Below are positions 1 to 64,000 of a stretch of DNA of 64,000 nt, piece after piece. The translations under genes were made by a program, and so were the position numbers. This DNA comes from Escherichia phage GADS24. How positions within the stretch are numbered: the first letter of the stretch is position 1; each line of letters starts with the position of its first letter. Where the stretch lies: the sequence record OQ703618.1; one strand, 5' to 3'. The notes beneath the pieces were generated by a model. The model did not search any database. It had not been told where the DNA came from and saw only the letters and a list, made by a program, of their open reading frames with translations.

Positions 1-297
1 GCGAACTGCATAACCGGATACACGGATGGTCAGCTGCGGATATTTTTCCGGATGCTTAACTGCATCTTCCAGAGTTTCACGACGCAGAACGTTAACGTTC
101 AGGTGTTGACCACCTTCAATTTTAACTTTAGGTTGATGTTCAATTTCAATTTCACGGGCATTCAAACCGTAGAAAATTTCCGGGTCTACAATAGCGTCTT
201 CTTTAAAAGTCTTAGAGACGATAATCCGGGCTTGAGTACCGTCTTCAAAATAAATAGTGCCTTTATGTGCACCTTCAAGAATTTGATATGCTTTCAT
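1..297 (-). CDS. GrcA/YfiD-like autonomous glycyl-radical cofactor (T4 Y06I-like); 3' end beyond window start
   Basis: Minus-strand ORF from ATG at 295-297 with GAGG SD; translation ends ...[40 protein letters not shown], matching the E. coli GrcA glycyl-radical motif; frame runs off the window edge. Confidence 0.8.
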
Positions 298-303
298 ATA
301 ACC

Positions 304-612
304 TCAATTAGAAAATAAATTTATCCAAGTCTTTTCTTTAATCAAAAATGGGTCGGAATTAAACGCCATTAAACTTTGAGTGATTAATCCCTTAAATGGC
401 CCATCAATAAATTCCATTTTGAAATGCGGAATACTAGTCATTAACCGTGTATTAGGAGCAGTACAAAGAACATGCTGCCCTGCGAACGGACCTTTAGTCA
501 AACGATATCGTTTAGGTTTAAAATGGTAGATCTCGTAATTTTCTACAAGAGCCCTTTTATTGCATACTGGGCTGTTATAACAATACTCAAAAACTTCAAT
601 AGTGGTCATCAT
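304..612 (-). CDS. hypothetical protein (102 aa)
   Basis: ORF track 304..675; likely start at ATG 610-612, which overlaps the upstream TGA (ATGATGA). Confidence 0.45.
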   Translation of the reverse strand: MMTTIEVFEYCYNSPVCNKRALVENYEIYHFKPKRYRLTKGPFAGQHVLCTAPNTRLMTSIPHFKMEFIDGPFKGLITQSLMAFNSDPFLIKEKTWINLFSN

Positions 613-1148
613 TGCATTCCAATCACAAAAAATTGAGGACGAGCAATACCGCCGATGCAATATTTGCTTTTGCAACAGTACTGTACTGATTTAATATGGA
701 CATTGTAAATCTTATCCATATCAGGAGCTTTAATAGGCTCGTCAATTATATACAGAATACGAGAAAGCGTTAATCCACGGAATTTAGAACCTTCATTGCC
801 AATAAAACTACGGACAGAATCAGTAAATAAACGGAATCGAATATCGTCGCTAGAATAACGAGAAAATTCTTTTTTAATATTGTCAGCAGAAATTTTAGAA
901 TAAGCTGAAGTATTAGAAAGAACAATAACTGTTCCACCATCGTGCAGCCAATTAACGGCAAAATTAGTTACTGCAGTTGATTTACCGGATTGTCTGCCAC
1001 CATCTAAACGAAGTGTACAGTACTGCTTGAGTACGTCTTCAAATGGTGGGATATAACCGTTCTTACAAATTTCTTCTACTCTAGCATCAGAATGGTGTGT
1101 AAAAGCATTCATCAGGGATAGATAAGGTCCAGTTAAAAATGTTCTCAT
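609..1148 (-). CDS. P-loop NTPase-like hypothetical protein
   Basis: Walker A-like GGRQSGKST and Walker B-like ILYIIDE; start moved to ATG 1146-1148 preceded by AAGAGAAATAAT SD-like sequence. Confidence 0.5.
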   Translation of the reverse strand: MRTFLTGPYLSLMNAFTHHSDARVEEICKNGYIPPFEDVLKQYCTLRLDGGRQSGKSTAVTNFAVNWLHDGGTVIVLSNTSAYSKISADNIKKEFSRYSSDDIRFRLFTDSVRSFIGNEGSKFRGLTLSRILYIIDEPIKAPDMDKIYNVHIKSVQYCCKSKYCIGGIARPQFFVIGMQ

Positions 1149-1320
1149 ATTATTTCTCTTAAGGTTTGGGCCATTCCGTGGCACATGTTATGTCCTTCGA
1201 CTCGCTATGTAAACCCATTACCGCATTGCGCTCGACCTTATTACAGGTTGGAAAAGGTACATCACTCAGAGGACTCGACGTTCATGAGGAGAGGTTGCGT
1301 TTCCCTTTATTAGGCAAGAA

Positions 1321-1650
1321 TTATACTCTAGGCTTTTGAGCTTGTTTGGTATTGGATTCCCATGCGGCTTTGGTAATTTTGTTAGCGGCATAACCAAAGG
1401 CATTAGATAGAACACCTTTAGAGTTGAATACATCCAATCCAATAAGTACACCGGCTGTGTTAAATTTAGGAGCAAAGTACGCATTAGTTTTAGAAAGAGC
1501 TTTTTTCAATTCAGGGTCTTGAACCAAGCCATCAAAAATGCCTTTACTATTTACTTTATATGTTACTTTGGGATTTTTACCTTCTTCGATAGCAGCTTTC
1601 TGTTCCGCAGATAATGTAACTTCAGTGATAAACTCTTGATATGTTTTCAT
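1321..1650 (-). CDS. internal protein (IP)-like, capsid-targeting N-terminus
   Basis: Begins MKTYQEFITE, as in T4 IPI/II/III; AGGAA SD; lies in the denV/e neighbourhood. Confidence 0.65.
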   Translation of the reverse strand: MKTYQEFITEVTLSAEQKAAIEEGKNPKVTYKVNSKGIFDGLVQDPELKKALSKTNAYFAPKFNTAGVLIGLDVFNSKGVLSNAFGYAANKITKAAWESNTKQAQKPRV

Positions 1651-1675
1651 TTTGTTCCTATTGTTTTAATTTATG

Positions 1676-1990
1676 TTATTCTTTAGGGAAGTTTTTAGAG
1701 TATGCATCGTAAAGTTTATTACCAATACGGCGGAAGACTTTAGCTGCAAAACGGTTTTCAGGGTTTTTAATCATGATTTGCATCATGTAAGTTCCTGCAT
1801 CCGAAAGAGCTTCTTCATAGTACCCATTAATTTCTTTAAGAGTCCTACGTTTACCACCAGGACCATCAACAGTAATTTTCCATTTACCTGTAGAAGTGCG
1901 GCTCGGTGGCTCAACTTGTTCAATCCAAATATAACCACCTTCAACGCGTTGGTTGGCGGATTCTGCAATAAATTCTTTATACGTTTTCAT
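1676..1990 (-). CDS. internal protein (IP)-like, capsid-targeting N-terminus
   Basis: Begins MKTYKEFIAE; AAGGAAA SD; GTTTAC-18-TATAAT promoter upstream. Confidence 0.65.
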   Translation of the reverse strand: MKTYKEFIAESANQRVEGGYIWIEQVEPPSRTSTGKWKITVDGPGGKRRTLKEINGYYEEALSDAGTYMMQIMIKNPENRFAAKVFRRIGNKLYDAYSKNFPKE

Positions 1991-2018
1991 TTTTGTTTCC
2001 TTGTTTGTTTTGATAAAG

Positions 2019-2051
2019 TAATTATACTATATTAATACTTAAGCGTAAACA
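2019..2051 (-). promoter_or_regulatory. sigma70/T4 early-type promoter (GTTTAC -35, 18 nt, TATAAT -10)
   Basis: Minus strand reads GTTTAC (rc of 2045-2050), 18-nt spacer, TATAAT (rc of 2021-2026); upstream of IP-like gene 1676..1990. Confidence 0.5.
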
Positions 2052-2053
2052 AT

Positions 2054-2314
2054 TTAAGCTTTACCGCCAGAAATAATTCCGAAGTTGTTAAAATCGTATC
2101 CAATATCGTCAACATCTACTTTAGGGCTTGCTACAACATAAGCAATTTCACTACGTTTTGCATAGGTGTTGATTTCTTTACCATCGCCACCTAAGAAAAA
2201 ATACCCATTACGTTTTAATGAGCCAAAGTCTTCCGCATCACCAATGAAAGCTTTAACTTTAAATTTAGGACCTTTGGCATCTGCTTCAGCGATAAATTCT
2301 TGATACATTTTCAT
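2054..2314 (-). CDS. internal protein (IP)-like, capsid-targeting N-terminus
   Basis: Begins MKMYQEFIAE; SD AAGGA overlaps the denV stop. Confidence 0.65.
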   Translation of the reverse strand: MKMYQEFIAEADAKGPKFKVKAFIGDAEDFGSLKRNGYFFLGGDGKEINTYAKRSEIAYVVASPKVDVDDIGYDFNNFGIISGGKA

Positions 2315-2320
2315 TTTTCC

Positions 2321-2734
2321 TTAGTAAATTGATTTACCATAGTATTTGTACCAAGTAGGACGTTGAGCAATTTTTTCATCTAAGCGTGCTTGACTTATCG
2401 CAATGGACGCTTCGGACGGGACATAATTATTACGAAATTCGGCAGGGATGTCGGAAATATCCTGGACAGTCGTGTCCTTGATTTTGAAACCACGTTTCAA
2501 GCATTCAGCGATTAGCTCGATTTGACGTAAACGTAAAAATTCGAGTTTGTCGTAAAAGAATGTTACGTGACCTGTGCCTAAGATAAATGTTGGAGAGATT
2601 TTAAAATCCTTTACACGTTTACCGTTTTGAACATGTTTACGGACTGCACCAAATACGCGTGGTAATTCACGATACTCAGCCATAAGATGTTGGTCGGTCA
2701 GTTCAGAAACAAGTGTTAAATTGATACGAGTCAT
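2321..2734 (-). CDS. denV: endonuclease V (pyrimidine-dimer DNA glycosylase)
   Basis: [12 protein letters not shown]...[19 protein letters not shown]...[10 protein letters not shown] matches T4 DenV; start placed at MTRINL ATG (2732-2734) with GGAGGA SD. Confidence 0.9.
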
Positions 2735-2792
2735 AATTTCCTCCAAGTAGTTGATGAATGTATAGTATCAAAGTCCTTGGAGGAAGTAAACA

Positions 2793-3074
2793 CTATTTTT
2801 CTGAAGCGCCTGAAATATATTTTTCAAGACGTTGTTTCATCAGCGAGCCGTTCTTAGCGATTTCTTCCGGTTTATCGCACATACGCAACAAGGCTTCAAG
2901 CTTAACGATATCGCTGGTACGTTCAAATTTGCGAGTATCTATCTTACTAGCAAGTTCAGAAATACGTGCTAATAGACTTTCGGCTTCAACCAAAGCTGCA
3001 CCTAGCTTAGTTGCAAATGTGTCAGTAGCTTCGTTAAGAATAGATTCTGATAAAAATTCACTATATGTTTTCAT
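2793..3074 (-). CDS. internal protein (IP)-like, capsid-targeting N-terminus
   Basis: Begins [10 protein letters not shown] at ATG 3072-3074, overlapping the e stop (ATGA); ORF track has a 5-codon upstream extension. Confidence 0.65.
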
Positions 3075-3559
3075 ATATACGCTTTCCAAGTTCCTGTTTT
3101 AAATGTTGAGATTACGCGTTTCGCGCGATTAGGTGTCTGACGATACCATTTAGATTGGGCTAGATTTACTGCCGCTTCATCCCAACGTTTCTGTTGAAGC
3201 ATACGAAGAGAATTAGTAAAACCAGCGACGCCTGCTACACCCATTTGGAAGACCATATTGACCAATGCACATCGACGAACCGCATCTAAAGAATCATATA
3301 CCGGTTTAAGTTTAGCATTACCCAAGATTCCGCGAACGGCTTTATCAACGTCTTCATTAAATAGCTTTTCAGCCTCATCAAGGGTAATTGTACCGTTGCA
3401 TTTACGTCCGATCATTCTGTCAAGTTCAGCTTTAGCTACGGCTAAAGACGGGTTCTTTGTTACTAAATGGCCTATGCCAATCGTCCAAAAGCCTTCAGTG
3501 TCTTTGTATAAAGACAGTCTAAGACCTTCGTCATTACGAAGCATTTCAAATATATTCAT
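3071..3559 (-). CDS. e: endolysin (T4 lysozyme, muramidase)
   Basis: [15 protein letters not shown]...TIGIGHL...TGTW near-identical to T4 lysozyme; start at MNIF ATG (3557-3559) with GGGAGG SD. Confidence 0.95.
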
Positions 3560-3596
3560 AATACCTCCCACGTTTATAGGAGGTATTTATTACTTA
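3560..3596 (-). promoter_or_regulatory. RBS-sequestering stem-loop upstream of e with TATAAACG/TATAAGTA late-promoter-like motifs
   Basis: 8-bp inverted repeat ATACCTCC (3561-3568) / GGAGGTAT (3578-3585) includes the e Shine-Dalgarno; minus strand carries TATAAACG in the loop. Confidence 0.45.
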
Positions 3597-4052
3597 TAGG
3601 AGGGTAGTGAGCACCTTATATAATGATTTGCCCATTACATATTCCCATTGAGAAGGTTTAATTAAAGCGAATGCATCAAATTCAGGAATCTGTCGTCCGT
3701 CTGGGAAGGTATGATAGGAATTACAAACACTGTTTCTGAATTGCTCGTGCTCTACAGGGATGGTATATAGGAACAGATGAATATTCTTATTGTCTGAGTA
3801 ATGATGTTCACCTAGGTCTTTCAGGAAGGCAGGGACATATTGTGTGAACCCAGTTTCTTCTTCGCATTCACGAATAGCGGCTTCAATAGGAGATTCACCG
3901 GGCTCGACACGACCTTTAGGAATATCCCACCGATGAGCTAAAGAACCTTTAGGACGAGAACCAGTTACACGCCCCATGAATAATTCTTTATCTTCTGTAA
4001 GGAAAATAATACCGGCCGATAGTTCTTTCACTTTATTTTTCTTACTCATCAT
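3594..4052 (-). CDS. nudE: Nudix hydrolase
   Basis: Nudix box GRVEPGESPIEAAIRECEEETG (Gx5Ex7REUxEExGU); immediately downstream of e on minus strand as in T4. Confidence 0.85.
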   Translation of the reverse strand: MMSKKNKVKELSAGIIFLTEDKELFMGRVTGSRPKGSLAHRWDIPKGRVEPGESPIEAAIRECEEETGFTQYVPAFLKDLGEHHYSDNKNIHLFLYTIPVEHEQFRNSVCNSYHTFPDGRQIPEFDAFALIKPSQWEYVMGKSLYKVLTTLL

Positions 4053-4278
4053 CTCGGTCCCATGATTTGGACATTAATTCGGACATAAATTCTTCAATGC
4101 GCGTTTCTTTAGATGGACTTTCACTATCAGATATTTGGACCATATAATCAGAAATAGGTCGGAACATATCCAAGTCGCTTTCTAAATCTTCTTTGATTTT
4201 CTCTTCTGACGTTCCGGTATCATAGGAATACAGATAAGAATCACATGATTCTGATTTAATGTAAATTGCTATACTCAT
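4042..4278 (-). CDS. hypothetical small acidic protein
   Basis: ORF track 4042..4293; likely start at ATG overlapping upstream TGA (ATGA) with AGGAA SD. Confidence 0.4.
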   Translation of the reverse strand: MSIAIYIKSESCDSYLYSYDTGTSEEKIKEDLESDLDMFRPISDYMVQISDSESPSKETRIEEFMSELMSKSWDRDDE

Positions 4279-4766
4279 CTCAAATTCCTGCATTCGGTAA
4301 TAAAACGTTCAACTTCATTATTCTTGGCTTTTATCTTGTCTTTACGTTCCTGTAAACTACTTTTAATAAGACTAATAATGATGCCTATAGTACCTCCACC
4401 AATAATACCACCAACAACACTTATGATACTAGATGCTAATAAGATAGCGATAATATCAACAAAACCGAAAGAACTCACCTTAGTACTAAAAAACCATACC
4501 GACGGTACAAATATAATCCATCCTGTTATCCATTGGCACTTATTGAAAAACTTTTCAAGCTCAGCTTGAGTTGTTCGTATTACTTCATCGATAGGTTGAT
4601 ATCCATTAATGTATCTGTTCACGATAATACCTGCTGGCTGGTCGATTTTAAATTCTTGGCAAATACGTTTCACTAAGTAGGATGGACATCCTGTCCAATC
4701 TACTGAATAGTATGAAATACCTTCATTGCCATCGTCTATATTAGACCAATATGTTTTGTTAATCAT
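4275..4766 (-). CDS. hypothetical membrane protein with C-terminal FIxECR tail
   Basis: Hydrophobic, Gly-rich C-terminal half; ends ...ERFITECRNLR; start overlaps upstream stop (TAATG). Confidence 0.5.
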   Translation of the reverse strand: MINKTYWSNIDDGNEGISYYSVDWTGCPSYLVKRICQEFKIDQPAGIIVNRYINGYQPIDEVIRTTQAELEKFFNKCQWITGWIIFVPSVWFFSTKVSSFGFVDIIAILLASSIISVVGGIIGGGTIGIIISLIKSSLQERKDKIKAKNNEVERFITECRNLR

Positions 4767-5452
4767 TACCAGCCTTCCATAGGGAATTCCAGATAAACTT
4801 GAGCATTGACACGAATTTCATTGGTAATCTTTTTAACTCGGTCTGTATTACGAGATACACGTCCGAACCAACGCCACCCATTACTAATTGCACGAGAACC
4901 AGTGTGCCATGTTTGCCAATCAAACTGAAGAAGAGTACGATCTGGAGCTTCCCATTTCTCTAGTTCACCTTTTTCAATTTTTTCGAGGACTTCTTTGTGC
5001 CACTGACGATAGATAAGTTCGCCATCAGGAATCTGACTGAACTCTGCAGTTCCTGTTGCAAAATGAGTAGGACACACGTCAGCGTTAACAAGACCAAGAA
5101 TATGTTCAGAATGGTAACGAGGGTTATCATAATCAGGTTGTCCTGCAGTAATAAAGTGTTGACCAACCGGAATATCCGGTCGTGGTACATCATCATGGTG
5201 ATAACCTGGGATAGCAGGGTACCAACCAGGCATCAGCATGTGGACTCGTGAATCAAATACAACCTGGTCGGTGTTCCAATCATCTGGCAAGTTCATGATG
5301 AAGCTGCGAGTAATAGGACCACCATTATTATAAGCAAATTCTAAACTACAGTTGAAGAACATAGGCTCGTTTTTAATCTGGTCATTTTTAATCGCGTGAG
5401 CAAAACCACCTACTGCACGAGCTTGACTATTAAACACTTTAGAACTATTCAT
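4766..5452 (-). CDS. hypothetical protein, His/Asp-rich (possible metal-binding)
   Basis: 228-aa ORF containing GYHHDD...H...H; GAGG SD. Confidence 0.5.
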   Translation of the reverse strand: MNSSKVFNSQARAVGGFAHAIKNDQIKNEPMFFNCSLEFAYNNGGPITRSFIMNLPDDWNTDQVVFDSRVHMLMPGWYPAIPGYHHDDVPRPDIPVGQHFITAGQPDYDNPRYHSEHILGLVNADVCPTHFATGTAEFSQIPDGELIYRQWHKEVLEKIEKGELEKWEAPDRTLLQFDWQTWHTGSRAISNGWRWFGRVSRNTDRVKKITNEIRVNAQVYLEFPMEGW

Positions 5453-5453
5453 A

Positions 5454-5759
5454 TTATTTTCCTCGACATTCTTTAATGAAATTTTCTAGATTGGTAGATT
5501 CAATAGCTTTTTTACGAGCTTCTGCGTGTTCTTCTTCGGACAATTTACGTTTATAATTGACCCAGACATTATGGTCGAAACCAGACGTGGCATATAATAA
5601 CAAAGCTCCGACGAATAATAAAAACGGTGATAAGAATACAAAACCAGGAACACCATCCATATCGTAAGCCTTTTGTAATACTGCAACAGAAAGAGATGCG
5701 TAAAAAGGTGATGCAAGTATTGTTAAAAGACCGATTCGATTGGTTTCTGTTAATTTCAT
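5454..5759 (-). CDS. hypothetical membrane protein with C-terminal ENFIKECR tail
   Basis: Two predicted TM segments; ends ...LENFIKECRGK; CATGAGGAGAATATT-ATG RBS; promoter/stem-loop cassette upstream. Confidence 0.5.
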   Translation of the reverse strand: MKLTETNRIGLLTILASPFYASLSVAVLQKAYDMDGVPGFVFLSPFLLFVGALLLYATSGFDHNVWVNYKRKLSEEEHAEARKKAIESTNLENFIKECRGK

Positions 5760-5826
5760 AATATTCTCCTCATGTTTTAATAGGACTACTATAACATAGT
5801 CCTATAATTGTGTAAACAGTTTTGTG
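5760..5826 (-). promoter_or_regulatory. PeSL-like early promoter/stem-loop cassette
   Basis: Minus strand: GTTTAC (rc 5812-5817), 18 nt, TATAGT; 8-bp perfect inverted repeat TAGGACTA (5781-5788)/TAGTCCTA (5798-5805); conserved RBS CATGAGGAGAATATTATG. Confidence 0.55.
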
Positions 5827-5829
5827 AAG

Positions 5830-6786
5830 TTATTTGAAAGGTTTTACCATATGGAAATTTTGTTTGAAACGTTTGACGTAATCGTCATGTCCTAAGCTTT
5901 GGTACATACTTACTACTTTGCTGTAGTTTTCCCAGGCATACTCACGGAACCAGCCGGAGGTTATGCTTGTGCAGACTTTTTCTAATGCCATCATAAAACT
6001 GGCTTCAGGGTTAATTTTAAAGTCATTAGGAATCTGAGAACGTTCTAATGCTAGTACACATGATTCTTCATATACACCGGCCAATTTGACCATTTCTGGT
6101 AATGATTCGAACTTCTCGCGTGAGGTCATGACTTCAGAACCGTCTTTCATATAAAATGTATACGCTGGCCGGTCTGTTAGTGCAATGGCTTCATGAATAG
6201 TATCATGGTCATATGTATAGATGTCATCTTTAAAGAACGCACTTTTAGAAGTGTCAAGAACTGGGTGAGCATAGTTCAAGGTTTCTTTCTGGCGTTTCAG
6301 CATAATTTCAGTAAGTTCATCGTTCAGTGTAACACCTTTACCACGAAGATACTGAATATGGTTCATAGTCTTTAAAAAGAATGGATTATTTTTCTTGAAA
6401 CGATGAGACATCTTAATTGCAAGACATATCTCAGGAGTTGCCCAATAAAACCCGGTCAAACGATCTTTAGTCAAATTTTTCTTGGCGTATTTTAAAAGGT
6501 CATAAGAAGACGTGAAATCTTCAGGAGTGAGTTCACCTACTAATTCGCGGACATTAGTGATTGCCGGAACAATATATGCTTCAAAATGAGTTTCGCGTCC
6601 ATTATGGAAGCATTTGAAAACTTGGACATCAGGGTTATCTTGATGAACATATACACCCATCATTTGATTTTTGAATGCATTCCAAGAACCTTGGTCTGCA
6701 ATAAAGTCCCAGTCACTATTTTTGATAGCGTTAGAATCAATAAGACCATGATAGTGAAGTGCACGAGAACCAATAACTAACATCAT
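5830..6786 (-). CDS. hypothetical protein with nucleotidyltransferase-fold-like N-terminus
   Basis: 318 aa; N-terminus LVIGSRALHYHGLIDSNAIKNSDWDFIAD resembles the hG[GS]...[DE]h[DE]h pol-beta NTase signature; GAGGAAAATATT-ATG RBS. Confidence 0.5.
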   Translation of the reverse strand: MMLVIGSRALHYHGLIDSNAIKNSDWDFIADQGSWNAFKNQMMGVYVHQDNPDVQVFKCFHNGRETHFEAYIVPAITNVRELVGELTPEDFTSSYDLLKYAKKNLTKDRLTGFYWATPEICLAIKMSHRFKKNNPFFLKTMNHIQYLRGKGVTLNDELTEIMLKRQKETLNYAHPVLDTSKSAFFKDDIYTYDHDTIHEAIALTDRPAYTFYMKDGSEVMTSREKFESLPEMVKLAGVYEESCVLALERSQIPNDFKINPEASFMMALEKVCTSITSGWFREYAWENYSKVVSMYQSLGHDDYVKRFKQNFHMVKPFK

Positions 6787-6814
6787 AATATTTTCCTCGG
6801 ATTAATTCATTAAC

Positions 6815-7054
6815 TTAAATTTCACGACATGCGATATTATATTCATCCCAGAGGTCATCATGTGAAGCCTCTACCAATGGAACGATTGTACCATTTATGT
6901 CTTCATTATAAGGGCAAATTGTGCAGTGTGCATCTTCAAATCGGATGCCTTTGTGTTCAGATTTTTTATAACGCATATCGAATATCTTTGCAAACTTTTC
7001 ACGAGTAATGGTTTTACCAACCACTTTAGTTCCTATACTTTCATAATAAATCAT
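6815..7054 (-). CDS. hypothetical protein
   Basis: ORF track 6815..7066; start likely at MIYY ATG with GGAG SD. Confidence 0.4.
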   Translation of the reverse strand: MIYYESIGTKVVGKTITREKFAKIFDMRYKKSEHKGIRFEDAHCTICPYNEDINGTIVPLVEASHDDLWDEYNIACREI

Positions 7055-7066
7055 TGTGGACTCCAT

Positions 7067-7116
7067 TTAATTTGATAGGACTACTATAACATAGCCCTAT
7101 CTTGTTGTAAACTGTT
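7067..7116 (-). promoter_or_regulatory. PeSL-like early promoter/stem-loop cassette
   Basis: TGATAGGACTACTATAACATAG core shared with cassette at 5781; GTTTAC (rc 7107-7112); imperfect stem TAGGACTA/TAGCCCTA. Confidence 0.5.
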
Positions 7117-7314
7117 TTAGCAAGAATAACTAGACGATACCCAGCCTTGAACAGTGATACTATTGTTGGATAATGAGATCGCGTTCTGGAGATTCAGACC
7201 TGCGTTATCTTCAATCCATAATGTAACTTCTTCGCGTTCTTCTGTTGCAATTTGGAACAGGTTTTCCAGAGCAGCTACTGCCGTACGTACAGCACAATCT
7301 AATTCACGAGACAT
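7117..7314 (-). CDS. small protein, GW[VI][SA]SS..C paralogue family member
   Basis: Ends ...QGWVSSSYSC; similar to the next two ORFs. Confidence 0.45.
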   Translation of the reverse strand: MSRELDCAVRTAVAALENLFQIATEEREEVTLWIEDNAGLNLQNAISLSNNSITVQGWVSSSYSC

Positions 7315-7323
7315 ATGATTTCC

Positions 7324-7596
7324 TTAGCAAGTGTGAGAAGATGCAATCCAACCACCAGTTTCGAGGCTCAGGTTGTAGTCGTATTGGTAAACGTCGGCCC
7401 ATTCAGCATAGCCGTTTTTTGTACAACGTTCAAGATCGGCTTTAAGCTGTCCGGGTGAATGATAAGTTCCACCCATACCATAAGCTGGATACAAGTCGAA
7501 TGTTGTGTTTTGTTTATCAGCGATTTCTTTGGCAGCCTCAATAGCTGCATAGATTTTTGCTACAGCTTCAGCCAGTTCGGTTTGTTCTTTAGACAT
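7324..7596 (-). CDS. small protein, GW[VI][SA]SS..C paralogue family member
   Basis: Ends ...GGWIASSHTC; junction TGCTAAGGAAATCATATG. Confidence 0.5.
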   Translation of the reverse strand: MSKEQTELAEAVAKIYAAIEAAKEIADKQNTTFDLYPAYGMGGTYHSPGQLKADLERCTKNGYAEWADVYQYDYNLSLETGGWIASSHTC

Positions 7597-7605
7597 AATG
7601 ATTCC

Positions 7606-7911
7606 TTAGCACAAAGCAGAAGACGAAACCCAAGCACCTTCAGTAATAACGTAACCATTACCTTCACGCTTAACATCGCCACCATTATTTTCAATTTCAT
7701 TTTTCATCCACTGGGATACGATTTCACCCTTAGGATAATAAGTACGACCGCTACCATAATCACCTACAGAAAATGATACGGCATATTGGTCTGCGATCTT
7801 TGTTGCTTCTTCTTCGATACGTTCAGCTTGATTCAGAAGTTTATAAATTGCATCTGAAGCGGATTTGGCATCGTTAAACTCTGGTACTTTAATTTCAATA
7901 ATCTTACTCAT
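7606..7911 (-). CDS. small protein, GW[VI][SA]SS..C paralogue family member
   Basis: Ends ...GAWVSSSALC; start overlaps upstream stop (ATGA). Confidence 0.5.
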   Translation of the reverse strand: MSKIIEIKVPEFNDAKSASDAIYKLLNQAERIEEEATKIADQYAVSFSVGDYGSGRTYYPKGEIVSQWMKNEIENNGGDVKREGNGYVITEGAWVSSSALC

Positions 7912-8267
7912 TTTCTACATTCCTTAATAAAGTTTTCGATTGTTTCATTTTCACGTTTAGCTAAAAGTTCATTATAACTAACCATTTGAGAAGCGTAAAC
8001 CTTTTTATTTTTCTTGTTATGGTTTATAAAATCGTAGTAAAAATAGACTACAGTACAAAATGATGCGATGGATGCAAAGGCTTGGGTATACCGTAAGTCC
8101 TGCCATTGGTCTGTGAATCCACCAGTGTTCCCTATAAATCCTAACACAACGCCGTCAATAAGAAATCCAACTAATCCAAAGGCAAATCCCATGCCAATAC
8201 TCATAATAAAAATTAGAATGTTCTCACCAAGAGAAGGCCGTACGGTTAAGAGTTGAGGCTTTTGCAT
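7908..8267 (-). CDS. hypothetical membrane protein with C-terminal ENFIKECR tail
   Basis: Hydrophobic N-terminal half; ends ...IENFIKECRK. Confidence 0.5.
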   Translation of the reverse strand: MQKPQLLTVRPSLGENILIFIMSIGMGFAFGLVGFLIDGVVLGFIGNTGGFTDQWQDLRYTQAFASIASFCTVVYFYYDFINHNKKNKKVYASQMVSYNELLAKRENETIENFIKECRK

Positions 8268-8641
8268 CTTATTTCCTTAACGAATTCCATAGCTTCTTCG
8301 TATTCATACTTTTTAACAGCTTCATTATACTGAGCTTGGGCTTTTGCGCACTGAACTTTCCATTCTCTTAATCTGGCTCTGTGATGTCGTCCTTGGTACC
8401 AATATCCCACCCAGTTAATAGGCATTAATAAAAATGGTACAATAAACGACCCGGGTATAATAAGTAAAAACACTGCATCAGACGATATAACTCCACTAGA
8501 ATCTAAAACAGCTCCTATAATCATAAAGATTAAAAATGCTAAAGCTAAAATAGGGCCAAACAACACTTCATTAGGAATTAATTTACGTTTGTATTCGTAT
8601 GCCCAGGGCTTAATTGGCATGTACAGGGTTGGCTTTGACAT
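8246..8641 (-). CDS. hypothetical membrane protein
   Basis: ORF track 8246..8671; start moved to ATG 8639-8641 (MSKPTLY) with GGAATGTAGAGAAT SD region; hydrophobic core; ends ...EFVKEIRCKSLNS. Confidence 0.45.
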   Translation of the reverse strand: MSKPTLYMPIKPWAYEYKRKLIPNEVLFGPILALAFLIFMIIGAVLDSSGVISSDAVFLLIIPGSFIVPFLLMPINWVGYWYQGRHHRARLREWKVQCAKAQAQYNEAVKKYEYEEAMEFVKEIRCKSLNS

Positions 8642-9215
8642 ATTCTCTACATTCCATAATAAATTGCTCAAGGATTAAATTGTTAGTGAAATTAGGACTA
8701 ACAACCATGGTTTCATAAAGCGCATCAATAGCACTTAAAGCATCAACTCTCTTAAGCAAAGGCTTGCCTTCATACATAGTTTCAGAATCGACGATTAATG
8801 TAAAGTAATATTTTTTATTATCGACTAGAACTTCAGTATCGATATAAAACATGTTAGACCTTAAAAGCTTATCTCTAAAGCCTATGTAATCATCTGAACG
8901 TTCGCTGATATATTCCCATTCAGTGTTTAAACAACAAACAGACCATGTAGGAGCAACGAAATCAGTAAATCTAATATCATGGTCTGCAACTAGTTTAGCA
9001 ATAGCTCCGATATCATGAATCATAATACCTGGGGCTAATAAAGATTTTCGGTTATTTGCATATTCAGTTGTCTCATAAGAAGACGACCAGTACCATTTAC
9101 GTCCAGTTGCAACATATCGTAATGAATCAACTAAAGACGTAGGTGGATTTACCTTATTTCGGAACTCTTCGAACATTGAGTCAATATCATTATTTTGGTT
9201 TCGCATGTTAACTCC
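8610..9215 (-). CDS. hypothetical protein
   Basis: ORF track 8610..9227; start moved to ATG 9213-9215 with AAGGAG SD; C-terminal region contains EQFIMECR. Confidence 0.5.
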   Translation of the reverse strand, partial: GVNMRNQNNDIDSMFEEFRNKVNPPTSLVDSLRYVATGRKWYWSSSYETTEYANNRKSLLAPGIMIHDIGAIAKLVADHDIRFTDFVAPTWSVCCLNTEWEYISERSDDYIGFRDKLLRSNMFYIDTEVLVDNKKYYFTLIVDSETMYEGKPLLKRVDALSAIDALYETMVVSPNFTNNLILEQFIMECREYVKANPVHAN

Positions 9216-9228
9216 TTTATTATCCAAA

Positions 9229-9247
9229 AGGAGGACCGGAGTCCTCC
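9229..9247 (-). terminator. GC hairpin (GGAGGAC-CGGA-GTCCTCC), candidate terminator
   Basis: 7-bp stem with tetraloop between genes 9256..9849 and 8610..9215; short T-run follows on minus strand. Confidence 0.35.
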
Positions 9248-9255
9248 GTATTATT

Positions 9256-9849
9256 TTATTTCAAAGAGTTAATATATTCTTGTACATCAGCAGAAGTGGT
9301 TTCGACACCAGCTGGAGTGCCATTGAACGTTTCAACACGAGTCAGAGTGTCTTCGATATCAACCTTAGTCAGTGCAGCGATTTCAATTACATCATCAGCC
9401 GTAGAGATACCAAGGGCATTGGCTGCTCGAGTTTCACGAATGTATTCGAGTTTGATTGCCAGATTCTGACGAGCATCATCAAGTTCAACCACCTTACGAG
9501 CAATTTCAATTCGCATAGCAGCATACCCGTCAGCTTTTGTATTAAGTTGTTCGGCAGTTCGACGATACAGAAGACCAAGCTTAGCATGCATGGTAACATC
9601 TTGTCCTTCAGCCAGGAGCTTACGAATTTCACGTTCCTTAGAAGCGGCTTGTTTGTTCTTTTCATTAACAAGTTCGCGAATACGTTTTTCTTCATTAATA
9701 GATTTAACAGAAGCCGTTTTTAGTTCTTTGATCTGGGTAATCAACTTATCTGCAGCTGCGTTATACTGTTCTTCGACAGTCAGATTTTTAGCCATAGCAG
9801 TACCCAGTTTAGTGCGGATGAATTCAACAAGTTTCTTCAGTGTGTTCAT
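9256..9849 (-). CDS. hypothetical coiled-coil protein
   Basis: Start at MNTLKK ATG (9847-9849) with AAAGGT SD; composition strongly helical/charged. Confidence 0.5.
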
Positions 9850-9884
9850 ATTATTACCTTTCAATTGGTGGTTTATTATCCAAT

Positions 9885-9919
9885 GAGAGCATTATACTCT
9901 GCTCTCAAGAGTTTGTAAA
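9885..9919 (-). promoter_or_regulatory. sigma70-type promoter (TTTACA-17-TATAAT) with -10 inside a stem-loop
   Basis: Minus strand TTTACA (rc 9914-9919), 17 nt, TATAAT (rc 9891-9896); stem GAGAGC (9885-9890)/GCTCTC (9901-9906) encloses the -10. Confidence 0.5.
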
Positions 9920-10147
9920 TTATTTTTTAATCAAATTGACATAAAATTCTGCATCTTCAGGGTGCATGCCTTCGCAGTATTCTTCAACCATGAACTTCTT
10001 AACAGCTTCATAAGGACCACTCAGATTAAGCTCAGTTGTCCAGAACTTGGAATCTTGGACTGAATCGATACGAACTTCAGGGTGACGGTTGCGAATAACT
10101 TCTTCTGTGTATTCATAATCAACGACATCAATACTAACTGTAGCCAT
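9920..10147 (-). CDS. hypothetical protein (75 aa)
   Basis: ORF track; GAGGAAAAC SD; promoter cassette upstream. Confidence 0.45.
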   Translation of the reverse strand: MATVSIDVVDYEYTEEVIRNRHPEVRIDSVQDSKFWTTELNLSGPYEAVKKFMVEEYCEGMHPEDAEFYVNLIKK

Positions 10148-10210
10148 TTTGTTTTCCTCTTGATTTGATAGGACTACTATAACATAAACTTACTTAGATG
10201 TAAATTATTT
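10148..10210 (-). promoter_or_regulatory. PeSL-like cassette (degenerate stem)
   Basis: TGATAGGACTACTATAACATA core (10167-10187); ATTTAC -35-like (rc 10199-10204). Confidence 0.4.
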
Positions 10211-10358
10211 CAACGTCACCTTTAGCTGCTTTATAACCTTCAGCCCAAGATACAACAGAGTTTTTATCTGAGGATTCAAATTCAGGCATTGGACTTTCAC
10301 CAATATTCACACAGTATGTTTCTTCATTTTCATCGAACCAAATAATTAAAGTAGTCAT
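10194..10358 (-). CDS. hypothetical small protein (54 aa, below ORF-track cutoff)
   Basis: ATG 10356-10358 preceded by GAGGAG SD inside the 43-nt cassette shared with 47260..47302; translation MTTLIIWFDENEETYCVN... Confidence 0.35.
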   Translation of the reverse strand: MTTLIIWFDENEETYCVNIGESPMPEFESSDKNSVVSWAEGYKAAKGDVEIIYI

Positions 10359-10398
10359 TTTGTTTACTCCTCTGTAGTTGATAAGTCTATAGTATCAC
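10356..10398 (-). repeat. 43-nt cassette identical to 47260..47302 (-10/RBS/start-codon module)
   Basis: CATTTTGTTTACTCCTCTGTAGTTGATAAGTCTATAGTATCAC is identical at both loci; minus strand reads ...TGATACTATAGACTTATCAACTACAGAGGAGTAAACAAAATG. Confidence 0.8.
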
Positions 10399-10425
10399 CA
10401 TCCTTGGTGCTTGTACATCATTATT

Positions 10426-10731
10426 TTAATTTTTCCAACTTAACAACTTGTAGTATCCTTCATTCATACGTGGTTTATCCCAAGAAATACTAATATATGA
10501 TTCACTGTCAATAGAAGTCGCCGGGTTTTTCTCTACCGTAAGACCTTCACTTTCCAGCCATTCAATAGTATTTGCGCATAAATCTGAAGAACACCTAATC
10601 GGAAACCGGCAAGATTTTTCACCTTTAGCTGCAGTGTTATACATCTTTTCTAAAATACGCTTTTGCACGTTTTTAAAAATAGTTTCGGCAGATTCTTCAG
10701 ATTTTTTATTCAGTTCAGTGTAAAGACTCAT
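10426..10731 (-). CDS. hypothetical protein (101 aa)
   Basis: ORF track 10426..10773; start moved to ATG 10729-10731 with CATGAGGAGAATATT RBS identical to that of gene 5454..5759. Confidence 0.5.
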   Translation of the reverse strand: MSLYTELNKKSEESAETIFKNVQKRILEKMYNTAAKGEKSCRFPIRCSSDLCANTIEWLESEGLTVEKNPATSIDSESYISISWDKPRMNEGYYKLLSWKN

Positions 10732-10795
10732 AATATTCTCCTCATGTTTTTTAATAGGACTATAGTAACACATCTAGGGAAGAAGTAAACAACTT
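10732..10795 (-). promoter_or_regulatory. PeSL-like early promoter cassette
   Basis: GTTTAC (rc 10785-10790), 17 nt, TACTAT; TAGGACTATAGTAACA core. Confidence 0.45.
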
Positions 10796-10805
10796 TTTCA
10801 GTAAG

Positions 10806-10838
10806 TTATAAACCCCCTAAAGGGACCCGAAGGTCCCC
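10806..10838 (-). terminator. rho-independent terminator (GGGACC-TTCG-GGTCCC + TTTAGGGGGTTTAT)
   Basis: 6-bp GC stem 10822-10837 with tetraloop; T-rich tail on minus strand, directly after the stop of 10844..11470. Confidence 0.5.
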
Positions 10839-10843
10839 ATTCT

Positions 10844-11470
10844 TTACTTACGAGTTTTTGCATACTGAGCAGCATCAGCAGCCAAACGACCTGCCTGACG
10901 AAGTTTTTCTTTAATCGCATCGTGAAGTGGTTGAGTATACTTCAAACCTTCGATAGTCAAATAAAGACGATAAAGGTCTGGGGTATCAAGGTTGTTGATA
11001 TGTTGACCATTGCGAAGAATATTGAATTCACGAACGAGTGAAGATGTATCGGATTCAATATCACGAACAAGCGAAGATAGTTGTTTATATTTTTTTTCCA
11101 GGCTAGAAGTATCAAACTTAAGAGCAGGAGCTTTAGGAGTTGCTTTTACTTCAGGCTTAGGCTCAGGTTTTGCTATTGCTTTAGGGGTCGCAGGTTTAGG
11201 AACGGTAGGAGCAGGTTTTACTTTAGGCGAACCAGATTTAGCAGGAACACCACCACTAACAATATCTTTGAATGCTTTAGAAGCTCTGTAATATTCTTTT
11301 TGGCTCGAAGTGTCGATACCGTACATGGCTTGAACGTTTTTGAAAAACTCTGTACTAGTTTTTGTACCAGAAATAGCATCATAAGCAGCTCGCCATTTCT
11401 CTTTTGTCATACGTACACCGGCTTCGGTGATTACTTCCGTTTCGGCTAAAAATTCATTAAAAGTATACAT
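10844..11470 (-). CDS. internal protein (IP)-like with capsid-targeting N-terminus and Pro/Ala/Lys-rich linker
   Basis: Begins MYTFNEFLAE; central PKVKPAPTVPKPATPKAIAKPEPKPEVKATPKAPA; late promoter TATAAATA about 36 nt upstream. Confidence 0.6.
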   Translation of the reverse strand: MYTFNEFLAETEVITEAGVRMTKEKWRAAYDAISGTKTSTEFFKNVQAMYGIDTSSQKEYYRASKAFKDIVSGGVPAKSGSPKVKPAPTVPKPATPKAIAKPEPKPEVKATPKAPALKFDTSSLEKKYKQLSSLVRDIESDTSSLVREFNILRNGQHINNLDTPDLYRLYLTIEGLKYTQPLHDAIKEKLRQAGRLAADAAQYAKTRK

Positions 11471-11505
11471 CGATGGTCCTTAGAAAGTAGGTTTATTGTT
11501 TACTA

Positions 11506-11513
11506 TATTTATA
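11506..11513 (-). promoter_or_regulatory. T4 late promoter TATAAATA (minus strand)
   Basis: Plus tatttata at 11506-11513 = TATAAATA on minus, upstream of IP-like gene start 11470. Confidence 0.55.
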
Positions 11514-11544
11514 CAAAAAAAAGCCCCAACCTTTCGGAAGGGGC
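11514..11544 (-). terminator. candidate rho-independent terminator
   Basis: GC-rich imperfect hairpin 11523-11544 followed on minus strand by T8 (rc of A-run 11515-11522). Confidence 0.45.
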
Positions 11545-11574
11545 TATATACCTTGTCGGGGTTTCCACCTACTA

Positions 11575-11740
11575 GGTAAGTGTTTGTACGAAACGCCGGG
11601 ATTTGAACCCGGTTATTAAGTAGTTGACGCTACTCAATATTTTTAAAAGGCCATATCTCGACCATATCCGAACGTTCCGTCAAAAACGCTACTCGGCTTA
11701 CGGCAAAGATATTTCCTCGAATCGTTAATTAGGTGCGCCG
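11575..11740 (-). ncRNA. candidate small stable RNA with tRNA-like T-arm (rnaC/rnaD-like) or tRNA remnant
   Basis: Minus strand carries CCGGG-TTCAAAT-CCCGG (rc of 11596-11612); no canonical D/anticodon arms or 7-bp acceptor stem found by hand; lies 3' of the tRNA genes, where T4 has species 1/2 RNAs. Confidence 0.25.
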
Positions 11741-11847
11741 TTTCTGCTGTGATGTAAGGGGATATTAACAAATCGTAAAGATTTATTAAGACCAGTCCTT
11801 ACTCAGGGAACATCAGTCCGACGACTTGCCGGTAGCGACCCGGCTTC

Positions 11848-12192
11848 TTATTTTGGCATATCATCAATTTGCTCTCGACGCCGACGCCATAGATTAATCG
11901 CTTCATAAACACATTCAGCATTTGGTATATGGCGACAATAGTATAGTGATTCGCGTTTCTGGAATCGATGTTGTAATGGAATTTCGTTTAAAAGGTCTTT
12001 ACGGTCAAAGTATTCAAAACTAGTTAACCCGGAACGGTTTTTAAGAAACTTCCAATGGCCGAATTCATTTTGGAAATAAACGTAATCAGCGTGTTGATAT
12101 AACGAATTAATCAACCGGTCGGAAATAACTGTATCCTGTTCGTTAAAATAAAACGTTAAATCATGAACTACTAGATAAATATTGCCTTTCAT
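11848..12192 (-). CDS. hypothetical protein (114 aa)
   Basis: ORF track 11848..12240; start moved to ATG 12190-12192 (MKGNIYL) with GTGAGGAAAAT SD so it does not overlap tRNA-Arg. Confidence 0.45.
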   Translation of the reverse strand: MKGNIYLVVHDLTFYFNEQDTVISDRLINSLYQHADYVYFQNEFGHWKFLKNRSGLTSFEYFDRKDLLNEIPLQHRFQKRESLYYCRHIPNAECVYEAINLWRRRREQIDDMPK

Positions 12193-12210
12193 ATTTTCCT
12201 CACTTAAAGT

Positions 12211-12287
<77 letters not shown>

Positions 12288-12290
12288 GAT

Positions 12291-12365
12291 TGGTGACCCT
12301 GGCTGGTTTCGATCCAGCTACCTATCAGTTATGAGCTGACAGCTCTCCCATTGAGCTACAGGGCC
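12291..12365 (-). tRNA. tRNA with CAT anticodon (Met, or Ile if lysidine-modified)
   Basis: Hand-folded 75 nt: acceptor GGCCCTG/CAGGGTC, D-arm GCTC-AATGGGA-GAGC, anticodon stem GTCAG/CTGAT with loop CT-CAT-AA, T-arm GCTGG-ATCGAAA-CCAGC, encoded ACCA. Confidence 0.8.
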
Positions 12366-12444
12366 TAAATAACTTTCTATTATGAAAGGCACTTTAGAGT
12401 ACCTTTGGTAATAGAGGGTATGAATTAATAATAACACATAATTC

Positions 12445-12960
12445 TTAAAGCAAATCAATCATTTTAACAGTTGGTAAAACAATTTCCTTTTCAATATAAG
12501 CAAATTCGACACGTTCAACTACACGCAAGAAATCGTAATCATAATATTCAGAAGCGTGGCCGAGAATATCAATAAGGCCTTTGGATACCTCATCACCTTT
12601 CACAAAGAACAGGTCGAATACACGCGATTCGTCTTCTTCAGATTTATTACCAAGGTCGACTTCAATATCAAAGACCTTTTTAATGAATTCTGGATAAAGC
12701 TGGTCTGAGAACAGTCCTTCAACCAAGTATTCATAGATTAAAAGTGAGCAATCACTGAACGGTGTATTACCACAGTAACGTTCAGCTTTAGTGCTAGAAT
12801 GACGACTCTTAAATTTCTTCAAGAGATATTTAAACTGTTGGAGCTCATGCTCTTCTACACCAAATAATGTTTTGGTTTTATAGTTGTCACCGTCATTTTC
12901 CCAAGTAGTGACATCAATTACGTAACCTTTAGGAATTGTACTGCCTAAACAAATATTCAT
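12445..12960 (-). CDS. hypothetical protein (171 aa)
   Basis: ORF track; tightly packed with the two genes upstream. Confidence 0.5.
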   Translation of the reverse strand: MNICLGSTIPKGYVIDVTTWENDGDNYKTKTLFGVEEHELQQFKYLLKKFKSRHSSTKAERYCGNTPFSDCSLLIYEYLVEGLFSDQLYPEFIKKVFDIEVDLGNKSEEDESRVFDLFFVKGDEVSKGLIDILGHASEYYDYDFLRVVERVEFAYIEKEIVLPTVKMIDLL

Positions 12961-12964
12961 TTAT

Positions 12965-13255
12965 TCACCGTACCATATTAATGTAATTATATTCAATGCA
13001 ACGTAATTTCAAAGGATTCTTGAAAATATCATATTCAAGAGGACCTGATTCAGTTTCAATAAAGAAATCAAAGTTCACACTATTAAATTTGCGGTCTTCC
13101 CAAAGTAATTTAACCTGTGAAGATGAACGGTCGACGTAAACCTTTTCAACTTCAAAATTAGTCAAAATACCATAGTAATCGACTAGTGCTTTAGCTGCAC
13201 GTTGATCGCTTTCATATCCATTCTCGACAGATTTTACTTTAGCATAAAGAATCAT
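12965..13255 (-). CDS. hypothetical protein (96 aa)
   Basis: ORF track; overlaps upstream gene by 4 nt. Confidence 0.5.
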   Translation of the reverse strand: MILYAKVKSVENGYESDQRAAKALVDYYGILTNFEVEKVYVDRSSSQVKLLWEDRKFNSVNFDFFIETESGPLEYDIFKNPLKLRCIEYNYINMVR

Positions 13256-13614
13256 GAGTGTTCCACCACTTCAAAAGTATGTGCATTGACAATCTGATAC
13301 CAGTCAAAATTTTCTTCAGCATTTTTGTAGATTTCACGAAGAGCTTCAACAGTTTTTCCTGTAGCAACAAGATCGTCAATACCGCCAAGAGGATAACAGT
13401 CGTAACCAGCAAACAGAAGGAAATTAATAGTTTCTGTAGGTTCTGGATGCAGAACACCGTTATCGTCTACCACTTCAAAGAAAATGTAAGAAGGAGTACA
13501 AGTTTTAATCCAGGCCCAAGCTTGAGCTGCTGAATCAAATGGTCTGCGTATCAAACGACAATCCGGGTCTTTAGAAGGATTTGCTTCAAAATCCGCATAT
13601 ACGTGATATTTCAT
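13252..13614 (-). CDS. hypothetical protein (about 120 aa)
   Basis: ORF track 13252..13632; probable start at MKYHVY ATG. Confidence 0.45.
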   Translation of the reverse strand: MKYHVYADFEANPSKDPDCRLIRRPFDSAAQAWAWIKTCTPSYIFFEVVDDNGVLHPEPTETINFLLFAGYDCYPLGGIDDLVATGKTVEALREIYKNAEENFDWYQIVNAHTFEVVEHS

Positions 13615-13615
13615 T

Positions 13616-13822
13616 TTACTCACCTTTTGCAATTTTATCCATAACGATAGCGATTAAGCCGATTAGAAATGCTACTACCAATGAGATAGAATTTTCTGTT
13701 GTTGTCAGTAGTCCACAAATGAATCCTACAAACATCGAAAAACTAAAAGCCATTGAAGCAATTACTACAGCAACATTACGAATCAGTTCAGCGCGTTTCA
13801 TTTTATTTCTCCATTTACTCAT
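13616..13822 (-). CDS. small membrane protein (68 aa)
   Basis: Single long hydrophobic segment; promoter cassette directly upstream. Confidence 0.4.
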   Translation of the reverse strand: MSKWRNKMKRAELIRNVAVVIASMAFSFSMFVGFICGLLTTTENSISLVVAFLIGLIAIVMDKIAKGE

Positions 13823-13871
13823 TTGTTTTGATAGGACTACTATAACATAATCCTATCAGCATGTAAACTAC
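13823..13871 (-). promoter_or_regulatory. PeSL-like early promoter/stem-loop cassette
   Basis: GTTTAC (rc 13863-13868), 17 nt, TTATAG; TGATAGGACTACTATAACATAATCCTATC inverted repeat. Confidence 0.5.
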
Positions 13872-14159
13872 TTACAGAAGAGTTTTTGCAATAATTTTAA
13901 GCTGAGCTACAGAAATATGCTTAGCTTTAAACAGTGCAGTCTCTTCAGCCGGAGAGATAACAATAGTAGCGCCATCTTTCTTAGCAGACCATCCATCCCC
14001 TAAGTAAACAGTACCTTTTACTTCTTCGCCGTCAACCAGACTAATCATTGGTTTACCCTCACGTCCTTTATTTGCTTTAATAACTTCGGAAGTAAGGGTT
14101 GCTTCGGTCAGAGTAGAAACGTTAGCATCAGGTGATATAAATTCTTTATAGGTTTTCAT
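13872..14159 (-). CDS. internal protein I-like (IP with capsid-targeting N-terminus)
   Basis: Begins MKTYKEFIS; 95 aa like T4 IPI precursor; adjacent to 57B as ipI is in T4. Confidence 0.6.
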   Translation of the reverse strand: MKTYKEFISPDANVSTLTEATLTSEVIKANKGREGKPMISLVDGEEVKGTVYLGDGWSAKKDGATIVISPAEETALFKAKHISVAQLKIIAKTLL

Positions 14160-14236
14160 TTTATTTCCTTGAGGTCGTTTATTTGATAGGATGATAGTAA
14201 CACGCCATCATCCTTATGTAAACTGTTTTTGTGAAA
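14160..14236 (-). promoter_or_regulatory. PeSL-like early promoter/stem-loop cassette
   Basis: GTTTAC (rc 14218-14223), 17 nt spacer; inverted repeat GGATGATAG (14189-14197)/CCATCATCC (14204-14212). Confidence 0.45.
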
Positions 14237-14922
<686 letters not shown>

Positions 14923-14926
14923 TTTA

Positions 14927-15661
14927 TTACCTTAAGATTGTTTCAATTTTAGAATAAAGCTCTTCTAAAGAGCCGTCGTTTGTAATAACTAAATCGCCTT
15001 CTTCAATAGGCAACCCAGCTTCTGTAATATGTTTATCGGTGGATTCCGTACCAGAGCGAACCACATGAATAACTGTAGCACCCATCGCTCTAGCGGTTTC
15101 CATTTCATGGACTTGGCGTGTATCGGTTACAACATAGTAATCGAAATCACTTCCAATATAATCCATATAGTTTAATGCAAAAAGTTTAACCCAATACATA
15201 CGGTCAAATAAATTAACGACAACATCCGTACCGAGGGCTTGCATAAGACGGCGGATTGACCATGTGTCGTTGATATTATTTATAGCTTCACGCAGGGCTT
15301 CATATGGTTTAATATCTAGATATGAATACCCACCTTCTAATGATGATAATACTTTAACATTATTAATTGGTAAATATTGACTTTGTAAATAAATTAGCGC
15401 TTCTTCCATTAATTCAATAACATCCAACTTATTGATATTTAATGGTGTTTCACGGTCGTATCCAACACCTTCGAAGTATTCATATTTCAACTCAGTGAAT
15501 ACATCAGGGTTTTCGGCATGTCTACGCCCCCAGGCTATTGCTAGAGCGTCTTTAATAGGATATGCCAATTGGTATTTTACGGATTTAAAGTTTGAATTGA
15601 TGTAATCAGCAGTGGTGTCTTTACCACTACGTTTGATGCCGCTTAAAAAGATTAGCTCCAT
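14927..15661 (-). CDS. 1: deoxynucleoside monophosphate kinase
   Basis: MELIFLSGIKRSGKDTTADYI...DRMYWVKLFAL...HEMETARAMGATVIHVVR matches T4 gp1. Confidence 0.9.
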   Translation of the reverse strand: MELIFLSGIKRSGKDTTADYINSNFKSVKYQLAYPIKDALAIAWGRRHAENPDVFTELKYEYFEGVGYDRETPLNINKLDVIELMEEALIYLQSQYLPINNVKVLSSLEGGYSYLDIKPYEALREAINNINDTWSIRRLMQALGTDVVVNLFDRMYWVKLFALNYMDYIGSDFDYYVVTDTRQVHEMETARAMGATVIHVVRSGTESTDKHITEAGLPIEEGDLVITNDGSLEELYSKIETILR

Positions 15662-15714
15662 AGGTTTTCCTCATATAATTTATGAGTGATTATAACATAC
15701 GGAGCTAGAAGCGA

Positions 15715-16299
15715 TTAACGCAAGGAAGGGTGTCTAGAAATGGATTTAGATTCGACTGCTTGACGTGGTTGTTGAGATACAATGACTTCGCCATCCTTTT
15801 CTATCGTCATATACGCGTAGTGAATAGTTGCTACGCACGTAACGGCAGGGTCGGAGTCTTCGGTGTAACTAAATTCAATTTCACTCAAATCAGAAATCCA
15901 TGGTTTATAGAAATTTGCCGTCAAAACTACTTCAGTCTTATTGTTGTTTAAAATGTGCAAAGTAACAAACTCAGGACCATCTGAGTGGGCCGTATTATGT
16001 CCGGTTATATAGTTATTAGTGCTGAGCATCCATTTATACATGTTCATCCAGGACGTCATGTCTTCATCAACTATAAATCGTACAACAAAAGGGTCGTATT
16101 CAAATGTGGTGCCTGCACGCATTGCACGTCCTAACCCCATTGTGCCTGTAACAGTTTCAACAACAGGAATTCTCACACCTGGCAATGGAGCCGTTTGGGC
16201 ATTGAGCACAAAACCCGAAGTTCGTGTACTATCTGGGATATCCACAACAAAGTTTGTTATATTTGTTTGGTTAAAAATCTGTCTCGCTGGACGAGTCAT
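15715..16299 (-). CDS. 3: tail completion / sheath stabiliser protein (gp3-like)
   Basis: Position between genes 1 and 2; start placed at ATG 16297-16299 with GAGGTG SD. Confidence 0.65.
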   Translation of the reverse strand: MTRPARQIFNQTNITNFVVDIPDSTRTSGFVLNAQTAPLPGVRIPVVETVTGTMGLGRAMRAGTTFEYDPFVVRFIVDEDMTSWMNMYKWMLSTNNYITGHNTAHSDGPEFVTLHILNNNKTEVVLTANFYKPWISDLSEIEFSYTEDSDPAVTCVATIHYAYMTIEKDGEVIVSQQPRQAVESKSISRHPSLR

Positions 16300-16393
16300 A
16301 AGCACCTCAAAAACGCTTTAATAAAAATGCAGTATAATGGTTTTAGGTCTCTTCCATTAATCTGGTTCAACAGAAGAACAGAAGAGAATAGAA

Positions 16394-17215
16394 TTAAGAT
16401 TTCCAAACAGTATTCGCAGAGAAACGTTTTCCTTTTGACATAAACTGCTGAGTAGGTAACATGATTATGTTAGCCCAGTCTTTAGGAGCTATTTCTGTTA
16501 TTGTTCCTCTAATGTGGCCTGGCAGGTATGCTTTAATCATTTTGTCGGCACCTTGAAATCCTTTCACCTTGCTCCAGTCTATCTTCAACTTTGTGTTATT
16601 AGTAATAGTAGTTGTGCTAGCATATTGCTTCAGCAATTCTTCAAGAAACTGTTGACGTGCTTTAGGTGGGATATAGTGCAAGTTTAACCCATACATCAAA
16701 TTATGTTTACCTAATCCTAAATAAATAATCAAAGGATATCGGTCCCAATACGGCAGAGTATCTTTATGTTTAGCATCATACACGTAAGTATAAATTTTGC
16801 CTGGCGTAGGCTTGACTACTTTATGACCTTTTACACTTTTCTTAATTGTTTCAACAAACCACTTAGATGATTTGTTGTTTACTGCTGCGCCTTCATTTCT
16901 AATCTTTTCTCGTATTGAACTGCGAAACGAGTTTATCATCAGAAGTTGACGTTCTTGCTTATTGAGTTTATTTTTAGGTTTAGATTCAAGCGTTTCAATT
17001 TTCTGTGCAGTCTTAATAGATGATGCATATCTAGACATTGCAGATGTAAACGACGAGTATTTTATTCCTTTTGATTCTGCAAATGCTTTTGCAGTGATTC
17101 CTTTCTCTTTAGCTTTCTTGTATTCTAATCCTATCTCAATCCATTTTCTTTCATTCATAGACTGAGCAATCTTAGGGGCTTGTACGCCTTCAGATATAAT
17201 TTGGAATATGCTCAT
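16394..17215 (-). CDS. 2: DNA end-protector protein (gp2-like)
   Basis: 273 aa (T4 gp2 about 274 aa); basic; positional. Confidence 0.7.
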
Positions 17216-17862
17216 TCAACTTTCCTCATTTTACAATTATCACCATGCCAACGTTTATAAGGCGCAGGTTTACATTCTATACCGCAGTATTGGCATATCT
17301 TATTAGGAGTATTTAAGTATCCTAATCTCATGTTTTCCTTTTCTTCAGGAGTTCTATTTCGTCCTGTAAGAGTATTTTTTATTTTGTCTCTAATCTCTTT
17401 AGGCATTATCCTGCCTCGGCCTGCTTTACCTATTTTAGCTTTATGCTCTTCGGATAATTTCTTACCCTTCTTAGCTAAACTCATTTTCTTTTTAGATTCT
17501 TCGGAAATAGGACCTAATTTTCTACCTCTGGATGAATCGCCTATTCTTTTTCGCACATCAATAGAACGGCCTCGTCCTCCCTTTCCTCCTAGGTCTATAT
17601 TATATGTATCTTCTCTATCCACAAAAGATTGATCAACTAATTCCGCTTCCTTTTGGAAAGCCATTTCTTCATTTAGTAATTCGTCACCGGTATCATACAC
17701 ATATAATACTTCTTTTACAAAATTATCTAATCCGTATTTAGCATGGGCTTTTAAGATAATTTTACCTGTTCCTTTATAAGAATCATCCGGATTATTAGTT
17801 TTATGAACACCTATATAAATTTTATTATTTACGATGTTAGTTATTTTATATACAGTATACAT
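17212..17862 (-). mobile_element. free-standing GIY-YIG homing endonuclease (Seg/I-TevI-like) inserted between genes 2 and 4
   Basis: N-terminus VYKITNIVNNKIYIGVHKT (GIY...YIG); Lys/Arg-rich NUMOD-like repeats; C-terminal Cys/His cluster; T4 has no gene here. Confidence 0.8.
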
Positions 17863-17863
17863 A

Positions 17864-18313
17864 TCATCCCTTATATCCTAAACGACGTAAACCGTCTTCT
17901 GTGAGAATTCTGAATTTAATATTTCTTTTAGCCGCTAATGCTGACGCCGCTTTCCATTTATCACAGTTCACAGACCACACGTAGATCTCGTTCATATAAC
18001 GTTTCTTTGCTGCGGTAGTAAGATTTGCAGGCTTAATAGGTGGTTGAGTTTCTTTCTTTGGTTTTATTTCTACAAAGAACTCTTGACCTGATGCATCTTT
18101 CATCCATATATCCATAAAGTATCGACGTTTTTTACCTTCAGCATTACAAAAATATGGAATTACTGCTGTTTCACTACCCCATGCAATAATTTCTGGATTT
18201 TTATCCAACCATTCGAAAAAGAATTTTTCCCAGTTTGAACGATACGTTATTTTGGTATGGTCTCCACGGTATTTTTTTAAATTTTTTGGGACCCATTTAC
18301 CAGAGTAGGCCAT
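17864..18313 (-). CDS. 4: head completion protein
   Basis: MAYSGKWVPKNLKKYRGD...ILTEDGLRRLGYKG matches T4 gp4; start moved to ATG 18311-18313 with AAGGAGGA SD. Confidence 0.85.
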   Translation of the reverse strand: MAYSGKWVPKNLKKYRGDHTKITYRSNWEKFFFEWLDKNPEIIAWGSETAVIPYFCNAEGKKRRYFMDIWMKDASGQEFFVEIKPKKETQPPIKPANLTTAAKKRYMNEIYVWSVNCDKWKAASALAAKRNIKFRILTEDGLRRLGYKG

Positions 18314-18324
18314 GTTGTCCTCCT

Positions 18325-18347
18325 TATAAATAGTATTATTATTTATA
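18325..18347. promoter_or_regulatory. divergent late promoters: TATAAATA plus strand 18325-18332 (gene 53), minus strand 18340-18347 (gene 4)
   Basis: Exact TATAAATA on each strand, each 25-45 nt upstream of its start codon. Confidence 0.55.
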
Positions 18348-18374
18348 CCAATTTCATATTGGAAGGAGACTATC

Positions 18375-18950
18375 TTGTTATTTACATTCTTCGACCCAAT
18401 AGGATATAGTGCTAAAACAGTTGATAAGAATGCACCTACTATTCCTATGACAGACATATTTCGTAACTATAAAGAGTACTTTAAGCGTGTGGCTGCCAAT
18501 TATAGATTACGTTCTTATTATATTAAAGGCTCTCCGCGTCCTGAAGAACTAGCAAACATAATTTATGGCAACCCTCAATTATACTGGGTCCTTTTGATGT
18601 GTAATGACAACTATGATCCGTATTATGGTTGGATTACATCTCAGGAAGCAGCGTATCAAGCTTCTATTCAGAAATATGCTAATGCCGGCGGCGACCAAGT
18701 TCTTTATCATATCAATGAAAATCGTGAGAAATTTTACAATTTGGTTTCATATCCGGACGAGCCTTTAGTGTGGTATGATAAAGGTGATGAAGCTCGTAAG
18801 TATCCGCAATATAAAGGACCTTTAGCTGCAGTAGATACTTATGAAGCGGCAGTATTAGATAATGAAAAACTTCGTAAAATAAAAATTGTTGCAAAAGAAG
18901 ATATAAACTCGTTTATCACAGATTTGATTCGTGAGATGGAGATTGCATAA
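18375..18950 (+). CDS. 53: baseplate wedge protein gp53
   Basis: MLFTFFDPIGY...WITSQEAAYQASIQKY matches T4 gp53; apparent TTG start 6 nt after GGAAGGAGA. Confidence 0.85.
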   Translation: MLFTFFDPIGYSAKTVDKNAPTIPMTDIFRNYKEYFKRVAANYRLRSYYIKGSPRPEELANIIYGNPQLYWVLLMCNDNYDPYYGWITSQEAAYQASIQKYANAGGDQVLYHINENREKFYNLVSYPDEPLVWYDKGDEARKYPQYKGPLAAVDTYEAAVLDNEKLRKIKIVAKEDINSFITDLIREMEIA

Positions 18951-20683
18951 TGGAAATGATTAGCAGTAGCCTTAATTGGTTCGTGGGTGTTGTCGAGGAC
19001 AGAATGGACCCATTAAAACAAGGGCGAGTTCGAGTTCGAGTCGTTGGTCTTCATCCGGCACAGAGAGCACAAGGTGATGTACAAGGTATTCCTACAGAAA
19101 AACTTCCATGGATGACTGTTATTCAACCTATTACGTCTGCATCAATGTCAGGTATTGGTGGTTCTGTTACAGGTCCTGTTGAAGGAACTCGAGTATATGG
19201 TCATTTCTTAGACAAATGGAAAACAAACGGGATTGTACTTGGCACATATGGCGGAATTGTACGTGAAAAGCCTAATAAACTTGAAGGTTTTTCAGACCCG
19301 ACAGGTCAGTATCCGCGTCGTTTAGGTAATGATACGAACGTGTTAAACCAAGGTGGTGAAGCTGGTTATTATTCGAACTCTAACGTAATTCAAGATAACA
19401 ACTTGGATTATGGTATAAACCCAGACGATACAGATTTAGCAAATATTCCAGAAGATGATGACCCTAATTTTACAATAACAGAAATGTTACGTCGTGACGA
19501 AGGTCTTCGTGATAAAGTGTATTGGGACCATCTCGGGTATCCTACAGTAGGTATTGGACACCTTATCGTAATGGAAAAGACCCGAGATATGTCTCGAATT
19601 AATAAATTGTTATCTGATCAAGTAGGGCGTGAAGTAACAGGAAATCCGGGAACTATTACATTAGAAGAAGCAACAGCGTTATTTGAGAAGGACCTTGCTA
19701 AGATGCAGAAAGACATTCGTTCTAATTCTAAAGTAGGTCCTGTTTATGCTAAAATGAACAGATCTCGCCAAATGGCATTAGAAAACATGTGCTTCCAAAT
19801 GGGCGTTGGTGGTGTAGCAAAATTCAATACTATGCTTAAAGCAATGGCCGATGGTGATTGGAAAACCGCATACAAATCCGGACGCGATTCATTATGGTTC
19901 CAACAGACTAAAGGACGCGCTTCACGTGTAACAACAATTATTTTAACCGGTAACATGGAATCATACGGTGTTCCTGTTAAAACACCGCCTTCACCAGGAG
20001 TTGGTGCCGATTTAGTTACTAGAAATACCGATCCAGAAGACCCGGCTGGTCCTCCTGTTCCGTTAGATTCACGTATCCTTTTTAAAGAACCGGAATCAAG
20101 TTATCGTGGTGAGTATCCATACGTTCATGCTATGGAAACAGAAAGTGGCCATATCCAAGAATTTGACGATACTCCAGGTAATGAACGTTACCGCTTAGTT
20201 CATCCAACAGGGTCATATGAGGAAGTTTCTCCGTCTGGGCGTCGTACTCGTAAAACTGTAGAAGACCTTTTTGACATCACTAATGGCGATGGGAACTTCT
20301 TGATTTCTGGTGATAAACTTGTTAACGTTGGTGCTAATGAAATATATTATAACATGGCAGACCGCCTCCATCAAATAGACGGCAATGACACAATCTTTAT
20401 TCGTGGTAATCAAACTAAAACTGTTGAAGGCGATGGAACTCTTTACGTTAAGGGCAATATCAAAATAGTTGTTGACGGAAATGCAGATATTCTTGTTAAA
20501 GGTGATGCTAAAACTCAGGTCGAAGGGAATCATGATTACACCGTCAACGGAAACGTTAAATGGACTGTTAATGGTAATGTTGATATGACTGTTGCCGGGG
20601 ATTGGGCAGAAACAATGTCTACAATGAGCTCAGTAGCTTCAGGACAATACACTGTTGACGGATCTCGTATTGATATTGGGTAA
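18950..20683 (+). CDS. 5: baseplate hub / tail lysozyme and cell-puncturing device gp5
   Basis: MEMISSSLNWFVGVVEDRMDPLKQGRVRVRVVG..., central lysozyme domain, C-terminal VxGxxxxx beta-helix repeats. Confidence 0.95.
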   Translation: MEMISSSLNWFVGVVEDRMDPLKQGRVRVRVVGLHPAQRAQGDVQGIPTEKLPWMTVIQPITSASMSGIGGSVTGPVEGTRVYGHFLDKWKTNGIVLGTYGGIVREKPNKLEGFSDPTGQYPRRLGNDTNVLNQGGEAGYYSNSNVIQDNNLDYGINPDDTDLANIPEDDDPNFTITEMLRRDEGLRDKVYWDHLGYPTVGIGHLIVMEKTRDMSRINKLLSDQVGREVTGNPGTITLEEATALFEKDLAKMQKDIRSNSKVGPVYAKMNRSRQMALENMCFQMGVGGVAKFNTMLKAMADGDWKTAYKSGRDSLWFQQTKGRASRVTTIILTGNMESYGVPVKTPPSPGVGADLVTRNTDPEDPAGPPVPLDSRILFKEPESSYRGEYPYVHAMETESGHIQEFDDTPGNERYRLVHPTGSYEEVSPSGRRTRKTVEDLFDITNGDGNFLISGDKLVNVGANEIYYNMADRLHQIDGNDTIFIRGNQTKTVEGDGTLYVKGNIKIVVDGNADILVKGDAKTQVEGNHDYTVNGNVKWTVNGNVDMTVAGDWAETMSTMSSVASGQYTVDGSRIDIG

Positions 20684-20686
20684 TAT

Positions 20687-21202
20687 ATGGCACAAATACT
20701 TCCTTTAAATACCGACTTAGGAGAAGACATGGAAGGGGCGTCTATTGACGTCCTTTTTACTCCACAGTTAGAAACAACCGAAACTTTAGTGTCAATAAAT
20801 ATAACAGATTATGAACCGACACAAGGCATTACGGTAGATGGTAATCGTTTACATGGAACATATGAAAGTGTGTTTAGCTTTTCTTCGGATGCATTGAAAT
20901 ACCGATTAAATGATGATTTTGAAACCTCATCTTCATGGGATGATTTACCAAAAGATGAATCCACACAGTTATATTTGTGGAGAGCTCCTCAGAATCTTCG
21001 TAAAGTGTTTAGTTATACGGTTGAAATGATTTATAACCACCAAGAAGAAAGTTCATCAGGCGGTTCTGGAAGTGATTCTGGTACAGAACCTCCACCGGCT
21101 CCAGTACAAAAAACTCTTACTAAGGTTTATACAAAAACTATAGTAGGAAATTGGAGCAAATGGGCTCATCAATTACGAAACTATGTTTATGCGAGGCCGT
21201 GA
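20687..21202 (+). CDS. 5.1: gp5.1-like protein
   Basis: 171 aa between 5 and 5.4; positional. Confidence 0.65.
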
Positions 21203-21204
21203 AA

Positions 21205-21498
21205 ATGTCTGGCTTAAGTTACGACAAGTGCGTTACAACAGGTCATGAAGCATGGCCTCCTACTGTAATAAATGCTTCCCAATCTAAAGTGTTCACCGGC
21301 GGTATTCCTGTTCTTGTGGCAGGAGACCAAATAACACCTCATACAGAAATTAAAAAACCATACGAGACTCATGGAGGTGTTACTGAACCTCGTACATCTA
21401 AAGTATACGTCACCGGTAAAAAGGCCGTTCAAATGGCTGACCCAATTTCATGCGGGGATACTGTTTCTCAGGCCTCGTCAAAAGTCTTTATAAAATAG
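21205..21498 (+). CDS. 5.4: PAAR-repeat spike-tip protein gp5.4
   Basis: 97 aa from MSGLSYDKC with GAGG SD; size and position as T4 gp5.4. Confidence 0.75.
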
Positions 21499-21506
21499 GA
21501 ATTAAA

Positions 21507-23480
21507 ATGGCAAACACTCCTGTAAATTATCAATTAACCCGAACAGCGAATGCTATTCCCGAGATTTTTATCGGGGGCACATTTGCCGAAATCAAACAGA
21601 ACATTATCGAATGGCTCAACGGACAGAATGAATTTCTTGATTATGATTTTGAAGGTTCGCGTTTAAACGTATTGTGTGACCTTTTAGCATATAACACTCT
21701 TTACATCCAACAGTTCAGTAATAGTGCAGTGTATGAAAGTTTTATGCGTACTGCAAACTTGCGTAGTTCTGTCGTACAAGCGGCTCAAGATAACGGATAT
21801 CTGCCTTCATCTAAATCAGCAGCACAAACAGAAATTATGCTCACATGTACGGATGCATTAAATAGAAACTATATCACCATTCCACGTGGCACTCGTTTCT
21901 TAGCATACGCTAAAGATACTTCTGTTAACCCGTATAACTTTGTTTCTACTGAAGATGTCATTGTAGTTAAAGACAAAAATAACCAATATTTTCCACGTCT
22001 TCGATTAGCTCAAGGACGTATTGTTCGAACTGAATTAACATTTGATAGATTAAAACCTATCATTATTCGTGATAAGAATATTGACCGTAATTTGGTTAAG
22101 TTGTATGTTGACGGAGCAGAATGGATTAACTGGACTCGTAAGTCGATGGTTCACGCTGGTTCTACGTCAACAATCTATTATATGCGTGAAACAGTTGATG
22201 GGAACACCGAATTTTATTTTGGTGAAGGCGAAATCTCTATTAACACATCAGAAGGTGCGTTAACATCTAACTATATTGGCGGCCTTAAACCTGTTCAGGG
22301 TTCTAAAATCGTAATTGAGTATATTTCTACTAACGGCGCAGATGCTAACGGTGCTGTGGGATTTTCTTATGCTGACACATTAGCTAATATAACGGTAATC
22401 GATATTAACGAGAACCCTAGCAATAACCCAGACTTTGTTGGGGCTGATGGCGGCGGCGACCCTGAAGATATTGAACGTATCCGCGAATTAGGCACAATTA
22501 AACGCGAAACTCAACAACGTTGTGTAACCGCTTCCGACTATGACACATTCGTCTCTGAACGGTTTGGTTCTATTATTCAAGCGGTTCAAACATTCACAGA
22601 TTCATCTAAACCCGGGTACGCATATATTGCTGCTAAGCCTAAATCTGGATTGTATTTGACTTCTGTTCAACGTGATGATATCAAAAACTATTTGAATGAT
22701 TATAACTTAGGGACTATTACACCTGTTGTTATTTCGCCTGATTATTTGTTTATCAAAATGAATATCAAAGTTACATACGCGTTGAATAAACTCCAAGAAT
22801 CAGAACAATATCTTGAAGGGCAAATTATTAATAAAATTGACCGATACTATATTGAAGATGTAGAAATTTTTAACTCATCGTTTGCAAAATCTAAAATGCT
22901 AACTTATGTTGATGATGCAGATATTTCTATTATTGGTTCTTCAGCTACTATTCAAATGGTTCGCGAAGTACAAAACTTCTATAAAACGCCTGAGGCCGGT
23001 ATTAAATACAATAATCAGATTAAAGATAGATCGATGGAATCTAATATATTCTCGTTTGATTCGCACAGACCTAATCCAGAAAATGCAAACGAAACTATTA
23101 AATACGGTGTTCGCATAGTATCTTCTGACCGTAATGACCGTGGCATAGGTCAAGTTATTATTGGTCCATTTGCGGACGGTGATGTTGTTGAAAACGAAAA
23201 TATACAACCTTATACAGGTAATGATTTTAATAAACTTACTGTTACTGACGGACGAAACAAATACTATTCAATTGGTGAAGTGAATTATCCTGCCGATTCG
23301 ATTTATTGGAACATTGCTAAAATTGACCTCACTTCAGATCGTTTTGAAGTTCAAACAATTGAACTTTATTCCGACCCTGCAGATGATATTATTTTTACAA
23401 AGGATGGTTCTTTAATCGTATTCGAAAATGACTTACGTCCTCAGTACTTAACTATAGATTTGGAGCCTATTTCACAATGA
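21507..23480 (+). CDS. 6: baseplate wedge protein gp6
   Basis: MANTPVNYQLTRTANAIPEIF... as T4 gp6. Confidence 0.9.
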   Translation: MANTPVNYQLTRTANAIPEIFIGGTFAEIKQNIIEWLNGQNEFLDYDFEGSRLNVLCDLLAYNTLYIQQFSNSAVYESFMRTANLRSSVVQAAQDNGYLPSSKSAAQTEIMLTCTDALNRNYITIPRGTRFLAYAKDTSVNPYNFVSTEDVIVVKDKNNQYFPRLRLAQGRIVRTELTFDRLKPIIIRDKNIDRNLVKLYVDGAEWINWTRKSMVHAGSTSTIYYMRETVDGNTEFYFGEGEISINTSEGALTSNYIGGLKPVQGSKIVIEYISTNGADANGAVGFSYADTLANITVIDINENPSNNPDFVGADGGGDPEDIERIRELGTIKRETQQRCVTASDYDTFVSERFGSIIQAVQTFTDSSKPGYAYIAAKPKSGLYLTSVQRDDIKNYLNDYNLGTITPVVISPDYLFIKMNIKVTYALNKLQESEQYLEGQIINKIDRYYIEDVEIFNSSFAKSKMLTYVDDADISIIGSSATIQMVREVQNFYKTPEAGIKYNNQIKDRSMESNIFSFDSHRPNPENANETIKYGVRIVSSDRNDRGIGQVIIGPFADGDVVENENIQPYTGNDFNKLTVTDGRNKYYSIGEVNYPADSIYWNIAKIDLTSDRFEVQTIELYSDPADDIIFTKDGSLIVFENDLRPQYLTIDLEPISQ

Positions 23481-26400
23481 CAGTAAAAGCGCCAGCAGTC
23501 ACAAGTCTCAGAATATCCAAGTTGTCCGCTAACCAAGTTCAAATACGCTGGGATGACGTTGGTGCTAATTTCTACTATTTTGTAGAAATCGCTGAGACTA
23601 AAACGGCAGACGGGGAAATAATTCCCCCTGCCAGCTACAGATGGATAAATTTAGGATATACTCCTAATAGCAACTGGTTCGAAAATAGCTTAGACCCATT
23701 AACTTCTTATATTATTCGTGTATCAACTGCCGCCGAAGGCTTCGAGAGGTCTGATTGGGTATATACCGAAATATTTGAATCATTTCAGACTAACGCGTAT
23801 ACATTTCAACATATGATTGAAATGCAATTGGCTAACACTTTTATTAGAGAAAAATTTACAAATAACAACATGGCTTATGTCGATTTTAATAACGACACTA
23901 TAATGGCAGCTCTAATGAATGAATCGTTCCAATTTAGCCCTGCTTATGCGGATATTTCATCTATTAAAAATTTCATTATTGGCGAAAATGAGTATCATGA
24001 AATTCAAGGTTCGATTCAACAGGTGTGTCATGATATAAACCGTGTTTATTTGATGGAATCTGAAGGAATTCTTTATTTGTTTGAACGGTATCAGCCTGTG
24101 GTTAAAGTCTCTAATGATAAGGGACAAACCTGGAAATCGGTTAAATTGTTTAATGACCGTGTAGGGTACCCTGTATCAAGAACAGTGTATTACCAGACAG
24201 ATTACACCACGTATGTTCTTGGGTATGATAAATTATTTTACGGCCGTAAATCAACAGACATTCGTTGGTCTGCTGATGATGTGAGATTTAGTTCTCAAGA
24301 TATAACATTTGCTAAAATTGGCGACCAGTTAAATTTAGGATTTGATGTAGAAATATTTGGTAACTACGCATCATTACCTGCTAACGTATCACGTATTGCA
24401 GAAGCTATCGTTTGCAATGACGATTATGTATACGTTGCTGCTCGAGATAAAGTTCGTTTTATTAAAACTAGTAATGCCCCTATTGATTCAGACCCGTTAT
24501 CTCCGACGTATTCCGAACGTTTGTTTGAACAAGAAACATTTAACATCACAGGTAACCCTAAGGCAGTTTGCTATAAAATGGATTCTGTCGGTGGTAAAAT
24601 ATTTGCACTGATTATCGGTGAAGTTGTTAATCTTAATGACGACCCGAGGACCACTCCTATTGTTGATTCTGCTGATAAGGGTATTTACGTTCTAGACCAT
24701 GATGCTGGCACATTTAAACGTGTGTTTGGTAATACTGAAGAAGAACGCCGTCGTATTGAACCTGGGTACACCAGTATGTCTACTGATGGTGTTGAGTTAT
24801 CTATTTCATCTAGTAATTTTAAATTTTTAGAATCAGACATTGTTGATGACCCAAAAACACAAGTCAAGTACGGTTTAATCGGTGCTGTTAAATACGAGTA
24901 TCCTCGCGAATGGTTGGCCGATAAACATTATCATATGATGTCATTTATTTCAACTGAAGACTCTCAATGGGAATCGTTCACTCCTCAACCGATGGAATAC
25001 TATGCTGAGCCATTCTTTAGTTATTCTAGAAAGTCTGGTACTCGATGCTGGATTAATAACTCAGACAAGGCCGTTGTAATTTATTCTGATTTACTTTACA
25101 CTAAGGTTATTGAGAATCATCCACTTAGTTCTTCAGACCGTGAAGTTCATGAATATTGGAAGGACGGTGACTGTACAATAGTGATGCCTAACGTGGATTT
25201 CACCGGATTTAAAAAATATGCATCTGGCATGATTTTCTATAAAGCATCAGGTGAGATTATTTCTTATTATGATTTTAGTTACCGTGTTAGAGATAATGTT
25301 TCTATAATTTGGAAGCCTACTAATATATTCTTAACAGCATCGTTACAAAACCAAGAAAAAGATACCACATGGACTCCTGTGGAAGAGAATGGTATTGCGG
25401 ACCCAGATTTACGTCCATTGCTCACTACAATGATGCCAGAGTCTTATCTTTTAGATAATACAAACTTCGAAGCATTCTGTGAGGCTTATATCCAGTATCT
25501 TTCTGACGGCTATGGGACCCATTATAACAACCTTTTAAATCTTATTAAAAATCAATATCCGCGCGAAGAACATGCGTGGGAATATTTATGGTCTGAGATT
25601 TATAAACGAAACATTTACTTAAACGCAGAAAAACGCGATTTAGTGTCTCGTTTCTTTGAATCAAGAAGTTATGACTTCTATTCAACTAAAGGAACTGAAG
25701 CATCATATAAATTCTTGTTTAAAGTGCTTTATAACGAAGATGTTGAAATTGAAATTGAATCTAGTTCCGGGACCGAATATGATATCGTCATTGAATCTGA
25801 TTCGTTGACAGAAGATTTGGTCGGACAAACCATATACACCGCTACAGGACGTTGTAATGTGACGTATATCGAGAGAAGTTACTCTAAAGGTAAATTACAA
25901 TGGACTGTAACAATTCACAACCTCTTAGGTCGTTTAATCCAAGGACAGGAAGTTAAAGCTGAAAGACTCCCTGGTTTTGAAGGTGAAATTGTTCGCGGTA
26001 TTAAAGGTAAAGAGCTTTCTCAGAACAACATCGATTACATAAATCGTGGTAGAGCATACTACGTAATGAAGATTAAATCTAAACTTCCATCATCTCGTTG
26101 GAAATCAGACGTATTACGTTTTGTTCATCCGGTTGGATTTGGATTTATCGCAATTACCCTTCTCACAATGTTTATTAACACCGGATTAACACTTAAACAT
26201 GTTGAAACCATTATTAATAAATACAAAAACTATAAGTGGGATTCTGGATTACCAACTAAATATGCAGACCGAGTGGCTAAATTAGACCCACAAGGAAATG
26301 TTGAGTTTGACCCTATTACAGGTAAAGCTATATATGAAATAGGCCCTATGGCTGGTCAAGATTATCCATTGCCTGAAGATTATAACTCTGAAAACAATAA

Positions 26401-26575
26401 CTCCATATTTCAAGGTCAACTTCCATCGGAACGACGTAAACTGATGAGCCCATTATTTGATGCGTCCGGAACAACATTCTCTAGATTTAGAGATTTGGTT
26501 GAACAACGGTTAATCGATAATGTAGGAAATCCAAGAGACCCCGTGAATCCACCACAGGTTAAATTAGATGAATGA
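23477..26575 (+). CDS. 7: baseplate wedge initiator gp7
   Basis: 1032 aa, same length and position as T4 gp7. Confidence 0.9.
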   Translation: MTVKAPAVTSLRISKLSANQVQIRWDDVGANFYYFVEIAETKTADGEIIPPASYRWINLGYTPNSNWFENSLDPLTSYIIRVSTAAEGFERSDWVYTEIFESFQTNAYTFQHMIEMQLANTFIREKFTNNNMAYVDFNNDTIMAALMNESFQFSPAYADISSIKNFIIGENEYHEIQGSIQQVCHDINRVYLMESEGILYLFERYQPVVKVSNDKGQTWKSVKLFNDRVGYPVSRTVYYQTDYTTYVLGYDKLFYGRKSTDIRWSADDVRFSSQDITFAKIGDQLNLGFDVEIFGNYASLPANVSRIAEAIVCNDDYVYVAARDKVRFIKTSNAPIDSDPLSPTYSERLFEQETFNITGNPKAVCYKMDSVGGKIFALIIGEVVNLNDDPRTTPIVDSADKGIYVLDHDAGTFKRVFGNTEEERRRIEPGYTSMSTDGVELSISSSNFKFLESDIVDDPKTQVKYGLIGAVKYEYPREWLADKHYHMMSFISTEDSQWESFTPQPMEYYAEPFFSYSRKSGTRCWINNSDKAVVIYSDLLYTKVIENHPLSSSDREVHEYWKDGDCTIVMPNVDFTGFKKYASGMIFYKASGEIISYYDFSYRVRDNVSIIWKPTNIFLTASLQNQEKDTTWTPVEENGIADPDLRPLLTTMMPESYLLDNTNFEAFCEAYIQYLSDGYGTHYNNLLNLIKNQYPREEHAWEYLWSEIYKRNIYLNAEKRDLVSRFFESRSYDFYSTKGTEASYKFLFKVLYNEDVEIEIESSSGTEYDIVIESDSLTEDLVGQTIYTATGRCNVTYIERSYSKGKLQWTVTIHNLLGRLIQGQEVKAERLPGFEGEIVRGIKGKELSQNNIDYINRGRAYYVMKIKSKLPSSRWKSDVLRFVHPVGFGFIAITLLTMFINTGLTLKHVETIINKYKNYKWDSGLPTKYADRVAKLDPQGNVEFDPITGKAIYEIGPMAGQDYPLPEDYNSENNNSIFQGQLPSERRKLMSPLFDASGTTFSRFRDLVEQRLIDNVGNPRDPVNPPQVKLDE

Positions 26576-27572
26576 TTCAAGTGTTATCTATCGTGCAATA
26601 GTTACATCAAAATTTAGAACAGAGAAAATGCTGAATTTTTATAATTCAGTTGGGGATGGAGATGATAAAAACTCCATTTATATTACGTTTGGACGTTCAG
26701 AGCCTTGGGCGTCAAATGAAAATGAGGTGGGCTTCGCCCCACCTTATCCTACAGATTCTGTTCTTGGTGTTACTGATATGTGGACCCATATGATGGGTAC
26801 AGTTAAAGTTTTACCTTCAATGTTAGATTCTGTTATTCCTAGACGTGATTGGGGAGATGTGCGATATCCAGACCCTTACACGTTTAGAATTAACGATATA
26901 GTCGCATGTAATACTGCTCCTTACAACGCGACAGAAGTTGGAGCTGGTTGGTTAATTTACCGTTGTTTAGATGTCCCTGACGTAGGGCTCTGTTCAATAG
27001 AATCTTTAGATAATAAAGATGAATGTCTTAAATTAGGCGGTAAATGGACTCCGTCTGTTCGTTCTATGTCTCCTCCTGAAGGCAGAGGCGATGCTAATGG
27101 GGTTATCGAAACCGGTGATGGATATATTTGGGAATATCTTTATGAGATTCCTGCCGATGTGTCAATTAACCGTTGCACTAATGAATATCTTGTAGTTCCA
27201 TGGCCGGAAGAAATTAAAGAAGACCCCACCCGTTGGGGATATGAAAATAACTTAACTTGGCAACAAGACGACTACGGCTTGATTTACCGTGTTAAAGCCA
27301 ATACGATGCGGTTTAAAGCATATTTTGATTCTGTTTATTTCCCTGAGGCAGCTTTGCCTGGTAACAAGGGTTTTAGACAGATATCAATTATCGCAAACCC
27401 GCTAGAAGCTAAGAAAAATCCAAATGACCCTAATGTTAAAGCAGAAAAGGATTATTACGACCCTAGAGACCTGCAGCGTCATTCTGGTGAAATGATTTAT
27501 ATGGAAAACCGACCACCTGTTATTATGGCAATGGACCAAACAGAAGAAATTAACATTTTGTTTATGTTTTAA
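26568..27572 (+). CDS. 8: baseplate wedge protein gp8
   Basis: 334 aa as T4 gp8. Confidence 0.9.
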   Translation: MNDSSVIYRAIVTSKFRTEKMLNFYNSVGDGDDKNSIYITFGRSEPWASNENEVGFAPPYPTDSVLGVTDMWTHMMGTVKVLPSMLDSVIPRRDWGDVRYPDPYTFRINDIVACNTAPYNATEVGAGWLIYRCLDVPDVGLCSIESLDNKDECLKLGGKWTPSVRSMSPPEGRGDANGVIETGDGYIWEYLYEIPADVSINRCTNEYLVVPWPEEIKEDPTRWGYENNLTWQQDDYGLIYRVKANTMRFKAYFDSVYFPEAALPGNKGFRQISIIANPLEAKKNPNDPNVKAEKDYYDPRDLQRHSGEMIYMENRPPVIMAMDQTEEINILFMF

Positions 27573-27575
27573 TTA

Positions 27576-27600
27576 GGGAGCCTTCGGGCTCCCATTTTTG
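27576..27600 (+). terminator. rho-independent terminator (GGGAGCC-TTCG-GGCTCCC + ATTTTTG)
   Basis: 7-bp GC stem with UUCG tetraloop then T5, just after gene 8. Confidence 0.7.
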
Positions 27601-27604
27601 TATC

Positions 27605-27612
27605 TATAAATA
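27605..27612 (+). promoter_or_regulatory. T4 late promoter TATAAATA (gene 9)
   Basis: Exact TATAAATA about 34 nt upstream of gene 9 ATG. Confidence 0.6.
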
Positions 27613-27645
27613 GAATTATAATATAGGACAACAAAAGGCAGAATT

Positions 27646-28518
27646 ATGGCATTTTTTAAGCAAACTCCTAAACAATTAATCGATACTGGCGAAATTGGTA
27701 ATGCCTCAACAGGTGATATCTTATTCGACGGTGGTAATAAAATAAATGACGATATCAACGCTATTTACAACGCATTTGGCGATCAACGTAAAATGGCTGT
27801 AGCAGATGGAACCGGACCTACAGGTCAAACTATTCATGCCACAGGTTATTATCAAAAAGGAAAGGCGGTCGATTATCAAACTCCTATTAAACCCGGCACC
27901 ATGCATGATATTGATGCCTCTGATGGCGGTGTGATTGTTATTATTGACCGTCCTGAATTAGGTGACTCTGTAGAATTCATAAACTCTAATGGGTCTATTT
28001 CTGTTAACAATCCTTTAAGTATCCAAGTAACTGATGGTTCAATTAAAGGTGTTCTTAATAATCTTGTTATTTCCACCCCTTATACTCATGTTGTTCTTCG
28101 TTGTATTGAACTTAATGGGCCAACTTCAGTATGGAATTATTCTACTGATAGCATGTTTGGGCAGAAAGAATCTCCTGTCGATGGGACTTGGAGTCTTACA
28201 GGAAACACCGTTTCTATTCCTCTGTTTTATCGCACAGATTATAACATGGCTAAATTGCTTGTTACATGCCAATCCGCTGACGGTAGAAAAATAAAAACAT
28301 GCGAAATAAATATTCTAATAGATACAATTAACTCAGAAGTTCTTTCTACCGAATTTGCAGTAATGCGAGTTGGTAATGTAGATGAAACCGACGAGATTGC
28401 TAATATTAGCTTTAGTATTATTAACAACTTTGCTACTATGACGATTACATCCGATATTATTGGATTACGTTCAGCAGTTAAAATTATCTCAACTCAGAAA
28501 ATTGGGGTCGCTCAATAA
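27646..28518 (+). CDS. 9: baseplate long-tail-fibre attachment protein gp9
   Basis: 290 aa; MAFFKQTPKQLIDTGEIGNASTGDILFDGGNKIN... Confidence 0.9.
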   Translation: MAFFKQTPKQLIDTGEIGNASTGDILFDGGNKINDDINAIYNAFGDQRKMAVADGTGPTGQTIHATGYYQKGKAVDYQTPIKPGTMHDIDASDGGVIVIIDRPELGDSVEFINSNGSISVNNPLSIQVTDGSIKGVLNNLVISTPYTHVVLRCIELNGPTSVWNYSTDSMFGQKESPVDGTWSLTGNTVSIPLFYRTDYNMAKLLVTCQSADGRKIKTCEINILIDTINSEVLSTEFAVMRVGNVDETDEIANISFSIINNFATMTITSDIIGLRSAVKIISTQKIGVAQ

Positions 28519-30323
28519 TGAAACAAAATATTAAAATTGGTAACGTCGTTGATGACGGACAAGGCGATTACCTTCGTCGAGGTGGTGAAAAAATAAATGA
28601 GAACTTCGACGAAATCTATTATGAATTAGGTGATGGTGAAGTTCCTTACGCCGCTGGCGCATGGAAGACTTATGATGCGGCTGATGGTCTTAATCTTAAG
28701 GCTGCTTGGGGTAAATCTTATGCAATTAATACTACTTCTGGGCGAGTTTCGGTAAATCTTCCTAAAGGGACAATTGCAGACTATAATAAAGTTATTCGTG
28801 CCCGTGACGTATTTGCAACTTGGAACATTAACCCTGTTACTTTAATTCCGGCAAACGGAGACACGATTAAAGGTTCTTCATCTCCGGTAGAAATTAACGT
28901 TCAGTTCTCTGATTTAGAATTAGTTTATTGTGCTCCTGGACGTTGGGAATACATCAAGAACAAACAAATTGATAAAATAGTTAGCTCTGACATTAGTAAT
29001 GTTGCTCGTAGAGAATATCTGGTTGAAACCCAAGGTCAGACCGATTTCATGGATGTTTTTAATGGGACCTCTTATAACGTTAACAACATTCGCGTAAAAC
29101 ATCGCGGTAACGAATTGTATTATGGTGATGTATTCAGTGATAATAGTGATTTTGGTTCTCCGGGCGCTAATCCTGGTGAACTGGTTGCACTTGATGGATT
29201 TAATATTAGATTACGCCAACCATGTAATGTTGGCGACACCGTACAAATTGAGACGTTCCTAGATGGTGTTTCTCAGTGGCGTAGTTCATATACTCGACGC
29301 CAAGTTCGCATTTTAGATAGTAAATTGACTGCTAAAAAGTCTATTGATGGAAGTATTTACGTCACTGATTTGAGTACGTTCCGGTCTATTCCATTTACAG
29401 CATTTGGTGTTAATCCTACGGAGCCACCTAACCCTAATTCGTTAGAAGTTCGCTTCAATGGTATTCTCCAAGAATTAGCTGGTACTGTTGGAACTCCTAT
29501 TTTCCGTTGTGAAGGTGTGGATGCTGATTCTGAAGAGTCATGCGCTAATCTCGGTGGGACATGGACTCAATCGTATACAGATTATGCGATTGAATATACC
29601 GATAATATCCCTAGCGCAATTCTGTTTGACCGTCAATTTGAAGACCAAGACATTATTACCATCACATGGTTTAATAACGATTTAGGAACTCTTCTTGAAA
29701 TGGAAGAAATCCTTGATGTCGCTGATGAGAAATATGTTTCTCAAGGGTCTAACATTGAAATTACTGGTGACGTTGCATTAACCGATTTCGATAAAATTGG
29801 ATGGCCTAATGTAGAACCTGTTCCTAAATATGAACGTGAATTCTCAACTATCTCAGCAATATTTGATTCAATTTATCCTGTCGGGACTATTTACGAAAAT
29901 GCGGTTAACCCTAATAATCCGGCAACTTATTTAGGTTTTGGTTCGTGGAAAATTTGGGGACAAGGCAAAGTATTAGCAGGTTGGAATGATGACGCGTCAG
30001 ATCCTAATTTTGCATTAAATAATAATGACCTTGACATCAATGGTAACCCTACTCATACCGCAGGTGGGACCGTTGGTGTAACAACCATCACATTAGAAAA
30101 TGCTGATTTACCAGCTACACAAACCGATGAAAAGGTTCTTATTTCTGATGATAATGGTACAGTAATTATAGGCGGTTGTCAATATGACCCAGATGAAGAA
30201 GGACCTATTTACACTAAATATCGTGAAGACCATGCAAAGACTAATGGATCTCATGTTCCAGCGCGTTCTATAACTAATATTCAGCCATCTATAACTGTAT
30301 ACCGTTGGGTAAGGATTGCATAA
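28518..30323 (+). CDS. 10: baseplate wedge / short-tail-fibre attachment gp10
   Basis: 601 aa; N-terminus paralogous to gp9 (GDxLRxGGxKIN). Confidence 0.9.
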
Positions 30324-30982
30324 TGACTGTACTTAATACAAAGGCGGGAGTTATTTCCCGTCATGCTGATTTTTTGAATTACAGAAAAAATCCAGCTCAA
30401 ATTGATGTTTTAAACAACCAAGCTGTAGGTTCCGTGACTATTTCTCAGTTAGCTCGCGGTTTTTATGATGCTAACGTAGAATCTGCAATAAATGATGTCC
30501 ATAATATGGCACGAGCTGATATTGGTACTGTTGTCACAAACACTTCAGGTGTATCGCCTGAAGGTGCAGCACAAGTTGATTATTGGACTTTTTCTGGTGA
30601 TGTTCTCGACGATACTTTGGCCCCTGGAACGCCGGTCGTTATTAACGTATTTGGACTTGCTGTTAAAGCAACAATCGGTATGACTGATAACGAATTAACG
30701 GCACAAGTTCGTATAGCTTTACAAGAAGCCATTGCTAATCAAATCGCTATTTCTTCTTATAAAGACCATCCATCCGAAGGTAATAAACTTCAGGTGACAT
30801 ATTTAGATAACCAACGTCATGTGTTGCCAACATATGCTTCGTTTGGTGTAACAATTTCGCAAGAAATTTTGTCTGAAGCAAAATCCGGATACGGAACATG
30901 GAATTTATTAGGTGCCCAAACGGTTACTCTTGATAACCATGATACTCCTACCGTTTTCTACCACTTTGTGAGAGCCTCATGA
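30323..30982 (+). CDS. 11: baseplate wedge protein gp11
   Basis: 219 aa from MTVLNTKAG; TAATG overlap with gene 10. Confidence 0.85.
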
Positions 30983-32562
30983 GTAATAACAATACATACC
31001 AACACGTTTCAAATGAATCTATTTACGTTGAATTCGACCCTACTGGGTCGAATTTTCCAGATACGGTCACTAATGTCCAAGCCGCATTAGCTGCTATTTC
31101 TCCTTCAGGTGTTAACGGCGTCCCGGAAGCAACAACTACTACACCAGGAATTATTCAAATAGCTACTCCACAAGAAGTTATTGATGGATTAGATAATAGT
31201 AAAGCTGTTACTCCGGCATCACTGAATGCTCGTCTACAATATCCTAATGCAACCGAAACTCAATATGGCTTAACTCGTTATGCTACTGAAGACGAAGCAG
31301 TAACCGGAGCTATTGACGATGCATCAATTACTCCGCTTAAATTGAATCAAAAAATAGACAATGTATTTCAGACAAAAGTGTCAACAGAAGCAACAAATGG
31401 TGTAATTAAAATTTCAACTTCTGCTGCGGCATTAGCTGGTTCTGACGATACGACGGCAATGACTCCGTTAAAAACGCAACAATTAGCAATTAAACTTATT
31501 TCGCAAATTGCTCCAAATAATAGTGACGCCACCGAATCTATTACAGGTGTTGTTCGTTTGGCTACAGTTGCTCAAGCACAACAAGGCACCCTGCGTGAAG
31601 GCTATGCAATTTCACCTTATACCTTTATGAATTCAGTAGCATCAGAAACTAATAAAGGTGTCGTTAAACTAGGGACACAGACTGAAGTAAATAGTAACAA
31701 CTCTTCAGCTGTAGTGACCGGCGCAACATTAAACGGACGCGGGGCTACAACTTCTTTACGTGGAGTTGTTCGTTTAACTACACAAGCGGGTAGCCAATCA
31801 GGTGGTGATGGTTCTTCTGCCCTTGCTTGGAATGCTGATGTTATCCACCAACGAGGCGGACAAACTATTAATGGTACGCTTCGCATTAATAATACGTTGA
31901 CGGTCGGTTCTGGTGGCGCTAATATAACTGGTAATGTCAATATGTCTGGTGGTTATATTCAAGGCAATCGTATTGTGACTCAAAATGAATTAGACCGAAT
32001 TCTTCCAGTTGGCGCTATTACAATGTGGGCTGCAGATAGTTTACCGAGTTCTGACTGGCGCTTCTGTCACGGTGGGACCGTTTCTGCTTCAGAATGTCCA
32101 GTATATGCTTCCAGAATTGGGACACGATATGGTGGTAGTTCTTCTAACCCAGGCTTGCCTGATATGCGTGGATTATTTGTTCGCGGCTCAGGACGTGGTA
32201 ACCATTTAACTAACCCTAATGTTAATGGTAATGACCAATTCGGTAAGCCTCGTCTGGCGGTAGGTTGTACCGGTGGATATGTTGGTGAAGTGCAAAAACA
32301 ACAGATGTCATATCATAAGCATGCTGGCGGTTTTGGTGAACATGACGATGCAGGAGCATTCGGTAATACTCGTCGTTCAAACTTTGTTGGTACTCGTAAA
32401 GGACTTGACTGGGATAACCGTTCGTATTTTACTAACGATGGATATGAAATTGATCCAGCGTCTCAGCGTAACTCTAAATATACCCTGAATCGTCCAGAAT
32501 TAATTGGAAATGAAACTCGCCCATGGAATATTTCTTTAAACTATATCATTAAGGTAAAATAA
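30979..32562 (+). CDS. 12: short tail fibre gp12
   Basis: 527 aa as T4 gp12. Confidence 0.9.
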
Positions 32563-34010
32563 TGACTGATATAACTCTGGTAGATTTACCATATGTTGAC
32601 GGCCCGCCAGACGCGGGTCAGAGTCGTATTGAATGGATTAAAAACGATGAAGAAATAACAGGTGCTGACACAAAATACGGTTCTGAAGGTGTAATGAACC
32701 GTCCTATTGTTGAAGTTCAACGTAACGTAGAAGCGTTAGATGTTAATATTAAAACTATAGCATCTTCTTTGAATACAGCCAATGAAGATATCAAAGCTAT
32801 TCAAGGTATTTTAGATGTTTCTGGGGATGTTGATGCTCTTGCACAGATAGGCCAGAACACCCAAGATATCGATGTCATTAAAGTCACAGTTCAAACCCAT
32901 GCTAGTGAATTGAATGATTTGAATGAACATATTGATGCGAATACTGATGATATTGGTGTTTATAATCAGGAAACAGATTCAGTTTATAGAACGGTTCGTA
33001 ACGACCTGCTTTGGATTAAAAATGAATTAGGACAATATACCGGTCAAGATATTAATGGGGTTCCTACTCCAGGAAATGATAGCACTGGTATGAAACGCCG
33101 TATTATGACTAATAGCTCCGTAATTGTTGACCACGGTGTTCGATTAACTGATTTAGAAACTAAATTTGCTGATTCTGACGTCGGCTCTTTAACTATTGAA
33201 GTCGAACACTTGCGCGAAGAAATGGGGCCTCGCACTTCTTTCACTACTCCAGTGTTTAGTCGTCTTTCCGGTATTGATTTAACTTTGTCGCGTCAAAATG
33301 CTGACTTGGATGGCATTAAACAGTCTATTGGGTATCCTAATACGACTTCTATTATTACTACCACTAATGCAAATAGTTCAGCAATAAATGACATTAATCT
33401 TGAGCTCAATCAATCAGGTGGTATTAAACCTCGTTTGACTACGGTAGAAACTGCCATTGGCGCTGATGATTTGCCTACTACAATCCAAGGACGTATTAAA
33501 CTCAATACTGATGCTATCGGAGCATTGAATACTGTTGTCGGCTCTGATTCTTCGTCAGGATTGCGTTTTAATGTGTCATGGTTAAATAACGTAGTTGGTG
33601 TTGACGCTTCAGGTGGGAAACCGGAACCAGACGGCTCTTTGCTTTATCGTACTCGAGAGCTTGAAGGAACTATCGGTGGGCTGAGTAATGACATTCAGAA
33701 CATTCAAACTGATGTTGGGACTAATTCCACAGGAATTAAGGGTTCTGTAAACACATTAAATACTCTTATAAATGGCACCAACCCAAATGGTTCGACTGTT
33801 GAAGAACGCGGTATATTGCCTACAGTTAAAAGTCATGATACGACAATTAATGGTTTAACTTCTAGAATTGCTACTCTTGAAACTGATTTGGCCGCTGCAG
33901 AAGCTGAAATCCAAACTCTTAAGGACGCTGGATATATTGAAGATGCTCCTTCAGACGGTAAATTCTATGTTCGCAAAGATGGTGCATGGGTTGAACTTCC
34001 TACAGCTTAA
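32562..34010 (+). CDS. wac: fibritin (whisker antigen control)
   Basis: 482 aa coiled-coil; C-terminal foldon GYIEDAPSDGKFYVRKDGAWVELPTA. Confidence 0.92.
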   Translation: MTDITLVDLPYVDGPPDAGQSRIEWIKNDEEITGADTKYGSEGVMNRPIVEVQRNVEALDVNIKTIASSLNTANEDIKAIQGILDVSGDVDALAQIGQNTQDIDVIKVTVQTHASELNDLNEHIDANTDDIGVYNQETDSVYRTVRNDLLWIKNELGQYTGQDINGVPTPGNDSTGMKRRIMTNSSVIVDHGVRLTDLETKFADSDVGSLTIEVEHLREEMGPRTSFTTPVFSRLSGIDLTLSRQNADLDGIKQSIGYPNTTSIITTTNANSSAINDINLELNQSGGIKPRLTTVETAIGADDLPTTIQGRIKLNTDAIGALNTVVGSDSSSGLRFNVSWLNNVVGVDASGGKPEPDGSLLYRTRELEGTIGGLSNDIQNIQTDVGTNSTGIKGSVNTLNTLINGTNPNGSTVEERGILPTVKSHDTTINGLTSRIATLETDLAAAEAEIQTLKDAGYIEDAPSDGKFYVRKDGAWVELPTA

Positions 34011-34016
34011 TGAAAA

Positions 34017-34030
34017 GGGCCTTCGGGCCC
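34017..34030 (+). promoter_or_regulatory. GC hairpin with TTCG tetraloop after wac (possible weak terminator or processing element)
   Basis: GGGCC-TTCG-GGCCC; no T-run; followed by AAAGGA SD of gene 13. Confidence 0.4.
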
Positions 34031-34042
34031 TAAAGGATTTAT

Positions 34043-34969
34043 ATGTCAGGTTATAATGCACAAAACCCTAAAGAATTAAAGGATGTAATATTACGTCGTT
34101 TAGGCGCTCCTATTGTAAATGTTGAATTAACTACAGATCAAATTTATGATTGTATTTCACGAGCGTTAGAACTTTATGGCGAATACCATTTTGACGGGTT
34201 GAATAAAGGTTTCCATGTATTTTTTGTTGATGACGAAGAAAAATACCGTCACGGCGTATTTGATATGCGTGGTTCTAACGTATTTGCTGTAACAGGAATT
34301 ATAAGAACAAACGTTGGCTCTATTACTTCAATGGATGGTAATGCAACTTATCCATGGTTCACTGATTTCCTTTTAGGAATGGCCGGTGTTTCAGGTGGTA
34401 TGGGTAGTAATTGCGGTAAATTCTACGGGCCAAACGCTTTTGGCGCTGATCTCGGGTATTATTCTCAATTAGTATCTTATATGGGTATGCTTCAAGATAT
34501 GATTGCTCCTCTTCCAGATTTTTGGTTTAACTCTGCAAACGAGCAATTAAAAGTAATGGGTAACTTTAGACAGAAAGATGTCATTATCGTTGAATCGTAT
34601 GTTCGCTCTTATATCGAGACCCATAAGATGGTAGGAAATACAGTAGGGTACGGTCAAGTAGGTCCTCGTGATTCATGGTCTATTTCTGAACGTTATGATA
34701 ATCCAGACCATAATTTGGTCGGACGTCGAGTTGGTGAAGATCCTGCAACTAAACAAGGCGCATATAACAACCGCTGGGTTAAAGATTATGCAACTGCATT
34801 AGCTAAAGAGCTTAATGGACAAATTCTTGCTAAACATCAAGGTATGATGTTACCCGGTGGTGTCACTGTTGATGGTGTTCGATTAATTGAAGAAGCTCGT
34901 TTAGAGAAAGAAGCTTTACGAGAAGAGTTATATTTACTGGACCCTCCTGCAGGTATTTTGGTAGGTTAA
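34043..34969 (+). CDS. 13: head completion (neck) protein gp13
   Basis: 308 aa, position after wac. Confidence 0.85.
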
Positions 34970-34970
34970 T

Positions 34971-35735
34971 ATGGCAACTTATGATAAAAATCTTTTCGCC
35001 AAACTAGAAAATCGCGGTGGGTATTCTCAGACAAATGAGACTGAAATTCTCAATCCATTTGTCAATTTTAATAACTATGAGAATAGTCAGACATTAGCCG
35101 ATGTTCTAGTGGCAGAAAGCATACAGATGCGCGGTATTGAATGTTTTTATGTTCCACGTGAATATGTTGCCGTGGACCTTATCTTTGGTGAGGACCTTAA
35201 AAATAAATTTACTAAAGCATGGAAATTTGCTGCATATCTGAACTCTTTTGAAGGTTATGAAGGAGCGAAATCGTTCTTCAGCAACTTCGGAATGCAAGTT
35301 CAAGACGAAGTTACATTATCTATTAACCCGGGTCTTTTCAAACACCAGGTCAACAATCAGGAGCCTAAGGAAGGTGATTTAATATACTTCCCAATGGACA
35401 ACAGTTTGTTTGAGATTAACTGGGTTGAACCATATGACCCATTCTATCAAGTAGGTAAAAATGCGATTCGTAAAATTACTGCAGGCAAGTTTATTTACTC
35501 TGGTGAAGAAATCAATCCGGTGCTTCAGAAAAATGAAGGTATCAATATACCTGAATTTAGTGACTTGGAACTTAACCCTGTTAGAAATCTTGACGGTATC
35601 CATGACATTAATATCGATGAATATTCTGAAGTTGAGCAAATCAATTCAGAGGCAAGTGAATACGTTGAGCCGTACGTAGTAGTTAACAACCGTGGTAGAC
35701 AAAATTCACCATTTGACGATGGGTTTATGAATTAA
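34971..35735 (+). CDS. 14: head completion (neck) protein gp14
   Basis: 254 aa. Confidence 0.85.
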
Positions 35736-35784
35736 TAAATAGATAAGATAAAGCAAACACCGGTCGAAAGGCCGGTTAGGAGAA

Positions 35785-36609
35785 ATGATGTTTGGCTATT
35801 TTTACAACTCGTCGTTCAGGCGATATATCACAATGATGGGCGATTTGTTTTCAAATATCCAAGTTAACCGTCAATTGTCTACAGGCAATAAATTAATTAG
35901 AGTTCCTATTACGTATGCATCTAAAGAGCACTTTATGATGAAACTTAATAAATGGACCTCTATAAACTCACAAGAAGATGTGGCTAAAGTCGAAACTATT
36001 CTACCACGTATAAATCTCCAAATGGTAGATTTCGTTTATAACCCAACGTTTAAAACGAATATATTGAATAACTCTCTTTTGAGTAAATCGACTAAGGATA
36101 TTGTAGACCAATACAACCCATCACCAATTAAAATGATTTTTGAACTGAGCATCTTTACTCGTTATGAAGATGATATGTTCCAAATCGTTGAGCAAATTAT
36201 TCCATATTTTCAGCCGCATTTTAATACGACTATGATTGAGCAATATGGGCAGGATATTCCATTTGAAAGGGATATTAAAGTCGTATGGATGGCAGCAGCA
36301 ATGGATGAACAAATAGACGGTGATAATTTATCTCGTCGACGTTTAGAGTGGTCATTAACATTTGAAGTAAATGGATGGATGTATCCTCCGGTAGGCGCAG
36401 CTGAAGGCCTTATTAAAACGACTTATCTTGATTTTCATGCTAATGAACGAGACCTTCAAACAGCCGCCAGCGTTTTTGAATCAGTTGATACAGAAATTAA
36501 ACCGAGAGACGTTGAAGCACAAGATTGGAATGGTGAAGTTGAACAAACTTATACTCATGATATTCCAATCCCGACTCCACCAACCCCTCCTGGTCCTAGA
36601 AAACAATAA
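35785..36609 (+). CDS. 15: tail sheath stabiliser / tail terminator gp15
   Basis: 274 aa. Confidence 0.85.
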   Translation: MMFGYFYNSSFRRYITMMGDLFSNIQVNRQLSTGNKLIRVPITYASKEHFMMKLNKWTSINSQEDVAKVETILPRINLQMVDFVYNPTFKTNILNNSLLSKSTKDIVDQYNPSPIKMIFELSIFTRYEDDMFQIVEQIIPYFQPHFNTTMIEQYGQDIPFERDIKVVWMAAAMDEQIDGDNLSRRRLEWSLTFEVNGWMYPPVGAAEGLIKTTYLDFHANERDLQTAASVFESVDTEIKPRDVEAQDWNGEVEQTYTHDIPIPTPPTPPGPRKQ

Positions 36610-38935
<2,326 letters not shown>

Positions 38936-38962
38936 AAATAAAGCAAATTAAGAGGAATTAAA

Positions 38963-40945
38963 ATGGCACTTCTCTCTCCGGGCGTTGAGCTCAAAGAAAC
39001 TACCGTACAGAGTACTGTAGTTAATAACTCCACTGGTACTGCTGCCCTGGCTGGAAAATTCCAATGGGGACCTGCATTCCAGATTAAACAAATCACTGAT
39101 GAAGTTGCATTGGTTGATATGTTTGGTACTCCTAATACGGATACAGCAGATTATTTCATGTCTGCTATGAACTTCCTTCAATACGGTAATGACCTTCGTG
39201 TTGTACGCGCAGTTGATCGTGATACTGCTAAGAACTCATCTCCTGTAGCAGGCAATATTGAATTCACAATCTCTGCTGCTGGTAGTAACTATGCAGTTGG
39301 TGATAAAATTATCGTTAAGTATTTGACCGAAACTGTTGAAGCAGATGGTTATGTCACTTCAGTTGATGTCGATGGTAAAATTCTTAACATTTATATCCCA
39401 ACTGGTAAAATTATTGCTCGTGCAAAAGAAATTAATGAATATCCGGCATTGGGTTCTAACTGGACCGCCGAAGTTGCCAGTTCTTCTTCTGGACTTTCTG
39501 GCGTTATTACAATTGGTTCTATCGTAACCGATTCGGGTATTCTGTTAACTGAAGTTGAAACTTCTGAAGAAGCTATTACTTCTCTAACTTTCCAAGAATC
39601 TATTAAAAAATATGGTGTCCCAGGCGTAGTTGCTCTTTATCCTGGTGAACTTGGTGACCAGCTCGAAATTGAAATCGTATCTAAAGCAGACTATGACAAA
39701 GGTGCTTCAGCCCAGTTAAAAATTTATCCTGATGGTGGTACTCGTGCATCTACGGCTAAAGCAATCTTTGGGTATGGCCCACAAACTGATGACCAATATG
39801 CAATTATCGTTCGTCGTAACGATGCAGTAGTTCAGAGCGTAGTTCTTTCTACTAAACGTGGTGAACGCGATATCTATGGTAGTAATATCTTTATTGATGA
39901 TTTCTTTGCTAAAGGCGCAAGCAATTATATTTTCGCTACTGCACAAGGTTGGCCAAAAGGTTTCTCCGGCGTAATCAAATTGGGTGGTGGCTTATCATCT
40001 AATGAAACGGTTGACGCTGGTGATTTAATGGAAGCTTGGGATTTGTTTGCCGACCGCGAATCTGTTAATGCGCAGTTGTTTATTGCCGGTTCTTGTGCAG
40101 GTGAATCTTTAGAAGTTGCTTCTACAGTTCAGAAACATGTTGTAGCAATTGGTGATTCTCGCCAAGATTGTTTGGTTCTTTGCTCACCGCCACGTGCAAC
40201 TATAGTCGGTATTCCTGTTAATCGTGCAGTTGATAATCTGGTTGATTGGCGTACTGCGTCAGGAACTTACACTGATAATAACTTTAATGTAAGTTCTACT
40301 TATGCTGCTATTGACGGTAACTATAAATATCAATATGACAAATATAATGATGTGAATCGTTGGGTTCCATTAGCTGCTGATATTGCTGGTCTTTGTGCTC
40401 GCACAGACAATATTTCTCAGCCTTGGATGTCTCCTGCTGGTTATAACCGTGGACAAATTCTTAACGTTATTAAGCTTGCAATTGAAACTCGTCAACCGCA
40501 GCGTGATCGTTTGTATCAGGAAGCTATTAACCCTGTTACTGGTACAGGTGGTGATGGGTATGTTCTGTATGGCGATAAAACTGCCACTTCTGTTCCTTCA
40601 CCGTTTGACCGTATTAACGTTCGTCGTTTGTTCAATATGGTTAAAACGAACATTGGTTCAGCATCTAAATATCGTCTGTTTGAATTGAACAACGCATTTA
40701 CCCGTTCTTCTTTCCGCACAGAGACTTCTCAATATCTACAGGGTATTAAAGCTCTTGGTGGTGTATATAACTTTAAAGTTGTTTGTGATACTACCAATAA
40801 CACCCCAGCAGTTATCGACCGTAATGAATTTGTAGCTACTTTCTACTTACAACCTGCCCGCTCGATAAATTATATTACGTTGAACTTTGTAGCAACAGCA
40901 ACTGGTGCCGATTTCGACGAACTAATTGGTGCTGTAGGTGGCTAA
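38963..40945 (+). CDS. 18: tail sheath protein gp18
   Basis: 660 aa; MALLSPGVELKETTVQS... Confidence 0.95.
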   Translation: MALLSPGVELKETTVQSTVVNNSTGTAALAGKFQWGPAFQIKQITDEVALVDMFGTPNTDTADYFMSAMNFLQYGNDLRVVRAVDRDTAKNSSPVAGNIEFTISAAGSNYAVGDKIIVKYLTETVEADGYVTSVDVDGKILNIYIPTGKIIARAKEINEYPALGSNWTAEVASSSSGLSGVITIGSIVTDSGILLTEVETSEEAITSLTFQESIKKYGVPGVVALYPGELGDQLEIEIVSKADYDKGASAQLKIYPDGGTRASTAKAIFGYGPQTDDQYAIIVRRNDAVVQSVVLSTKRGERDIYGSNIFIDDFFAKGASNYIFATAQGWPKGFSGVIKLGGGLSSNETVDAGDLMEAWDLFADRESVNAQLFIAGSCAGESLEVASTVQKHVVAIGDSRQDCLVLCSPPRATIVGIPVNRAVDNLVDWRTASGTYTDNNFNVSSTYAAIDGNYKYQYDKYNDVNRWVPLAADIAGLCARTDNISQPWMSPAGYNRGQILNVIKLAIETRQPQRDRLYQEAINPVTGTGGDGYVLYGDKTATSVPSPFDRINVRRLFNMVKTNIGSASKYRLFELNNAFTRSSFRTETSQYLQGIKALGGVYNFKVVCDTTNNTPAVIDRNEFVATFYLQPARSINYITLNFVATATGADFDELIGAVGG

Positions 40946-40956
40946 TAAGACGCCTG

Positions 40957-40985
40957 ATGGGCTATTTCGGTAGCCCATATAAATA
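40957..40985 (+). promoter_or_regulatory. hairpin ATGGGCTA-TTTCGG-TAGCCCAT overlapping late promoter TATAAATA (40978-40985)
   Basis: 8-bp stem after gene 18; TATAAATA begins at the last stem base; a second ATGGGC...GCCCAT hairpin at 41013-41040. Confidence 0.5.
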
Positions 40986-41058
40986 TAACTATATCGTTTA
41001 AAAATTAATTCTATGGGCATCCGGTTAATCCTGAGCCCATATTACTACAGAGGCTAAT

Positions 41059-41550
41059 ATGTTTGTAGATGACGTAACTCGTGCCTTCGAATCAGGTGAT
41101 TTCGCTCGCCCTAACCTATTCGAAGTAGAAATCTCTTATCTTGGGCAAAACTTTAGCTTCCAGTGTCGTGCTACGGCTCTTCCTGCTGCGATCGTTGAAA
41201 AGGTTCCTGTTTCTTATATGAACCGTAAAATTAACGTGGCTGGTGATCGTACATTCGATGATTGGACTATTACAGTAATGAACGATGATGCTCATAGCAT
41301 TCGTCAGAAATTTGTTGATTGGCAAGGTATTGCAGCAGGACAAGGTAATGAAATTACCGGCGGTAAACCTGCTGAATATAAAAAGACTGCTATCGTTCGT
41401 CAATTTGCTCGTGATGCTAAAACGGTCACTAAAGAAGTTGAAATTGTTGGCTTGTGGCCTACTAACGTTGGTGAAGTATCTCTTGACTGGGACAGCAATA
41501 ACGAGATTGAAACGTTCGAAGTAACTCTTGCTCTTGATTGGTGGGAATAA
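41059..41550 (+). CDS. 19: tail tube protein gp19
   Basis: 163 aa as T4 gp19. Confidence 0.95.
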   Translation: MFVDDVTRAFESGDFARPNLFEVEISYLGQNFSFQCRATALPAAIVEKVPVSYMNRKINVAGDRTFDDWTITVMNDDAHSIRQKFVDWQGIAAGQGNEITGGKPAEYKKTAIVRQFARDAKTVTKEVEIVGLWPTNVGEVSLDWDSNNEIETFEVTLALDWWE

Positions 41551-41556
41551 TCTGGT

Positions 41557-41572
41557 TGGGGAGAAATCCCCA
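41557..41572 (+). promoter_or_regulatory. GGGGA-GAAA-TCCCC hairpin after gene 19
   Basis: GNRA-tetraloop hairpin without T-run. Confidence 0.4.
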
Positions 41573-41598
41573 GCTTCCCGTGATGACGGAGAAGTCCA

Positions 41599-41606
41599 TA
41601 TAAATA
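41599..41606 (+). promoter_or_regulatory. T4 late promoter TATAAATA (gene 20)
   Basis: Exact TATAAATA 29 nt upstream of gene 20 ATG. Confidence 0.6.
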
Positions 41607-41634
41607 TAACTATAATTCCCATTCGGAGAATACA

Positions 41635-43206
41635 ATGAAATTTAATATCTTAAGTTTGTTTGCTCCATGGGCAAAAATGGACGAACGTGATTACAAAGAC
41701 CAAGAAAAAGAAAATTTAGAATCTATCACCACACCAAAATTGGACGATGGCGCTAAAGAATATGAAGTATCTGAAAATGAAGCACAGCAAACATATAATG
41801 CTATGTTTCAGAGAATGTTCGGTAGTCAAGAACCAGGGCTCAAGTCAACCCGTGAATTAATCGATACGTATCGAAATTTGATGACGAACTATGAAGTGGA
41901 TAACGCGGTCTCTGAAATAGTTTCTGATGCTATCGTATATGAAGATGATACAGAAGTCGTTTCTATAAATTTAGACAACACAAAATTTAGTCCAAATATC
42001 AAATCAATGATGTTGGATGAATTTAACGAAGTGTTAAATCATTTATCTTTCCAACGTAAAGGTTCAGATCATTTTAGACGTTGGTATGTGGATTCTCGAA
42101 TTTTCTTCCATAAAATTATTGACCCTAAACGCCCTAAAGAAGGTATTAAAGAGCTTCGTCGTTTAGACCCACGTCAAGTTCAATATGTCCGTGAAGTTAT
42201 TACAACCACTGAAGCTGGTGTTAAAATAGTCAAGGGTTATAAAGAATATTTCATTTATGACACATCACACGAATCTTATGCTTGTGATGGTCGCATATAT
42301 GAAGCTGGCACAAAAATAAAAATCCCTAAAGCCGCGATTGTTTATGCCCATTCTGGTTTAGTTGATTGTTGTGGTAAAAATATCATCGGTTATTTGCATC
42401 GGGCTATTAAGCCAGCAAACCAATTAAAACTTCTTGAAGATGCTGTTGTAATTTATCGTATTACTCGTGCTCCCGATCGTCGTGTATGGTACGTTGACAC
42501 AGGTAATATGCCTTCAAGAAAAGCAGCAGAACATATGCAACATGTTATGAATACAATGAAAAACCGTATTGCATATGATGCTACTACAGGCAAGATTAAA
42601 AACCAGCAGCATATTATGTCGATGACCGAAGATTATTGGTTACAACGACGTGATGGTAAAGCAGTAACAGAAGTTGACACATTACCAGGTGCAGATAATA
42701 CTGGAAATATGGAAGATGTACGTTGGTTCCGTAATGCGCTTTATATGGCTTTACGTATTCCTATTACCCGTATTCCAAGTGACCAAGGTGGTATACAGTT
42801 TGATGCTGGTACTTCTATTACACGAGATGAATTGTCATTTGGTAAATTTATTCGTGAACTGCAACATAAATTTGAAGAGATATTCCTAGACCCGCTTAAA
42901 ACTAATTTAATTCTTAAAGGAATTATTACAGAAGATGAGTGGAATGATGAAATAAATAATATTAAGATAAAATTTCATCGGGATAGTTATTTCTCGGAAT
43001 TAAAGGATGCTGAGATTCTGGAGCGTCGCATTAATATGCTTCAGATGGCCGAACCATTTATTGGTAAATATATTTCTCACAGAACAGCTATGAAAGATAT
43101 TCTTCAGATGTCTGACGAGGAAATTGAACAAGAGGCTAAGCAAATTGAAGAAGAGTCGAAAGAGGCTCGTTTCCAAGACCCCGACCAAGAACAAGAGGAT
43201 TTTTAA
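41635..43206 (+). CDS. 20: portal vertex protein gp20
   Basis: 523 aa. Confidence 0.95.
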
Positions 43207-43442
43207 TGGACGATTTAATTCAAGCTATTAAATCAAACGACCTCGTTGCTACTCGAAAGTTTTTTGAAAGTGCAATGGCAGAAAAAACGGTTCGTTTGAT
43301 TGAAGCACGCAAAGCAGAAATCGCTTCTCAATTTTTGATTGAAGGCGAAGAACCTGAAGAAGAAAAGAAAGCTAAAGCTTCGGAAGACGACGCTGATGAA
43401 GGCGATGACGATGAAGACGAAGATGATGAGGACGATGAATAA
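43206..43442 (+). CDS. 67: prohead core protein gp67
   Basis: 78 aa with acidic tail [11 protein letters not shown]; TAATG overlap with gene 20. Confidence 0.8.
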
Positions 43443-43867
43443 TGTATCTTATCCCTGAATCTTATGAATTGGTACTCGAAAATGTCGAAGCACTTATTCC
43501 TGAAGCACAGGGCCGAATCGATGCATTGTCTTCTGCTCTCGATATTGACGATATAAATACTATTATCGAGAACATGCTTGAAACTGAAACGGATTTAGCT
43601 GTTGCAATGGCTTCCATTATTAATGAAGAACAGTTAAATGAGTTTATCGTTAAACATGTTTCTTCTCGTGGTGAAGTCACCCGCACTAAAGACCGTAAAA
43701 CTCGTGAACGTAACGCGTTCCAAACAACTGGTCTTTCTAAAGCAAAACGTAGACAAATCGCTCGTAAGGTCGTTAAAGCTAAAAAAGCTAACCCTTCAGG
43801 CCAAGTTAAAGGCTTGCGTAAGCGTAAAAAAGCTCTTAAACGTCGTAAAGCATTAGGATTAAGCTAA
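43442..43867 (+). CDS. 68: prohead core protein gp68
   Basis: 141 aa, basic C-terminus. Confidence 0.8.
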
Positions 43868-44508
43868 TGAATAAACCCGAGTTACTTATTGAAACTTGGG
43901 GTCAACCTGGTGAGATTATTGATGGCGTTCCAATGTTGGAATCTCATGATGGAAAAGATTCTGGCTTAAAACCAGGGCTTTATATAGAAGGTATTTTTCT
44001 TCAGGCAGAGGTTGTTAACCGAAATAAACGTTTATATCCTAAACGTGTTTTGGAAAAAGCCGTAAGCGACTATATTAAAGAACAAGTCGCAACCAAACAA
44101 GCCCTTGGAGAATTAAATCATCCACCTCGTGCAAATGTTGACCCTATGCAAGCCGCTATCATTATTGAAGATATGTGGTGGAAAGGAAACGATGTATATG
44201 GACGTGCTAGAATTATTGAAGGTGACCATGGCCCCGGCGATAAATTAGCTGCTAATATACGAGCTGGTTGGATTCCAGGTGTTTCCTCTCGTGGTCTTGG
44301 TTCTTTAACCGACACCAATAAAGGGTACCGTATCGTGAACGAAGGATTTAAATTAACCGTCGGTGTAGATGCCGTATGGGGTCCTTCTGCTCCAGATGCT
44401 TGGGTTACTCCTAAACAAATATCAGAATCAGAAAATTCGGTGGAAATCACCAAAAACAGTGCTGACGAAGCATTTAAAGCTCTCGCAGAGAGTTTAAAAG
44501 CATTATAA
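43867..44508 (+). CDS. 21: prohead core protease gp21
   Basis: 213 aa, position before scaffold gene. Confidence 0.9.
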   Translation: MNKPELLIETWGQPGEIIDGVPMLESHDGKDSGLKPGLYIEGIFLQAEVVNRNKRLYPKRVLEKAVSDYIKEQVATKQALGELNHPPRANVDPMQAAIIIEDMWWKGNDVYGRARIIEGDHGPGDKLAANIRAGWIPGVSSRGLGSLTDTNKGYRIVNEGFKLTVGVDAVWGPSAPDAWVTPKQISESENSVEITKNSADEAFKALAESLKAL

Positions 44509-44511
44509 ATA
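44504..44511 (+). promoter_or_regulatory. T4 late promoter TATAAATA (gene 22)
   Basis: Exact TATAAATA 31 nt upstream of gene 22 ATG. Confidence 0.6.
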
Positions 44512-44541
44512 ATAATGTAATCTAAACCACAGGACACTAAA

Positions 44542-45354
44542 ATGATCAAAGAACAACTTTTGAAAGAAGCTCAGAACATCGAGACTTCAGTTGCTCTTAA
44601 TAGTGTTTTCGAATCAGTAGAACTGTCTCCGGACGTTAAAGCTAATTTCAGCACTGTATTCGAAGCCACCGTTAAGCAGGAAGCAGTCAAACTGGCTGAA
44701 TCTCATATCAAAGCCATCGCCGAAAAGGCCGAAGAAGAAGTTGAAAAGGCTAAAGAAGATGCTGAAGAGAAAGCTGATAAAAAATTGGCTGAACAAGCTT
44801 CTAAATTCCTGGACCATCTTGCAAAAGAATGGCTCGCAGAAAACCAAATCGCAGTTGATAAAGGCATTAAAGCTGATTTGTTCGAATCCATGCTTGGTGG
44901 TCTGAAAGAACTGTTTGTTGAACATAACGTTGTTGTTCCAGAAGAATCTGTAGATGTTGTAGCAGAAATGGAAGAAGAGCTGGCCGAACATAAAGAAGAA
45001 ACCGCTCGTTTGTTCGAAGAAGTTACCAAACGTGATGCATATATCAATTACGTTCAGCGTGAAACCGCTATTAATGAAAGCGTAAAAGACCTGACTGAAT
45101 CTCAGAAAGAAAAAGTTATTGGCCTGGTTGAAGGTATGGATTATTCTGACGCATTTGGTACTAAGTTAACTGCTATTGTAGAAATGGTTAAAGGTTCTAC
45201 TAAAGAAGAAGCCGCTATTACCGAAAGTATAAATACAGTTGACAATGACGCTGCCGGTCTTAATTTTGTTGCCGAAGCAGTTGACACTACCACAACTCAG
45301 GTAGAACAGAATTCTAATGTAAGTTTATATGCGAAAGTCGCATCTCGTTTCTAA
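44542..45354 (+). CDS. 22: prohead scaffold core protein gp22
   Basis: 270 aa, highly acidic and helical. Confidence 0.9.
   Translation: MIKEQLLKEAQNIETSVALNSVFESVELSPDVKANFSTVFEATVKQEAVKLAESHIKAIAEKAEEEVEKAKEDAEEKADKKLAEQASKFLDHLAKEWLAENQIAVDKGIKADLFESMLGGLKELFVEHNVVVPEESVDVVAEMEEELAEHKEETARLFEEVTKRDAYINYVQRETAINESVKDLTESQKEKVIGLVEGMDYSDAFGTKLTAIVEMVKGSTKEEAAITESINTVDNDAAGLNFVAEAVDTTTTQVEQNSNVSLYAKVASRF
45228..45235 (+). promoter_or_regulatory. T4 late promoter TATAAATA inside 3' end of gene 22 (candidate P23)
   Basis: Exact TATAAATA about 137 nt upstream of gene 23 ATG. Confidence 0.4.
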
Positions 45355-45371
45355 TTTAAAGGTTAACACAA

Positions 45372-46940
45372 ATGACTACTATCAAAACTAAAGCTCAGCT
45401 CGTAGACAAATGGAAAGAACTGCTGGAAGGTGAAGGCCTGCCGGAAATCGCTAATAGCAAGCAGGCTATTATCGCTAAAATCTTCGAAAACCAGGAAAAA
45501 GATTTCGAAGTATCCCCTGAATATAAAGACGAGAAAATCGCTCAGGCATTTGGTTCTTTCTTGACCGAAGCTGAAATTGGTGGTGACCACGGTTATAATG
45601 CTCAGAACATCGCAGCAGGTCAAACCTCTGGTGCGGTAACCCAGATTGGGCCAGCAGTTATGGGTATGGTTCGTCGTGCTATTCCTAATCTGATCGCTTT
45701 TGATATTTGTGGTGTTCAGCCTATGAACAGCCCTACCGGTCAGGTATTTGCTCTCCGTGCAGTATATGGTAAAGACCCTATCGCTGCTGGCGCTAAAGAA
45801 GCTTTCCATCCGATGTATGCCCCAGACGCGATGTTCTCTGGTCAGGGTGCTGCTAAGAAATTCCCAGCTCTGGCTGCTGACACTACTACTGTTGTAGGTG
45901 ATATCTATACTCACTTCTTCCAAGAAACTGGTACTGTATATCTGCAAGCTTCTGCTATCGTAACACTTGATTCTGGTGCAACTGATGCAGCTAAATTAGA
46001 TGCAGAAGTTAAGAAACAAATGGAAGCTGGTGCACTGGTAGAAATCGCTGAAGGTATGGCTACTTCTATCGCTGAACTCCAGGAAGGTTTCAACGGTTCT
46101 ACCGATAACCCATGGAACGAAATGGGCTTCCGTATCGATAAACAAGTTATCGAAGCTAAATCTCGCCAGCTGAAAGCTGCTTACTCTATCGAATTAGCAC
46201 AAGACCTCCGTGCAGTACACGGTATGGATGCTGATGCTGAACTGAGCGGTATTCTTGCTACTGAAATTATGCTAGAAATCAACCGTGAAGTTGTTGATTG
46301 GATTAACTACTCGGCACAGGTTGGTAAATCTGGTATGACCCTGACTCCGGGTTCTAAAGCTGGCGTATTTGACTTCCAGGACCCGATTGATATCCGTGGT
46401 GCTCGTTGGGCCGGTGAAAGCTTTAAATCTCTGTTGTTCCAGATTGATAAAGAAGCAGTTGAAATTGCTCGTCAAACCGGTCGTGGTGAAGGTAACTTCA
46501 TTATCGCTTCCCGTAACGTAGTTAACGTACTGGCTTCAGTTGACACTGGTATTTCTTACGCTGCACAGGGTCTGGCTTCTGGTTTTAATACCGACACTAC
46601 TAAGTCCGTATTTGCCGGTGTACTTGGTGGTAAATACCGCGTATACATCGACCAGTATGCTAAACAGGATTACTTCACCGTTGGTTACAAAGGCGCTAAC
46701 GAAATGGATGCAGGTATTTACTATGCTCCTTACGTTGCACTTACCCCACTGCGTGGTTCCGATCCTAAGAACTTCCAGCCGGTAATGGGCTTTAAAACTC
46801 GTTACGGTATCGGTGTTAACCCGTTTGCTGAAAGTTCCCTGCAGGCTCCAGGTGCTCGCATCCAGTCCGGTATGCCGTCTATCCTGAACAGCCTTGGTAA
46901 GAACGCTTACTTCCGCCGTGTATATGTAAAAGGCATCTAA
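45372..46940 (+). CDS. 23: major capsid protein gp23
   Basis: MTTIKTKAQLVDKWKELLEGEGLPEIANSKQAIIAKIFENQEKDF... near-identical to T4 gp23. Confidence 0.97.
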   Translation: MTTIKTKAQLVDKWKELLEGEGLPEIANSKQAIIAKIFENQEKDFEVSPEYKDEKIAQAFGSFLTEAEIGGDHGYNAQNIAAGQTSGAVTQIGPAVMGMVRRAIPNLIAFDICGVQPMNSPTGQVFALRAVYGKDPIAAGAKEAFHPMYAPDAMFSGQGAAKKFPALAADTTTVVGDIYTHFFQETGTVYLQASAIVTLDSGATDAAKLDAEVKKQMEAGALVEIAEGMATSIAELQEGFNGSTDNPWNEMGFRIDKQVIEAKSRQLKAAYSIELAQDLRAVHGMDADAELSGILATEIMLEINREVVDWINYSAQVGKSGMTLTPGSKAGVFDFQDPIDIRGARWAGESFKSLLFQIDKEAVEIARQTGRGEGNFIIASRNVVNVLASVDTGISYAAQGLASGFNTDTTKSVFAGVLGGKYRVYIDQYAKQDYFTVGYKGANEMDAGIYYAPYVALTPLRGSDPKNFQPVMGFKTRYGIGVNPFAESSLQAPGARIQSGMPSILNSLGKNAYFRRVYVKGI

Positions 46941-46964
46941 TCTTAATTGATTAAATCTTATTTT

Positions 46965-46990
46965 GGGAGACTTCGGTCTCCCATTTTTGG
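46965..46990 (+). terminator. rho-independent terminator (GGGAGAC-TTCG-GTCTCCC + ATTTTTGGTTTT)
   Basis: 7-bp stem with UUCG tetraloop and T-run after gene 23. Confidence 0.75.
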
Positions 46991-46992
46991 TT

Positions 46993-47262
46993 TTATTTCT
47001 GTGCAATTTCAATGTAAGTTTTCAAAATATTTTGCCAATTAGGCATACCTTCTTGGACATATGCCGGAGAACCATCTTTGTTTTTGAATGACGCAAGTTT
47101 ATCAGTGGCCCAATAACCTTTAGCTCGAGCTTCGGAATCAACTTTCATCCATACTTTGTTGAAGGCATTACCATTAACTTTTGCACCATATTTTTCTACT
47201 AACTTAACTGCTTCAGCTTCCAGAACTTTTAAAGTATCTCGTAAGAAACGTGCTTTAGTCAT
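46993..47262 (-). CDS. hypothetical protein (89 aa) at the position occupied by segD in T4
   Basis: Minus-strand ORF between 23 and 24; not GIY-YIG; preceded by the 43-nt cassette shared with 10356..10398. Confidence 0.5.
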   Translation of the reverse strand: MTKARFLRDTLKVLEAEAVKLVEKYGAKVNGNAFNKVWMKVDSEARAKGYWATDKLASFKNKDGSPAYVQEGMPNWQNILKTYIEIAQK

Positions 47263-47322
47263 TTTGTTTACTCCTCTGTAGTTGATAAGTCTATAGTATC
47301 ACATACCAAATACGTTGTAAAC
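47260..47322 (-). promoter_or_regulatory. PeSL-like promoter cassette; 47260..47302 identical to 10356..10398
   Basis: GTTTAC (rc 47317-47322), 18 nt, TACTAT, then the identical -10/RBS/ATG module. Confidence 0.55.
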
Positions 47323-47328
47323 AATCTT

Positions 47329-47336
47329 TATAAATA
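47329..47336 (+). promoter_or_regulatory. T4 late promoter TATAAATA (gene 24)
   Basis: Exact TATAAATA 28 nt upstream of gene 24 ATG. Confidence 0.6.
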
Positions 47337-47363
47337 ATCTATATCACATAAGGAAAAAATGCA

Positions 47364-48647
47364 ATGAGTAAAATCCAAAAATTATTGCGTGAATCTACAA
47401 CGTCTACTAGCAACTCAGTTGGTCGCCCAAATCTCGTTGCTTTGACTCGCGCTACGACTAAATTAATATATTCTGACATTGTAGCAACACAAAGAACTAA
47501 TCAACCTGTTGCTGCTTTTTATGGTATCAAATATCTTAACCCAGATAACGAATTCACATTTAAAACTGGTGCTACTTATGCAGGCGAAGTTGGATATGTG
47601 GACCGAGAAAAAATTACTGAGCTCACAGAAGAATCAAAAGTCACACTAAATAAAGGCGATTTTTTCAAATATAATAATATCGTCTATAAAGTGTTAGAAG
47701 ATACACCATTTGCAGATATTCAAGAAAGTGATCTAGAATTAGCTCTTCAGATTGCAGTCGTTCATTTAAAGGTACGGTTATTTTCAGATGCAGCGGTAAC
47801 AAGCAAATTTGAAAGCTCTGATAGCGAAATTTCTGATGCAAGATTCCAGATTAATAAATGGCAAACTTCAGTCAAATCTCGTAAACTTAAAACCGGCCTC
47901 ACGGTTGAATTAGCGCAAGATTTGGAAGCGAATGGATTTGATGCCCCTAACTTCTTAGAAGATTTGCTTGCTACTGAAATGGCTGATGAAATTAATAAAG
48001 ATATCCTTCAGTCTTTAATTACTGTATCGAAACGTTATAAAGTTACTGGAATTACTGACACCGGATTTATTGACTTGAGCTATGCATCCGCTCCAGAAGC
48101 AGGTCGTTCATTATATCGAATGGTGTGTGAAATGGTATCACACATTCAAAAAGAGACAACTTATACTGCAACGTTTTGTGTAGCCTCAGCTCGTGCAGCT
48201 GCTATTCTTGCTGCTTCTGGTTGGTTAAAACATAAGCCAGAAGATGACAAGTATCTTTCACAAAATGCTTATGGATTCTTGGCAAATGGATTACCTCTTT
48301 ACTGCGATACCAACAGTCCGTTAGATTATGTTATTGTGGGTGTTGTAGAAAATATCGGCGAAAAAGAAATTGTAGGGTCCATCTTTTATGCTCCATACAC
48401 TGAAGGAGTAGATTTAGATGACCCGGAACATGTTGGTGCATTTAAAGTTGTAGTTGATCCAGAAAGCTTGCAACCGTCTATCGGATTATTGGTTAGATAT
48501 GCTTTATCAGCAAATCCTTACACAGTAGCAAAAGACGAAAAAGAAGCGAGAATAATTGATGGTGGGGACATGGATAAAATGGCAGGACGTTCAGACTTGT
48601 CTGTTTTACTCGGTGTTAAATTGCCTAAAATTATTATAGATGAATAA
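47364..48647 (+). CDS. 24: capsid vertex protein gp24
   Basis: 427 aa, paralogue of gp23. Confidence 0.9.
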   Translation: MSKIQKLLRESTTSTSNSVGRPNLVALTRATTKLIYSDIVATQRTNQPVAAFYGIKYLNPDNEFTFKTGATYAGEVGYVDREKITELTEESKVTLNKGDFFKYNNIVYKVLEDTPFADIQESDLELALQIAVVHLKVRLFSDAAVTSKFESSDSEISDARFQINKWQTSVKSRKLKTGLTVELAQDLEANGFDAPNFLEDLLATEMADEINKDILQSLITVSKRYKVTGITDTGFIDLSYASAPEAGRSLYRMVCEMVSHIQKETTYTATFCVASARAAAILAASGWLKHKPEDDKYLSQNAYGFLANGLPLYCDTNSPLDYVIVGVVENIGEKEIVGSIFYAPYTEGVDLDDPEHVGAFKVVVDPESLQPSIGLLVRYALSANPYTVAKDEKEARIIDGGDMDKMAGRSDLSVLLGVKLPKIIIDE

Positions 48648-48648
48648 A

Positions 48649-48681
48649 CAAAAAAAAGGGACCGTAAGGTCCCTTTTTTTG
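48649..48681. terminator. bidirectional rho-independent terminator (A9 GGGACC-GTAA-GGTCCC T8)
   Basis: Symmetric A-run/stem/T-run between convergent genes 24 and rnlB. Confidence 0.8.
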
Positions 48682-49680
48682 TTATGATACTAATTCAATC
48701 CATGCAGGACGCAGAACATCTTGCACCATTCGGACTAATTCTTTCTTAACAAGATTCGGATTATCAGATGATGTTAATACAATACCTTCACGAGAAGTTT
48801 CTTCCAGAATATCTTGAACAGTCAATCCCATCACTTTACCAAAATCTTTTGGCGTTACAGTCCCAATCTTAGAAATCACATTATTAACACGATTTAATGT
48901 AACATAACAAGCTAGAACATCAAGCAAGTTTTTGTCAATTTCGGTTAATGGAACCTGAGTTTTAACAGGCTTATCAGACTTTTTCTTTTCACTGAATTTA
49001 GAGTTCTTGCACTTAATAGCTACACGAGTACCGTTTGGCAGCCATTTAGGGAAACAAGGCTTCAGAACATAACCTTCTGCAGTATTATCACCAATAACAT
49101 TAGCATCAAATACGCAATTATTTGCTTCGACAAGGTCTTCTGACGCAGTAGCATTATAAGCGGCTAAGACAGAATCAAGGTCGTTTGGAATCATGATAAG
49201 AGCATCAAATGTGCCACGTCCAAGCATTGGTGCCATTTTAAAACCGAATTCATTACAGAAATCTTGCATTTCGTAATCGGTCAAATACGTATTATCACCA
49301 CTTTCTGTATTGATAAGGATATCGAACACATAAAAATCTTTTTCACCGTAGTCAACACCTTTCTGGATTCCACCACCAGCGAATTCACCGAATACTTGAT
49401 ATGATACTGCTCGAGCCGTGTGCATGAATTCCTGAACGGCTTTAATAGCTTTATCATACTTCTTGAGTACGATTTCATAACCATAAAAATCTTCTGCTGG
49501 AAGAATAGGGCCTGTGCGCTTGGCGCATGTGACGTTGTCACGTTCAATTATTAACGAGAAGTTAGTCCCATGGATTTTCTCACGTGCTACCCAAACACCA
49601 GTAGTCAAACCATTAGTGTAGAGTTTTTCAATAAACTTAGAGTTGTAGTGGTTTTCAAGACTGCTGTATTTCTTAAACAT
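48682..49680 (-). CDS. rnlB: RNA ligase 2
   Basis: N-terminal KIHGTN nucleotidyl-lysine motif; 332 aa; position after gene 24 as in T4. Confidence 0.88.
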
Positions 49681-49796
49681 AAATCACCATTATAAATAAT
49701 ATCAAAATAATTAGCAGAGACTCTGTCTCTGACCCGATGTTTAATTTGAATGGGTATAACCTAGATTCATTATACCATCAAAAAATGTAAAGCATA

Positions 49797-50048
49797 TTAG
49801 AACTTGATTTCTATCCAATGACCATCACGCTGGTCGTGATTAATTTTATACTGAAAGCCATTATCACGTAACCACTGCCCGACTTGCTCGGTGATAGTTA
49901 AATCATTCTTTGATGGATAGTACGTGAATTGTGTCTGACCTTTGTCAGCGGCTTTCTCTGCCATCACAGAGAAGTTAGTAATAAAATCACTCAACAAATT
50001 AGCTTTAGTGGCCAGAGCCCTTTCTCTTAATTCCTGTGCAAAACTCAT
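49797..50048 (-). CDS. hypothetical protein (24.x-region)
   Basis: 83-aa ORF between rnlB and hoc. Confidence 0.5.
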   Translation of the reverse strand: MSFAQELRERALATKANLLSDFITNFSVMAEKAADKGQTQFTYYPSKNDLTITEQVGQWLRDNGFQYKINHDQRDGHWIEIKF

Positions 50049-50251
50049 TTCTTCACCTTTTTGTTAATCAAACGTTTACGGTATACAACTTTTTCTTTTG
50101 CTTTAAACTTTGACCGAGCTGTCTCGGCTTTAGTCCATAGTAATCCAACTTCTTTAGGTTGTAAACCAATTTTTTGAGCAATTTCTACGAATGAAAATCC
50201 CGCCTCGTGTAATGTATAAACTTCAACTTCAGCTCTCATAATCAATCCCAT
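50045..50251 (-). CDS. small HTH-like basic protein (24.x-region)
   Basis: 68 aa; AGFSFVEIAQKIGLQPKEVGLLWTKAE helix-turn-helix-like; basic tail. Confidence 0.45.
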   Translation of the reverse strand: MGLIMRAEVEVYTLHEAGFSFVEIAQKIGLQPKEVGLLWTKAETARSKFKAKEKVVYRKRLINKKVKK

Positions 50252-50300
50252 ATTATTTGGTTTGTGCCATTATATACATCAATCTCAAGTTGTGTTTTGT

Positions 50301-50333
50301 ATGCTTTAAAAACGAAGAAAGGGGCCGAAGCCC
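50301..50333 (-). terminator. rho-independent terminator after hoc (GGGGC-TTCG-GCCCC + T-rich)
   Basis: GC stem 50320-50333; minus strand continues TTTCTTCGTTTTT. Confidence 0.55.
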
Positions 50334-50340
50334 CTTACGA

Positions 50341-51471
50341 TTATGGATATGTATAGATGATACCAGTTTCCAAAGCAGTTTTATGGATGATGTATCCATT
50401 ACGTGATTCTTGAACATCAACTTCCGGATAATCTTTCATCATCTTCTGAAGCGTGTAACGATGCAAGTAGTACTTACTATCTGGATCTTCAGTTTTCCAA
50501 TCTTTACCTTCTTCAGCCATTTTTTGGATTTCATCCATAACCCACCATCCGCACCAGATGTAAGCTGAAGTACGATGTGGAAGAGGATGAACATAAGGTA
50601 GTTCACCTTCTGGTTCTGGAGCAACTTTATCAGTTACCTGAACTTGACCTTCTGCTGTAATAGTTTTGCTATCGTAATCAGTTGCTGTAATAGTTGCAGT
50701 AACTTCAATAGTTTGACTTCCAATAGATGAGGTATCAACAGTATATACATTAGTTGACCCTTCTACAGGAGAAGAATCTTTCTTCCACGAGTAAGTAATT
50801 TGTGCTGCGTCAGGTGCGCCAGTCACATTAGCCGTAAATGTAGCCGAAGCATCTTGTTGAACATTAATAGAAGGAGGAGTCAATGTAATCTGTGGATTCA
50901 TTGTCTTCTTATTAACAGTCAGTGATACTTCATTAGAAGTAACGCTCAGCGCATCATAATTTGCTGCAGTTACTTGAGCTACACACTTGATTTTTTTAAC
51001 TCCGCTTGTGGCAGGAGTGTAATTGAATGTAGCGCTAGTCGCTTCGCTCACAGGAGAATCGTCAACATACCATTGATACGTAGCAGATGCACCTGATGGC
51101 TGCGAAGCCAAAGCAGCAGTAAATTTAACAGCTGTTCCAATTACTCCTGCTGGAGGACTATTGGGAGTTACGGCTAATGTAGTCGTCTGGGTTTTGTTTT
51201 TGACTGTAATAGTTGTACTAATTTCAGCTGTTTCAGCTTCACTGTCAGGAACTGGATTTGTTGCAACTACTTTAATAGTTTTTTGTCCAGCAGGACCCTT
51301 TAATACATAACTAAAAGTTGCTGATGTTTCTTCCTGTGGAGCACCGTCTACAGTCCAAGCATATGTAATAGGACCATCTCCAGTTTGACCGCTGGGTGTA
51401 GCAGTAAACTGCTTAGTCTGATCTATAACTCCAGTAGGCGTTTTAGGAGTTATATCAACTGTAAAAGCCAT
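50341..51471 (-). CDS. hoc: highly immunogenic outer capsid protein Hoc
   Basis: MAFTVDITPKTPTGVIDQTKQFTATPSGQTG..., Ig-like repeats, C-terminal ...HKTALETGIIYTYP, near-identical to T4 Hoc. Confidence 0.92.
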   Translation of the reverse strand: MAFTVDITPKTPTGVIDQTKQFTATPSGQTGDGPITYAWTVDGAPQEETSATFSYVLKGPAGQKTIKVVATNPVPDSEAETAEISTTITVKNKTQTTTLAVTPNSPPAGVIGTAVKFTAALASQPSGASATYQWYVDDSPVSEATSATFNYTPATSGVKKIKCVAQVTAANYDALSVTSNEVSLTVNKKTMNPQITLTPPSINVQQDASATFTANVTGAPDAAQITYSWKKDSSPVEGSTNVYTVDTSSIGSQTIEVTATITATDYDSKTITAEGQVQVTDKVAPEPEGELPYVHPLPHRTSAYIWCGWWVMDEIQKMAEEGKDWKTEDPDSKYYLHRYTLQKMMKDYPEVDVQESRNGYIIHKTALETGIIYTYP

Positions 51472-51480
51472 AAGTTATCC

Positions 51481-52149
51481 TTATTTTAATGTTACGAAAG
51501 AAGAATTACGAGTTTCACGAATTAGAACTGATCCATCGCGATTAATATAATAAATTAAGCTAAATAATGTTTGGTGTGCAGACGCATGTTCAAAACTGGT
51601 TGGGCGAGATTTCCAATCAGGTGTTTCGGCTATCCATTGATAAATCCACCAAGGAACAGTAACATACCCTGGGCCTTTGCCTAATTTAATGAGTGTAGGA
51701 CTAAAATTTTCAGGCAGAACAAAATTTACTTCTTTATTTACTTCTGGCTCAGGCTCTTTTTCAGATTCAACAACCTGAGTAATTGCTTCTTCGAATTTAT
51801 CATGGTCGAATTCTTTTTCTTGTTCGACAACTTCTAATACTTCAACTTGTTCTGTTGGAGAATCAAACAACAGAATAGCTTCTTCTTTAACTTCTTCGTT
51901 GGTGAAATTAACACCGTCCACATCATCTGCGGCAGTAATTAAATCAGTGATAGATAATCCATCAGTTTCAGGTAATGGTTCATTAGCCAGTGCGTTAAGA
52001 GCTTCTTCGATATCAATAACAATATTATCGAATGATTTTGTTTTCTTAACACTAATACCAAATTGTGCCGCGTATTCAAACAGTTTAGCTTTGGCTTCCT
52101 TTTTATCAGAAAGAGCACGTAACTCTTCAATATAGTCTTTATCGATCAT
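51481..52149 (-). CDS. inh: Inh-like protein (inhibitor of prohead protease)
   Basis: 222 aa between hoc and uvsW as in T4; positional. Confidence 0.65.
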   Translation of the reverse strand: MIDKDYIEELRALSDKKEAKAKLFEYAAQFGISVKKTKSFDNIVIDIEEALNALANEPLPETDGLSITDLITAADDVDGVNFTNEEVKEEAILLFDSPTEQVEVLEVVEQEKEFDHDKFEEAITQVVESEKEPEPEVNKEVNFVLPENFSPTLIKLGKGPGYVTVPWWIYQWIAETPDWKSRPTSFEHASAHQTLFSLIYYINRDGSVLIRETRNSSFVTLK

Positions 52150-52162
52150 GGTATTTCCTCAT

Positions 52163-52170
52163 TATAAATA
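52163..52170 (+). promoter_or_regulatory. T4 late promoter TATAAATA (uvsW)
   Basis: Exact TATAAATA 30 nt upstream of uvsW ATG. Confidence 0.6.
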
Positions 52171-52199
52171 TAACTATATTTATTACATGGTAATTTGAC

Positions 52200-53714
52200 A
52201 TGACTGACATTAAAGTACATTTTTATGATTTTAGTCACGTGCGCATTGAATGCGACGAAAGTACGTTTTACGAACTTCGTGACTTTTTTAGCTTTGAAGC
52301 TGACGGGTATAAATTTAACCCAAAATATCGCTATGGGCAATGGGATGGTAGAATTCGACTTTTAGATTACAATCGTTTGTTACCATATGGGCTTGTAGGA
52401 CAAATAAAAAAGTTCTGTAACAATATGAGTTATTCTGTATGGATTGACCCTAAAATCTTTGAGACCGAAGACCTTACCAGGGAAGATTTTGACGCATGGC
52501 TTTCTAAACAAGAAATTTATTCGGGCAACTCCAAAATCGAACCACATTGGTATCAAAAAGATGCAGTATATGAAGGATTAGTTAATCGTCGTCGAATTTT
52601 AAACCTTCCGACATCAGCAGGTAAATCACTAATCCAAGCACTTTTAGCTCGATATTATCTAGAGAACTATGAAGGTAAAATTCTCATTATCGTCCCTACA
52701 ACAGCATTGACAACCCAGATGGCTAATGATTTTGTTGATTATCGCTTGTTTAGCCATTCGATGATTAAGAAAATTGGCGGCGGTGCTGATAAAGCGGACA
52801 GAGCTAAAAACGACGCTCCAATTATTGTTGGCACATGGCAAACGGTAGTTAAGCAGCCTAAAGAATGGTTCTCTCAGTTCGGTATGATGATGAACGATGA
52901 ATGCCACTTAGCAACAGGCAAAAGTATTTCTTCAATCATCTCTGGATTAAATAATTGCATGTTTAAATTCGGTTTATCTGGCTCATTAAGAGACGGAAAA
53001 GCCAACGTAATGCAGTACGTAGGTATGTTCGGCGAAATCTTCCGTCCTGTTAGCACGTCTAAATTAATGGAAGACGGGCAGGTAACTGAGCTTAAGATTA
53101 ATAGTATTTTCCTTCGTTATCCGGACGAATTCACCGTTAAATTAAAAGGTAAAACATACCAAGAAGAAGTTAAAATTATTACCGGACTAAAACGACGTAC
53201 AAAGTGGATTGCTCAACTTTCAGTCAAATTGGCTAAGAAAGACGAGAACGCCTTTGTAATGTTTAAACACGTTACGCACGGTAAAGAAATATTTGAAGCT
53301 ATTAAAGAGCTTGGATACGAAAAAGTTTATTACGTATCAGGTGAAGTTGATACTGAAACACGTAACGCGCTTAAAGTCATGGCAGAAAATGGCAAAGGCA
53401 TTATTATTGTCGCATCATATGGAGTATTCTCTACTGGTATTTCAGTCAAGAATCTTCATCATGTTATTTTCGCCCATGGTGTTAAATCAAAAATTATCGT
53501 ACTTCAAACCGTAGGTCGCGTGCTTCGTAAGCATGGGTCTAAAGCTGTTGCTACAGTTTGGGATCTCATCGATGACGCAGGTGTAAAACCTAAATCATTA
53601 AATACTAAAAAGAAGTATACTCATCTTAATTACTTGTTAAAACACGGTATTGATCGTATCCAACGTTACGCTGATGAGAAATTTAACTATGTAATGAAAA
53701 CAATTAATTTATAA
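52200..53714 (+). CDS. uvsW: UvsW DNA/RNA helicase
   Basis: SF2 helicase motifs (LPTSAGKS, DECH); 504 aa; close match to T4 UvsW. Confidence 0.92.
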   Translation: MTDIKVHFYDFSHVRIECDESTFYELRDFFSFEADGYKFNPKYRYGQWDGRIRLLDYNRLLPYGLVGQIKKFCNNMSYSVWIDPKIFETEDLTREDFDAWLSKQEIYSGNSKIEPHWYQKDAVYEGLVNRRRILNLPTSAGKSLIQALLARYYLENYEGKILIIVPTTALTTQMANDFVDYRLFSHSMIKKIGGGADKADRAKNDAPIIVGTWQTVVKQPKEWFSQFGMMMNDECHLATGKSISSIISGLNNCMFKFGLSGSLRDGKANVMQYVGMFGEIFRPVSTSKLMEDGQVTELKINSIFLRYPDEFTVKLKGKTYQEEVKIITGLKRRTKWIAQLSVKLAKKDENAFVMFKHVTHGKEIFEAIKELGYEKVYYVSGEVDTETRNALKVMAENGKGIIIVASYGVFSTGISVKNLHHVIFAHGVKSKIIVLQTVGRVLRKHGSKAVATVWDLIDDAGVKPKSLNTKKKYTHLNYLLKHGIDRIQRYADEKFNYVMKTINL

Positions 53715-53727
53715 GGGCTTCGGCCCT
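53714..53727 (+). promoter_or_regulatory. AGGGC-TTCG-GCCCT hairpin after uvsW
   Basis: GC tetraloop hairpin directly before the uvsW.1 RBS. Confidence 0.4.
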
Positions 53728-53739
53728 TAGGAGATAAAA

Positions 53740-53973
53740 ATGGTACTTGAATTTAAACAATTTTTATACGAAGCATCTATTGACGAATTCATGGGTAAAA
53801 TTGCTAGTTGTCATACCTTAGAAGGGCTTGAAGAATTGGAAGCTTATTATAAGAAACGTATAAAAGAAACGGAATTAAAAGATACAGATGATATTTCTGT
53901 CAGGGATGCCTTAGCAGGTAAGCGTGCCGAACTTGAAGGCGACGATGATGAGGATGAGGAAGAAGACTTCTAA
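53740..53973 (+). CDS. uvsW.1: UvsW.1-like small acidic protein
   Basis: 77 aa with acidic tail; position after uvsW. Confidence 0.7.
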   Translation: MVLEFKQFLYEASIDEFMGKIASCHTLEGLEELEAYYKKRIKETELKDTDDISVRDALAGKRAELEGDDDEDEEEDF

Positions 53974-53974
53974 T

Positions 53975-54005
53975 TAAAAAAAGGCCCGACCTTTTTGGAA
54001 GGGCC
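53975..54005 (-). terminator. rho-independent terminator (GGCCC...GGGCC, T-run on minus strand)
   Basis: Hairpin 53983-54005 followed on minus strand by T7; downstream of 54031..54198. Confidence 0.5.
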
Positions 54006-54030
54006 AAAACCATAGGCAAAAAAGGTAACA

Positions 54031-54198
54031 CTATAGTAAAAGTTGGGTTTCGTTCAATTGCTCTTCTGAACTTTCTGAAACCGGCATTTGTTGGACATAA
54101 TTATAACAAGGCCCAGGATGTGCCGGACCTTTGTCTGTTTCAACAACCAATGCAGAATCGATTGGAGTTTTACAGACAACACAAATCTTATCTGACAT
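54031..54198 (-). CDS. small Cys-containing protein (uvsY.-2-like; below ORF-track cutoff)
   Basis: 55-aa ORF MSDKICVVCKTPIDS...; start at ATG 54196-54198, 30 nt from the stop of 54231..54455. Confidence 0.45.
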   Translation of the reverse strand: MSDKICVVCKTPIDSALVVETDKGPAHPGPCYNYVQQMPVSESSEEQLNETQLLL

Positions 54199-54230
54199 GA
54201 TTGCCTCCTAAGTTGAAATTACATATCTAT

Positions 54231-54455
54231 TTATACCACTCGCATGCACATATCGATACCCATATCTTTTGTATAAAAATACTCGTCGATGTATCCAGCA
54301 AACTTCCCTTTAATATAAAGGACGTCTTCGCCACAAGGATGGTCTGCCAGAATACGAATATCCTGGCGACGTAGACGATACTTTTCCATTAAGAATTTAA
54401 TTTCGGTTTCAAATTCTTCATCATTATTAAAGGCATCTTCAATTGAATAACGCAT
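54231..54455 (-). CDS. uvsY.-1-like protein
   Basis: 74 aa, immediately downstream of uvsY. Confidence 0.6.
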   Translation of the reverse strand: MRYSIEDAFNNDEEFETEIKFLMEKYRLRRQDIRILADHPCGEDVLYIKGKFAGYIDEYFYTKDMGIDMCMRVV

Positions 54456-54868
54456 TATTGCCCCGCTTCAAATTCTCGCATATCTTGGATATGTTTAAGT
54501 GCAAAACTACGAGACTTAACTGCGTCAAGTGCACCACTACAGAACTCAAGTAAAATTCCCCAGTATTGTAAAGTAGTCTCTATTTTAAGCACATCTTTAT
54601 CTGCAGCCAGGACAGTTTTCATTTCAGATTTCTCGTATCGGTCCATACTGAATTCATCACCGTCACCTCGTCCCGAGTAGTAGTCTAATCTTGCTTTTAG
54701 AGCAGTTTTCTTCTGAGTCTCTATACGCAACATTTCTTTACGAATAAATGAATGCTTACGTAGCCATTTGCTGTATAACTTAACATTATTCGCCGTCTCA
54801 TATTGCAACTTTGTCGTATCAATAGCTAAGTCTGCGTCTAACTCTTCCTGTAAATCTTCCAGCTTCAT
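54455..54868 (-). CDS. uvsY: recombination mediator UvsY
   Basis: MKLEDLQEEL...TKLQYETANNV...LRIETQKK matches T4 UvsY; start moved to ATG 54866-54868. Confidence 0.85.
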   Translation of the reverse strand: MKLEDLQEELDADLAIDTTKLQYETANNVKLYSKWLRKHSFIRKEMLRIETQKKTALKARLDYYSGRGDGDEFSMDRYEKSEMKTVLAADKDVLKIETTLQYWGILLEFCSGALDAVKSRSFALKHIQDMREFEAGQ

Positions 54869-54948
54869 AATGTTCTCTCTTTTAACTAATAATCTCCCGG
54901 CTGTATCGGAAGGACCTAAAACCATTATACATAGGTTGCCTTGAAGCA

Positions 54949-55347
54949 TTACACTCTATTGCTTGATGCTAACTGAAGTTTGATTTGTTCGATATCATCA
55001 GGGTTATCTACGACCGAAAATCTAATCTCTACTATAACCGTATAGTCATCATATACTGGCGTTACACTTACAGAAAGTTTGTCGATGCGTGGCTCATAGT
55101 TACGGACGGCTGCCTGGATATTACGCTCAATCGTATCGGCTGTAAGTGGTGTCATGTTCTCGAAAAGTTCATCAACCAAATCGCATCCAAATTCAGGGTC
55201 GAAGGGGCGTGAGCCTTTTCTAGTTGTCACTATACCAAGAAGACTATTTTTAATAGAACGAAGTCCTACAGAACGAGCAACGTCCTTGTTCCAATCCATA
55301 CGCATTTCTGGGTCGATATCTGAATAAAGTTTATTGATATTGGACAT
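54949..55347 (-). CDS. 25: baseplate wedge protein gp25
   Basis: 132 aa as T4 gp25. Confidence 0.9.
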   Translation of the reverse strand: MSNINKLYSDIDPEMRMDWNKDVARSVGLRSIKNSLLGIVTTRKGSRPFDPEFGCDLVDELFENMTPLTADTIERNIQAAVRNYEPRIDKLSVSVTPVYDDYTVIVEIRFSVVDNPDDIEQIKLQLASSNRV

Positions 55348-55973
55348 TATAATAACTCAAAGAATTCTTTGAGGCCTCGTATTGTGTGAACGTGTGACGC
55401 CCCACATTTGGGACATTTAATAGGGGTTGCCAGATAAATTGATGGCGATACTAAAAGATTTTTAATATTGATCATGTCATCTTCTGTTATAAGGCCGTAA
55501 AGGTCGTTTATTTCTGCTTCAGTTAAATCTTCAACAGGGATGGACTCTCCATTGACAAAAACTGCCTCAATACATGAAGCAATCATTAATGCGATATTTT
55601 TATCGTCAAATAATTTAGGTTGACGGAACTTAATTTTAATACCACTGAACGAATACCAGGGATCGGCCTGTTCATCTAATTGAGTGTGCAATAAATTCAT
55701 ATAGACTTGAAATGAATGCCCACAGGAACAATTCCAGGTGTGTTCTTGATTCACTTCACCTAATGAATGTGCCCACAGATTTACCAACAATAACTCGGCT
55801 TCTTGTTTAGTCAAGTTTTTAGCGTTAGAGCAATTAGTGATAATATTGTTCACTGCTGATTCAATAGTACCGGTAGCGCGCGCACCTATGAGTCCTAAAT
55901 ATTCTTTTAAAGTAAAGGCTCTACAATTCACTTCTTTATCGCCTAAACGTACGGTAAACGTATATTTGTACAT
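55347..55973 (-). CDS. 26: baseplate hub protein gp26
   Basis: 208 aa; position. Confidence 0.85.
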   Translation of the reverse strand: MYKYTFTVRLGDKEVNCRAFTLKEYLGLIGARATGTIESAVNNIITNCSNAKNLTKQEAELLLVNLWAHSLGEVNQEHTWNCSCGHSFQVYMNLLHTQLDEQADPWYSFSGIKIKFRQPKLFDDKNIALMIASCIEAVFVNGESIPVEDLTEAEINDLYGLITEDDMINIKNLLVSPSIYLATPIKCPKCGASHVHTIRGLKEFFELL

Positions 55974-55991
55974 GTTAACTCCTTTATTGAG

Positions 55992-56003
55992 TATTTATAA
56001 ATA
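55992..56003. promoter_or_regulatory. palindromic divergent late promoters (TATTTATAAATA) for genes 26 and 51
   Basis: Plus-strand TATAAATA 55996-56003 (gene 51) and minus-strand TATAAATA 55992-55999 (gene 26) overlap by 4 nt. Confidence 0.6.
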
Positions 56004-56020
56004 ATAGAAAAGGAGTAATT

Positions 56021-56773
56021 ATGGCTAATATAATTCGTTGTAAATTACCGGATGGTGTTCATCGTTTTAAGCCGTTCACTGTGGCGGATTATAGAGACTT
56101 TTTACTAGTTAGAAATGATATCGAACATCGTTCGCCGCAAGAACAAAAAGAAATAATTGCCGATCTGATTGATGATTATTTTGGCGAGTACCCTAAAACA
56201 TGGCAACCATTTATATTCCTGCAAGTTTTTGCAGGCTCTATAGGCAAAACAAAAGTTCCCGTTATTTTCACTTGCCCTAAATGCTCTAAAGAAAAAACTG
56301 CACCATTTGAGATATATCAAAAAGAATTAGTCGAACCTGAACTTGATGTTGCTGGTATAAAAATACGTTTTTCTTTCCCTGAAAAGTTTTATGACAATAA
56401 AGCATTAATGATAAGTGAAAACATAAAAGAAATATATTATAATGACGAATGGTACCCATGGAATGATTTGACTGAAGAGAACCAAATCCAAGTAATAGAA
56501 GCAATAGACATTGACTCGCTCGAGAAGGTTATTGCTTCTATGAACCCTATTAATTTGACCCTTAGATTAGGTTGTTGTGAACGTCATGTTAAAACATATA
56601 CTGATATCTTAGAGGTTTTTAAATTGTTAGTTAACCCTGATGAGATTTTTACATTCTATCAGATAAACCATTCACTAGTAAAGAGTCAATACACATTGGA
56701 TTCTATTATGCAAATGATTCCTGTTGAACGTGGTATTGCTTTAACATTAGTAGAAAAGGACCATAAAAAATGA
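56021..56773 (+). CDS. 51: baseplate hub assembly protein gp51
   Basis: 250 aa. Confidence 0.85.
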
Positions 56774-57942
56774 CAGTATTCCAACGTCCAGGATATCCTA
56801 ACTTAAGCGTTAAATTATACCAAGATTATTCGGCTTGGCAAGAAAATAGATACGTTGAACTCGCAGCAACAATAACAACTTTAACCATGCGAGATTCGTT
56901 ATATGGAAGAAATGAAGGGATTCTTCAATTTTATGACACTAAAAACATTCACACTAAAATGGACGGTAGACAGATAGTCCAAATCTCTGTTTCAAATTCA
57001 AACACACCTCTCCAAGTTAGAACTCGAATTTACGGATGTAGACATTATTCTGTGTCTGTGGACTCAAAAGGTGACAATATTATTGCAATTGAGCTTGGAA
57101 CAATACATTCTATAGAGAACCTTAAATTTGGGCGACCATTCTTCTCAGACGCAGGAGAATCTATACGTGAAATGTTAGGTGTCATATATAAAGACCGTAC
57201 GTTAATTACTCCGCCAATAAACACTATTAACGCTTATGTTCCTGATATTCCTTGGACAAGCACATTTGATGATTATTTGGCATATGTCAGAGAATTAGGA
57301 CTTGCTACAGCGAGTGATAAGTTCGTATTCGTATGGCAAGATATTTTAGGCGTAAACATGATTGACTATGATACTCTTATTGGTCAGGAAGGCATTAAGA
57401 TGATTGTAGGCGAGCCAAATACTGTAGGTCAGTATATTCAAGAGCTTGAGTATCCATTAGTATGGGATTTCACCTGGATGACTAAAGCTAACCAATTTAC
57501 AAGAGACCCTATTAAAAACGCCACGATATTCGCTCATTCATTTTTAGATACATCTATTCCGGTTATTGTTACAGGTGATGGTGATAATGCTATTCTTGTG
57601 TCAAGATCCGGTGGATATTCCGAAATGACCTATCGTAATGGATTTGAAGAAGCAAGTCGTCTTCAGACAATGGCTCAATATGATGGATATGCTAAATGCA
57701 CTACTACAGGTAATTTTAACATAACGCCTGCTACTAAAATTATATTTGTTGACCAAAAGAACCAATTCAAATCCGAATTTTACGTCGATGAAGTTATTCA
57801 TGAGTTATCAAATAACAACTCACAAACTCATCTGTACATGTTTACCAACTCAATGGTGTTAGAACCTGTTAACCCAGTTAAGGTTAAAAATGAACTTAAA
57901 TCTGATTCTACCTCTAAAGAAAATAATTCTACCACAGTCTAA
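56770..57942 (+). CDS. 27: baseplate hub protein gp27
   Basis: 390 aa. Confidence 0.9.
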
Positions 57943-58423
57943 TAAAAAGGTAATGATTCCCAAATTAGGGCTCAAACATTATAATCTTTTAAAGGACGTT
58001 AAAGGTCCTGACGAAAACATGAAAATCTTAGCTGATTCTATTTGTAAAAATATGAGTCCTGCAGATTTTGATTTTGCATGTCTACACATATTGGAATTTA
58101 ATAACAAACTTAAGTCTGAAGTTGAAAAAGACGGATTCACTTATAAACTAGATGACGTCTACGTATGCCAACGAACAGAATTCCAATTTCAAGGTAATAC
58201 TTTTTATTTTAGACCACCAGGTAAATTTGAACAATTCGCTACAATTAGTGAAATGCTATCAAATTGCTTAATAAAAGTTAATGACGAAGAGAAAGAAATT
58301 TCTTTCCTTGAGATGCCTGCTTTTGTAATCAAATGGGCAGAAGACCTTTCGACAACTATTGCTATTCCAGGCCCTAATGGCCCTATTAAGGGTATAGCAG
58401 AAATTATTGGATTGCTTGAATGA
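57890..58423 (+). CDS. 28: baseplate hub distal protein gp28
   Basis: 177 aa overlapping the 3' end of gene 27. Confidence 0.85.
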
Positions 58424-60192
58424 AACCTGAAGAAATGAAATCCATGCGTAGAAATAAGGTCATTGCCGATAATAAACCACAAAAAGTAGCTGCAACAGCA
58501 GCTACCGATTCATTAGAAGCATTGAATGACATTTCAACAAAACTAGACGATGTCCAAGCCGCGTCTGAACTCACATCACAAAGTGTAGAAGATAAAGGCA
58601 ATGGAATTATTGAATCGATTGGAGACTTAAAGAATTCGACAGATAATACTGCTGAAGGCACAGAGCTTATCGCAGAAGTTATTGAAAAACAAACTGAAGT
58701 CGCTAAAAGTATAAACGAAGTTTCTAGTGCAATAAGCTCTAAGTTAGATCGATTAGCTACATTATTAGAGCAAAAATTACAAACATCTACCGCTATTCAA
58801 AATACAGGAGGCACCTCTCTTGAAGTAATTGAGAACGCAATACCTGTTAAAGTGGTTGAGAATGAAACTTCTGATGAGCTGTTTAAAGCATTACCTACGC
58901 CTGAAAAGATTGATAATAAGCCAGACGAAGATTTCTTCCCGGCCCCGGTTCAAGAAAGTGCTAATTCTACTTCCGATTCTAAAGGCGGAATTAGTTTTAA
59001 ATTGAGCGATAAAATTGCAATGCTCACCAAAACAGTTCAAACCGGGTTTAATAAATCAATATCAATTTCAGACAGAATTGCTGGAATGCTTTTCAAATAC
59101 ACTATAACGGCTGCTATTGAAGCAGCAAAAATGGCCGCACTTATTCTTGGTATTGTTATCGGTATTGATTTATTGATAGTCCATTTCAAATATTGGACAG
59201 ACAAGTTCACTTCTGCCTGGGATTTATTTGATGAAAACTTTACTAAATTCTCCGATGAAGCTAAAGAGTGGGGTAAATTCTTAAGTGATATATTCACTTC
59301 TATTGACTCGATAAAACAATTGTGGGAAGCTGGAGACTGGGGCGGTTTAACAGTTGCTATTGTCAAAGGTGTAGGAACAGCATTAATGAACTTAGGCGAA
59401 CTAATTCAATTAGGAATGGCTAAACTCTCCGCGTCTATATTGCGTGCTATAGGTTTTGGTGATACCGCGGACGAAATAGAAGGACGTGCTTTGGAAGGAT
59501 TCCAAGAAACTACTGGGAACAAATTAAAGAAAGAAGACCAAGAGAAAGTCGCTAAATATCAAATGAAACGTGACGATGGGGAATTAGGAACCGTTTCTAA
59601 AGGTCTTGATATGTTACAACGCGGCAAAACATTCGTTACTAACTGGGTTCGTGGTAATGACAATAAAGAAGAGTTTAGTACAAGCGATGAGCGTGCTGCG
59701 GAATCAGCAAAATTAAAAGAGTTACCTGAAGAGGAGCGTAAAGAGGCGTATATAAAAGCTAATGAAACTCGTGCGGCACTGGTTAGATTTGAGGATTATA
59801 TCGATAAAATCGATATGACTAATCCGGAAAATGCTAAAAACGTCGAGAAGTCTTATGCTGATTTAAGTAAACTTATTAAAGACCCTGAACTTAATAAAAC
59901 TCCTGTTGTTAAAAAGGAATTAGATGCTAGATTTGAAAAGCTAAATAATAAAATGGCTGAAGCCAAAAAGGCTCAGACGACAGTTAAGCCTGAATCTTCG
60001 ACTAAATCTCCGGAAGCAAAACAAGTTCAGTCAATAGAGAAAGGACGTGCTTCTGAATCTAAACAACAGCAACCGGTAGCGGCGATTAGTAACACAAATA
60101 ATGTCGTCAAAAAGAATACCGTAGTCCAGAATATGACCCCTGTAACAAGTACAACGGCTCCTGGAATTTTCCATGCCACCGGTGTTAATTAA
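58420..60192 (+). CDS. 29: baseplate hub / tail-length determinator gp29
   Basis: 590 aa. Confidence 0.9.
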   Translation: MKPEEMKSMRRNKVIADNKPQKVAATAATDSLEALNDISTKLDDVQAASELTSQSVEDKGNGIIESIGDLKNSTDNTAEGTELIAEVIEKQTEVAKSINEVSSAISSKLDRLATLLEQKLQTSTAIQNTGGTSLEVIENAIPVKVVENETSDELFKALPTPEKIDNKPDEDFFPAPVQESANSTSDSKGGISFKLSDKIAMLTKTVQTGFNKSISISDRIAGMLFKYTITAAIEAAKMAALILGIVIGIDLLIVHFKYWTDKFTSAWDLFDENFTKFSDEAKEWGKFLSDIFTSIDSIKQLWEAGDWGGLTVAIVKGVGTALMNLGELIQLGMAKLSASILRAIGFGDTADEIEGRALEGFQETTGNKLKKEDQEKVAKYQMKRDDGELGTVSKGLDMLQRGKTFVTNWVRGNDNKEEFSTSDERAAESAKLKELPEEERKEAYIKANETRAALVRFEDYIDKIDMTNPENAKNVEKSYADLSKLIKDPELNKTPVVKKELDARFEKLNNKMAEAKKAQTTVKPESSTKSPEAKQVQSIEKGRASESKQQQPVAAISNTNNVVKKNTVVQNMTPVTSTTAPGIFHATGVN

Positions 60193-60200
60193 GGATTATT

Positions 60201-61310
60201 ATGATTAGTGTAAAAGAAATAGTAGTAGATGCAAAGGATTTAAATAAAGCAATCCCAGTCTCAGAAAGTGCTGGGCAAAGCACTAAAACCGAAACAACTA
60301 CTAAAACTTATGTTGCTCAATTTCCTACAGGAAGAGCAGCCGGAAATGACTCCACAGGAGACTTCCAGGTAACAGACCTTTATAAGAATGGATTATTATT
60401 TACCGCGTACAATATGTCTGCACGCGATTCAGGATCCCTCAGGAATTTACGTCCAGCATATGCCGGCACTTCATCTAATGGTATCATATCAGATTTAACT
60501 GATAATGTGAAAGATGCAGTGACTAAATTCTCTAATGGGTTGCTTCCTGCTGGAGCTAATAAACCTACTATAAATAAAACTCCTGTTGCTAATATACTTT
60601 TGCCACGTTCCAAATCTGATGTTGATACAACTTCACATCGTTTTAATGATATCGGCGATAGCCTTATTACTAAAGGTGGAGGTACTGCTACGGGTGTTTT
60701 AAGTAACATTGCTTCTACTGCAGTTTTTGGTGCATTAGATTCTATTACTCAAGGGCTTATGGCTGATAATAACGAACAGATTTATACGACTTCTCGTAGT
60801 ATGTATGGCGGTGCTGAGAACCGTACTAAAGTCTTTACATGGGATTTAACTCCGCGTTCAACTGAAGACCTTATGGCTATTATAAACATTTACCAGTATT
60901 TTAACTATTTCTCATATGGTGAGACCGGTAAATCACAGTACGCCCAAGAGATTAAAAGTTATTTAGACGAATGGTACCGTTCAACGTTTATTGAGCCTAT
61001 GACGCCAGACGATGCAGTAAAAAATAAGACATTGTTTGAAAAGATTACTGCGTCATTAACAAATGTATTAGTTGTAAGCAACCCTACAATTTGGATGGTT
61101 AAAAACTTTGGTTATACGTCTAAATTTGATGGATTAACTGATGTATTTGGCCCATGTCAAATTCAAAGCGTACGTTTTGATAAAACTCCAAACGGACAAT
61201 TTAATGGACTCGCTGTTGCTCCTAACTTACCGTCAACATTTACGTTAGAGATAACAATGCGAGAAATTATTACATTAAACCGTTCTTCACTTTATGCGGG
61301 GACTTTCTAA
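60201..61310 (+). CDS. 48: baseplate-tail tube junction protein gp48
   Basis: 369 aa. Confidence 0.9.
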   Translation: MISVKEIVVDAKDLNKAIPVSESAGQSTKTETTTKTYVAQFPTGRAAGNDSTGDFQVTDLYKNGLLFTAYNMSARDSGSLRNLRPAYAGTSSNGIISDLTDNVKDAVTKFSNGLLPAGANKPTINKTPVANILLPRSKSDVDTTSHRFNDIGDSLITKGGGTATGVLSNIASTAVFGALDSITQGLMADNNEQIYTTSRSMYGGAENRTKVFTWDLTPRSTEDLMAIINIYQYFNYFSYGETGKSQYAQEIKSYLDEWYRSTFIEPMTPDDAVKNKTLFEKITASLTNVLVVSNPTIWMVKNFGYTSKFDGLTDVFGPCQIQSVRFDKTPNGQFNGLAVAPNLPSTFTLEITMREIITLNRSSLYAGTF

Positions 61311-62272
61311 TGTACTCTTTAGAAGAATTTAATAACCAAGCTATAAATGCAGATTTCCAACGAAACAATATGTTTAGTTGTGTATTTGCTACTACACCAT
61401 CGACTAAATCATCTTCACTAATTTCGTCAATTGGTAGTTTTGCTTATAATAACTTAGGGTTGAATTCTGATTGGTTAGGATTGACTCAAGGTGATATCAA
61501 TCAGGGCGTAACAACCCTGATTACAGCAGGAACACAGAAATTAATTCGAAAATCAGGTGTAAGTAAATATCTGATTGGAGCAATGAGTCAACGTACGGTA
61601 CAAAGCTTGTTAGGTGAGTTCACAGTAGGAGCTTATCTGATAGACTTCTTCAATATGGCATATAATAATACAGGTTTAATGATTTATTCTGTAAAAATGC
61701 CTGAGAACCGATTATCTTATGAAACAGATTTCAACTATAACTCACCGAACATCCGAATTACCGGTCGTGAAATGGACCCGTTAGTAATAAGCTTTAGAAT
61801 GGATTCTGAGGCATCTAACTTTAGAGCAATGCAAGACTGGGTAAACTCAGTCCAAGACCCTGTAACAGGTCTTCGTGCTTTACCACAAGACGTCGAAGCA
61901 GATATTCAGGTTAATTTACATGCACGAAATGGTTTACCACATACCGCTGTCATGTTCACCGGATGTATTCCTGTTAGTGTCTCTTCTCCTGAGTTAACGT
62001 ATGATGGTGATAATCAGATAACAGTTTTTGATGTAACATTTGCTTATCGCGTTATGCAATCAGGTGCTGTAAATAGACAGGCTGCTTTAGAATGGCTGGA
62101 ATCAGGACTTATTAGTAGTGTTTCAGGAATGTTTGGAAATAATCAGAATGATTCTGGTCTAGGAAGCGCAGTATCAAGACTTTCTAGATTAGGTGGGACT
62201 GCTGGAGGTGTGTCTAATATAAACACATTGACAGGTGTGGTGAATTCTGCGTCAAGAGTTTTAGGACTATAA
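61310..62272 (+). CDS. 54: baseplate-tail tube initiator gp54
   Basis: 320 aa. Confidence 0.9.
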   Translation: MYSLEEFNNQAINADFQRNNMFSCVFATTPSTKSSSLISSIGSFAYNNLGLNSDWLGLTQGDINQGVTTLITAGTQKLIRKSGVSKYLIGAMSQRTVQSLLGEFTVGAYLIDFFNMAYNNTGLMIYSVKMPENRLSYETDFNYNSPNIRITGREMDPLVISFRMDSEASNFRAMQDWVNSVQDPVTGLRALPQDVEADIQVNLHARNGLPHTAVMFTGCIPVSVSSPELTYDGDNQITVFDVTFAYRVMQSGAVNRQAALEWLESGLISSVSGMFGNNQNDSGLGSAVSRLSRLGGTAGGVSNINTLTGVVNSASRVLGL

Positions 62273-62278
62273 GAAAAA

Positions 62279-62310
62279 GGGAGACAACGTCTCCCTTTAG
62301 GGGTTTATTT
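62279..62310 (+). terminator. rho-independent terminator (GGGAGAC-AACG-GTCTCCC + TTTAGGGGTTTATTT)
   Basis: Same 7-bp stem sequence as the gene 23 terminator; T-rich tail. Confidence 0.65.
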
Positions 62311-62598
62311 ACGGAATGAAAGGAATGCCGGTGCTCGGAATGGAGTATCATCTTTAGAGTATTTAACTAATACGACCATTGGTACCTCTGTTTCTAAATG
62401 ACCTGTCACTACACCCATAAAAATTTGATCAGTGTGCTCAGGGTCACGAAAGTTTTTAAGAGGTTCCATAGCAATATGGAATGCACCTGGGAATACTCGA
62501 TTCAATTCGTCAATCACAGCTTCGTTAAAAACATCATCCGCTGGGATAGCATCTTCAACTACTAGTTCTTGACCATTAAAGCGAAGCATAGATTTCAT
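62305..62598 (-). CDS. hypothetical protein (alt-adjacent)
   Basis: ORF track 62305..62670; start moved to ATG 62596-62598 with CATGAGGAAAACGTT RBS. Confidence 0.5.
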   Translation of the reverse strand: MKSMLRFNGQELVVEDAIPADDVFNEAVIDELNRVFPGAFHIAMEPLKNFRDPEHTDQIFMGVVTGHLETEVPMVVLVKYSKDDTPFRAPAFLSFRK

Positions 62599-62657
62599 AA
62601 CGTTTTCCTCATGTTGTTGATGGGATGATAGTATCACACATCCATGTGTTTGTAAAC
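62599..62657 (-). promoter_or_regulatory. PeSL-like early promoter/stem-loop cassette
   Basis: GTTTAC (rc 62652-62657), 18 nt, TACTAT; stem GGATGATAG (62623-62631)/ATCACACATCC region. Confidence 0.45.
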
Positions 62658-64000
62658 TATCCTTGGACAAATTTAAACGGAACTGATTCTAAATCCATTA
62701 AAGATGCTAACAATTTCAATCCTTTAGGAGCACTAGTTTTTTCTACAAATGAGGAGAACGATACCGGCTCATCTGATTCGATTTCACCCGTCATAGCAAC
62801 CACCTCGCCTGTTTCCATGAGAACATCACCATCGTAAATGACAGCTTCGTCCAACTGGTCCGAGGACATGACTTCAGCTTGAATAAATTTAAGGTTGGAT
62901 TCTAAACCTGCACCAGTGTCAGATGACGCATCTGTAATTTTATTTATCTGCAAGAGAATGCCTCTAGGCAAAATAATTTCTTGCTCATTAGGGTGATTAC
63001 TCAACTGTCCCGGATAAATCACGTTAACTTTATGGGCGCCATCAATAGCCCATCCAACGTTAACACGGATTTGTTCTGGTGCATGCATAGCTGTTCTTAC
63101 TTGGCTAGGAGAAATAGTAACACCTTCGTCATTATTATCAATGTTAAGCTCTTTGCGAACTTCTTCAGGAGCAAGTCCAAGGGCAACGTTCTCTTTAAAC
63201 CCGCCGAAAATAATAGGAGCTAGTGAAGTGGAAACATAGTTTCTGAAGTAGAATACCTTATTTTTAACCATTGCTTCGTAAATAGGCATTCTGATAGACT
63301 GAGCTCTATATAACGTTAGTCCTTCAGGTAAACGGTCTCCATTTAAAAACGCTGAATCAAGACCATCAATAGCGCGTTTAACTTCATCTTCATCTGCAAC
63401 ATCGTAAAAATCCGGTTTATAACGACCTAACAACATATTATTGATATCGATATACGCAGAAGAGGCATATTCACGAATAGCTCGTTTTTCAGCAACAGAG
63501 TATTGTTTAGGGTCCCGATTCATTGTTATATTAAAGGTGCCTCTAGCCGATTCTCGTGCATAAGTATACATCACATTAGACAAGAACGCTGATTTACGTT
63601 GTTTCCAAGTTCTTTCAGATACTTCAGCTAAAACGTCGTCAGGCAGTTGGAAATTATCGCGTCTAAAATCTTCAAACCATTCGTCTTTAATAGAGTCTGC
63701 AATTTCATTTGCAGCTTCAACAAAAGCAGCTAATGCTTTAACAGATGTTGTTTTTTCGGTTTTAATTTTCTTAGCAAACTTTTCTAAAGTCGGCTTAATA
63801 ACACTACCATAAGAAACTTCATCGGCAAATTTAAAGGATTCATCAATACGATTATAAATCTTATTTTCGATATCAGCAACTAAAGTGCCTTTTGCTGTGG
63901 ACGATGCTTGAGCTAGTACAATTTCATATGCTTCAGGAAGTAATTCGGCTGTAGCTGGGCCACTAACTTCTTTAGCAGAATTTTCATATTTCTGGAATAA
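62657..64000 (-). CDS. alt: Alt ADP-ribosyltransferase (5'-truncated by window end)
   Basis: Frame is open from 62657 to the window end with no ATG/GTG/TTG between 63584 and 64000, so the N-terminus lies outside; gene order 54 ... alt as in T4. Confidence 0.8.
   Translation of the reverse strand, partial: LFQKYENSAKEVSGPATAELLPEAYEIVLAQASSTAKGTLVADIENKIYNRIDESFKFADEVSYGSVIKPTLEKFAKKIKTEKTTSVKALAAFVEAANEIADSIKDEWFEDFRRDNFQLPDDVLAEVSERTWKQRKSAFLSNVMYTYARESARGTFNITMNRDPKQYSVAEKRAIREYASSAYIDINNMLLGRYKPDFYDVADEDEVKRAIDGLDSAFLNGDRLPEGLTLYRAQSIRMPIYEAMVKNKVFYFRNYVSTSLAPIIFGGFKENVALGLAPEEVRKELNIDNNDEGVTISPSQVRTAMHAPEQIRVNVGWAIDGAHKVNVIYPGQLSNHPNEQEIILPRGILLQINKITDASSDTGAGLESNLKFIQAEVMSSDQLDEAVIYDGDVLMETGEVVAMTGEIESDEPVSFSSFVEKTSAPKGLKLLASLMDLESVPFKFVQG

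Follow-up and report, generated by a model that had tools for sequence, protein, structure and literature searches.

A phage protein with a nucleotidyltransferase fold and its Cys-tailed small neighbours in the RB69-like Escherichia phage GADS24

In this study, we report that the RB69ORF134c-type enzyme is a real, uncharacterised phage protein with a nucleotidyltransferase (NTase) fold, and that genes for small acidic proteins ending in a cysteine tail accompany its gene across diverse phage lineages. These observations point to an undescribed, widely conserved phage module composed of the enzyme and the Cys-tailed proteins. The DNA analysed, referred to below as the window, is the 64,000-nucleotide stretch of sequence record OQ703618.1 (Escherichia phage GADS24), and the genome is that of an RB69-like Mosigvirus. 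The features of the locus, from upstream to downstream, are as follows.

7971..7999, minus strand: sigma-70/T4-early-like promoter ahead of the three tail genes, with GTTTACG and TATAAT separated by 17 nt
7606..7911, minus strand: Cys-tail small protein 1, 101 aa, pI 4.7, phrog_899, ending in WVSSSALC-stop
7324..7596, minus strand: Cys-tail small protein 2, 90 aa, pI 4.7, phrog_899, ending in WIASSHTC-stop
7117..7314, minus strand: Cys-tail small protein 3, 65 aa, pI 4.1, phrog_4882, ending in WVSSSYSC-stop
7075..7112, minus strand: PeSL-like element (early-promoter-like GTTTACA / TATAGT, containing a hairpin) preceding the 83-aa ORF and the NTase gene
6815..7066, minus strand: 83-aa ORF (RB69ORF135c, phrog_3723), separating the tail genes from the NTase gene
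5830..6786, minus strand: NTase-like gene, 318 aa, ortholog of RB69ORF134c, with DUF7277 and DUF7275
5780..5817, minus strand: second copy of the promoter-hairpin element, just downstream of the NTase stop codon, bounding the cassette

The NTase ORF runs from position 6786 to 5830, begins with ATG and is preceded by a GAGGAAA Shine-Dalgarno sequence 8 nt upstream. A first-pass annotation of the window, made from the letters alone, had described an ORF of 318 aa at 5830-6786 with the N-terminus MMLVIGSRALHYHGLIDSNAIKNSDWDFIAD and an RFKQNFH segment close to the C-terminus (residues 306-312); all of this was found as described, and the strand is minus. The DNA of the gene is 97% identical to RB69ORF134c (NP_861824.1), which is annotated as 'hypothetical protein'. 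The same annotation had proposed a candidate undescribed enzyme, and this description stands: the Pfam matches are two DUFs (DUF7277, aa 2-101, 1e-27; DUF7275, aa 120-305, 5e-79), the PHROGs assignment is phrog_2141, of unknown function, and literature searches using the DUF names and the RB69 locus names found no paper on the enzyme.

Fold and conserved residues of the predicted NTase

Searches of NCBIfam and PADLOC with the NTase gave no usable match, and no solved NTase was matched by phmmer and profile searches of the PDB with the full-length protein or by a PDB profile search with its N-domain, distant members included. NTP_transf, AbiEii, Polbeta and other NTase families of Pfam provided no match common to the 54 members of the family alignment, even at E = 10. 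The NTase reading is one of predicted fold and motif, and not of sequence membership in a curated NTase family. The parts of the protein concerned are listed below.

6475..6786, minus strand: predicted N-terminal Pol-beta-type NTase core, residues 1-104 (invariant columns, strands and helices of the model, fold matches)
6766-6771, minus strand: G6 and S7 of the NTase, invariant
6706-6714, minus strand: D25 and D27 of the NTase, invariant
6580-6582, minus strand: E69 of the NTase, invariant in the 54-sequence family
5833..6474, minus strand: predicted C-terminal all-helical domain, residues 105-318, DUF7275 (alignment, model, fold matches)

The residues G6, S7, A9, D25, D27 and E69 are invariant in the 54-sequence alignment, which extends down to ~45% identity, and G6, S7, D25 and D27 are still invariant in a 22-sequence alignment reaching ~21% identity. 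An AlphaFold2 model of the NTase computed from the 54-sequence alignment had a pLDDT of 92.5 and a pTM of 0.87. The model places the hG[GS] motif (V4-I5-G6-S7) between strand 2-5 and helix 7-12, the metal-binding [DE]h[DE]h pair (D25-W-D27-F) at the start of strand 26-31 (strand 2) and the third carboxylate, h[DE]h (F68-E69-A70), in strand 64-73 (strand 5). Because GS, D-x-D and E69 are placed so in the model, the predicted arrangement is that of a Pol-beta nucleotidyltransferase, and a Pol-beta-type fold with GS, D-x-D and E intact is supported. The nucleotidyltransferase-like GS ... D-x-D signature noted in the first-pass annotation is thus borne out by invariant residues, to which E69 is added, and by the fold matches to MenT1 and ANT(2''). 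The structural matches of the model (name, entry, score) were:

MenT1, 8AN4, 10.0
ANT(2''), 4XJE, 8.6
TglT/MenT3, 6J7N, 8.5
MenT4, 6Y56, 7.7
TM1012, 2EWR, 7.6
LnuA, 4WH5, 7.1

The C-terminal domain has no solved close relative, its first helices excepted, and ~150 of its residues are unique and extremely conserved. In the 54 sequences, the invariant polar residues of the DUF7275 half are K125, H128, R165, E168, Y172 and H174; also invariant are H194, D195, H198, E240, E241, C243, E248, R249, K270, C272 and the segment S274-R281.

The extreme C-terminus had been likened to a HEPN motif. Its R-x5-H spacing is present in this protein; it is not conserved in the family, where D, E or Y can stand in place of H312 and L or K in place of R306, and as there is no HEPN fold match either, the HEPN reading does not hold. 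It is very improbable that the protein is MNT-HEPN-like or CD-NTase-like and either modifies phage nucleic acid or counters defence by nucleotide signalling (CBASS, Thoeris). In favour of such a role, the NTase core is real and the gene, apparently an early one, belongs to a variable accessory region of the kind in which counter-defence genes are typically found. In addition to the variable R306 and H312, however, there was no PADLOC match and no CD-NTase or cGAS-like fold, family or defence-profile match, and the linked Cys-tailed proteins would be left unexplained. The involvement in nucleic-acid modification that had been suggested shows no link to the DNA modification of RB69, whose published pathway modifies cytosine using other genes, namely gp48, gp52:53, gp55 and gp159 (PMC13326640).

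Cys-tailed small proteins upstream of the enzyme gene

The annotated neighbours of the enzyme gene differ completely between lineages. An all-versus-all comparison of the ORFs of 11 loci revealed one other shared family, consisting of small proteins encoded upstream on the same strand, and in every one of them the stop codon directly follows a terminal W-x-x-S-S-x-x-C. In the six frames of the 64-kb window, ORF ends of this type occur three times (0.03 expected from shuffles), all of them upstream of the enzyme and in tandem. The first-pass annotation had missed these conserved genes, which are the strongest clue at the locus.

The linkage was analysed in 90 loci (~1.75 Mb), 80 of which were fetched from viral contigs, with enzyme identities of 39 to 97%. 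A strict tail was present on the same strand, at most 3 kb upstream, in 80 of the 90 loci, in 1 to 4 copies per locus with a single enzyme. The 3-kb upstream zone, which accounts for 7.9% of the strand-bases, contained 165 of 171 strict tails where 13.5 were expected. Using the relaxed motif W-x(1,2)-S-S-x(0,3)-C-stop, 84/90 loci were positive and 228/237 tails fell within the zone. Three loci only (L003, L032/CC31-like and L082) carry the enzyme and no detectable tail ORF. As the loci are phylogenetically related, binomial statistics overstate their independence and a count of lineages is safer; the loci were dereplicated to 47 lineages (enzymes below 70% identity) and the neighbours clustered by similarity, ignoring the motif. 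The small-protein family was found in 39/47 lineages and the next most conserved neighbour in 10/47, and no third conserved component (decarboxylase, lyase, protease or exporter) was seen.

The linkage is seen in Straboviridae, Stephanstirmvirinae and Otagovirus as well as in unclassified metagenomic phages, and in tblastn searches the small protein and the enzyme occur in matching phage taxa. Moreover, one protein, P0236, is a natural fusion of the small protein and the enzyme and has two tail-like motifs. Gene linkage of this kind shows a functional relationship, which is not proof that the two are enzyme and substrate. The near-obligate pairing turns an anonymous 'hypothetical protein' into a testable two-component system. 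Literature searches on Cys-terminal phage proteins and Mosigvirus accessory genes found nothing relevant.

Of 155 unique tail proteins, 150 form one BLAST-connected family with an average identity of ~25%, in which W, S, S and C are the only invariant residues. The proteins are folded, 60-150 aa in length and acidic (median pI 4.4), and their common layout is an amphipathic helix ending in [IL]-A-[DE]-x(2,3)-h-x-F, an acidic variable linker, and the anchored tail G-x-W-x-x-S-S-x-x-C-COOH; a Y-G-(M/S)-G-(G/R)-x-Y loop is frequent. The spacing from Ser to Cys in the tails varies from 0 to 3 residues. No Pfam domain was detected in the tail proteins, no source gives them a name, and no structural match was found, the fold being unlike any antitoxin and not that of a HEPN RNase. 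The AlphaFold2 model of small protein 2 (90 aa; pLDDT 89.6) shows a compact helix/beta-hairpin fold, W83 being part of a short strand, and its tail is partly packed on its own core (pLDDT of the final block, 76).

A distant, short subfamily of the enzyme (248-263 aa) is present in Gordonia, Streptomyces and Vibrio phages. It retains the N-terminal G[ST]...D-x-D and the K-x-S-H, H-D-x-x-H, REE and ALER motifs, and lacks the E69-bearing strands and both invariant cysteines (C243 and C272). No tail genes were found upstream of these short enzymes, so the tail partnership belongs to the main (phrog_2141) family. Tail-less enzymes, both in this subfamily and at the three main-family loci without tails, are what would be expected if the protein were a stand-alone small-molecule O-nucleotidyltransferase of the ANT(2'')/Lnu type, inactivating or making a metabolite, with the Cys-tailed proteins as unrelated passengers. 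We consider this improbable, since the concentration of tails in the upstream zone is too specific for passengers, the linkage spans lineages whose other neighbours differ completely, and a natural fusion exists. Furthermore, no antibiotic-resistance or metabolite-pathway genes are conserved near the enzyme in the 47 lineages.

The promoter-like site at 7971..7999 precedes the three tail genes, and the 38-nt promoter-hairpin element, which reads GTTTACA-N5-ATAGGRCTATGTTATAGTAGTCCTAT, has a third copy at 13831-13868, making three where none is expected by chance. Promoter-early-stem-loop (PeSL) cassettes have been described in the hyperplastic regions of T4-type phages (PMC2839356, PMC4122927), and the promoter-hairpin elements of the window match them. 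Judging from these sequences, the enzyme and the tail genes would be expressed early, from T4-early-type promoters. The 83-aa ORF is probably co-transcribed with the NTase; it is conserved in 5/47 lineages, and its membership of the module is uncertain. The possibility that this ORF is a degenerate tail protein was rejected (hhalign probability 0.1%).

Candidate mechanism and comparison with known systems

From the fold, the triad, the linkage, the tail motif and the one fusion, we infer a substrate (the tail), an acceptor (its serine), a nucleotide donor and a biological role. We tentatively propose that the enzyme nucleotidylylates the tail serines of its upstream partners, a reading which we regard as plausible and still somewhat short of probable. 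NTP-Mg2+ would be bound through G6/S7, D25, D27 and E69, the large conserved C-terminal domain would grip the tail of the partner protein, and the NMP would be moved by the enzyme onto a hydroxyl of the invariant Ser-Ser pair. In this way, one enzyme could serve 1-4 diverged paralogous partners, and the modified small proteins may then act on the host, in takeover or in counter-defence. The tail serines are the simplest target because the tail is the sole constant feature of the partners and because solved relatives of the enzyme put the NMP on a hydroxyl, and a host-directed role is suggested by the apparently early expression of the genes and their place in a hyperplastic region.

This proposal is favoured by the short subfamily, which is without tail genes and also without the E69 strands and both invariant cysteines, and by the acidity of the partners (median pI 4.4), set against an enzyme that is not basic (family median pI 6.1). 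Against it, the tail of the 90-aa partner is not obviously a free peptide in the AlphaFold2 model, the substrates of the closest solved structures are tRNA 3' ends or small molecules and not proteins, and the enzyme occurs at L003, L032/CC31-like and L082 with no detectable tail ORF. If the enzyme does modify its neighbours, phages would be using post-translational chemistry of a new kind, and phages in wide therapeutic use (Mosigvirus, Dhakavirus, Phapecoctavirus and the Acinetobacter and Aeromonas T4-likes) would probably carry a new class of early effectors aimed at the host.

The closest precedent for modification of a neighbouring gene product by an NTase is MntA-HepT (MNT-HEPN), where a tyrosine of the partner protein is poly-adenylylated by a minimal NTase; there too, a minimal-NTase-type enzyme is encoded beside a protein partner. 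In contrast to that system, the phage partner is not a HEPN RNase and the HEPN-like motif of the enzyme itself is spurious; the candidate acceptor is a C-terminal Ser-Ser pair, there are several partners per enzyme, and the phage is lytic. ANT(2'')-Ia (4XJE) and LnuA (4WH5) resemble the phage enzyme in the proposed transfer of an NMP to a substrate hydroxyl held by a helical C-domain. They act on the hydroxyl of an antibiotic, whereas the acceptor proposed here is a protein tail. These two enzymes also stand alone, unlike the phage enzyme with its linked protein partners, and there is no sequence relationship and no resistance context, the phage enzyme being about twice as large.

The best structural matches of the NTase model are MenT1, MenT3 and MenT4, and the MenT toxins are tRNA NTases that transfer an NMP to the 3'-OH of tRNA (PMC7450476, PMC10435456). 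The enzyme might therefore be a MenT/AbiEii-like RNA NTase that extends or blocks the 3' ends of host tRNA or other RNA in takeover, with the Cys-tailed proteins as regulators, either antitoxin-like inhibitors docking their tails in the active site or adaptors selecting targets via their variable middle. We judge this account possible and rather unlikely. Like the MenT/AbiEii proteins, the phage enzyme is predicted to have two lobes, the N-terminal one a Pol-beta NTase core and the C-terminal one helical. The invariant K125 (in K-M-S-H-R) lies ~98-100 residues past D25/D27, which is comparable, in linear spacing only, with the distance from D41 to the motif III Lys, K137, of MenT1. No invariant Asp follows ~15 residues past K125, where the invariant residues are K139 and T140, unlike D152 at the motif IV spacing of MenT1; this comparison, too, is one of linear spacing only, and in 3D the role could be filled by D193/D195. 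The small genes lie directly upstream on the same strand and are tightly linked to the enzyme, as is the case for MenA1, a small antitoxin encoded upstream of MenT1 that blocks its active site (PMC10435456).

The resemblance to a toxin-antitoxin pair is limited in several respects. The phage enzyme has 1-4 paralogous W-x-x-S-S-x-x-C partners with a fold unlike any antitoxin, in contrast to 1:1 toxin-antitoxin pairs, and no AbiEi/MenA-type antitoxin was found upstream of it by Pfam or by structure. None of the 54 members (0/54) matches Pfam AbiEii/DUF1814 even at E = 10, there is no PF08843 match by sequence or profile, and the profiles match no solved NTase. The enzyme is also slightly acidic, whereas RNA-binding enzymes usually are not, and carries the ~150 unique conserved C-terminal residues, which set it apart from MenT/AbiEii. 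Finally, the phage family is viral and not a bacterial toxin-antitoxin module, being nearly absent from bacterial genomes, the home of such modules (5 MAG loci among 185,579 species). If a regulated, MenT-like RNA NTase were nevertheless the true reading, this would be the first viral use of MenT toxin chemistry.

Returning to modification of the tails, the His/Asp/Glu/Cys-rich conservation of DUF7275 suggests either elaborate recognition of the tail or a second chemical step. In AviCys-type RiPPs, epidermin-like S-x-x-C-COOH termini have a spacing that yields C-terminal thioether rings, and class III-V lanthipeptides activate hydroxyls by phosphorylation before elimination. By analogy, the module could be a RiPP-like phage maturation pathway of new chemistry, in which O-nucleotidylylation of Ser is followed by DUF7275 chemistry with the C-terminal Cys; we regard this extended scheme as unlikely. 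One possible course is the formation of dehydroalanine by elimination with closure of a thioether ring, or else some other C-terminal crosslink, and the scheme would yield early, fast-diversifying small effectors with a modified C-terminal warhead, directed against host targets or defences. Shared with the lanthipeptide and AviCys systems are several diverged, precursor-like genes directly upstream of one modifying enzyme, and Ser-Ser-x-x-Cys at the very C-terminus with S(-4)-x-x-C(-1)-COOH spacing. Unlike lanthipeptide precursors, the phage 'precursors' are folded proteins of 60-150 aa and their Ser-to-Cys spacing is 0 to 3. The RiPP-type reading is weakened by this variable spacing and by the lack of lanthipeptide enzymes, protease and exporter (no LanB, LanM, LanKC, LanL, LanC, LanD, protease or exporter is present or conserved, as judged by Pfam and the 47 lineages), and no precedent for NTase-driven dehydration was found in the literature.

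Distribution of the family and the T4 locus

The first-pass annotation knew of no such gene in T4 at this position, which proved to be correct. In RB69 and in the window, ORF132c-ORF139c lie between e.2 and e.3, and the syntenic stretch of T4 reads nudE, e.2, e.3, e.4 with no insert; no counterpart of the NTase was found at the e.2-e.3 junction in the 25 kb of the T4 genome that were scanned. The gene is presumably absent from all of T4. T4 NrdC.11, a 'nucleotidyltransferase', was considered as an ortholog and rejected (BLASTP E = 2.4). At 336 aa it is close in size to the NTase, and it is likewise a T-even accessory protein that shows GS...D-x-D, but its sequence is unrelated and it is encoded at another locus, with no Cys-tail genes nearby.

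The enzyme family is essentially viral. In tblastn searches it was detected in 733 of 50,697 phage records, and its carriers include Mosigvirus, other Straboviridae of Escherichia, Klebsiella, Enterobacter, Yersinia, Aeromonas and Acinetobacter, Phapecoctavirus and Pseudomonas Otagovirus. In bacteria and archaea (185,579 species, one genome each), 5 loci only were found, all of them in MAGs. This is a large enzyme family without an assigned function, comprising >2,200 clusters at 90% identity in a word-indexed search and at least 1,606 clusters at 50% identity in an exhaustive profile search; among the best 150 clusters, nearly all proteins are ~300 aa long with an identical two-domain layout. 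Some giant viruses also carry DUF7275 proteins, as detected by Foldseek against viral models. Additionally, one Acinetobacter phage record already names a protein of this family 'putative nucleotidyltransferase'.

Arrangements of the NTase and the Cys-tail genes

The metagenomic protein P0236 (377 aa), a relative of the NTase, shows the architecture of a Cys-tail small protein over its first ~80 residues, which are joined straight onto the NTase start LLIGSGALEH. Two tail-like motifs, ...YWDNSGC... and ...QWNSSGGPAC, were found in this N-terminal part. Judged from its sequence, P0236 could be a genuine fusion of the small protein and the NTase, or the product of a lost stop codon.

A rearranged order was found in four metagenomic viral contigs (L051, L052, L055 and L079), where Cys-tailed genes were absent upstream of the NTase and lay ~5-7 kb downstream of it:

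Cys-tailed genes of L051, L052, L055 and L079, on the strand opposite to the NTase and about +4.8 to +6.8 kb from it

This lineage carries a protein of 139-147 aa with the terminus WCSSSMEC, and a 65 aa protein with the terminus ...YW[DE]DSGC was present in L051 and L079, the two loci checked. The downstream location of these genes on the other strand indicates that the linkage of NTase and Cys-tailed genes can persist through rearrangement.

The first Cys-tail gene is intact, single and 101 aa long in the window and most relatives, whereas in the RB69 reference genome (NC_004928, locus L001) it is annotated as two overlapping ORFs:

7875-8090 and 8080-8181 of RB69, RB69ORF139c and ORF138c

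RB69ORF139c terminates in ...SQWYEK and the overlapping ORF in ...WVSSPALC, a tail with an S-to-P change. The split reflects either decay to a pseudogene by frameshift or an error in the RB69 sequence.

Repeated promoter-hairpin element and neighbouring genes

A 38-nt element, GTTTACA-N5-ATAGGRCTATGTTATAGTAGTCCTAT, is present in three copies in the window, where none is expected by chance:

5780-5817, minus strand, 38-nt element
7075-7112, minus strand, 38-nt element
13831-13868, minus strand, 38-nt element

A perfect hairpin, ATAGGACTA / TAGTCCTAT, is embedded in the early-type promoter of the element, and two of the three copies flank, one on each side, the cassette formed by the 83-aa ORF and the NTase. 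The element looks like the PeSLs, mobile regulatory cassettes reported in T4-type phages (PMC2839356, PMC4122927).

Among the genes that lie between e.2 and e.3 as an insertion compared with T4 is one whose product is conserved and functionally uncharacterised:

4766-5452, minus strand, RB69ORF132c homolog, 228 aa (phrog_1843, E 7e-97)

This protein contains the stretch ...IPGYHHDDVPRP... and had no match in Pfam.

Four predicted membrane proteins share a conserved C-terminal ending:

4275-4766, minus strand, homolog of T4/RB69 e.2, ending ...ENFIKECRK
5454-5759, minus strand, homolog of ORF133c, ending ...ENFIKECRGK
7908-8267, minus strand, homolog of e.3, ending ...RFITECRNLR
8246-8671, minus strand, homolog of e.4, ending ...FVKEIRCKSLNS

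The NTase/Cys-tail block is flanked on both sides by a second paralog family with a conserved Cys-containing C-terminus.

Distant and other nucleotidyltransferase-like proteins

An ORF of similar size (~100 aa) was located 3' of the enzyme gene in all three distant tail-less loci, overlapping or abutting it in both actinophages and, in the Vibrio phage, lying 10 nt beyond its end:

4100-4393 of L091, Gordonia phage, ~100-aa ORF
4094-4393 of L092, Streptomyces phage, ~100-aa ORF
4114-4422 of L093, Vibrio phage, ~100-aa ORF

These ORFs may represent a different conserved partner of the short subfamily.

The T4 gene nrdC.11 (336 aa; NC_000866, locus L094, 436-1446), annotated as 'nucleotidyltransferase', encodes its own signature, FGSHLYG...SDVDF, and was rejected as a relative of the NTase family (BLASTP E = 2.4). 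Two giant-virus proteins matched in BFVD and labelled DUF7275-containing, A0A3G5AJ90 (Sylvanvirus, 508 aa) and A0A3G5AE53 (Satyrvirus, 571 aa), match the whole predicted NTase model with a TM of about 0.7; they are 200-250 residues longer than the model, with extra domains.

Follow-up and report, generated by a model that had tools for sequence, protein, structure and literature searches.

Three small adjacent genes in the genome of Escherichia phage GADS24, a Mosigvirus (an RB69-like T4-type phage), encode proteins that end in nearly the same residues, which raises the question of whether they are true copies of one another and what such a set of genes might do for the phage. A sequence-only reading of this DNA had proposed that they are tandem paralogues sharing a C-terminal motif, with similar helical N-terminal halves, Gly/Tyr-rich middles and conservation at the protein level, and that they are typical of phage host-interaction genes. 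We analyzed the 64-kb stretch of DNA containing them (64,000 nucleotides, sequence record OQ703618.1, hereafter the window), together with homologous loci in other phages.

Three adjacent genes with a common C-terminal tail

In order to verify the observation, we first re-read the three open reading frames, which we refer to as g3, g2 and g1 in the order of their transcription. Their coordinates, lengths and C-terminal sequences (GAWVSSSALC, GGWIASSHTC and QGWVSSSYSC, respectively) were exactly as had been described, and the observation therefore holds. Of 915 stop-to-stop segments of at least 30 aa in the window, only these three end in the motif, and they are adjacent. The region 6800-8300 is 99.1% identical to phage JN02 and 95-99% identical to more than 130 other genomes, and in annotated relatives all three genes are labelled as hypothetical proteins. 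By contrast, T4 has e.2 directly beside e.3 and gave no hit to any profile used here. The block is therefore an insertion relative to T4.

Table 1. Features of the locus, with positions in the window.
Position	Strand	Feature	Description
7971..7999	-	Promoter-like site	Inside e.3, upstream of g3; consensus match only; a middle promoter is annotated at the equivalent place in phage SA79RD
7606..7911	-	g3	101 aa, pI 4.7; RB69ORF139c+138c (split in RB69); phrog_899 (E = 1.8e-22); long form with N-terminal helix, DYGSGRTYYP loop and tail AWVSSSALC-COOH; its ATG overlaps the stop codon of e.3
7609..7632	-	g3 tail codons	W-V-S-S-S-A-L-C
7597..7605	-	g3-g2 spacer	9 nt; with the g3 stop codon reads TAAGGAATCATT before the ATG
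7324..7596	-	g2	90 aa, pI 4.7; RB69ORF137c; phrog_899 (E = 1.9e-18); long form with helix, AYGMGGTYH loop and tail GWIASSHTC-COOH
7327..7350	-	g2 tail codons	Equivalent to those of g3
7315..7323	-	g2-g1 spacer	9 nt; reads TAAGGAAATCAT
7117..7314	-	g1	65 aa, pI 4.1; RB69ORF136c; phrog_4882; short form with conserved helix MSRELDCAVRTA.AALENLFQ, no YGxGG loop and tail GWVSSSYSC-COOH
7120..7143	-	g1 tail codons	Equivalent to those of g3
7083..7111	-	Promoter-like site	TTTACA-17-TATAGT, T4 early type, just after g1; consensus match only; a terminator is annotated at the equivalent place in SA79RD; would separately drive ORF135c and the partner gene
6815..7066	-	RB69ORF135c	83 aa; phrog_3723; lies between g1 and the partner gene
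5830..6786	-	Partner gene	318 aa; RB69ORF134c; phrog_2141; DUF7277 (residues 2-101; Pol-beta nucleotidyltransferase-like pattern G6-S7, D25-x-D27, E69) and DUF7275 (residues 120-305; many invariant His, Asp, Glu, Lys and Arg residues)
12211-12365		tRNA genes	

To determine whether the resemblance extends beyond the tail, we compared the three proteins with each other. BLASTP aligned g2 and g3 over 73 residues (29% identity, E = 4e-6), and the two share a helix, a YGxGxTYY loop and the tail, such that their similarity spans most of the protein. For g1, the significant BLASTP similarity covers only the last 16-39 residues (E = 4e-4 and 0.011). Moreover, a hidden Markov model (HMM) of the family scored g3 at E = 2.3e-24 and g2 at E = 2.9e-21, but g1 only at E = 0.1. 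Nevertheless, profile-profile comparison of the g1 family with the main family gave 84% probability and E = 7e-6 with a colinear alignment (helix to helix, VTLWIE to VSFSVG, tail to tail), g1-type genes are embedded within arrays of the family in other T4-like phages, and short, loop-less forms in Pseudomonas and other phages are hit directly by the family HMM. The loop is therefore not universal, and the description of Gly/Tyr-rich middles holds only for g2 and g3. We regard the paralogy of g2 and g3 as established and that of g1 as very likely.

We next considered whether the shared tail could be a by-product of overlapping ribosome-binding sequence, which, together with similarity confined to the last ten residues, was the condition under which the original observation was to have been abandoned. 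The neighboring membrane-protein genes do show a C-terminal motif that contains a Shine-Dalgarno sequence. However, the Shine-Dalgarno TAAGGA of g2 and g1 starts at the preceding stop codon and is not inside the coding sequence, the tail codons differ between copies (TCG TCT AGT / GCA TCT TCT / TCG TCT TCT), and the motif is conserved in more than 130 distant homologues with unrelated downstream DNA. Although the tail dominates the similarity of g1, it is not driven by the ribosome-binding site, and the refuting condition does not hold. Apart from the short length of g1, nothing else suggested that the genes are artefactual, and their annotation and conservation in more than 130 closely related genomes, together with the size and confidently predicted fold of the family, effectively exclude chance as an explanation.

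To define the family, we carried out a profile search of 1.84 billion representative proteins, which returned 171 clusters at 50% identity (E <= 1e-3), almost all of 60-120 aa. Of 144 members, 131 end exactly in Cys and 136 fit W-x-[SATPG]-S-[STN]-x-x-C, with W at position -8, S at -5 and -4 and C at -1, and the median pI is 4.5. In 142 aligned sequences W, S and C are invariant, and A40, Y52, G53, G55, Y58 and S98 are at least 90% conserved. A subfamily carries the motif twice (...DWLNSSCYGE...IWYPSSC). An AlphaFold2 model of g3 built with this alignment was confident (pLDDT 95.2, pTM 0.81) and predicts a long helix (residues 15-43) packed on a small sheet, with the tail forming the last strand and a short helix. 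Foldseek searches of the PDB with this model gave nothing at E <= 0.001, and searches of BFVD returned only uncharacterised family members. Searches of Pfam, NCBIfam, PADLOC models and PDB sequences gave no meaningful match; weak XkdF and gp32 hits for g3 fell below the cut-offs, and N-terminally extended family members gave no informative Pfam hits. We found no paper that mentions the family, and the accessory-gene study of Silas et al. does not cover these genes.

A conserved partner gene downstream of the small genes

The sequence-only reading treated the small genes as stand-alone. To explore their context, we inspected annotated loci in four unrelated phage lineages (the window, Karamvirus myPSH1140, Pseudomonas Otagovirus PN09 and the rV5-like phage phAPEC8) and found that, in each, a gene encoding about 315 aa lies just downstream of the small genes. 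These four proteins are 47-68% identical and are DUF7277+DUF7275 proteins of phrog_2141. In the window, this partner gene, whose product matches DUF7277, DUF7275 and phrog_2141 over its full length, begins 330 bp downstream of g1, separated from it by a promoter- and terminator-like region and ORF135c.

To test how general this linkage is, we used the partner protein to retrieve 80 viral loci covering T4-like phages of many genera, rV5-like phages, Otagovirus, 350-390 kb jumbo phages and others. The family HMM hit 75 of the 80 loci, with every hit on the strand of the partner gene and nearly all within 2.5 kb upstream. Adding the tail pattern brought this to 79 of 80, with a median gap of 353 bp and one small gene in 11 loci, two in 27, three in 14, four in 5, five in 18 and six in 4. 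In the reverse direction, we looked up ten distant small proteins, and all eight contigs that were long enough carry the DUF7277/DUF7275 gene 0-3 genes downstream. All-vs-all clustering of open reading frames in 84 loci found only these two families shared across lineages. ORF135c has homologues in only 11 of the other 83 loci compared, is restricted to certain lineages and is probably not a core part of the module.

Consistent with this linkage, tblastn record counts by host genus nearly coincide for the partner gene and g3 (Aeromonas 59 and 59, Shigella 18 and 18, Enterobacter 36 and 34, Klebsiella 35 and 34, Escherichia 259 and 252). Across 185,579 species genomes the partner gene occurs three times, always on MAG contigs, and two of these have small genes upstream. 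The module is thus phage-restricted. While the partner protein is 40-75% identical across unrelated phages, the small proteins are only 22-60% identical to g3. Together, these results show a near-obligate association of the two families. However, distant DUF7275 homologues in Gordonia, Streptomyces and roseophage genomes have no detectable tail-bearing neighbor. A partial exception is Brevibacillus phage Sundance, in which an acidic 93-aa protein with YSSSYY repeats lies directly upstream of the DUF7275 homologue.

To better characterize the partner protein, we examined its conserved residues. The N-domain has hhhhGS-x-A, then D-h-D-h, then a conserved h-E-h, with G6, S7, D25 and D27 conserved in 44 of 44 sequences and E/D69 in 41 of 44. 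This corresponds to the Pol-beta nucleotidyltransferase signature, although the GS-to-DxD spacing of 17 residues is slightly longer than the classical 9-13. The C-domain carries many invariant residues, rich in metal-binding and basic types (K125, H128, K139, R165, H174, D193, H194, D195, H198, E240, E241, E248, R249, C272 and R281), as is typical of a catalytic or substrate-binding domain. Beyond this pattern, support is thin. No nucleotidyltransferase Pfam model matched apart from one weak DUF6036 hit (E = 0.053) in 1 of 44 sequences, there was no PDB sequence match, and a structure prediction without an alignment gave a pLDDT of only 37. Depositors labelled one homologue a "putative nucleotidyltransferase". 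The enzyme class is therefore a pattern-level inference.

Possible roles of the module

What our analysis shows is that the small genes are anciently diverged members of a phage-specific family of small acidic proteins, with a predicted alpha/beta fold, defined by an N-terminal amphipathic helix and the extreme C-terminal tail W-x-[SA]-S-S-x-x-Cys-COOH, and that this family forms a conserved module with one copy of a two-domain DUF7277+DUF7275 protein, preceded on the same strand by 1-6 diversified tail-bearing genes. That the large protein is an enzyme of the Pol-beta nucleotidyltransferase type, that the small proteins engage it through the Ser/Ser/Cys tail, and everything concerning mechanism are inferred. 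One slowly evolving enzyme is paired with several fast-evolving partners, what the partners share is a tail of invariant nucleophiles (Ser, Ser, Cys) that must be at the very C-terminus, and a subfamily carries the motif twice, features that point to direct engagement of the tail. We tentatively favor the reading that the small proteins are protein substrates, such that the enzyme would covalently modify the tail (by nucleotidylylation or chemistry that follows from it) and turn a set of differently shaped small proteins into active effectors early in infection. There is no direct evidence of modification or of physical interaction, the AlphaFold2 model packs the tail on the domain rather than leaving a free peptide, and the homologues lacking tail-bearing neighbors imply that the enzyme can work without these proteins, which favors an auxiliary over an exclusive-substrate role. 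In the window, the promoter- and terminator-like region and ORF135c that separate g1 from the partner gene also count against this reading. The nearest alternative is that the small proteins act as exchangeable specificity or regulatory subunits docking by the same tail. In either case, the module would be an accessory cassette, most likely used for host takeover or counter-defence and possibly linked to RNA-damage repair.

The main rival, which we consider possible but less likely, is that the large protein is an RlaP-like nucleotidyltransferase acting on damaged RNA or tRNA ends, with the small proteins as auxiliary factors (regulators, nucleic-acid mimics, specificity adaptors or inhibitors of host RNases) rather than substrates. 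RlaP (PF10127) proteins, which include T4 NrdC.11 (PMC12776372, PMC7824862), are likewise about 320 aa, have an N-terminal nucleotidyltransferase-type domain followed by a second domain (PMC12776372) and are frequent in large phages, and in some lineages both RlaP and the DUF7275 gene occur beside RNA ligase or phosphoesterase genes. In one lineage (loci L107 and L108), three small genes are followed by DUF7275, a calcineurin-type phosphoesterase and RlaP, and in locus L099 a small gene overlaps the end of an RlaP gene. Moreover, distant DUF7275 genes lie next to an RNA ligase (TunaTartare), near RNA ligase 2 plus a metallophosphoesterase (DSS3_PM1) or before a tRNA array (Aphelion), the module of T4-like phages lies in the e-to-tRNA region, and the actinophage homologues lack small partners, so that the enzyme would have an activity of its own. 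However, we detected no homology to RlaP with Pfam (no PF10127 hit) or with hhalign against the RlaP of L099 (probability 0.2%), 26 of 28 RlaP loci have no small genes, and RNA-repair neighbors are seen in only a few lineages; RlaP as a general partner of the small proteins was rejected on the locus counts and the lack of hhalign similarity. This reading also does not explain the Ser-Ser-...-Cys-COOH tail or the 1-6 paralogues per enzyme.

It seems unlikely that the small proteins are stand-alone counter-defence binders, each inhibiting or sequestering a different host factor or acting as a small-molecule sponge or DNA mimic, with a structural or ligand-binding tail and an enzyme linked only by shared regulation. 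Their size, acidity and position among early-transcribed genes in a hyperplastic accessory region would fit, subtypes are kept as separate orthologous groups across genera, which suggests distinct targets, and one family member lies next to a gene with a precomputed Acb2/Tad1-hairpin hit. However, no match to PADLOC models, to Pfam Acb2, Tad or other families, or to solved structures was found, and co-regulation alone hardly explains near-obligate same-strand adjacency to one enzyme across lineages that share no other neighbor. Even less likely is an inhibitor or antitoxin-like role, in which the small proteins would hold the enzyme inactive, for example through ligation of its catalytic metal by the terminal Cys thiolate and carboxylate, and would be released or degraded on a cue. 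A strictly C-terminal Cys is a plausible metal ligand, the C-domain has an invariant His/Asp/Glu cluster, and pairs of a Pol-beta nucleotidyltransferase and a small partner exist as toxin-antitoxin systems (MNT-HEPN, AbiE). However, 1-6 diverged paralogues per enzyme, each kept as its own orthologous group, is not the pattern of an antitoxin, no HEPN, AbiEi or AbiEii (DUF1814) signature was found in Pfam or PADLOC searches, no R-x4-H motif is among the invariant positions of the small proteins, and a lytic phage has no obvious need for addiction. Overall, the interpretation given in the sequence-only reading is partly supported. Tandem, protein-level diversified paralogy is supported and is much older and wider than could be seen from this DNA, with orthologous subtypes conserved across many T4-like genera and in unrelated myoviruses, whereas host interaction remains a guess with which the early accessory location is compatible.

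Comparison with known systems

The closest database entries, phrog_899, phrog_4882, phrog_2141 and DUF7277/DUF7275, are catalogue entries marked as of unknown function, and none records the tail motif, the relation between the two small-protein families or their linkage to the large protein; we found no paper that mentions them. Pol-beta nucleotidyltransferases that modify a small partner protein (MntA-HepT, GlnD-PII) provide the functional analogy behind our favored reading, as here too a gene with the nucleotidyltransferase pattern is linked to small proteins with invariant hydroxyl or thiol residues. We found no sequence or fold similarity to them, no HEPN RxxxxH motif and no PII fold, and the module has several diversified partners per enzyme, is restricted to virulent phages and has its candidate site in an extreme C-terminal Ser/Cys tail rather than a loop Tyr. 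RiPP precursors with a C-terminal Cys (AviCys lanthipeptides such as epidermin) likewise involve several precursor-like paralogues beside a single enzyme and S-x-x-C-COOH spacing. However, the proteins described here are 65-110 aa with a confidently predicted compact domain that includes the tail, no LanB, LanM, LanC or LanD/HFCD-type genes were seen nearby, and the SSC variants do not fit the ring spacing. Small acidic counter-defence proteins (Ocr, Arn, Acb2, Tad1 and Tad2) share the size, acidity and early accessory position, but no sequence, profile or fold match was found, and those proteins are not tied to a partner enzyme.

A more speculative and unlikely possibility is that the module is a new protein-maturation system of virulent phages, in which a Pol-beta-type nucleotidyltransferase would activate a tail serine of folded small proteins by O-nucleotidylylation and the C-terminal cysteine would then react with it, for example to give a thioether (lanthionine- or AviCys-like) ring or a Cys-linked adduct, producing a panel of chemically armed effectors. 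A related possibility is that the terminal Cys is a persulfide or acyl carrier working with the enzyme on RNA.

The module cannot be assigned to any characterised kind of system, which does not mean that a new mechanism has been shown. The gene for the partner enzyme is detectable in 733 of about 50,700 deposited phage genomes, including many therapeutic-candidate T4-like, rV5-like and jumbo phages of Escherichia, Klebsiella, Enterobacter, Acinetobacter, Aeromonas, Pseudomonas and Vibrio, yet neither component has a name, a structure or a paper. For annotation, these results provide a rule, in that a small ORF ending in WxSSSxxC upstream of DUF7275 belongs to one module, which merges phrog_899, phrog_4882 and a double-motif subfamily. 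A Ser-Ser-...-Cys-COOH tail on 1-6 diversified proteins tied to one enzyme could reveal a new protein modification or a new way for phages to equip one enzyme with interchangeable subunits.

C-terminal motifs and the g3 reading frame

Four neighbouring genes (an e.2-like ORF, e.3, e.4 and e.5), of which three clearly encode predicted membrane proteins, share a C-terminal motif (...ENFIKECRGK, ...ENFIKECRK, ...EFVKEIRCK... and ...EQFIMECREY...). In e.3, the codons for I-K-E (ATT AAG GAA) contain the Shine-Dalgarno sequence of g3, the 101-aa member of the small protein family, whose ATG overlaps the e.3 stop codon. In this case, overlap with a ribosome-binding site may really shape a protein C-terminus. 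We also found that, in the RB69 reference genome (NC_004928), the g3 orthologue is split into ORF138c (33 aa) and ORF139c (71 aa). The split is a frameshift or a sequencing error. Other Mosigviruses have the intact 101-aa gene.

Depositor annotations are inconsistent for e.4 (window 8246-8671 and records JK36, JK42, JK45 and F27) and for homologues of the gene at 5830-6786. The predicted e.4 membrane protein is called "sulfurtransferase" in some records, and homologues of the partner enzyme are variously called "putative antibiotic resistance protein", "prohead assembly scaffold protein", "biotin operon repressor" or "putative nucleotidyltransferase".

Coordinates of the genes and loci considered here (window positions unless another locus is named)
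Feature	Position	Strand
e.2-like ORF	5454-5759	-
Partner enzyme gene	5830-6786	
e.3	7908-8267	-
e.4	8246-8671	-
e.5	8610-9227	-
tRNA genes	12211-12365	-
Split g3 orthologue, RB69 (equivalent to window 7606-7911)	4735-5041	
93-aa gene, Brevibacillus phage Sundance	3258-3539	
Double-motif gene, locus L003	5294-5527	
Double-motif gene, locus L005	4698-4952	
118-aa gene, locus L100	692-1048	
Small genes, enzyme, phosphoesterase and RlaP, loci L107 and L108	1-3984	
Small gene overlapping RlaP, locus L099	94-1352	

Variants of the tail motif

A further subfamily of about 75 aa, found in loci L003 and L005 and with homologues in 33 loci, carries the motif twice, once internally and once at the end (...DWLNSSCYGEE...DGxIWYPSSC). 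This subtype is lacking in the window's phage. In Brevibacillus phage Sundance, the gene directly upstream of the DUF7275 homologue encodes a 93-aa acidic protein that ends EEEEYSSSYYEEEEYSSSYYEED, with aromatic-SSS-aromatic repeats and no terminal Cys. This protein may be an analogue of the WxSSSxxC tail in a Gram-positive phage.

Neighbouring genes and a possible link to RNA repair

In locus L100, a 118-aa gene lies between a family member and the DUF7275 gene. This gene has a precomputed Pfam hit to Acb2_Tad1_hairpin, an anti-CBASS/anti-Thoeris sponge family, although our own scan at E <= 0.01 did not reproduce the hit. In the window, only two tRNA genes (Arg-TCT and Met/Ile2-CAT) occupy the position of the eight-gene tRNA cluster of T4. 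Finally, in one uncultured phage lineage (loci L107 and L108), three small genes are followed by DUF7277/DUF7275, then by a calcineurin-type phosphoesterase, and then by an RlaP nucleotidyltransferase. In locus L099, a small gene overlaps the end of an RlaP gene. These arrangements hint at a link to RNA repair.

Follow-up and report, generated by a model that had tools for sequence, protein, structure and literature searches.

A predicted early promoter and translation-initiation cassette shared by two unrelated small genes of an RB69-like T-even phage

Results

Two distant loci share an exact 47-nt sequence

We found that two loci of Escherichia phage GADS24, 37 kb apart, share an exact 47-nt sequence which, judged by its letters, is the downstream two-thirds of a T-even early promoter (of the host sigma-70 type) joined to a translation-initiation cassette, and which stands before two unrelated small genes. 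We consider it likely that the cassette came to be shared through one old recombination among dispersed members of a promoter-leader family, and that it acts as a homology joint. The window, by which we mean the whole stretch of 64,000 nucleotides analysed (sequence record OQ703618.1), belongs to a Mosigvirus, an RB69-like T-even phage, with best matches to vB_EcoM_TU01 and JS09-type genomes at 98-99.8% identity.

The earlier note had reported a 43-nt identity at 10356-10398 and 47260-47302, and a recount returned 0 mismatches, with exactly these two occurrences in the window, no further copy there at up to 3 mismatches and a chance expectation of 0.00 for such a repeat (100 dinucleotide-preserving shuffles). 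The exact match in fact runs to 47 nt (10352-10398 and 47256-47302), reaching 4 nt deeper into both coding regions. Copy 1 (10352..10398, minus strand), which reads GTGATACTATAGACTTATCAACTACAGAGGAGTAAACAAAATGACTA on that strand, contains a TG-extended -10 TACTAT (10389-10394), a predicted +1 A (10382), the SD sequence GAGGAG (10367-10372) and an ATG (10356-10358) followed by 4 coding nt. Copy 2 (47256..47302, minus strand) is identical, with the -10 at 47293-47298, the predicted +1 at 47286, the SD at 47271-47276 and the ATG at 47260-47262. In both copies the predicted start is the A of ATCAA, after which come a 24-nt leader, the SD and, 8 nt past it, the ATG. Both start positions are predicted from spacing, and promoter use and timing for both copies from matches to consensus.

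Both copies have a 17-nt spacer ahead of GTG-A-TACTAT, and, as had been noted, the -35 regions differ, reading TGTACA-N17 at locus 1 (-35 at 10412-10417, minus strand) and G-TTTACA-N17 at locus 2 (-35 at 47316-47321, minus strand). TGTACA departs from the (G)TTTAC(A/T) type by one mismatch and is kept unchanged in the T2 and SF2-1 orthologs. Upstream of the -35 lies an A/T-rich, UP-like zone, GGAAAAATTAAAATAATGA at locus 1, where it overlaps the ORF146c stop codon, and TAGATTATTTATAAAGATTG at locus 2. Each locus has its own upstream promoter half made of spacer, -35 and A/T-rich zone (10399..10440 and 47303..47340, both minus strand), the locus 1 spacer holding a weak CACCA/TGGTG hairpin. The locus 1 half has orthologs in T2 and SF2-1, where they belong to the promoter of the ORF145c homolog, and the locus 2 half recurs in ATK48 and LF82-16, which have a different cargo allele. 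A generic sigma-70 scan called locus 2 (9/12, TG present) and just missed locus 1 (8/12), and the locus 2 site is annotated as a T4-type early promoter in the GenBank record of a relative.

Structure in the 5' UTR and early codons was no better than in shuffles (z of +0.9 and +0.6), so these leaders would be open ribosome-loading sites, and the 47-mer modules had no Rfam match (best 17-23 bits, against gathering scores of 37-80). The repeat is bounded by GGATG and CTTTA at one locus and by GTAT and AAGCA at the other, and its ends fall inside the promoter spacer and inside codon 3. Neither a target-site duplication nor terminal inverted repeats were found at these edges, nor a recombinase gene near the copies.

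The genes that the two copies precede, here called cargos, are a 54-aa ORF at locus 1 (10194..10358, minus strand; RB69ORF145c, phrog_5461) and an 89-aa ORF at locus 2 (46993..47262, minus strand; phrog_6003), both of unknown function. No similarity between the two proteins was detectable, in line with the description in the earlier note of a -10, ribosome site and ATG supplied to unrelated minus-strand ORFs; neither has an informative Pfam domain, and their PHROGs are unknown-function families only.

The pair is an outlier in a family of modules

The window contains about ten minus-strand T4-type early promoter-leader modules, with the first -35 base at 2790, 5816, 7111, 10204, 10417, 10789, 13867, 14222, 47321 and 62656. 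Their family core is TG-(T/A)-TA-Y-W-AT-AG-(T/A)-C-(C/T)-TATCAA, which at each of the two loci is kept in both Mosigvirus and Tequatrovirus, which means that the first 21 nt of the repeat are for the most part family consensus. To that extent the caveat raised at the outset, that the motif could be a generic conserved leader of early genes, holds. It fails for the remaining 26 nt, since a search of the window for this leader half (CTACAGAGGAGTAAACAAAATGACTA) at up to 5 mismatches returned only the two known loci. When the segment from -13 to ATG+4 was compared among modules (45 pairwise identities), the median identity was 0.68 and the next-best 0.85, against 1.00 for the 47-mer pair, and the longest exact shared string was 47 nt for this pair versus at most 24 nt for any other. 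This outlier identity, together with a leader half unique to the two loci, calls for a transfer event beyond shared constraint.

The most similar third member (2725..2771, minus strand) is 62% identical to the 47-mer, with which it has TGATACTATA, ATCAACTAC and ATGACT in common. It forms the promoter and leader of a 137-aa ORF (start codon at 2734; region 2321-2790 of the window), which we take to be the homolog of T4 DenV (endonuclease V). Next to cargo 1, the frd.3 module (9920..10204, minus strand; gene at 9920-10147, -35 at 10199-10204) has its own early promoter and a leader that ends in AAACAAAATGGCTA.

We also observe a second leader pair, an exact 23-mer, AAAACATGAGGAGAATATTATGA (minus strand), at 5756-5778 and 10728-10750. 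The modules concerned, 5816 and 10789, are 85% identical over their whole length, and their cargos are two unrelated 101-aa ORFs; this is the same phenomenon as the 47-mer, to a lesser degree. The leader at locus 2 of ATK48 resembles the 5816/10789 type, and these comparisons show leader types to be common to non-homologous genes more generally. Separately, the repeat families D3 and D4 (1615-3076 and 14124-14161) are made up of several small minus-strand ORFs that follow one another in tandem at intervals of about 330 nt and have conserved start regions (AAATGAAAAC.TATAAAGAATTTAT...), pointing to tandemly arranged paralogs among the small early genes.

Members of the family also differ in structure. 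The two 47-mer promoter regions have no stable stem-loop, their folding energies of -6.2 kcal/mol (z 0.0) and -6.7 kcal/mol (z -0.6) being like those of shuffles. Modules 5816, 7111, 13867 and 14222 (about 5772-5823, 7067-7118, 13823-13874 and 14178-14229, minus strand) carry a 10-12 bp inverted repeat around the -10, with folding energies between -12.7 and -16.0 kcal/mol and z between -3.0 and -4.8. The stem of module 14222 is GGATGAT/ATCATCC in place of GATAGGACTA/TAGTCCTATC, a compensatory change. PeSL (promoter-early stem-loop) cassettes (Arbiol et al. 2010, PMC2839356; Comeau et al. 2014, PMC4122927) combine a promoter with a stable stem-loop, within or beside it, of the terminator or attenuator kind. 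These four modules fit the PeSL subclass whose stem-loop covers the -10, where it might attenuate read-through or form a cruciform.

Gene gain, loss and replacement junctions fall inside the module or at its edge

Locus 1 is situated in the variable e.6 / frd.3 / RB69ORF145c / RB69ORF146c / e.8 region. ORF145c is present in the window, RB69 and mogra and absent from JQD51, PNJ-9 and ESh27, which are also without the frd.3 promoter; in these three genomes frd.3 is joined to the 47-mer-type promoter and leader (CTACAGAGGAG-AAACAAAATGG), placing the deletion junction in the SD-to-ATG part common to both neighbouring leaders. The fused arrangement is found in about one third of evenly sampled records. 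At the upstream side, mogra and PNJ-9 carry an unrelated 167-aa ORF in place of ORF146c, with the homology break about 25 nt upstream of the -35.

Locus 2 is a short antisense slot flanked by gene 23 (major capsid, 45372-46940) and gene 24 (vertex, 47364-48647). In the window it holds only the 89-aa ORF, with no segD and no adjacent endonuclease gene, whereas T4 carries segD there (PMC2988022). In ATK48, LF82 and F2 the slot is filled by segD together with an 88-aa allele that is 32% identical to the 89-aa protein; because the surroundings are otherwise 97-100% identical, the 89-aa allele is best seen as a horizontal replacement. The gene is dispensable, since a frameshift splits it into two small ORFs both in RB69 (ORF188c/189c; 2792-3032 of L014) and in mogra (mogra_94/95; 901-1169 of L016).

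The leader itself is exchanged at this locus. ATK48 retains the promoter through TATCAA and then has another leader (AACATGAGGAGATTAAAAATG), followed by the 88-aa allele and a seg-type (GIY-YIG) homing endonuclease, and LF82-16 is a mosaic, of the 47-mer type through GAGGAG and of the ATK48 type thereafter. About 111 records match this mosaic at 99% or more, the sampled rows covering the part from the SD upstream. Across the population, the 47-mer leader is thus placed to drive ORF145c, frd.3 and the 89-aa ORF in full or near-full form, and the 88-aa ORF in part. Recombination of a regulatory module, as put forward in the earlier note, is the best explanation of the shared sequence because the indel and replacement junctions of relatives fall inside the module, which would accordingly serve as a homology joint for the gain, loss and exchange of cassettes. 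Junctions may be over-represented in intergenic regulatory DNA, where only such recombinants keep genes intact.

In LF82-16, ATK48 and F2, segD lies directly downstream of the 88-aa ORF (564-1493 of L005, L006 and L007), and hence behind the locus 2 early promoter. According to a review, a promoter for segD could not be found in T4 (PMC2988022); for a seg gene to lie behind an early promoter would be out of the ordinary. On the opposite strand, the gene 24 late promoter TATAAATA (47329-47336, plus strand) sits within the locus 2 A/T-rich zone, 7 nt past the -35 of the divergent early promoter, so that early and late transcription of opposite strands have about 20 bp in common (47316-47336). 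Where gene 23 (plus strand) and the 89-aa ORF (minus strand) converge, a G+C-rich hairpin at 46964..46983 scores as a plus-strand terminator and lies at the end of the cargo 2 transcription unit. Hairpin terminators of the form GGGAG-N-CTTCGG-N-CTCCC occur at 27558-27607 and 46947-46996, 19 kb apart, with 78% identity over 50 nt, and may be another class of reused regulatory module.

The sharing is old and the copies change independently

The 47-mer was found in 141 GenBank phage records at 225 places by the database search that the earlier note had proposed, all in Mosigvirus-like phages of Escherichia or Shigella. Among the records listed there were at most two places per record, which implies about 84 records with two copies. 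The fetched copies, from phage records and from viral and metagenome contigs, always lay at the same two loci. The best 47-mer match was at least 99% identical in 128 of the 141 records, and the neighbouring DNA differs by 1-6%. In IMG/VR, related-locus searches with the two cargo proteins yielded 0 and 3 loci and an exact leader search 1 contig, a yield too small for population analysis, which is accordingly based on the GenBank phages. The leader-only pattern in metagenomes returned the same two cargos and two unrelated 21-mer matches, in which CTACAGAGGAGAAACAAAATG precedes unrelated ORFs of non-phage-like metagenome contigs (L024, 1044-1064; L025, 709-729); given the size of the collection, we judged these to be chance.

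RB69 has an intact copy at locus 1 and a 44/47 copy (3 substitutions) at locus 2, beside the frameshifted 89-aa gene. ESh27 has TATTAA at locus 2 and an intact core at locus 1, moskry has a different single change in each copy, and in metagenome contig OCHD01000040 locus 1 alone is changed. Concerted evolution of the two copies was considered and rejected, since the substitutions in these four are all private to one copy, which speaks against homogenisation by ongoing conversion. Taken together, the RB69 copy, the two-copy records and the private variants date the sharing to the common ancestor, as one old event that was conserved, and the preservation fits purifying selection on promoter and ribosome site. 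The word "recent" in the original description must therefore be given up. The suggestion of transposition fares no better: there is no target duplication, terminal repeat or recombinase, and GenBank phages and metagenomes show only the same two loci.

Discussion

The reading that we hold likely, one past recombination between dispersed promoter-leader members, would have put the same leader at a second locus by one of two routes. An ectopic homologous exchange may have started from the 21-nt promoter core that both loci already had, or the exchange may have accompanied the installation of the 89-aa allele. Purifying selection on promoter and ribosome site would have kept the sequence afterwards. 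Both copies would be transcribed by host RNA polymerase as soon as infection begins, and translation of the two unrelated small proteins would then depend on a common 5' UTR and ribosome site. Under the PeSL model of modular shuffling, such modules would be sites where this phage group gains, loses and swaps gene cassettes. The anatomy of the module, its family membership and outlier identity, the junction positions in relatives, and the age of the sharing and independence of the copies are seen directly in the sequences, and from them we infer the mechanism and direction of recombination as well as promoter activity and timing.

As to direction, locus 1 is slightly more likely to have been the source and locus 2 the recipient. 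The 88-aa allele occurs with another leader in three genera, and phages of the AV116 and PNJ-9 type, which have that allele with the other leader, keep the CTACAGAGGAG leader at locus 1. The locus 1 leader also sits on several diverged promoter haplotypes (PNJ-9, OCHD01000040, moskry), suggesting a longer leader history there. Against this direction, the 89-aa allele was never seen with any other leader, and the leader of the T2 locus 1 ortholog is closer to the 13867 module of the window (22 matches, versus 15 to the 47-mer leader). We had considered the T2 leader as an ortholog of the 47-mer leader and dropped it, the 13867 leader matching better. No donor of the 89-aa allele was found, there being no match between 38% and 80% identity.

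Several other explanations bear on the same observations. That a standard early promoter and leader arose at both loci by convergence or purifying selection, with no transfer, is very improbable: it accounts for the 21-nt core, which is family-wide in about ten modules and kept at each locus in both genera, but it is largely refuted by the 47/47 match of the pair (median 68%, next-best 85%) and by a leader half that recurs nowhere else in the window (search at up to 5 mismatches). Moreover, the same locus 2 promoter occurs with a different leader in ATK48, F2 and Dhakavirus-type phages, and selection on the SD would not fix 26 consecutive bases. It is possible, if doubtful, that the leader arrived with the 89-aa allele from some donor in the replacement at the 23-24 slot and was later copied to locus 1. 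The replacement itself is well marked (32% identity within 97-100% identical surroundings), the allele occurs with this leader only, and the T2 leader at locus 1 is not clearly orthologous to that of the 47-mer; yet AV116- and PNJ-9-type phages with the 88-aa allele still hold the CTACAGAGGAG leader at locus 1, that leader sits there on several diverged haplotypes, and no donor was found. Homing by SegD with co-conversion, in which break repair at the 23-24 slot copied flanks along a tract ending in the leader, is quite unlikely as a source of the pair. A GIY-YIG seg-type endonuclease does stand beside the 88-aa ORF in ATK48, LF82 and F2, the LF82-16 mosaic looks like the end of a conversion tract, and the seg genes of T-even phages are established agents of co-conversion and marker exclusion (PMC2988022), so that the process plausibly accounts for the allelic mosaics of locus 2, but not for identity with a locus 37 kb away, and segD is missing from the window.

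That the 47-mer is all or part of an element with active transposition or site-specific recombination is barely credible. An exact dispersed repeat with different flanks is what such an element would leave, and PeSL mini-circles have been detected in RB49 and phi1 (PMC2839356), but the 141 phage records and the metagenome contigs hold it at two loci only, its edges are without target-site duplications or terminal inverted repeats, no recombinase lies nearby, and the upstream promoter halves are orthologous to those of phages without the shared leader. Post-transcriptional control is a further candidate. T4 RegB, a GGAG-specific endoribonuclease, cleaves early SDs of the GGAG type, and a common site for RegB or another trans-acting factor could make the two genes a small regulon. 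The GGAG within the leader's SD and the near-invariance of the 47-mer amid more variable neighbouring DNA are consistent with this reading, whereas GGAG-type SDs occur in most early leaders here, which leaves the 26-nt identity unexplained, and we found no structure and no Rfam match; since it would explain maintenance and not origin, we think it improbable as an account of the pair. A bolder version of recombination, in which cargo ORFs are actively exchanged at the modules and so pass between the hyperplastic e-region and the conserved capsid cluster, by way of excised promoter-ORF mini-circles or short-homology recombination and intersecting with SegD homing at the 23-24 slot, strikes us as rather unlikely. 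If true, the 47-mer pair would be the footprint of a transfer into a core structural module, and promoter and leader would suffice for shuffling without a stem-loop.

The likely reading, a single old recombination within the promoter-leader family, places the pair among known systems as a clear but ordinary case of promoter-cassette gene shuffling already known in T4-type phages, and it reveals no new mechanism. It offers a clean natural example, over many genomes, of T4-type promoter and ribosome-site modules as joints for small accessory genes, and for phage engineering the module marks two positions that tolerate foreign ORFs, with predicted early expression.

Among T4-type early promoters, of which RB69 has 57 predicted, 13 of them upstream of novel ORFs (PMC1524935), the two copies conform to type in their GTTTAC-type -35, 17-nt spacer, TG-extended -10, A-rich UP zone and position directly 5' of early or novel ORFs (Miller et al. 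2003; Nolan et al. 2006, PMC1524935). The consensus does not, however, predict identity through the transcribed leader into coding sequence, which is specific to this pair. The likeness to seg homing co-conversion (Edgell et al. 2010, PMC2988022) lies in the 23-24 interval being the segD slot, in relatives that have segD with an alternative cargo allele, and in the LF82-16 mosaic junction, which resembles the end of a conversion tract; in contrast, the slot in the window is without segD, and homing acts between alleles of one locus. As in lambdoid morons, which are promoter-ORF-terminator insertions (PMC1524935), ORF145c and the 89-aa ORF are small accessory genes with promoters of their own, inserted between conserved genes, the 89-aa ORF even having a hairpin at its end, but the composition here is phage-like and not host-like, and the modules are mutually homologous and were apparently exchanged by homologous recombination and not by random insertion.

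The closest counterparts are the PeSLs, whose shuffling behaviour is known from RB49/phi1 (PMC2839356) and from T4/PST and KVP40/nt-1 (PMC4122927). The T4/PST PeSL promoter consensus is TTTACW-N17-TAYWAT, with SD and ATG at the 3' end (PMC4122927), and the 47-mer promoter matches it. Like PeSLs, the modules described here are conserved early promoters, scattered rather than clustered, that follow an A/T-rich zone and run at the 3' end into the SD and ATG of small ORFs without known function, and they lie at insertion, deletion and replacement junctions between close relatives (here JQD51, PNJ-9, ESh27, mogra, ATK48 and LF82-16), with one copy in a hyperplastic region and the other by a non-essential gene in the capsid cluster. 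They differ in that neither 47-mer copy has a significant stem-loop, unlike four other promoters of the window, and the two copies are best called PeSL-family promoter-leader modules without a stem-loop, for which the authors of the PeSL work use the term "degraded" or half PeSLs. In the literature searched, neither this pair nor PeSLs in the RB69/Mosigvirus group were described, and our findings extend the PeSL picture to this group and to a slot within the capsid gene cluster.

Follow-up and report, generated by a model that had tools for sequence, protein, structure and literature searches.

What kind of protein is encoded by the gene flanked by rnaC and the e.8-position gene in Escherichia phage GADS24, at a site that is empty in T4? 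We examined this locus in a 64,000-nt stretch of DNA (OQ703618.1; referred to here as the window), which belongs to a Mosigvirus, i.e., a T-even phage of the JS09/mar005P1 type. An initial annotation had described a 208-amino-acid (aa) open reading frame (ORF) with the N-terminus MYTFNEFLAE, and translation of the window bore this out. The ORF occupies positions 10844 to 11470 on the minus strand (stop codon included), where 11470 is the earliest start codon downstream of the in-frame stop that precedes it, and a Shine-Dalgarno sequence (AAGGA; 11477 to 11481, minus strand) is located 6 nt 5' of the ATG. The product was assigned to PHROG 2280, a small family that is restricted to T4-like enterobacterial phages (at least nine genera) and labeled "hypothetical" in all records found. 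Approximately 50 cluster representatives of the family were detected among 5.8 billion proteins, and their contexts were T4-like phages throughout. The locus is invariably flanked by the tRNA/rnaC cluster on one side and by e.8/e.6 on the other. In a comparison of nine loci from eight genera, an N-terminal motif, an ATAAATA late-promoter core, and a basic linker rich in Pro, Ala, and Lys were kept in all nine, and the intergenic DNA was otherwise unalignable. The ORF is a real, conserved, and so far unnamed gene of T4-like coliphages. Searches of Pfam, NCBIfam, and Rfam with the locus returned nothing meaningful, the hits being limited to SIX1_SD at E = 0.19, NsiR1 at E = 0.37, and a TonB match on the linker. 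We consider it probable from the features described below that the gene encodes a previously unnamed T-even internal head protein, which would be synthesized late, directed to the core of the prohead, processed by gp21, and packaged into the head for injection with the DNA; the protein would be a further member of this known, fast-evolving class and not the counterpart of IPIII.

In the T4 capsid targeting sequence, residues 4 and 7 govern targeting and residues 8 and 10 govern processing, and the gp21 protease cleaves after L/I-X-E (PMC9026906). Residues 1 to 16 of the GADS24 protein (MYTFNEFLAE/TEVITE/A; 11423 to 11470, minus strand) resemble a capsid-targeting propeptide with two gp21-type sites, i.e., L8-A9-E10 and I14-T15-E16, the latter followed by A17. 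With F4, F7, L8, and E10, this N-terminus agrees with the T4 experimental rules, and the proposal that it represents a variant targeting sequence thus appears sound at the level of the letters. The motif common to the nine loci, M-x-x-[F/Y]-x-[E/D]-[F/I]-[L/I]-x-E, includes the T4 residues for capsid targeting and gp21 cleavage; across these loci and the family alignment, either F or Y is found at position 4, and the F at position 7 is replaced by I in the Marfa group. E10 is conserved at 90% or more in A2, E16 is invariant in A1, and the second site as a whole ([I/L]-x-E-[A/S], residues 14 to 17), which resembles the ITE/A site of IPI, is invariant. The N-terminal motif is kept even where identity over the remainder of the protein drops to 33%. 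The orthologs of JS98 (MKTYNEFLNE) and RB69 (MKTYAEFLTE) have near-canonical N-termini, compared with MKTYQEFIAE in T4. The motif is nonetheless looser than that of T4, because position 2 is Tyr or Leu instead of Lys and several homologs have a residue other than Thr at position 3 (e.g., MLNF, MLKF, and MLQY). A six-frame search of the 64-kb window with the pattern M-x-T-[YFW]-x-[ED]-[FYL]-[ILVM]-x-E led to only four matches, all of which are true starts of minus-strand ORFs of 93 to 208 aa (chance expectation by our own estimate, ~0.005), and one of these four ORFs belongs to a PHROG annotated as "internal head protein."

Similarity of this kind could also arise without packaging. Variable genes of T-even phages are shuffled via conserved regulatory cassettes as well as via the 5' ends of genes for internal proteins (PMC4122927), so that the product might be a late cytoplasmic protein whose N-terminal likeness is a by-product of the recombination of a cassette comprising promoter, ribosome binding site (RBS), and 5' coding sequence in a hyperplastic region. 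Degeneracy of the motif at positions 2, 3, 5, and 9 would suit such an origin, but the critical positions 4, 7, 8, and 10 are exactly those conserved over genera. As these positions are conserved while the surrounding DNA has diverged, selection appears to act on the peptide itself, and we regard an unpackaged cytoplasmic product as improbable.

Beyond the propeptide, the protein is composed of two domains joined by a linker. Residues 17 to 74 (11249 to 11422, minus strand) form a small three-helix N-terminal domain (AlphaFold pLDDT, ~81 to 88) with the conserved motif ERMTK-KW...YGI-T...YYK...AFK, and this domain is common to both types of C-terminal domain found in the family. The C-terminal domain of the GADS24 protein (type A; residues 118 to 208; 10847 to 11119, minus strand), a putative effector, is also predicted to consist of three helices (pLDDT, 93 to 98) and carries the most conserved motif of the family, LRNGQxINNLDTPDLYxLY. 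In type B alleles, an unrelated domain stands in its place, and the same locus can carry alleles of this type or alleles whose N-terminal domain differs. This allelic domain exchange fits arms-race shuffling. Structure and sequence searches with the C-terminal domain revealed no significant relative beyond the family.

The segment between the two domains is the low-complexity linker that had been noted from the sequence, and it is as Pro/Ala/Lys rich as described. It spans residues 75 to 117 (11120 to 11248, minus strand; VPAKSGSPKVKPAPTVPKPATPKAIAKPEPKPEVKATPKAPAL), is predicted to be disordered (pLDDT, <50), and contains 12 Pro, 8 Ala, and 9 Lys among its 43 residues, with a net charge of +7. 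The 41 homologs compared agree in linker composition and charge (+3 to +9) but differ in linker length (23 to 50 aa) and sequence. The linker shares its Pro, Ala, and Lys content, its positive charge, and its predicted extended and disordered state with the C-terminal tails of histone H1 and with the proline-rich spacers of TonB; the resemblance is compositional only and does not reflect homology. The linker may bind DNA. An NCBIfam TonB match (residues 76 to 121; E = 0.0048; 16.8 bits) raised the alternative of an envelope-spanning, TonB-like protein with a proline-rich spacer across the periplasm. The score of this match falls far short of the cutoff of 315 bits, the match is limited to the low-complexity linker, and the TonB C-terminal domain is absent. 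Moreover, the protein has no signal peptide or hydrophobic segment (maximum 19-residue Kyte-Doolittle mean, 0.34), and this missing membrane anchor effectively refutes a TonB-like identity, to which we assign almost no probability.

The predicted mature protein (residues 17 to 208) has a mass of 21.3 kDa, a pI of 9.84, and a net charge of +15, and it is thus a small basic protein of the kind that T-even internal proteins are; the processed T4 protein IPIII* has a pI of 9.65 and a charge of +10. The internal proteins of T-even phages are diverse, and the targeting sequence is their sole common part (PMC3012670; PMC9026906). With T4 IPI, IPII, and IPIII, the GADS24 protein shares a decapeptide with an aromatic residue at position 4, Phe at position 7, L/I at position 8, and Glu at position 10. 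Its gene is likewise polymorphic between close relatives and situated in the hyperplastic region, beside tRNA genes and ipI, of a genome that also encodes the gp21/gp22 machinery. In contrast, its sequence and profile similarity to the T4 proteins ends at the propeptide region, the T4 proteins have no linker comparable to the 23 to 50 Pro/Ala/Lys-rich residues between the two domains of PHROG 2280 members, and the rnaC-e.8 site of the family holds no PHROG 2280 gene in T4. Packaging and injection are established for the T4 proteins, whereas packaging of PHROG 2280 members is predicted from sequence.

The initial annotation had gone further and suggested a possible counterpart of IPIII, which in the sense of homology does not hold. 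The BLASTP similarity to T4 IPIII ends at residue 26, and an hhalign comparison gave a probability of 24%, confined to the first 43 columns. The IPIII domain PF26861, which all IPIII homologs have, was not found in a Pfam scan of the 208-aa protein, and the PAK-rich linker is absent from IPIII. The genomic positions differ as well: ipIII lies between denV and e, an interval that in the window (2734 to 3077) encodes another targeting-sequence protein, of 93 aa, whereas the 208-aa gene is found between rnaC and the e.8-position gene. Furthermore, Yersinia phage fHe-Yen9-01 carries an IPIII ortholog (P0070) and a PHROG 2280 member side by side, and their coexistence argues against a simple replacement of one by the other. 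An ortholog that has diverged past easy recognition would account for the similar precursor lengths (208 versus 193 aa), the basic charge of both mature proteins, the shared type of N-terminus, and a weak common stretch, x-K-[DE]-x-W, directly after the propeptide; it would also suit the window, in which no IPII or IPIII ortholog was recognizable. We nevertheless consider orthology or a direct evolutionary correspondence to IPIII very unlikely. A functional analogy to IPIII is possible, in view of the similar mature size and charge and a window lacking IPII and IPIII.

The regulatory sequences around the gene are compatible with late expression. An exact match to the T4-type late promoter, TATAAATA (predicted to be gp55 dependent), was confirmed at 11513 to 11506 on the minus strand, as initially annotated; its distance to the ATG is 35 nt. 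Transcription from this site is predicted to start at ~11500, giving a 30-nt leader. Late octamers are enriched in the window (19, compared with an expectation of 8.3 +/- 2.8; none of 100 shuffles reached 19). An ATAAATA core is located 35 to 44 nt 5' of the ATG in all nine loci, four of which have the full octamer. The T4-type late motif covers positions -13 to -6, of which -13 is conserved least (PMC1524935; PMC2988020), and the variation of the octamer among the loci falls at this tolerant position. The late promoters of RB69 listed in the supplement of Nolan 2006 do not include the site 5' of ORF149c. The 208-aa gene possesses an exact late promoter of its own immediately after a terminator. 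Early-type promoters, not TATAAATA, precede the remaining targeting-sequence genes of the window, and a late promoter is therefore not in itself a hallmark of the class.

Hairpin terminators had been suggested on both sides of the gene. Because a simple terminator scan missed both hairpins on the minus strand (of the two, only the downstream stem was flagged, in its plus-strand orientation), we assessed them by folding, and only the upstream one proved to be a canonical terminator. This hairpin (AGCCCC..GAAA..GGGGCU; 11522 to 11545, minus strand) is followed by U8 (11515 to 11522), has a folding energy of -16 kcal/mol (z = -3.3), and was not equaled by any of 200 shuffled sequences. The annotation of phage G2469 lists it as a terminator; it is also present 3' of rnaC in T4 and RB69 and has a clear equivalent in five of the eight other loci folded. 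It is a canonical intrinsic terminator that ends the rnaC/tRNA unit; since T4 has the hairpin but not the gene, it insulates the gene from early read-through and is not part of it. The downstream stem-loop (GGGACC-UUCG-GGUCCC; 10822 to 10837, minus strand) begins 6 nt past the stop codon and has an energy of -12.9 kcal/mol, which is ordinary for its composition (z = -1.0), and it lacks a U-tract (UUUAGGGGGUUUAU). A hairpin 3' of the stop codon was nevertheless found in eight of the nine loci, with arms that differ in sequence and show compensatory changes. The element in GADS24 is the stem-loop part of an element of the PeSL type and probably serves as a 3' mRNA stabilizer or a weak terminator.

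PeSLs (promoter-early stem-loops) are elements through which modules are shuffled in T4-like phages (Arbiol 2010; Comeau 2014; PMC4122927). Beyond the stem-loop, the downstream border of the cassette is formed by an early-type promoter, (G)TTTACT-N16-TACTAT (10762 to 10790, minus strand), with its boxes at 10789 to 10784 (TTTACT) and 10767 to 10762 (TACTAT) separated by a 16-nt spacer; it serves the next gene, the ATG of which is at 10731. It matches the PST/T4 PeSL consensus TTTACW...TAYWAT, and a homologous promoter precedes e.8 in T4 and RB69. This side of the locus is thus arranged as in a PeSL cassette (stem-loop, TTTACW-N16/17-TAYWAT promoter, RBS, and next start codon), and the indel that distinguishes T4 from the window maps between the terminator hairpin and the early promoter. 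The upstream border is different, in that a stem-loop is followed by a late promoter, an arrangement absent from PMC4122927. The order of terminator, late promoter, RBS, ORF, and hairpin is conserved across genera, and the notion of an autonomous late cassette is well in keeping with this layout.

The head assembly machinery on which an internal protein would depend is encoded in the same window. tblastn searches identified homologs of T4 gp21 (43867 to 44499; 88% identity) and gp22 (44542 to 45351; 77%), as well as gp68 (81%) and gp23 (95%). The targeting motif and the late promoter would apply equally to an accessory scaffolding or core protein similar to gp67 or gp68, which would be targeted to the prohead core, support assembly through its long helices, and later be degraded or expelled instead of being injected. 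Proteins of the core are synthesized late and cleaved by gp21, and the C-terminal domain is a long-helix bundle with a weak BFVD match (E = 0.7) to a scaffolding protein. However, cleavage yields many fragments of gp22, gp67, and gp68, whereas no more than three L/I-X-E motifs are present in the 208-aa protein, of which two belong to the propeptide and the third falls within a predicted helix (residues 186 to 188). The gene is also missing from T4 and many relatives, and its C-terminal domain is swapped between close relatives, both of which would be atypical of an assembly component that fits so conserved a core (gp22, 77%; gp23, 95%). We therefore consider a scaffolding role unlikely.

If the protein is an internal head protein, T4 rules suggest the following course of events. 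After the onset of replication, RNA polymerase with gp55, gp33, and gp45 would initiate at TATAAATA (~11500), producing a monocistronic late mRNA bounded by the rnaC terminator on the 5' side and the stem-loop on the 3' side. The precursor would be recruited to the gp22 scaffolding core of the prohead via the decapeptide residues F4 and F7, and gp21 would cut the acidic propeptide after E10 and/or E16 (L-A-E and I-T-E), leaving a mature product of ~21 kDa with a pI of 9.8 and a net charge of +13 to +15. Lysines of internal proteins touch packaged DNA (PMC3012670), and the mature protein might similarly be retained in the head with its lysine-rich linker on DNA phosphates. It may then be ejected with the DNA into the next host, where the C-terminal helical domain (NNLDTPDLY) could act on a host component. 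T4 IPI and IPIII, the two internal proteins whose roles are known, counter host defenses, the former by blocking the GmrSD restriction system; infection of Escherichia coli strain ECOR17 requires the latter. By analogy, the most likely role of the protein may be that of a first-response counter-defense factor. Literature searches returned no virion proteomics or transcript data for phages carrying the gene. The accessible part of the proteome of Jiaodavirus ValerieMcCarty contains no matching peptides, and no homolog from this genus was among the matches listed; the paper on Karamvirus ECLFM1 names extra virion bands merely as "hypothetical proteins," and the preprint on Mosigvirus AV110 comes without time-course data.

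Internal proteins are the first phage proteins that a host encounters, and a family that is widespread, lacks annotation, and exchanges its C-terminal domains represents a candidate list of new counter-defense factors. The family is also a putative host range determinant in Mosigvirus, Dhakavirus, and Karamvirus phages under development for therapy, and ~130 GenBank records of a "hypothetical protein" could be reannotated as "putative internal head protein." Its natural targeting variants (MYTF.., MLNF.., and MLKF..) broaden the sequence space for T4-based protein-packaging vectors. More tentatively, the family may be a modular injection system of the "carrier plus warhead" type, a reading that we find possible though doubtful. 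The carrier, a conserved delivery module that would enter and leave the head on the DNA, would comprise the targeting propeptide, the small helical N-terminal domain, and the histone-tail-like basic linker; the warheads would be the exchangeable domains (type A, NNLDTPDLY; type B, IPGLKVRGKYGS...LSYNA; and the RB69 and Yen9-01 variants), each directed against a different host defense. If so, the family would be a phage analogue of polymorphic toxin/effector architectures, and its locus would be the fourth for internal proteins, unrecognized until now and equipped with a stem-loop/late-promoter cassette of its own.

A profile of the type A C-terminal domain compared with PDB sequences gave only matches with E values of >0.29 (e.g., the N-terminal domain of CdtA), which we regard as noise. 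Against 1.84 billion representative proteins, the same profile yielded 12 matches, from which no function was transferable: eight family members or fragments, two distant paralogs (P0054 and P0059), one repeat-protein artifact, and two stand-alone proteins of ~100 aa (E, ~1e-5) encoded on phage-like contigs.

The window belongs to a Mosigvirus, a T-even-type phage, and the 951-bp region around the 208-amino-acid (aa) open reading frame (ORF) is 97 to 99% identical to those of JN02, TU01, mar005P1, JS09, and G2469. The ORF (10844 to 11470, minus strand) begins MYTFNEFLAE at the first start codon in frame (11470), is preceded by the ribosome-binding site AAGGA 6 nt 5' of its ATG on the same strand, and encodes a Pro/Ala/Lys-rich segment (residues 75 to 117; 12 P, 8 A, and 9 K; net charge, +7). 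Judged from its sequence and context, its product is very probably a new, so far unannotated T-even internal protein, at a locus that is unoccupied in T4. Compared with T4, the minus-strand order is 57B, ipI (13872 to 14159, minus strand; 88% identical to T4 IPI), trna.4, trna.3, trna.2, tRNA-Met, tRNA-Arg, one ORF, a copy of rnaC, a terminator, the 208-aa ORF, small early genes, e.6, and e.5. The rnaC gene and terminator also occur in T4 and RB69, the same in both, and the T4 terminator is followed by a gene-free interval comprising a spacer of ~150 bp and then the e.8 early promoter. By gene order, the 208-aa ORF is an insertion relative to T4, between the rnaC-side terminator and the early promoter. 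Because T4 and RB69 share rnaC and its terminator and T4 has no gene there, we assigned the upstream terminator to the tRNA/rnaC unit.

The rnaC copy itself (approximately 11587 to 11725, minus strand), located after the tRNA genes and before the terminator, is nearly identical to the T4 small stable RNA rnaC (species 1 RNA) and has a tRNA-like T-arm, GGTTCAAATCC; an Rfam search returned no family matches, and ARAGORN did not call it. A 42-aa coding sequence annotated over it in the G2469 record is probably a misannotation. Away from the tRNA region, where T4 has segB, a stretch at 17575 to 17862 (minus strand) shares 48% identity with the first 90 residues of SegB, a T4 homing endonuclease (GIY-YIG).

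The initial annotation had described the ORF, its N terminus, its linker, an upstream late promoter, and two flanking hairpins, all of which are present at the positions given. The exact late promoter octamer TATAAATA (11513 to 11506, minus strand) lies 35 nt 5' of the ATG, with a terminator hairpin followed by U8 (11522 to 11545, minus strand; -16 kcal/mol; z = -3.3) directly 5' of it. The window contains 19 such octamers versus 8.3 +/- 2.8 expected, and among its targeting-sequence genes only the 208-aa gene has an exact late promoter directly upstream. In T4-like late promoters the octamer occupies positions -13 to -6, -13 being the least conserved base (PMC1524935; PMC2988020); this placement predicts a transcript start at 11500, in agreement with the start proposed earlier. 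The ipI gene (13872 to 14250 region) and a 104-aa targeting-sequence ORF (1990 to 2080 region), both on the minus strand, have upstream early-type promoters (GTTTAC...TACTAT or TATAAT), not TATAAATA.

On the other side, a stem-loop, GGGACC-UUCG-GGUCCC (10822 to 10837, minus strand; -12.9 kcal/mol), lies 6 nt past the stop codon. Since it has no U-tract and a terminator scan did not flag it on the minus strand, we use the term stem-loop and do not regard it as a proven terminator; of the terminators proposed for both sides, the upstream one is thus upheld. An early-type promoter, TTTACT-N16-TACTAT (10789 to 10762, minus strand), is found 3' of the stem-loop, and the ATG of the next gene is at 10731. 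This combination fits the promoter-early stem-loop (PeSL) elements of T4-like phages, which have the consensus TTTACW...TAYWAT and have been linked to indels in hyperplastic regions (PMC4122927). Just past the stem-loop, the motif TAGGGGGTTTA (10809 to 10819, minus strand) occurs at the same position in JS98 and Marfa, and its CBH8 counterpart is TTCGGGGGTTTA; the DNA around it is otherwise diverged. The motif may belong to the PeSL-type element.

The 208-aa protein falls in PHROG 2280 (E = 2e-57), a group of unknown function, and has no Pfam family matches. A tblastn search placed the gene in 138 phage records, with "hypothetical protein" as its annotation in all records examined, and a large protein database held just ~50 cluster representatives, every one from a T4-like phage context. 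We compared loci from JS98 (Dhakavirus), PG7 (Karamvirus), Marfa (Marfavirus), fHe-Yen9-01 (Tegunavirus), CBH8 (Winklervirus), EcS1 (Kagamiyamavirus), Kosakonia phage 305 and IME523 (Kanagawavirus), and RB69 (Mosigvirus), in every one of which the gene lies 3' of the tRNA cluster and 5' of e.8/e.6. Four features are kept, even though the proteins share as little as 33% identity overall and the intergenic DNA cannot be aligned. The N terminus reads M-x-x-[F/Y]-[N/K]-[E/D]-[F/I]-[L/I]-x-E, followed a few residues later by a second [I/L]-x-E-[A/S] site with an invariant E16. In the basic Pro/Ala/Lys linker, length (23 to 50 aa) and sequence drift while the composition and a charge of +3 to +9 are kept. 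An ATAAATA core is conserved 35 to 44 nt 5' of the ATG, preceded by T in four loci, G in four, and C in one (A in RB69). Besides these four features, a stem-loop immediately follows the stop codon in eight of nine loci, with compensatory changes in its arms, and is a canonical terminator in PG7 and IME523. The conserved N-terminal motif, ATAAATA core, and linker support well the earlier proposal of a late, putatively head-packaged cassette.

T-even internal proteins form a diverse group with only the targeting sequence common to all (PMC3012670; PMC9026906). The first 10 residues of T4 IPIII, MKTYQEFIAE, are enough to bring any protein into the prohead core; residues 4 and 7 are the main determinants of targeting and residues 8 and 10 those of processing, and the prohead protease gp21 cleaves after the Glu of L/I-X-E (PMC9026906). 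The 208-aa ORF carries F4, F7, L8, and E10, its orthologues begin MKTYNEFLNE (JS98) and MKTYAEFLTE (RB69), and its second site, I-T-E↓A, is similar to the ITE↓A with which the T4 IPI propeptide ends. In six frames of the window, the targeting pattern has only four matches, all at true ORF starts and one in a PHROG annotated "internal head protein"; ipI, with a longer propeptide, is a fifth case. The window also encodes gp21 (88% identical to T4), the scaffolding core protein gp22, gp68, and gp23, so that the loading and trimming machinery is essentially that of T4. Without its acidic propeptide, the protein has a computed mass of 21 to 22 kDa and a pI of 9.7 to 9.8, close to that of mature T4 IPIII (9.65). 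These data argue strongly for late expression, targeting, and processing of the protein, and we hypothesize that it may be retained on DNA, injected, and active in counter-defence.

An IPIII counterpart had also been suggested, and of this a loose functional analogy may be kept, homology being rejected. In alignment to T4 IPIII, BLASTP similarity stops at residue 26, and hhalign of the two family profiles gave a probability of 24%, limited to the first 43 columns. PF26861, present in all IPIII homologues, is absent from the 208-aa protein, the gene is at a different locus, and fHe-Yen9-01 has both a true IPIII orthologue (P0070) and a PHROG 2280 family member. A TonB-like identity was likewise rejected: the sole match, confined to the linker, scored 16.8 bits where the cutoff is 315 bits, and the protein has no hydrophobic segment.

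An AlphaFold model (input alignment of 41 sequences) predicted a small three-helix N-domain (residues 23 to 72; pLDDT, ~85), a disordered linker (residues 75 to 112; pLDDT, below 50), and a very confident three-helix C-domain (residues 122 to 206; pLDDT, 93 to 98), in which the strongest family motif, LRNGQxINNLDTPDLYxLY, lies in the loop and the start of the second helix. No significant relatives outside the family were obtained with Foldseek against the PDB and BFVD, a PDB sequence-profile search, or the C-domain profile against 1.84 billion proteins. Two stand-alone proteins of ~100 aa (P0057 and P0058; 286 to 591 of locus L013) are weak matches to the C-domain profile (E, ~1e-5; NNLDTP.EY); they lack a targeting sequence and come from unrelated phage-like metagenomic contigs, with a PF23148 Gp77-family gene and an acetyltransferase as neighbours.

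Given the linker charge and the NMR contacts between lysines of internal proteins and DNA phosphates (PMC3012670), we infer that the linker may be a DNA-contacting tail. In IME523 (2001 to 2627 of its locus) and its Kanagawavirus relatives (P0042 to P0052), the propeptide, N-domain, and linker are kept and joined to an unrelated C-terminal domain, IPGLKVRGKYGS...LSYNA, ending LSYNA/LSYTI. Both types occupy the same locus, the IME523 flanks being like those of Kosakonia phage 305, which belongs to the same genus and has the window-type C-domain. In fHe-Yen9-01 gp153 and P0054, a different N-domain is joined to a related C-domain, and the RB69 allele is divergent and apparently frameshifted. Two domains, a basic linker, and domain swapping are an unusual architecture, and such modularity is the pattern expected if the family encodes an effector that is injected and takes part in an arms race. 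IPI is an inhibitor of GmrSD, and T4 needs IPIII to infect ECOR17.

In RB69, ORF149c and ORF148c (7430 to 7991 of its locus, minus strand) resemble one divergent allele of this family (MKTYAEFLTE..., short linker, helical C terminus) split by a frameshift, which would mean either that the gene is a pseudogene or that the reference genome contains a sequencing error. The distantly related gp153 (3080 to 3616 of the fHe-Yen9-01 locus, plus strand; MLEYSEFLKE..., with a TPDLY motif) lies directly downstream of the homologue, making a tandem targeting-sequence pair. Neither IPII nor IPIII has an orthologue in the window. Three minus-strand ORFs with canonical targeting sequences flank denV, the place of ipII/ipIII in T4: two paralogues in PHROG 3966 ("unknown function"; 1321 to 1650 and 1676 to 1990) and one ORF in PHROG 3499 ("internal head protein"; 2793 to 3074).

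Follow-up and report, generated by a model that had tools for sequence, protein, structure and literature searches.

The window—the whole 64-kb stretch of phage DNA that was analyzed—holds a free-standing gene between gene 4, its upstream neighbor, and gene 2, its downstream neighbor, all three being read from the minus strand (Table 1). We refer to this gene as HEG, for homing endonuclease gene; its product begins with MYTVYKITNIVNNKIYIGVHKT. On the upstream side, the stop codon of gene 4 (TGA, 17864–17866) is followed by a single nucleotide (17863) and then directly by the ATG of HEG (17860–17862). On the downstream side, the stop codon of HEG overlaps the start codon of gene 2 as ATGA (17212–17215), which corresponds to a junction of −4 nt. 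The original prediction had described a 216-residue reading frame wedged between genes 2 and 4 with junctions of 1–4 nt and with nothing comparable in T4. All of this is present as described: the frame on the minus strand, the 1-nt spacer to gene 4, the 4-nt overlap with gene 2 and—in a comparison of the 2–4 junction—the abutting T4 genes 4 and 2, which overlap by 1 nt. The start of gene 4 lies most likely at 18313, giving a protein of 149 residues, because this start yields a T4-like N-terminus (MAYSGKW...), agrees with the annotation of most relatives, and suits the late promoter motif at 18340–18347; the frame given by the ORF finder, which runs to 18457 (197 residues), is an upstream extension of it.

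No Rfam family, group I introns included, matches the region 16300–18500 at E ≤ 1. Hence, this lack of an intron match and the junctions of 1 nt and −4 nt mark HEG as a free-standing gene. No paralogue of HEG is found elsewhere in the 64-kb window. Over a 2-kb segment, the window matches Escherichia phage HX01, a Mosigvirus from the RB69 group, with 99.3% identity, and phages ChristianSchoenbein and p000v with 98 to 99%. The HEG protein is 100% identical in HX01, p000v, and ChristianSchoenbein, whose records label the product as "(putative) homing endonuclease".

Table 1 Features of the gene 4–HEG–gene 2 locus, with positions in the window
Feature	Position	Strand	Basis or remark
Gene 2 (DNA end protector), downstream neighbor	16394..17215	-	273 aa; annotation of relatives
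Free-standing Seg-like GIY-YIG homing endonuclease gene (HEG)	17212..17862	-	216 aa, ATG start; ORF listing and PHROG 314
C-terminal C2HC zinc-finger module (...YKRWHGDNCK)	17215..17304	-	conservation and model
Shine-Dalgarno-like GAGGAAA of gene 2, located in the 3' end of HEG	17221..17227	-	read from sequence
Linker of five NUMOD3-like basic helices, aa ~100-184	17311..17565	-	Pfam and AF2 model
GIY-YIG catalytic domain, Seg type, aa 1-96	17575..17862	-	profile alignment to 1LN0, Foldseek, BLASTP
Gene 4 (head completion protein), upstream neighbor, probable host of the target site	17864..18313	-	annotated in HX01 and relatives
HEG-linked diverged tract, last ~28 codons of gene 4	17864..17948	-	putative co-conversion tract and/or immune target site
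Shine-Dalgarno-like AAGGGA for HEG, in the last codons of gene 4	17867..17872	-	read from sequence; putative translational coupling
T4-type late promoter motif for gene 53, back-to-back with that of gene 4	18325-18332	+	motif scan
T4-type late promoter motif TATAAATA, upstream of gene 4	18340..18347	-	motif scan

The late promoter motif upstream of gene 4 is the probable source of a transcript that covers gene 4, HEG, and gene 2. Motifs of this type have 19 matches in the window versus 8.3 expected. None of them lies inside gene 4 or HEG, and the back-to-back pair between gene 4 and gene 53 represents the only ones nearby. Neither sigma-70-type promoters nor terminators show enrichment around HEG, and the sigma-70-like sites hence give no evidence for a promoter of its own. 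The Shine–Dalgarno-like motif of gene 2, which HEG supplies here, comes from the 3' end of gene 4 in phages without HEG. An RNA structure hiding the ribosome-binding site of HEG was considered as well and rejected: the AUG is covered by a weak AU hairpin that lacks significance (z = −1.5), since 14 of 200 shuffles equaled it.

The HEG protein matches PHROG 314, "homing endonuclease", with E = 1.7e-50, and 284 database homologues are found at E ≤ 1e-5. For the comparison with T4, all seg genes and I-TevI/II were taken from the T4 record; BLASTP yields 41% identity over 147 residues for SegD (E = 6e-29) and 44% over 95 residues for SegC (E = 4e-25). The PHROG, homologue, and SegD matches place the reading frame far outside what chance would give. 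A GIY-YIG N-terminus had been read from the letters of the sequence, with an alignment to SegA–G and I-TevI proposed as the check. This alignment places SegD and SegC closest among the T4 proteins, and residues 1 to 96 bear the full signature that is common to T4 SegA–E, spread across the whole N-domain: Y-x-Y-x-ITN, KIYIG-x-H, ND-x-Y-x-G-[ST]-G, KYG, E-x-E-[LI]-V, YN, and GG-x-GG. By sequence, HEG groups with SegC, SegD, SegA, SegB, and SegE, and it has an I-TevI-like catalytic core.

The catalytic residues can be placed by a profile of 63 homologues, which aligns to the I-TevI catalytic domain (1LN0) with E = 0.0024; a phmmer search of the PDB with the single HEG sequence returned no match, and only the profile reached I-TevI. 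In this alignment, Y5, Y16/G18, E72, and N88 of HEG correspond to Y6, Y17/G19, E75, and N90 of I-TevI, as the claim of a GIY-YIG domain demands. Hereby, the GIY motif takes the form VYK (Y5) opposite IYQ (Y6) of I-TevI, with Y5 invariant in a 20-sequence alignment of the lineage. The YIG motif (Y16-I-G18 opposite Y17-V-G19), the catalytic, metal-binding glutamate E72, and the asparagine of motif E (Y87-N88 opposite Y89-N90) are invariant in the 63 homologues. The segment around Arg27 in motif B of I-TevI falls into a 6-residue gap of the HEG profile alignment. T4 SegA–E show this gap too, and H20, D27, Y29, G31, and G33 are common to HEG and SegA–E. Curated GIY-YIG models stay under their cut-offs, with 21.1 bits against 25 for SegE_GIY-YIG of Pfam (PF19835) and 44.9 bits against 56.05 for the group I intron endonucleases of NCBIfam (TIGR01453).

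An AlphaFold (AF2) model of HEG, built on the alignment of the 63 homologues, has a pLDDT of 92. Its residues 1 to 96 form the strands 2–9, 15–21, and 48–56 plus helices, i.e., a predicted I-TevI-like fold. The best Foldseek matches of the model are 1MK0 and 1LN0 (probabilities 1.00 and 0.99, target TM-score 0.55), and structures of the I-TevI catalytic domain are its sole significant neighbors in the PDB.

Beyond the catalytic domain, basic NUMOD-like repeats and a C-terminal Cys/His cluster had been suspected, and both are borne out. The NUMOD3 model of Pfam, with its cut-off at 20.4 bits, reaches 20.7 bits over two stretches of the protein, and the AF2 model shows five regularly spaced helices at residues 101–111, 121–131, 138–148, 155–165, and 172–184—mostly with a pLDDT above 90. 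The cluster reads C190-x2-C193-x12-H206-x3-C210; in 20 homologues of the same lineage and site, C190, H206, and C210 are invariant and C193 is nearly so. AF2 predicts a β-hairpin and a helix for this module, which is found in 34 of 120 Seg-like homologues and is absent from T4 SegA–G in the alignment. When the finger alone, taken from three homologues, was scanned against Pfam, nothing but noise below the threshold came out (E7, zf-FCS, and YhfH). The recurrent finger is an uncurated DNA-binding module that may merit a description of its own.

The segment matches 678 phage records, about 150 of which, from Mosigviruses, are 95 to 99% identical in the flanks, and HEG is carried by five of these 678 (three phages). 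Records without HEG align as two pieces, with a net deletion of 646 nt. The gene is thus sporadic rather than conserved in all T-even phages, T4 itself being without it. This distribution, the Seg-type domain, and the lack of an intron support the reading as a free-standing homing endonuclease that the original prediction had put forward.

Outside the three carriers, the same site is occupied by diverged relatives. Mosigvirus ECO111 5-P bears a homologue of 240 to 245 residues at this site; between the window and ECO111 5-P, gp2 is 100% and gp4 94% identical, as against 45% for the HEG proteins. The ECO111 5-P protein is nearest to the allele of Salmonella phage STP4-a, a Gelderlandvirus (63%). 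The order gene 4–HEG–gene 2, with homologues 41 to 66% identical, is also found in Gaprivervirus P479, PSD2001, and vB_YenM_P8, in Lazarusvirus and Acj61, in Pseudotevenvirus RB16 and GAP161, and in Gelderlandvirus STP4-a. Three metagenomic contigs with the same junction occupied encode HEG proteins 73%, 64%, and 62% identical to that of the window. Within each genus the gene is again sporadic, with three carriers among 62 Gaprivervirus records and one phage among the Gelderlandviruses. Phage Kimel has a third allele at the gene 4/gene 2 site, the copy of phage Berthold is broken by one frameshift, and phage fPSFA bears an unrelated endonuclease gene (PHROG 681) in this slot. An IMG/VR scan with the lineage alignment retrieved distant Seg-like genes only, with 31 to 55% identity, and these served as a contrast set: gene 4 or gene 2 is nearby in 4 of 80 of their loci. 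HEG belongs to a discrete lineage that sits at one junction in at least five genera.

The copies of HEG in the carriers differ at four nucleotides, all of them third codon positions and all (4/4) synonymous; HEG is under purifying selection. This bears on the possibility that HEG is a stranded or decaying remnant, whose frame is intact and whose product is no longer an active or mobile endonuclease. Such a state would be compatible with a single old acquisition, as there are only three closely related carriers with one tract boundary in gene 4 (see below). Also, an equivalent of Arg27 of I-TevI is not identifiable by alignment, and a frameshifted copy exists in another genus. Nevertheless, a remnant would not be expected to retain every residue that is invariant across the 63 homologues, a full-length frame with the zinc finger and the NUMOD3 array intact, exclusively synonymous substitutions among carriers, and a sequence that is modeled with such confidence. 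We consider a remnant improbable, and an intact endonuclease gene remains the better description.

A footprint of past transfer is visible in gene 4. The window and the two other carriers were aligned with four HEG-less Mosigviruses over 10 kb. At the very end of gene 4, over 85 nt, the window departs from the HEG-less phages at 27 to 30 of 85 positions (32–35%), compared with a background divergence of 1.3% (binomial P ~ 2e-31), and the HEG-bearing phages depart from one another at 1 of 85 positions. The remainder of gene 4 differs from that of HEG-less phages at 5 to 12 of 365 nt, and gene 2, which is identical right to its ATG, at 3 to 4 of 822 nt. Since the diverged tract contains just four amino-acid changes, most of its differences are synonymous. 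It resembles the gene 4 end of the metagenomic contig that encodes the 73%-identical HEG protein—both have ...SALA..., ...FRIL..., and AATATTAAATT-AGAAT in common—a likeness that fits a donor flank dragged in by gene conversion. On its own, the tract is compatible with such a donor flank and with a site mutated for immunity. The three Mosigvirus carriers have one common tract boundary and may hence go back to a single acquisition and not to repeated homing.

The one-sided footprint, on the side of gene 4 and not on that of gene 2, recurs independently in two other genera. In Gaprivervirus, the whole gene 4 of P479 is about 25% diverged from that of VR7, compared with 1 to 8% for gene 2. In Gelderlandvirus, STP4-a matches S16 at 99.5% identity except for a 721-nt insert and the end of gene 4, whose final 18 nt carry four synonymous changes. 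The changes that accompany the ECO111 allele lie exclusively in the final ~27 nt of gene 4. As the footprint lies in the 3' end of gene 4 and leaves out gene 2, a recognition or cleavage site in the last ~20 to 85 nt of gene 4 is more likely than one exactly on the junction. The stretch between the cut and the insertion point must be converted in each homing event, which makes a target in the 3' end of gene 4 the simplest reading. A short likeness between the 3' ends of HEG and gene 4 (GGAAAGG...) was also considered as a target-site duplication. As the window itself shows little of this likeness, a common need to provide gene 2 with a Shine–Dalgarno motif was preferred as the explanation.

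Gene 4 and HEG might also have moved as a cassette by ordinary homologous or illegitimate recombination, or by trans-homing through another nuclease, with the HEG product uninvolved. T4-like phages recombine heavily, and the unrelated endonuclease gene at the junction of fPSFA means that the site may simply be permissive. A permissive site does not, however, readily account for one lineage with a conserved finger that tracks one site through five genera and three metagenomic contigs while distant Seg-like genes sit elsewhere, and the one-sided tract beside the insert is the classical footprint of homing. Transfer without participation of the HEG product is hence very improbable in our view.

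We therefore favor, with a probability of roughly 80% for the reading as a whole, that the reading frame represents a T4 Seg-type homing endonuclease gene, intact and free-standing, with the architecture, expression, and homing mechanism outlined in the following. The anatomy of the gene, its family, its sporadic distribution, its fidelity to one site across genera, the one-sided conversion of its flank, and a phylogeny incongruent with that of its neighbors are seen directly; cleavage, the exact target, the immunity of carriers, and the timing of expression we infer from them. The GIY-YIG domain would be tethered by five NUMOD3 helices of the minor-groove type to the C-terminal C2HC finger. 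HEG would share one transcript with its two neighbors, started at the late promoter ahead of gene 4, and would be translated from the Shine–Dalgarno motif in the last codons of gene 4. When a carrier and a HEG-less relative infect the same cell, the HEG protein would cut the DNA of the relative where gene 4 meets gene 2, either within the 3' end of gene 4 or beside it. Recombinational repair off the carrier genome would then copy HEG and the adjacent end of gene 4 into the recipient. The carrier copy would escape cutting, presumably because the insertion and the diverged end of gene 4 destroy the site.

An active nuclease need not be a homing one. HEG might be domesticated, either as a weapon against the DNA of competitors (marker exclusion) or as a regulator of the gene 4–gene 2 operon, and, being placed within a late operon, it is under the control of the phage. 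T4 SegD cleaves DNA but is not known to drive the homing of its own gene, and membership in the Seg family is hence no guarantee of mobility; I-TevI also acts as a repressor. For SegB, a role in phage counter-defense is reported (PMC13096335). On the contrary, HEG is far too sporadic for a needed function. The HEG-linked conversion tracts in three genera and the two unrelated alleles in phages with identical gp2 both speak for repeated transfer into the site. A domesticated role is thus unlikely, and homing remains the favored explanation.

Public records already annotate HEG, which is an ordinary example of the Seg type. The original prediction is refined in two respects: the target probably lies in the 3' end of gene 4, and HEG belongs to a site-faithful lineage found in several genera. 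No paper on an endonuclease between genes 4 and 2 came up in our literature searches. The general understanding of homing endonucleases is unchanged by these data, which add a clear natural case of homing without an intron in a phage other than T4. Natural donor/recipient pairs are at hand in HX01 and the HEG-less Mosigviruses, in STP4-a and S16, and in P479 and VR7, and the candidate target is narrowed to ~20 to 85 nt. The exchange of the gene 4 3' end together with HEG—of the whole gene in the Gapriverviruses—also matters wherever structural genes are used as phylogenetic markers.

More tentatively, and with the odds somewhat against it, the site between genes 4 and 2 in T4-like phages may be read as a long-lived "homing arena" of a Seg-like lineage with a C2HC finger. 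This lineage appears to have tracked one site across Tevenvirinae, Twarogvirinae, and Pseudotevenvirus, and the finger that defines it is described by no curated family. At least two deeply diverged allele classes, of ~215 and ~245 residues, would replace one another at the site, in competition with an endonuclease gene unrelated to them. At every invasion, the recipient would have the C-terminus of its gp4, or all of gp4, overwritten. If this holds true, a selfish element and not the fitness of the phage sets the allele structure of an essential virion gene.

Among known systems, T4 SegD and SegC are the closest T4 paralogues of HEG by sequence. They have the signature of the Seg N-domain in common with it and are likewise free-standing between phage genes. 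However, SegD is flanked by genes 23 and 24, SegC is located downstream of gene 5, both are without the C-terminal C2HC finger, and SegC comprises only 140 residues compared with 216 for HEG. I-TevI provides the catalytic fold and the same Tyr, Tyr, Glu, and Asn residues. Both proteins also follow a "beads on a string" layout of a catalytic domain, an extended linker that includes a NUMOD3-type helix, and a C-terminal DNA-binding module. I-TevI is, on the other side, encoded in an intron (the td intron of T4), whereas HEG is without one. The two share 17% identity, with the Arg27 segment of I-TevI missing from the alignment, and where HEG ends in a C2HC finger, I-TevI has a terminal helix-turn-helix with an internal Cys4 finger.

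The mechanistic analogues are rather T4 SegF and SegG, which are free-standing GIY-YIG genes inserted between essential genes. SegF and SegG cut the neighboring gene of a HEG-less phage away from the insertion point, so that the intervening markers are co-converted. The one-sided tract in gene 4 fits the SegF/SegG model. Their identity to HEG is 19 to 23% and their targets are genes 56 and 32; SegG is the subject of a title in the reference list of PMC10448857. Orthologues at the same site have annotations that go by similarity only and are, in the other genera, 41 to 66% identical to HEG: D299_gp029 of HX01, RB16p187, STP4a_135, gp127 of KARL-1, and QWQ55980 of P479 all have the site, the architecture, and the C2HC finger of HEG.

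The C-terminal end of the endonuclease (residues 187-216) carries a Cys/His module with the pattern C-P-x-C-x(12-14)-[RK]-[WY]-H-[GF]-[DN]-N-C-K, and of 120 Seg-like proteins 34 have it, in many contexts (homologues P0018-P0099). A Pfam scan of this module gave no family match; the module has the look of a so far undescribed zinc finger associated with nucleases.

The same-site endonuclease gene of Acinetobacter phage Berthold is disrupted by a single frameshift after ...AHTGK. Its C-terminal half, including the zinc finger, is intact and read in another frame. The gene may be decaying, or the frameshift may be an error of sequencing within an A-run.

Further nuclease genes are found around gene 4 and gene 2. 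In the Gaprivervirus-like Shigella phage fPSFA, exactly the same slot between these genes is filled by a 242-aa Cys-rich protein that is unrelated to the window endonuclease; it has a hit to PHROG 681 'endonuclease' (E=2.5e-29) and a weak one to the DUF4379 treble-clef finger. Gapriverviruses bear a second endonuclease gene, MobB-like (HNH), immediately 3' of gene 2—so that gene 2 of P479 is flanked on both sides by nuclease genes. Between genes 5 and 53, P479 contains a 636-nt ORF, which is absent from VR7.

Coordinates of the features discussed, in the window or in the compared phage loci (L numbers)
Feature	Sequence	Position	Strand
Mosaic block, probably near internal-head-protein genes	window	13807-14128	
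Mosaic block at gene 57A/gene 1 boundary	window	14728-14928	
Endonuclease C-terminal module	window	17215-17304	
gp4 match to PF08722	window	17864-18313	-
Gene 4 5' extension	window	18313-18457	-
Late-promoter pair	window	18325-18347	opposite strands
242-aa slot protein	fPSFA, L023	1953-2681	
MobB-like gene	P479, L004	3469-4128	
MobB-like gene	L022	3332-3988	
636-nt ORF	P479, L004	263-898	
Disrupted endonuclease gene	Berthold, L029	1192-1837	

Over the whole window, the T4 late-promoter motif is enriched, with 19 occurrences observed against 8.3 expected. Two such motifs, TATAAATA, lie back-to-back with 8-nt spacing in the gene 4/gene 53 interval. The mechanical ORF of gene 4 runs an extra 144 nt 5' of the T4-like start, which takes it into this divergent promoter region and the first part of gene 53. 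Among the public records, a20 and PTE-Eco05 are included in those that carry this long, 594-nt gene 4 together with a shortened gene 53, while others give the 450-nt version.

Two sharp-edged blocks in the window, diverging by ~23% (gene 57A/gene 1) and by 30-48%, stand out against Mosigviruses that are otherwise 97-99% identical; judging from how relatives are annotated, the latter block is probably close to the internal-head-protein genes. Both are mosaic alleles with no relation to the endonuclease.

The neighboring gp4 itself matches the N-terminal domain of the TnsA-like endonuclease family (Pfam PF08722, E=4.9e-20), to which gp4 homologues from metagenomic contigs are also assigned, and some records name gp4 'head completion nuclease'.
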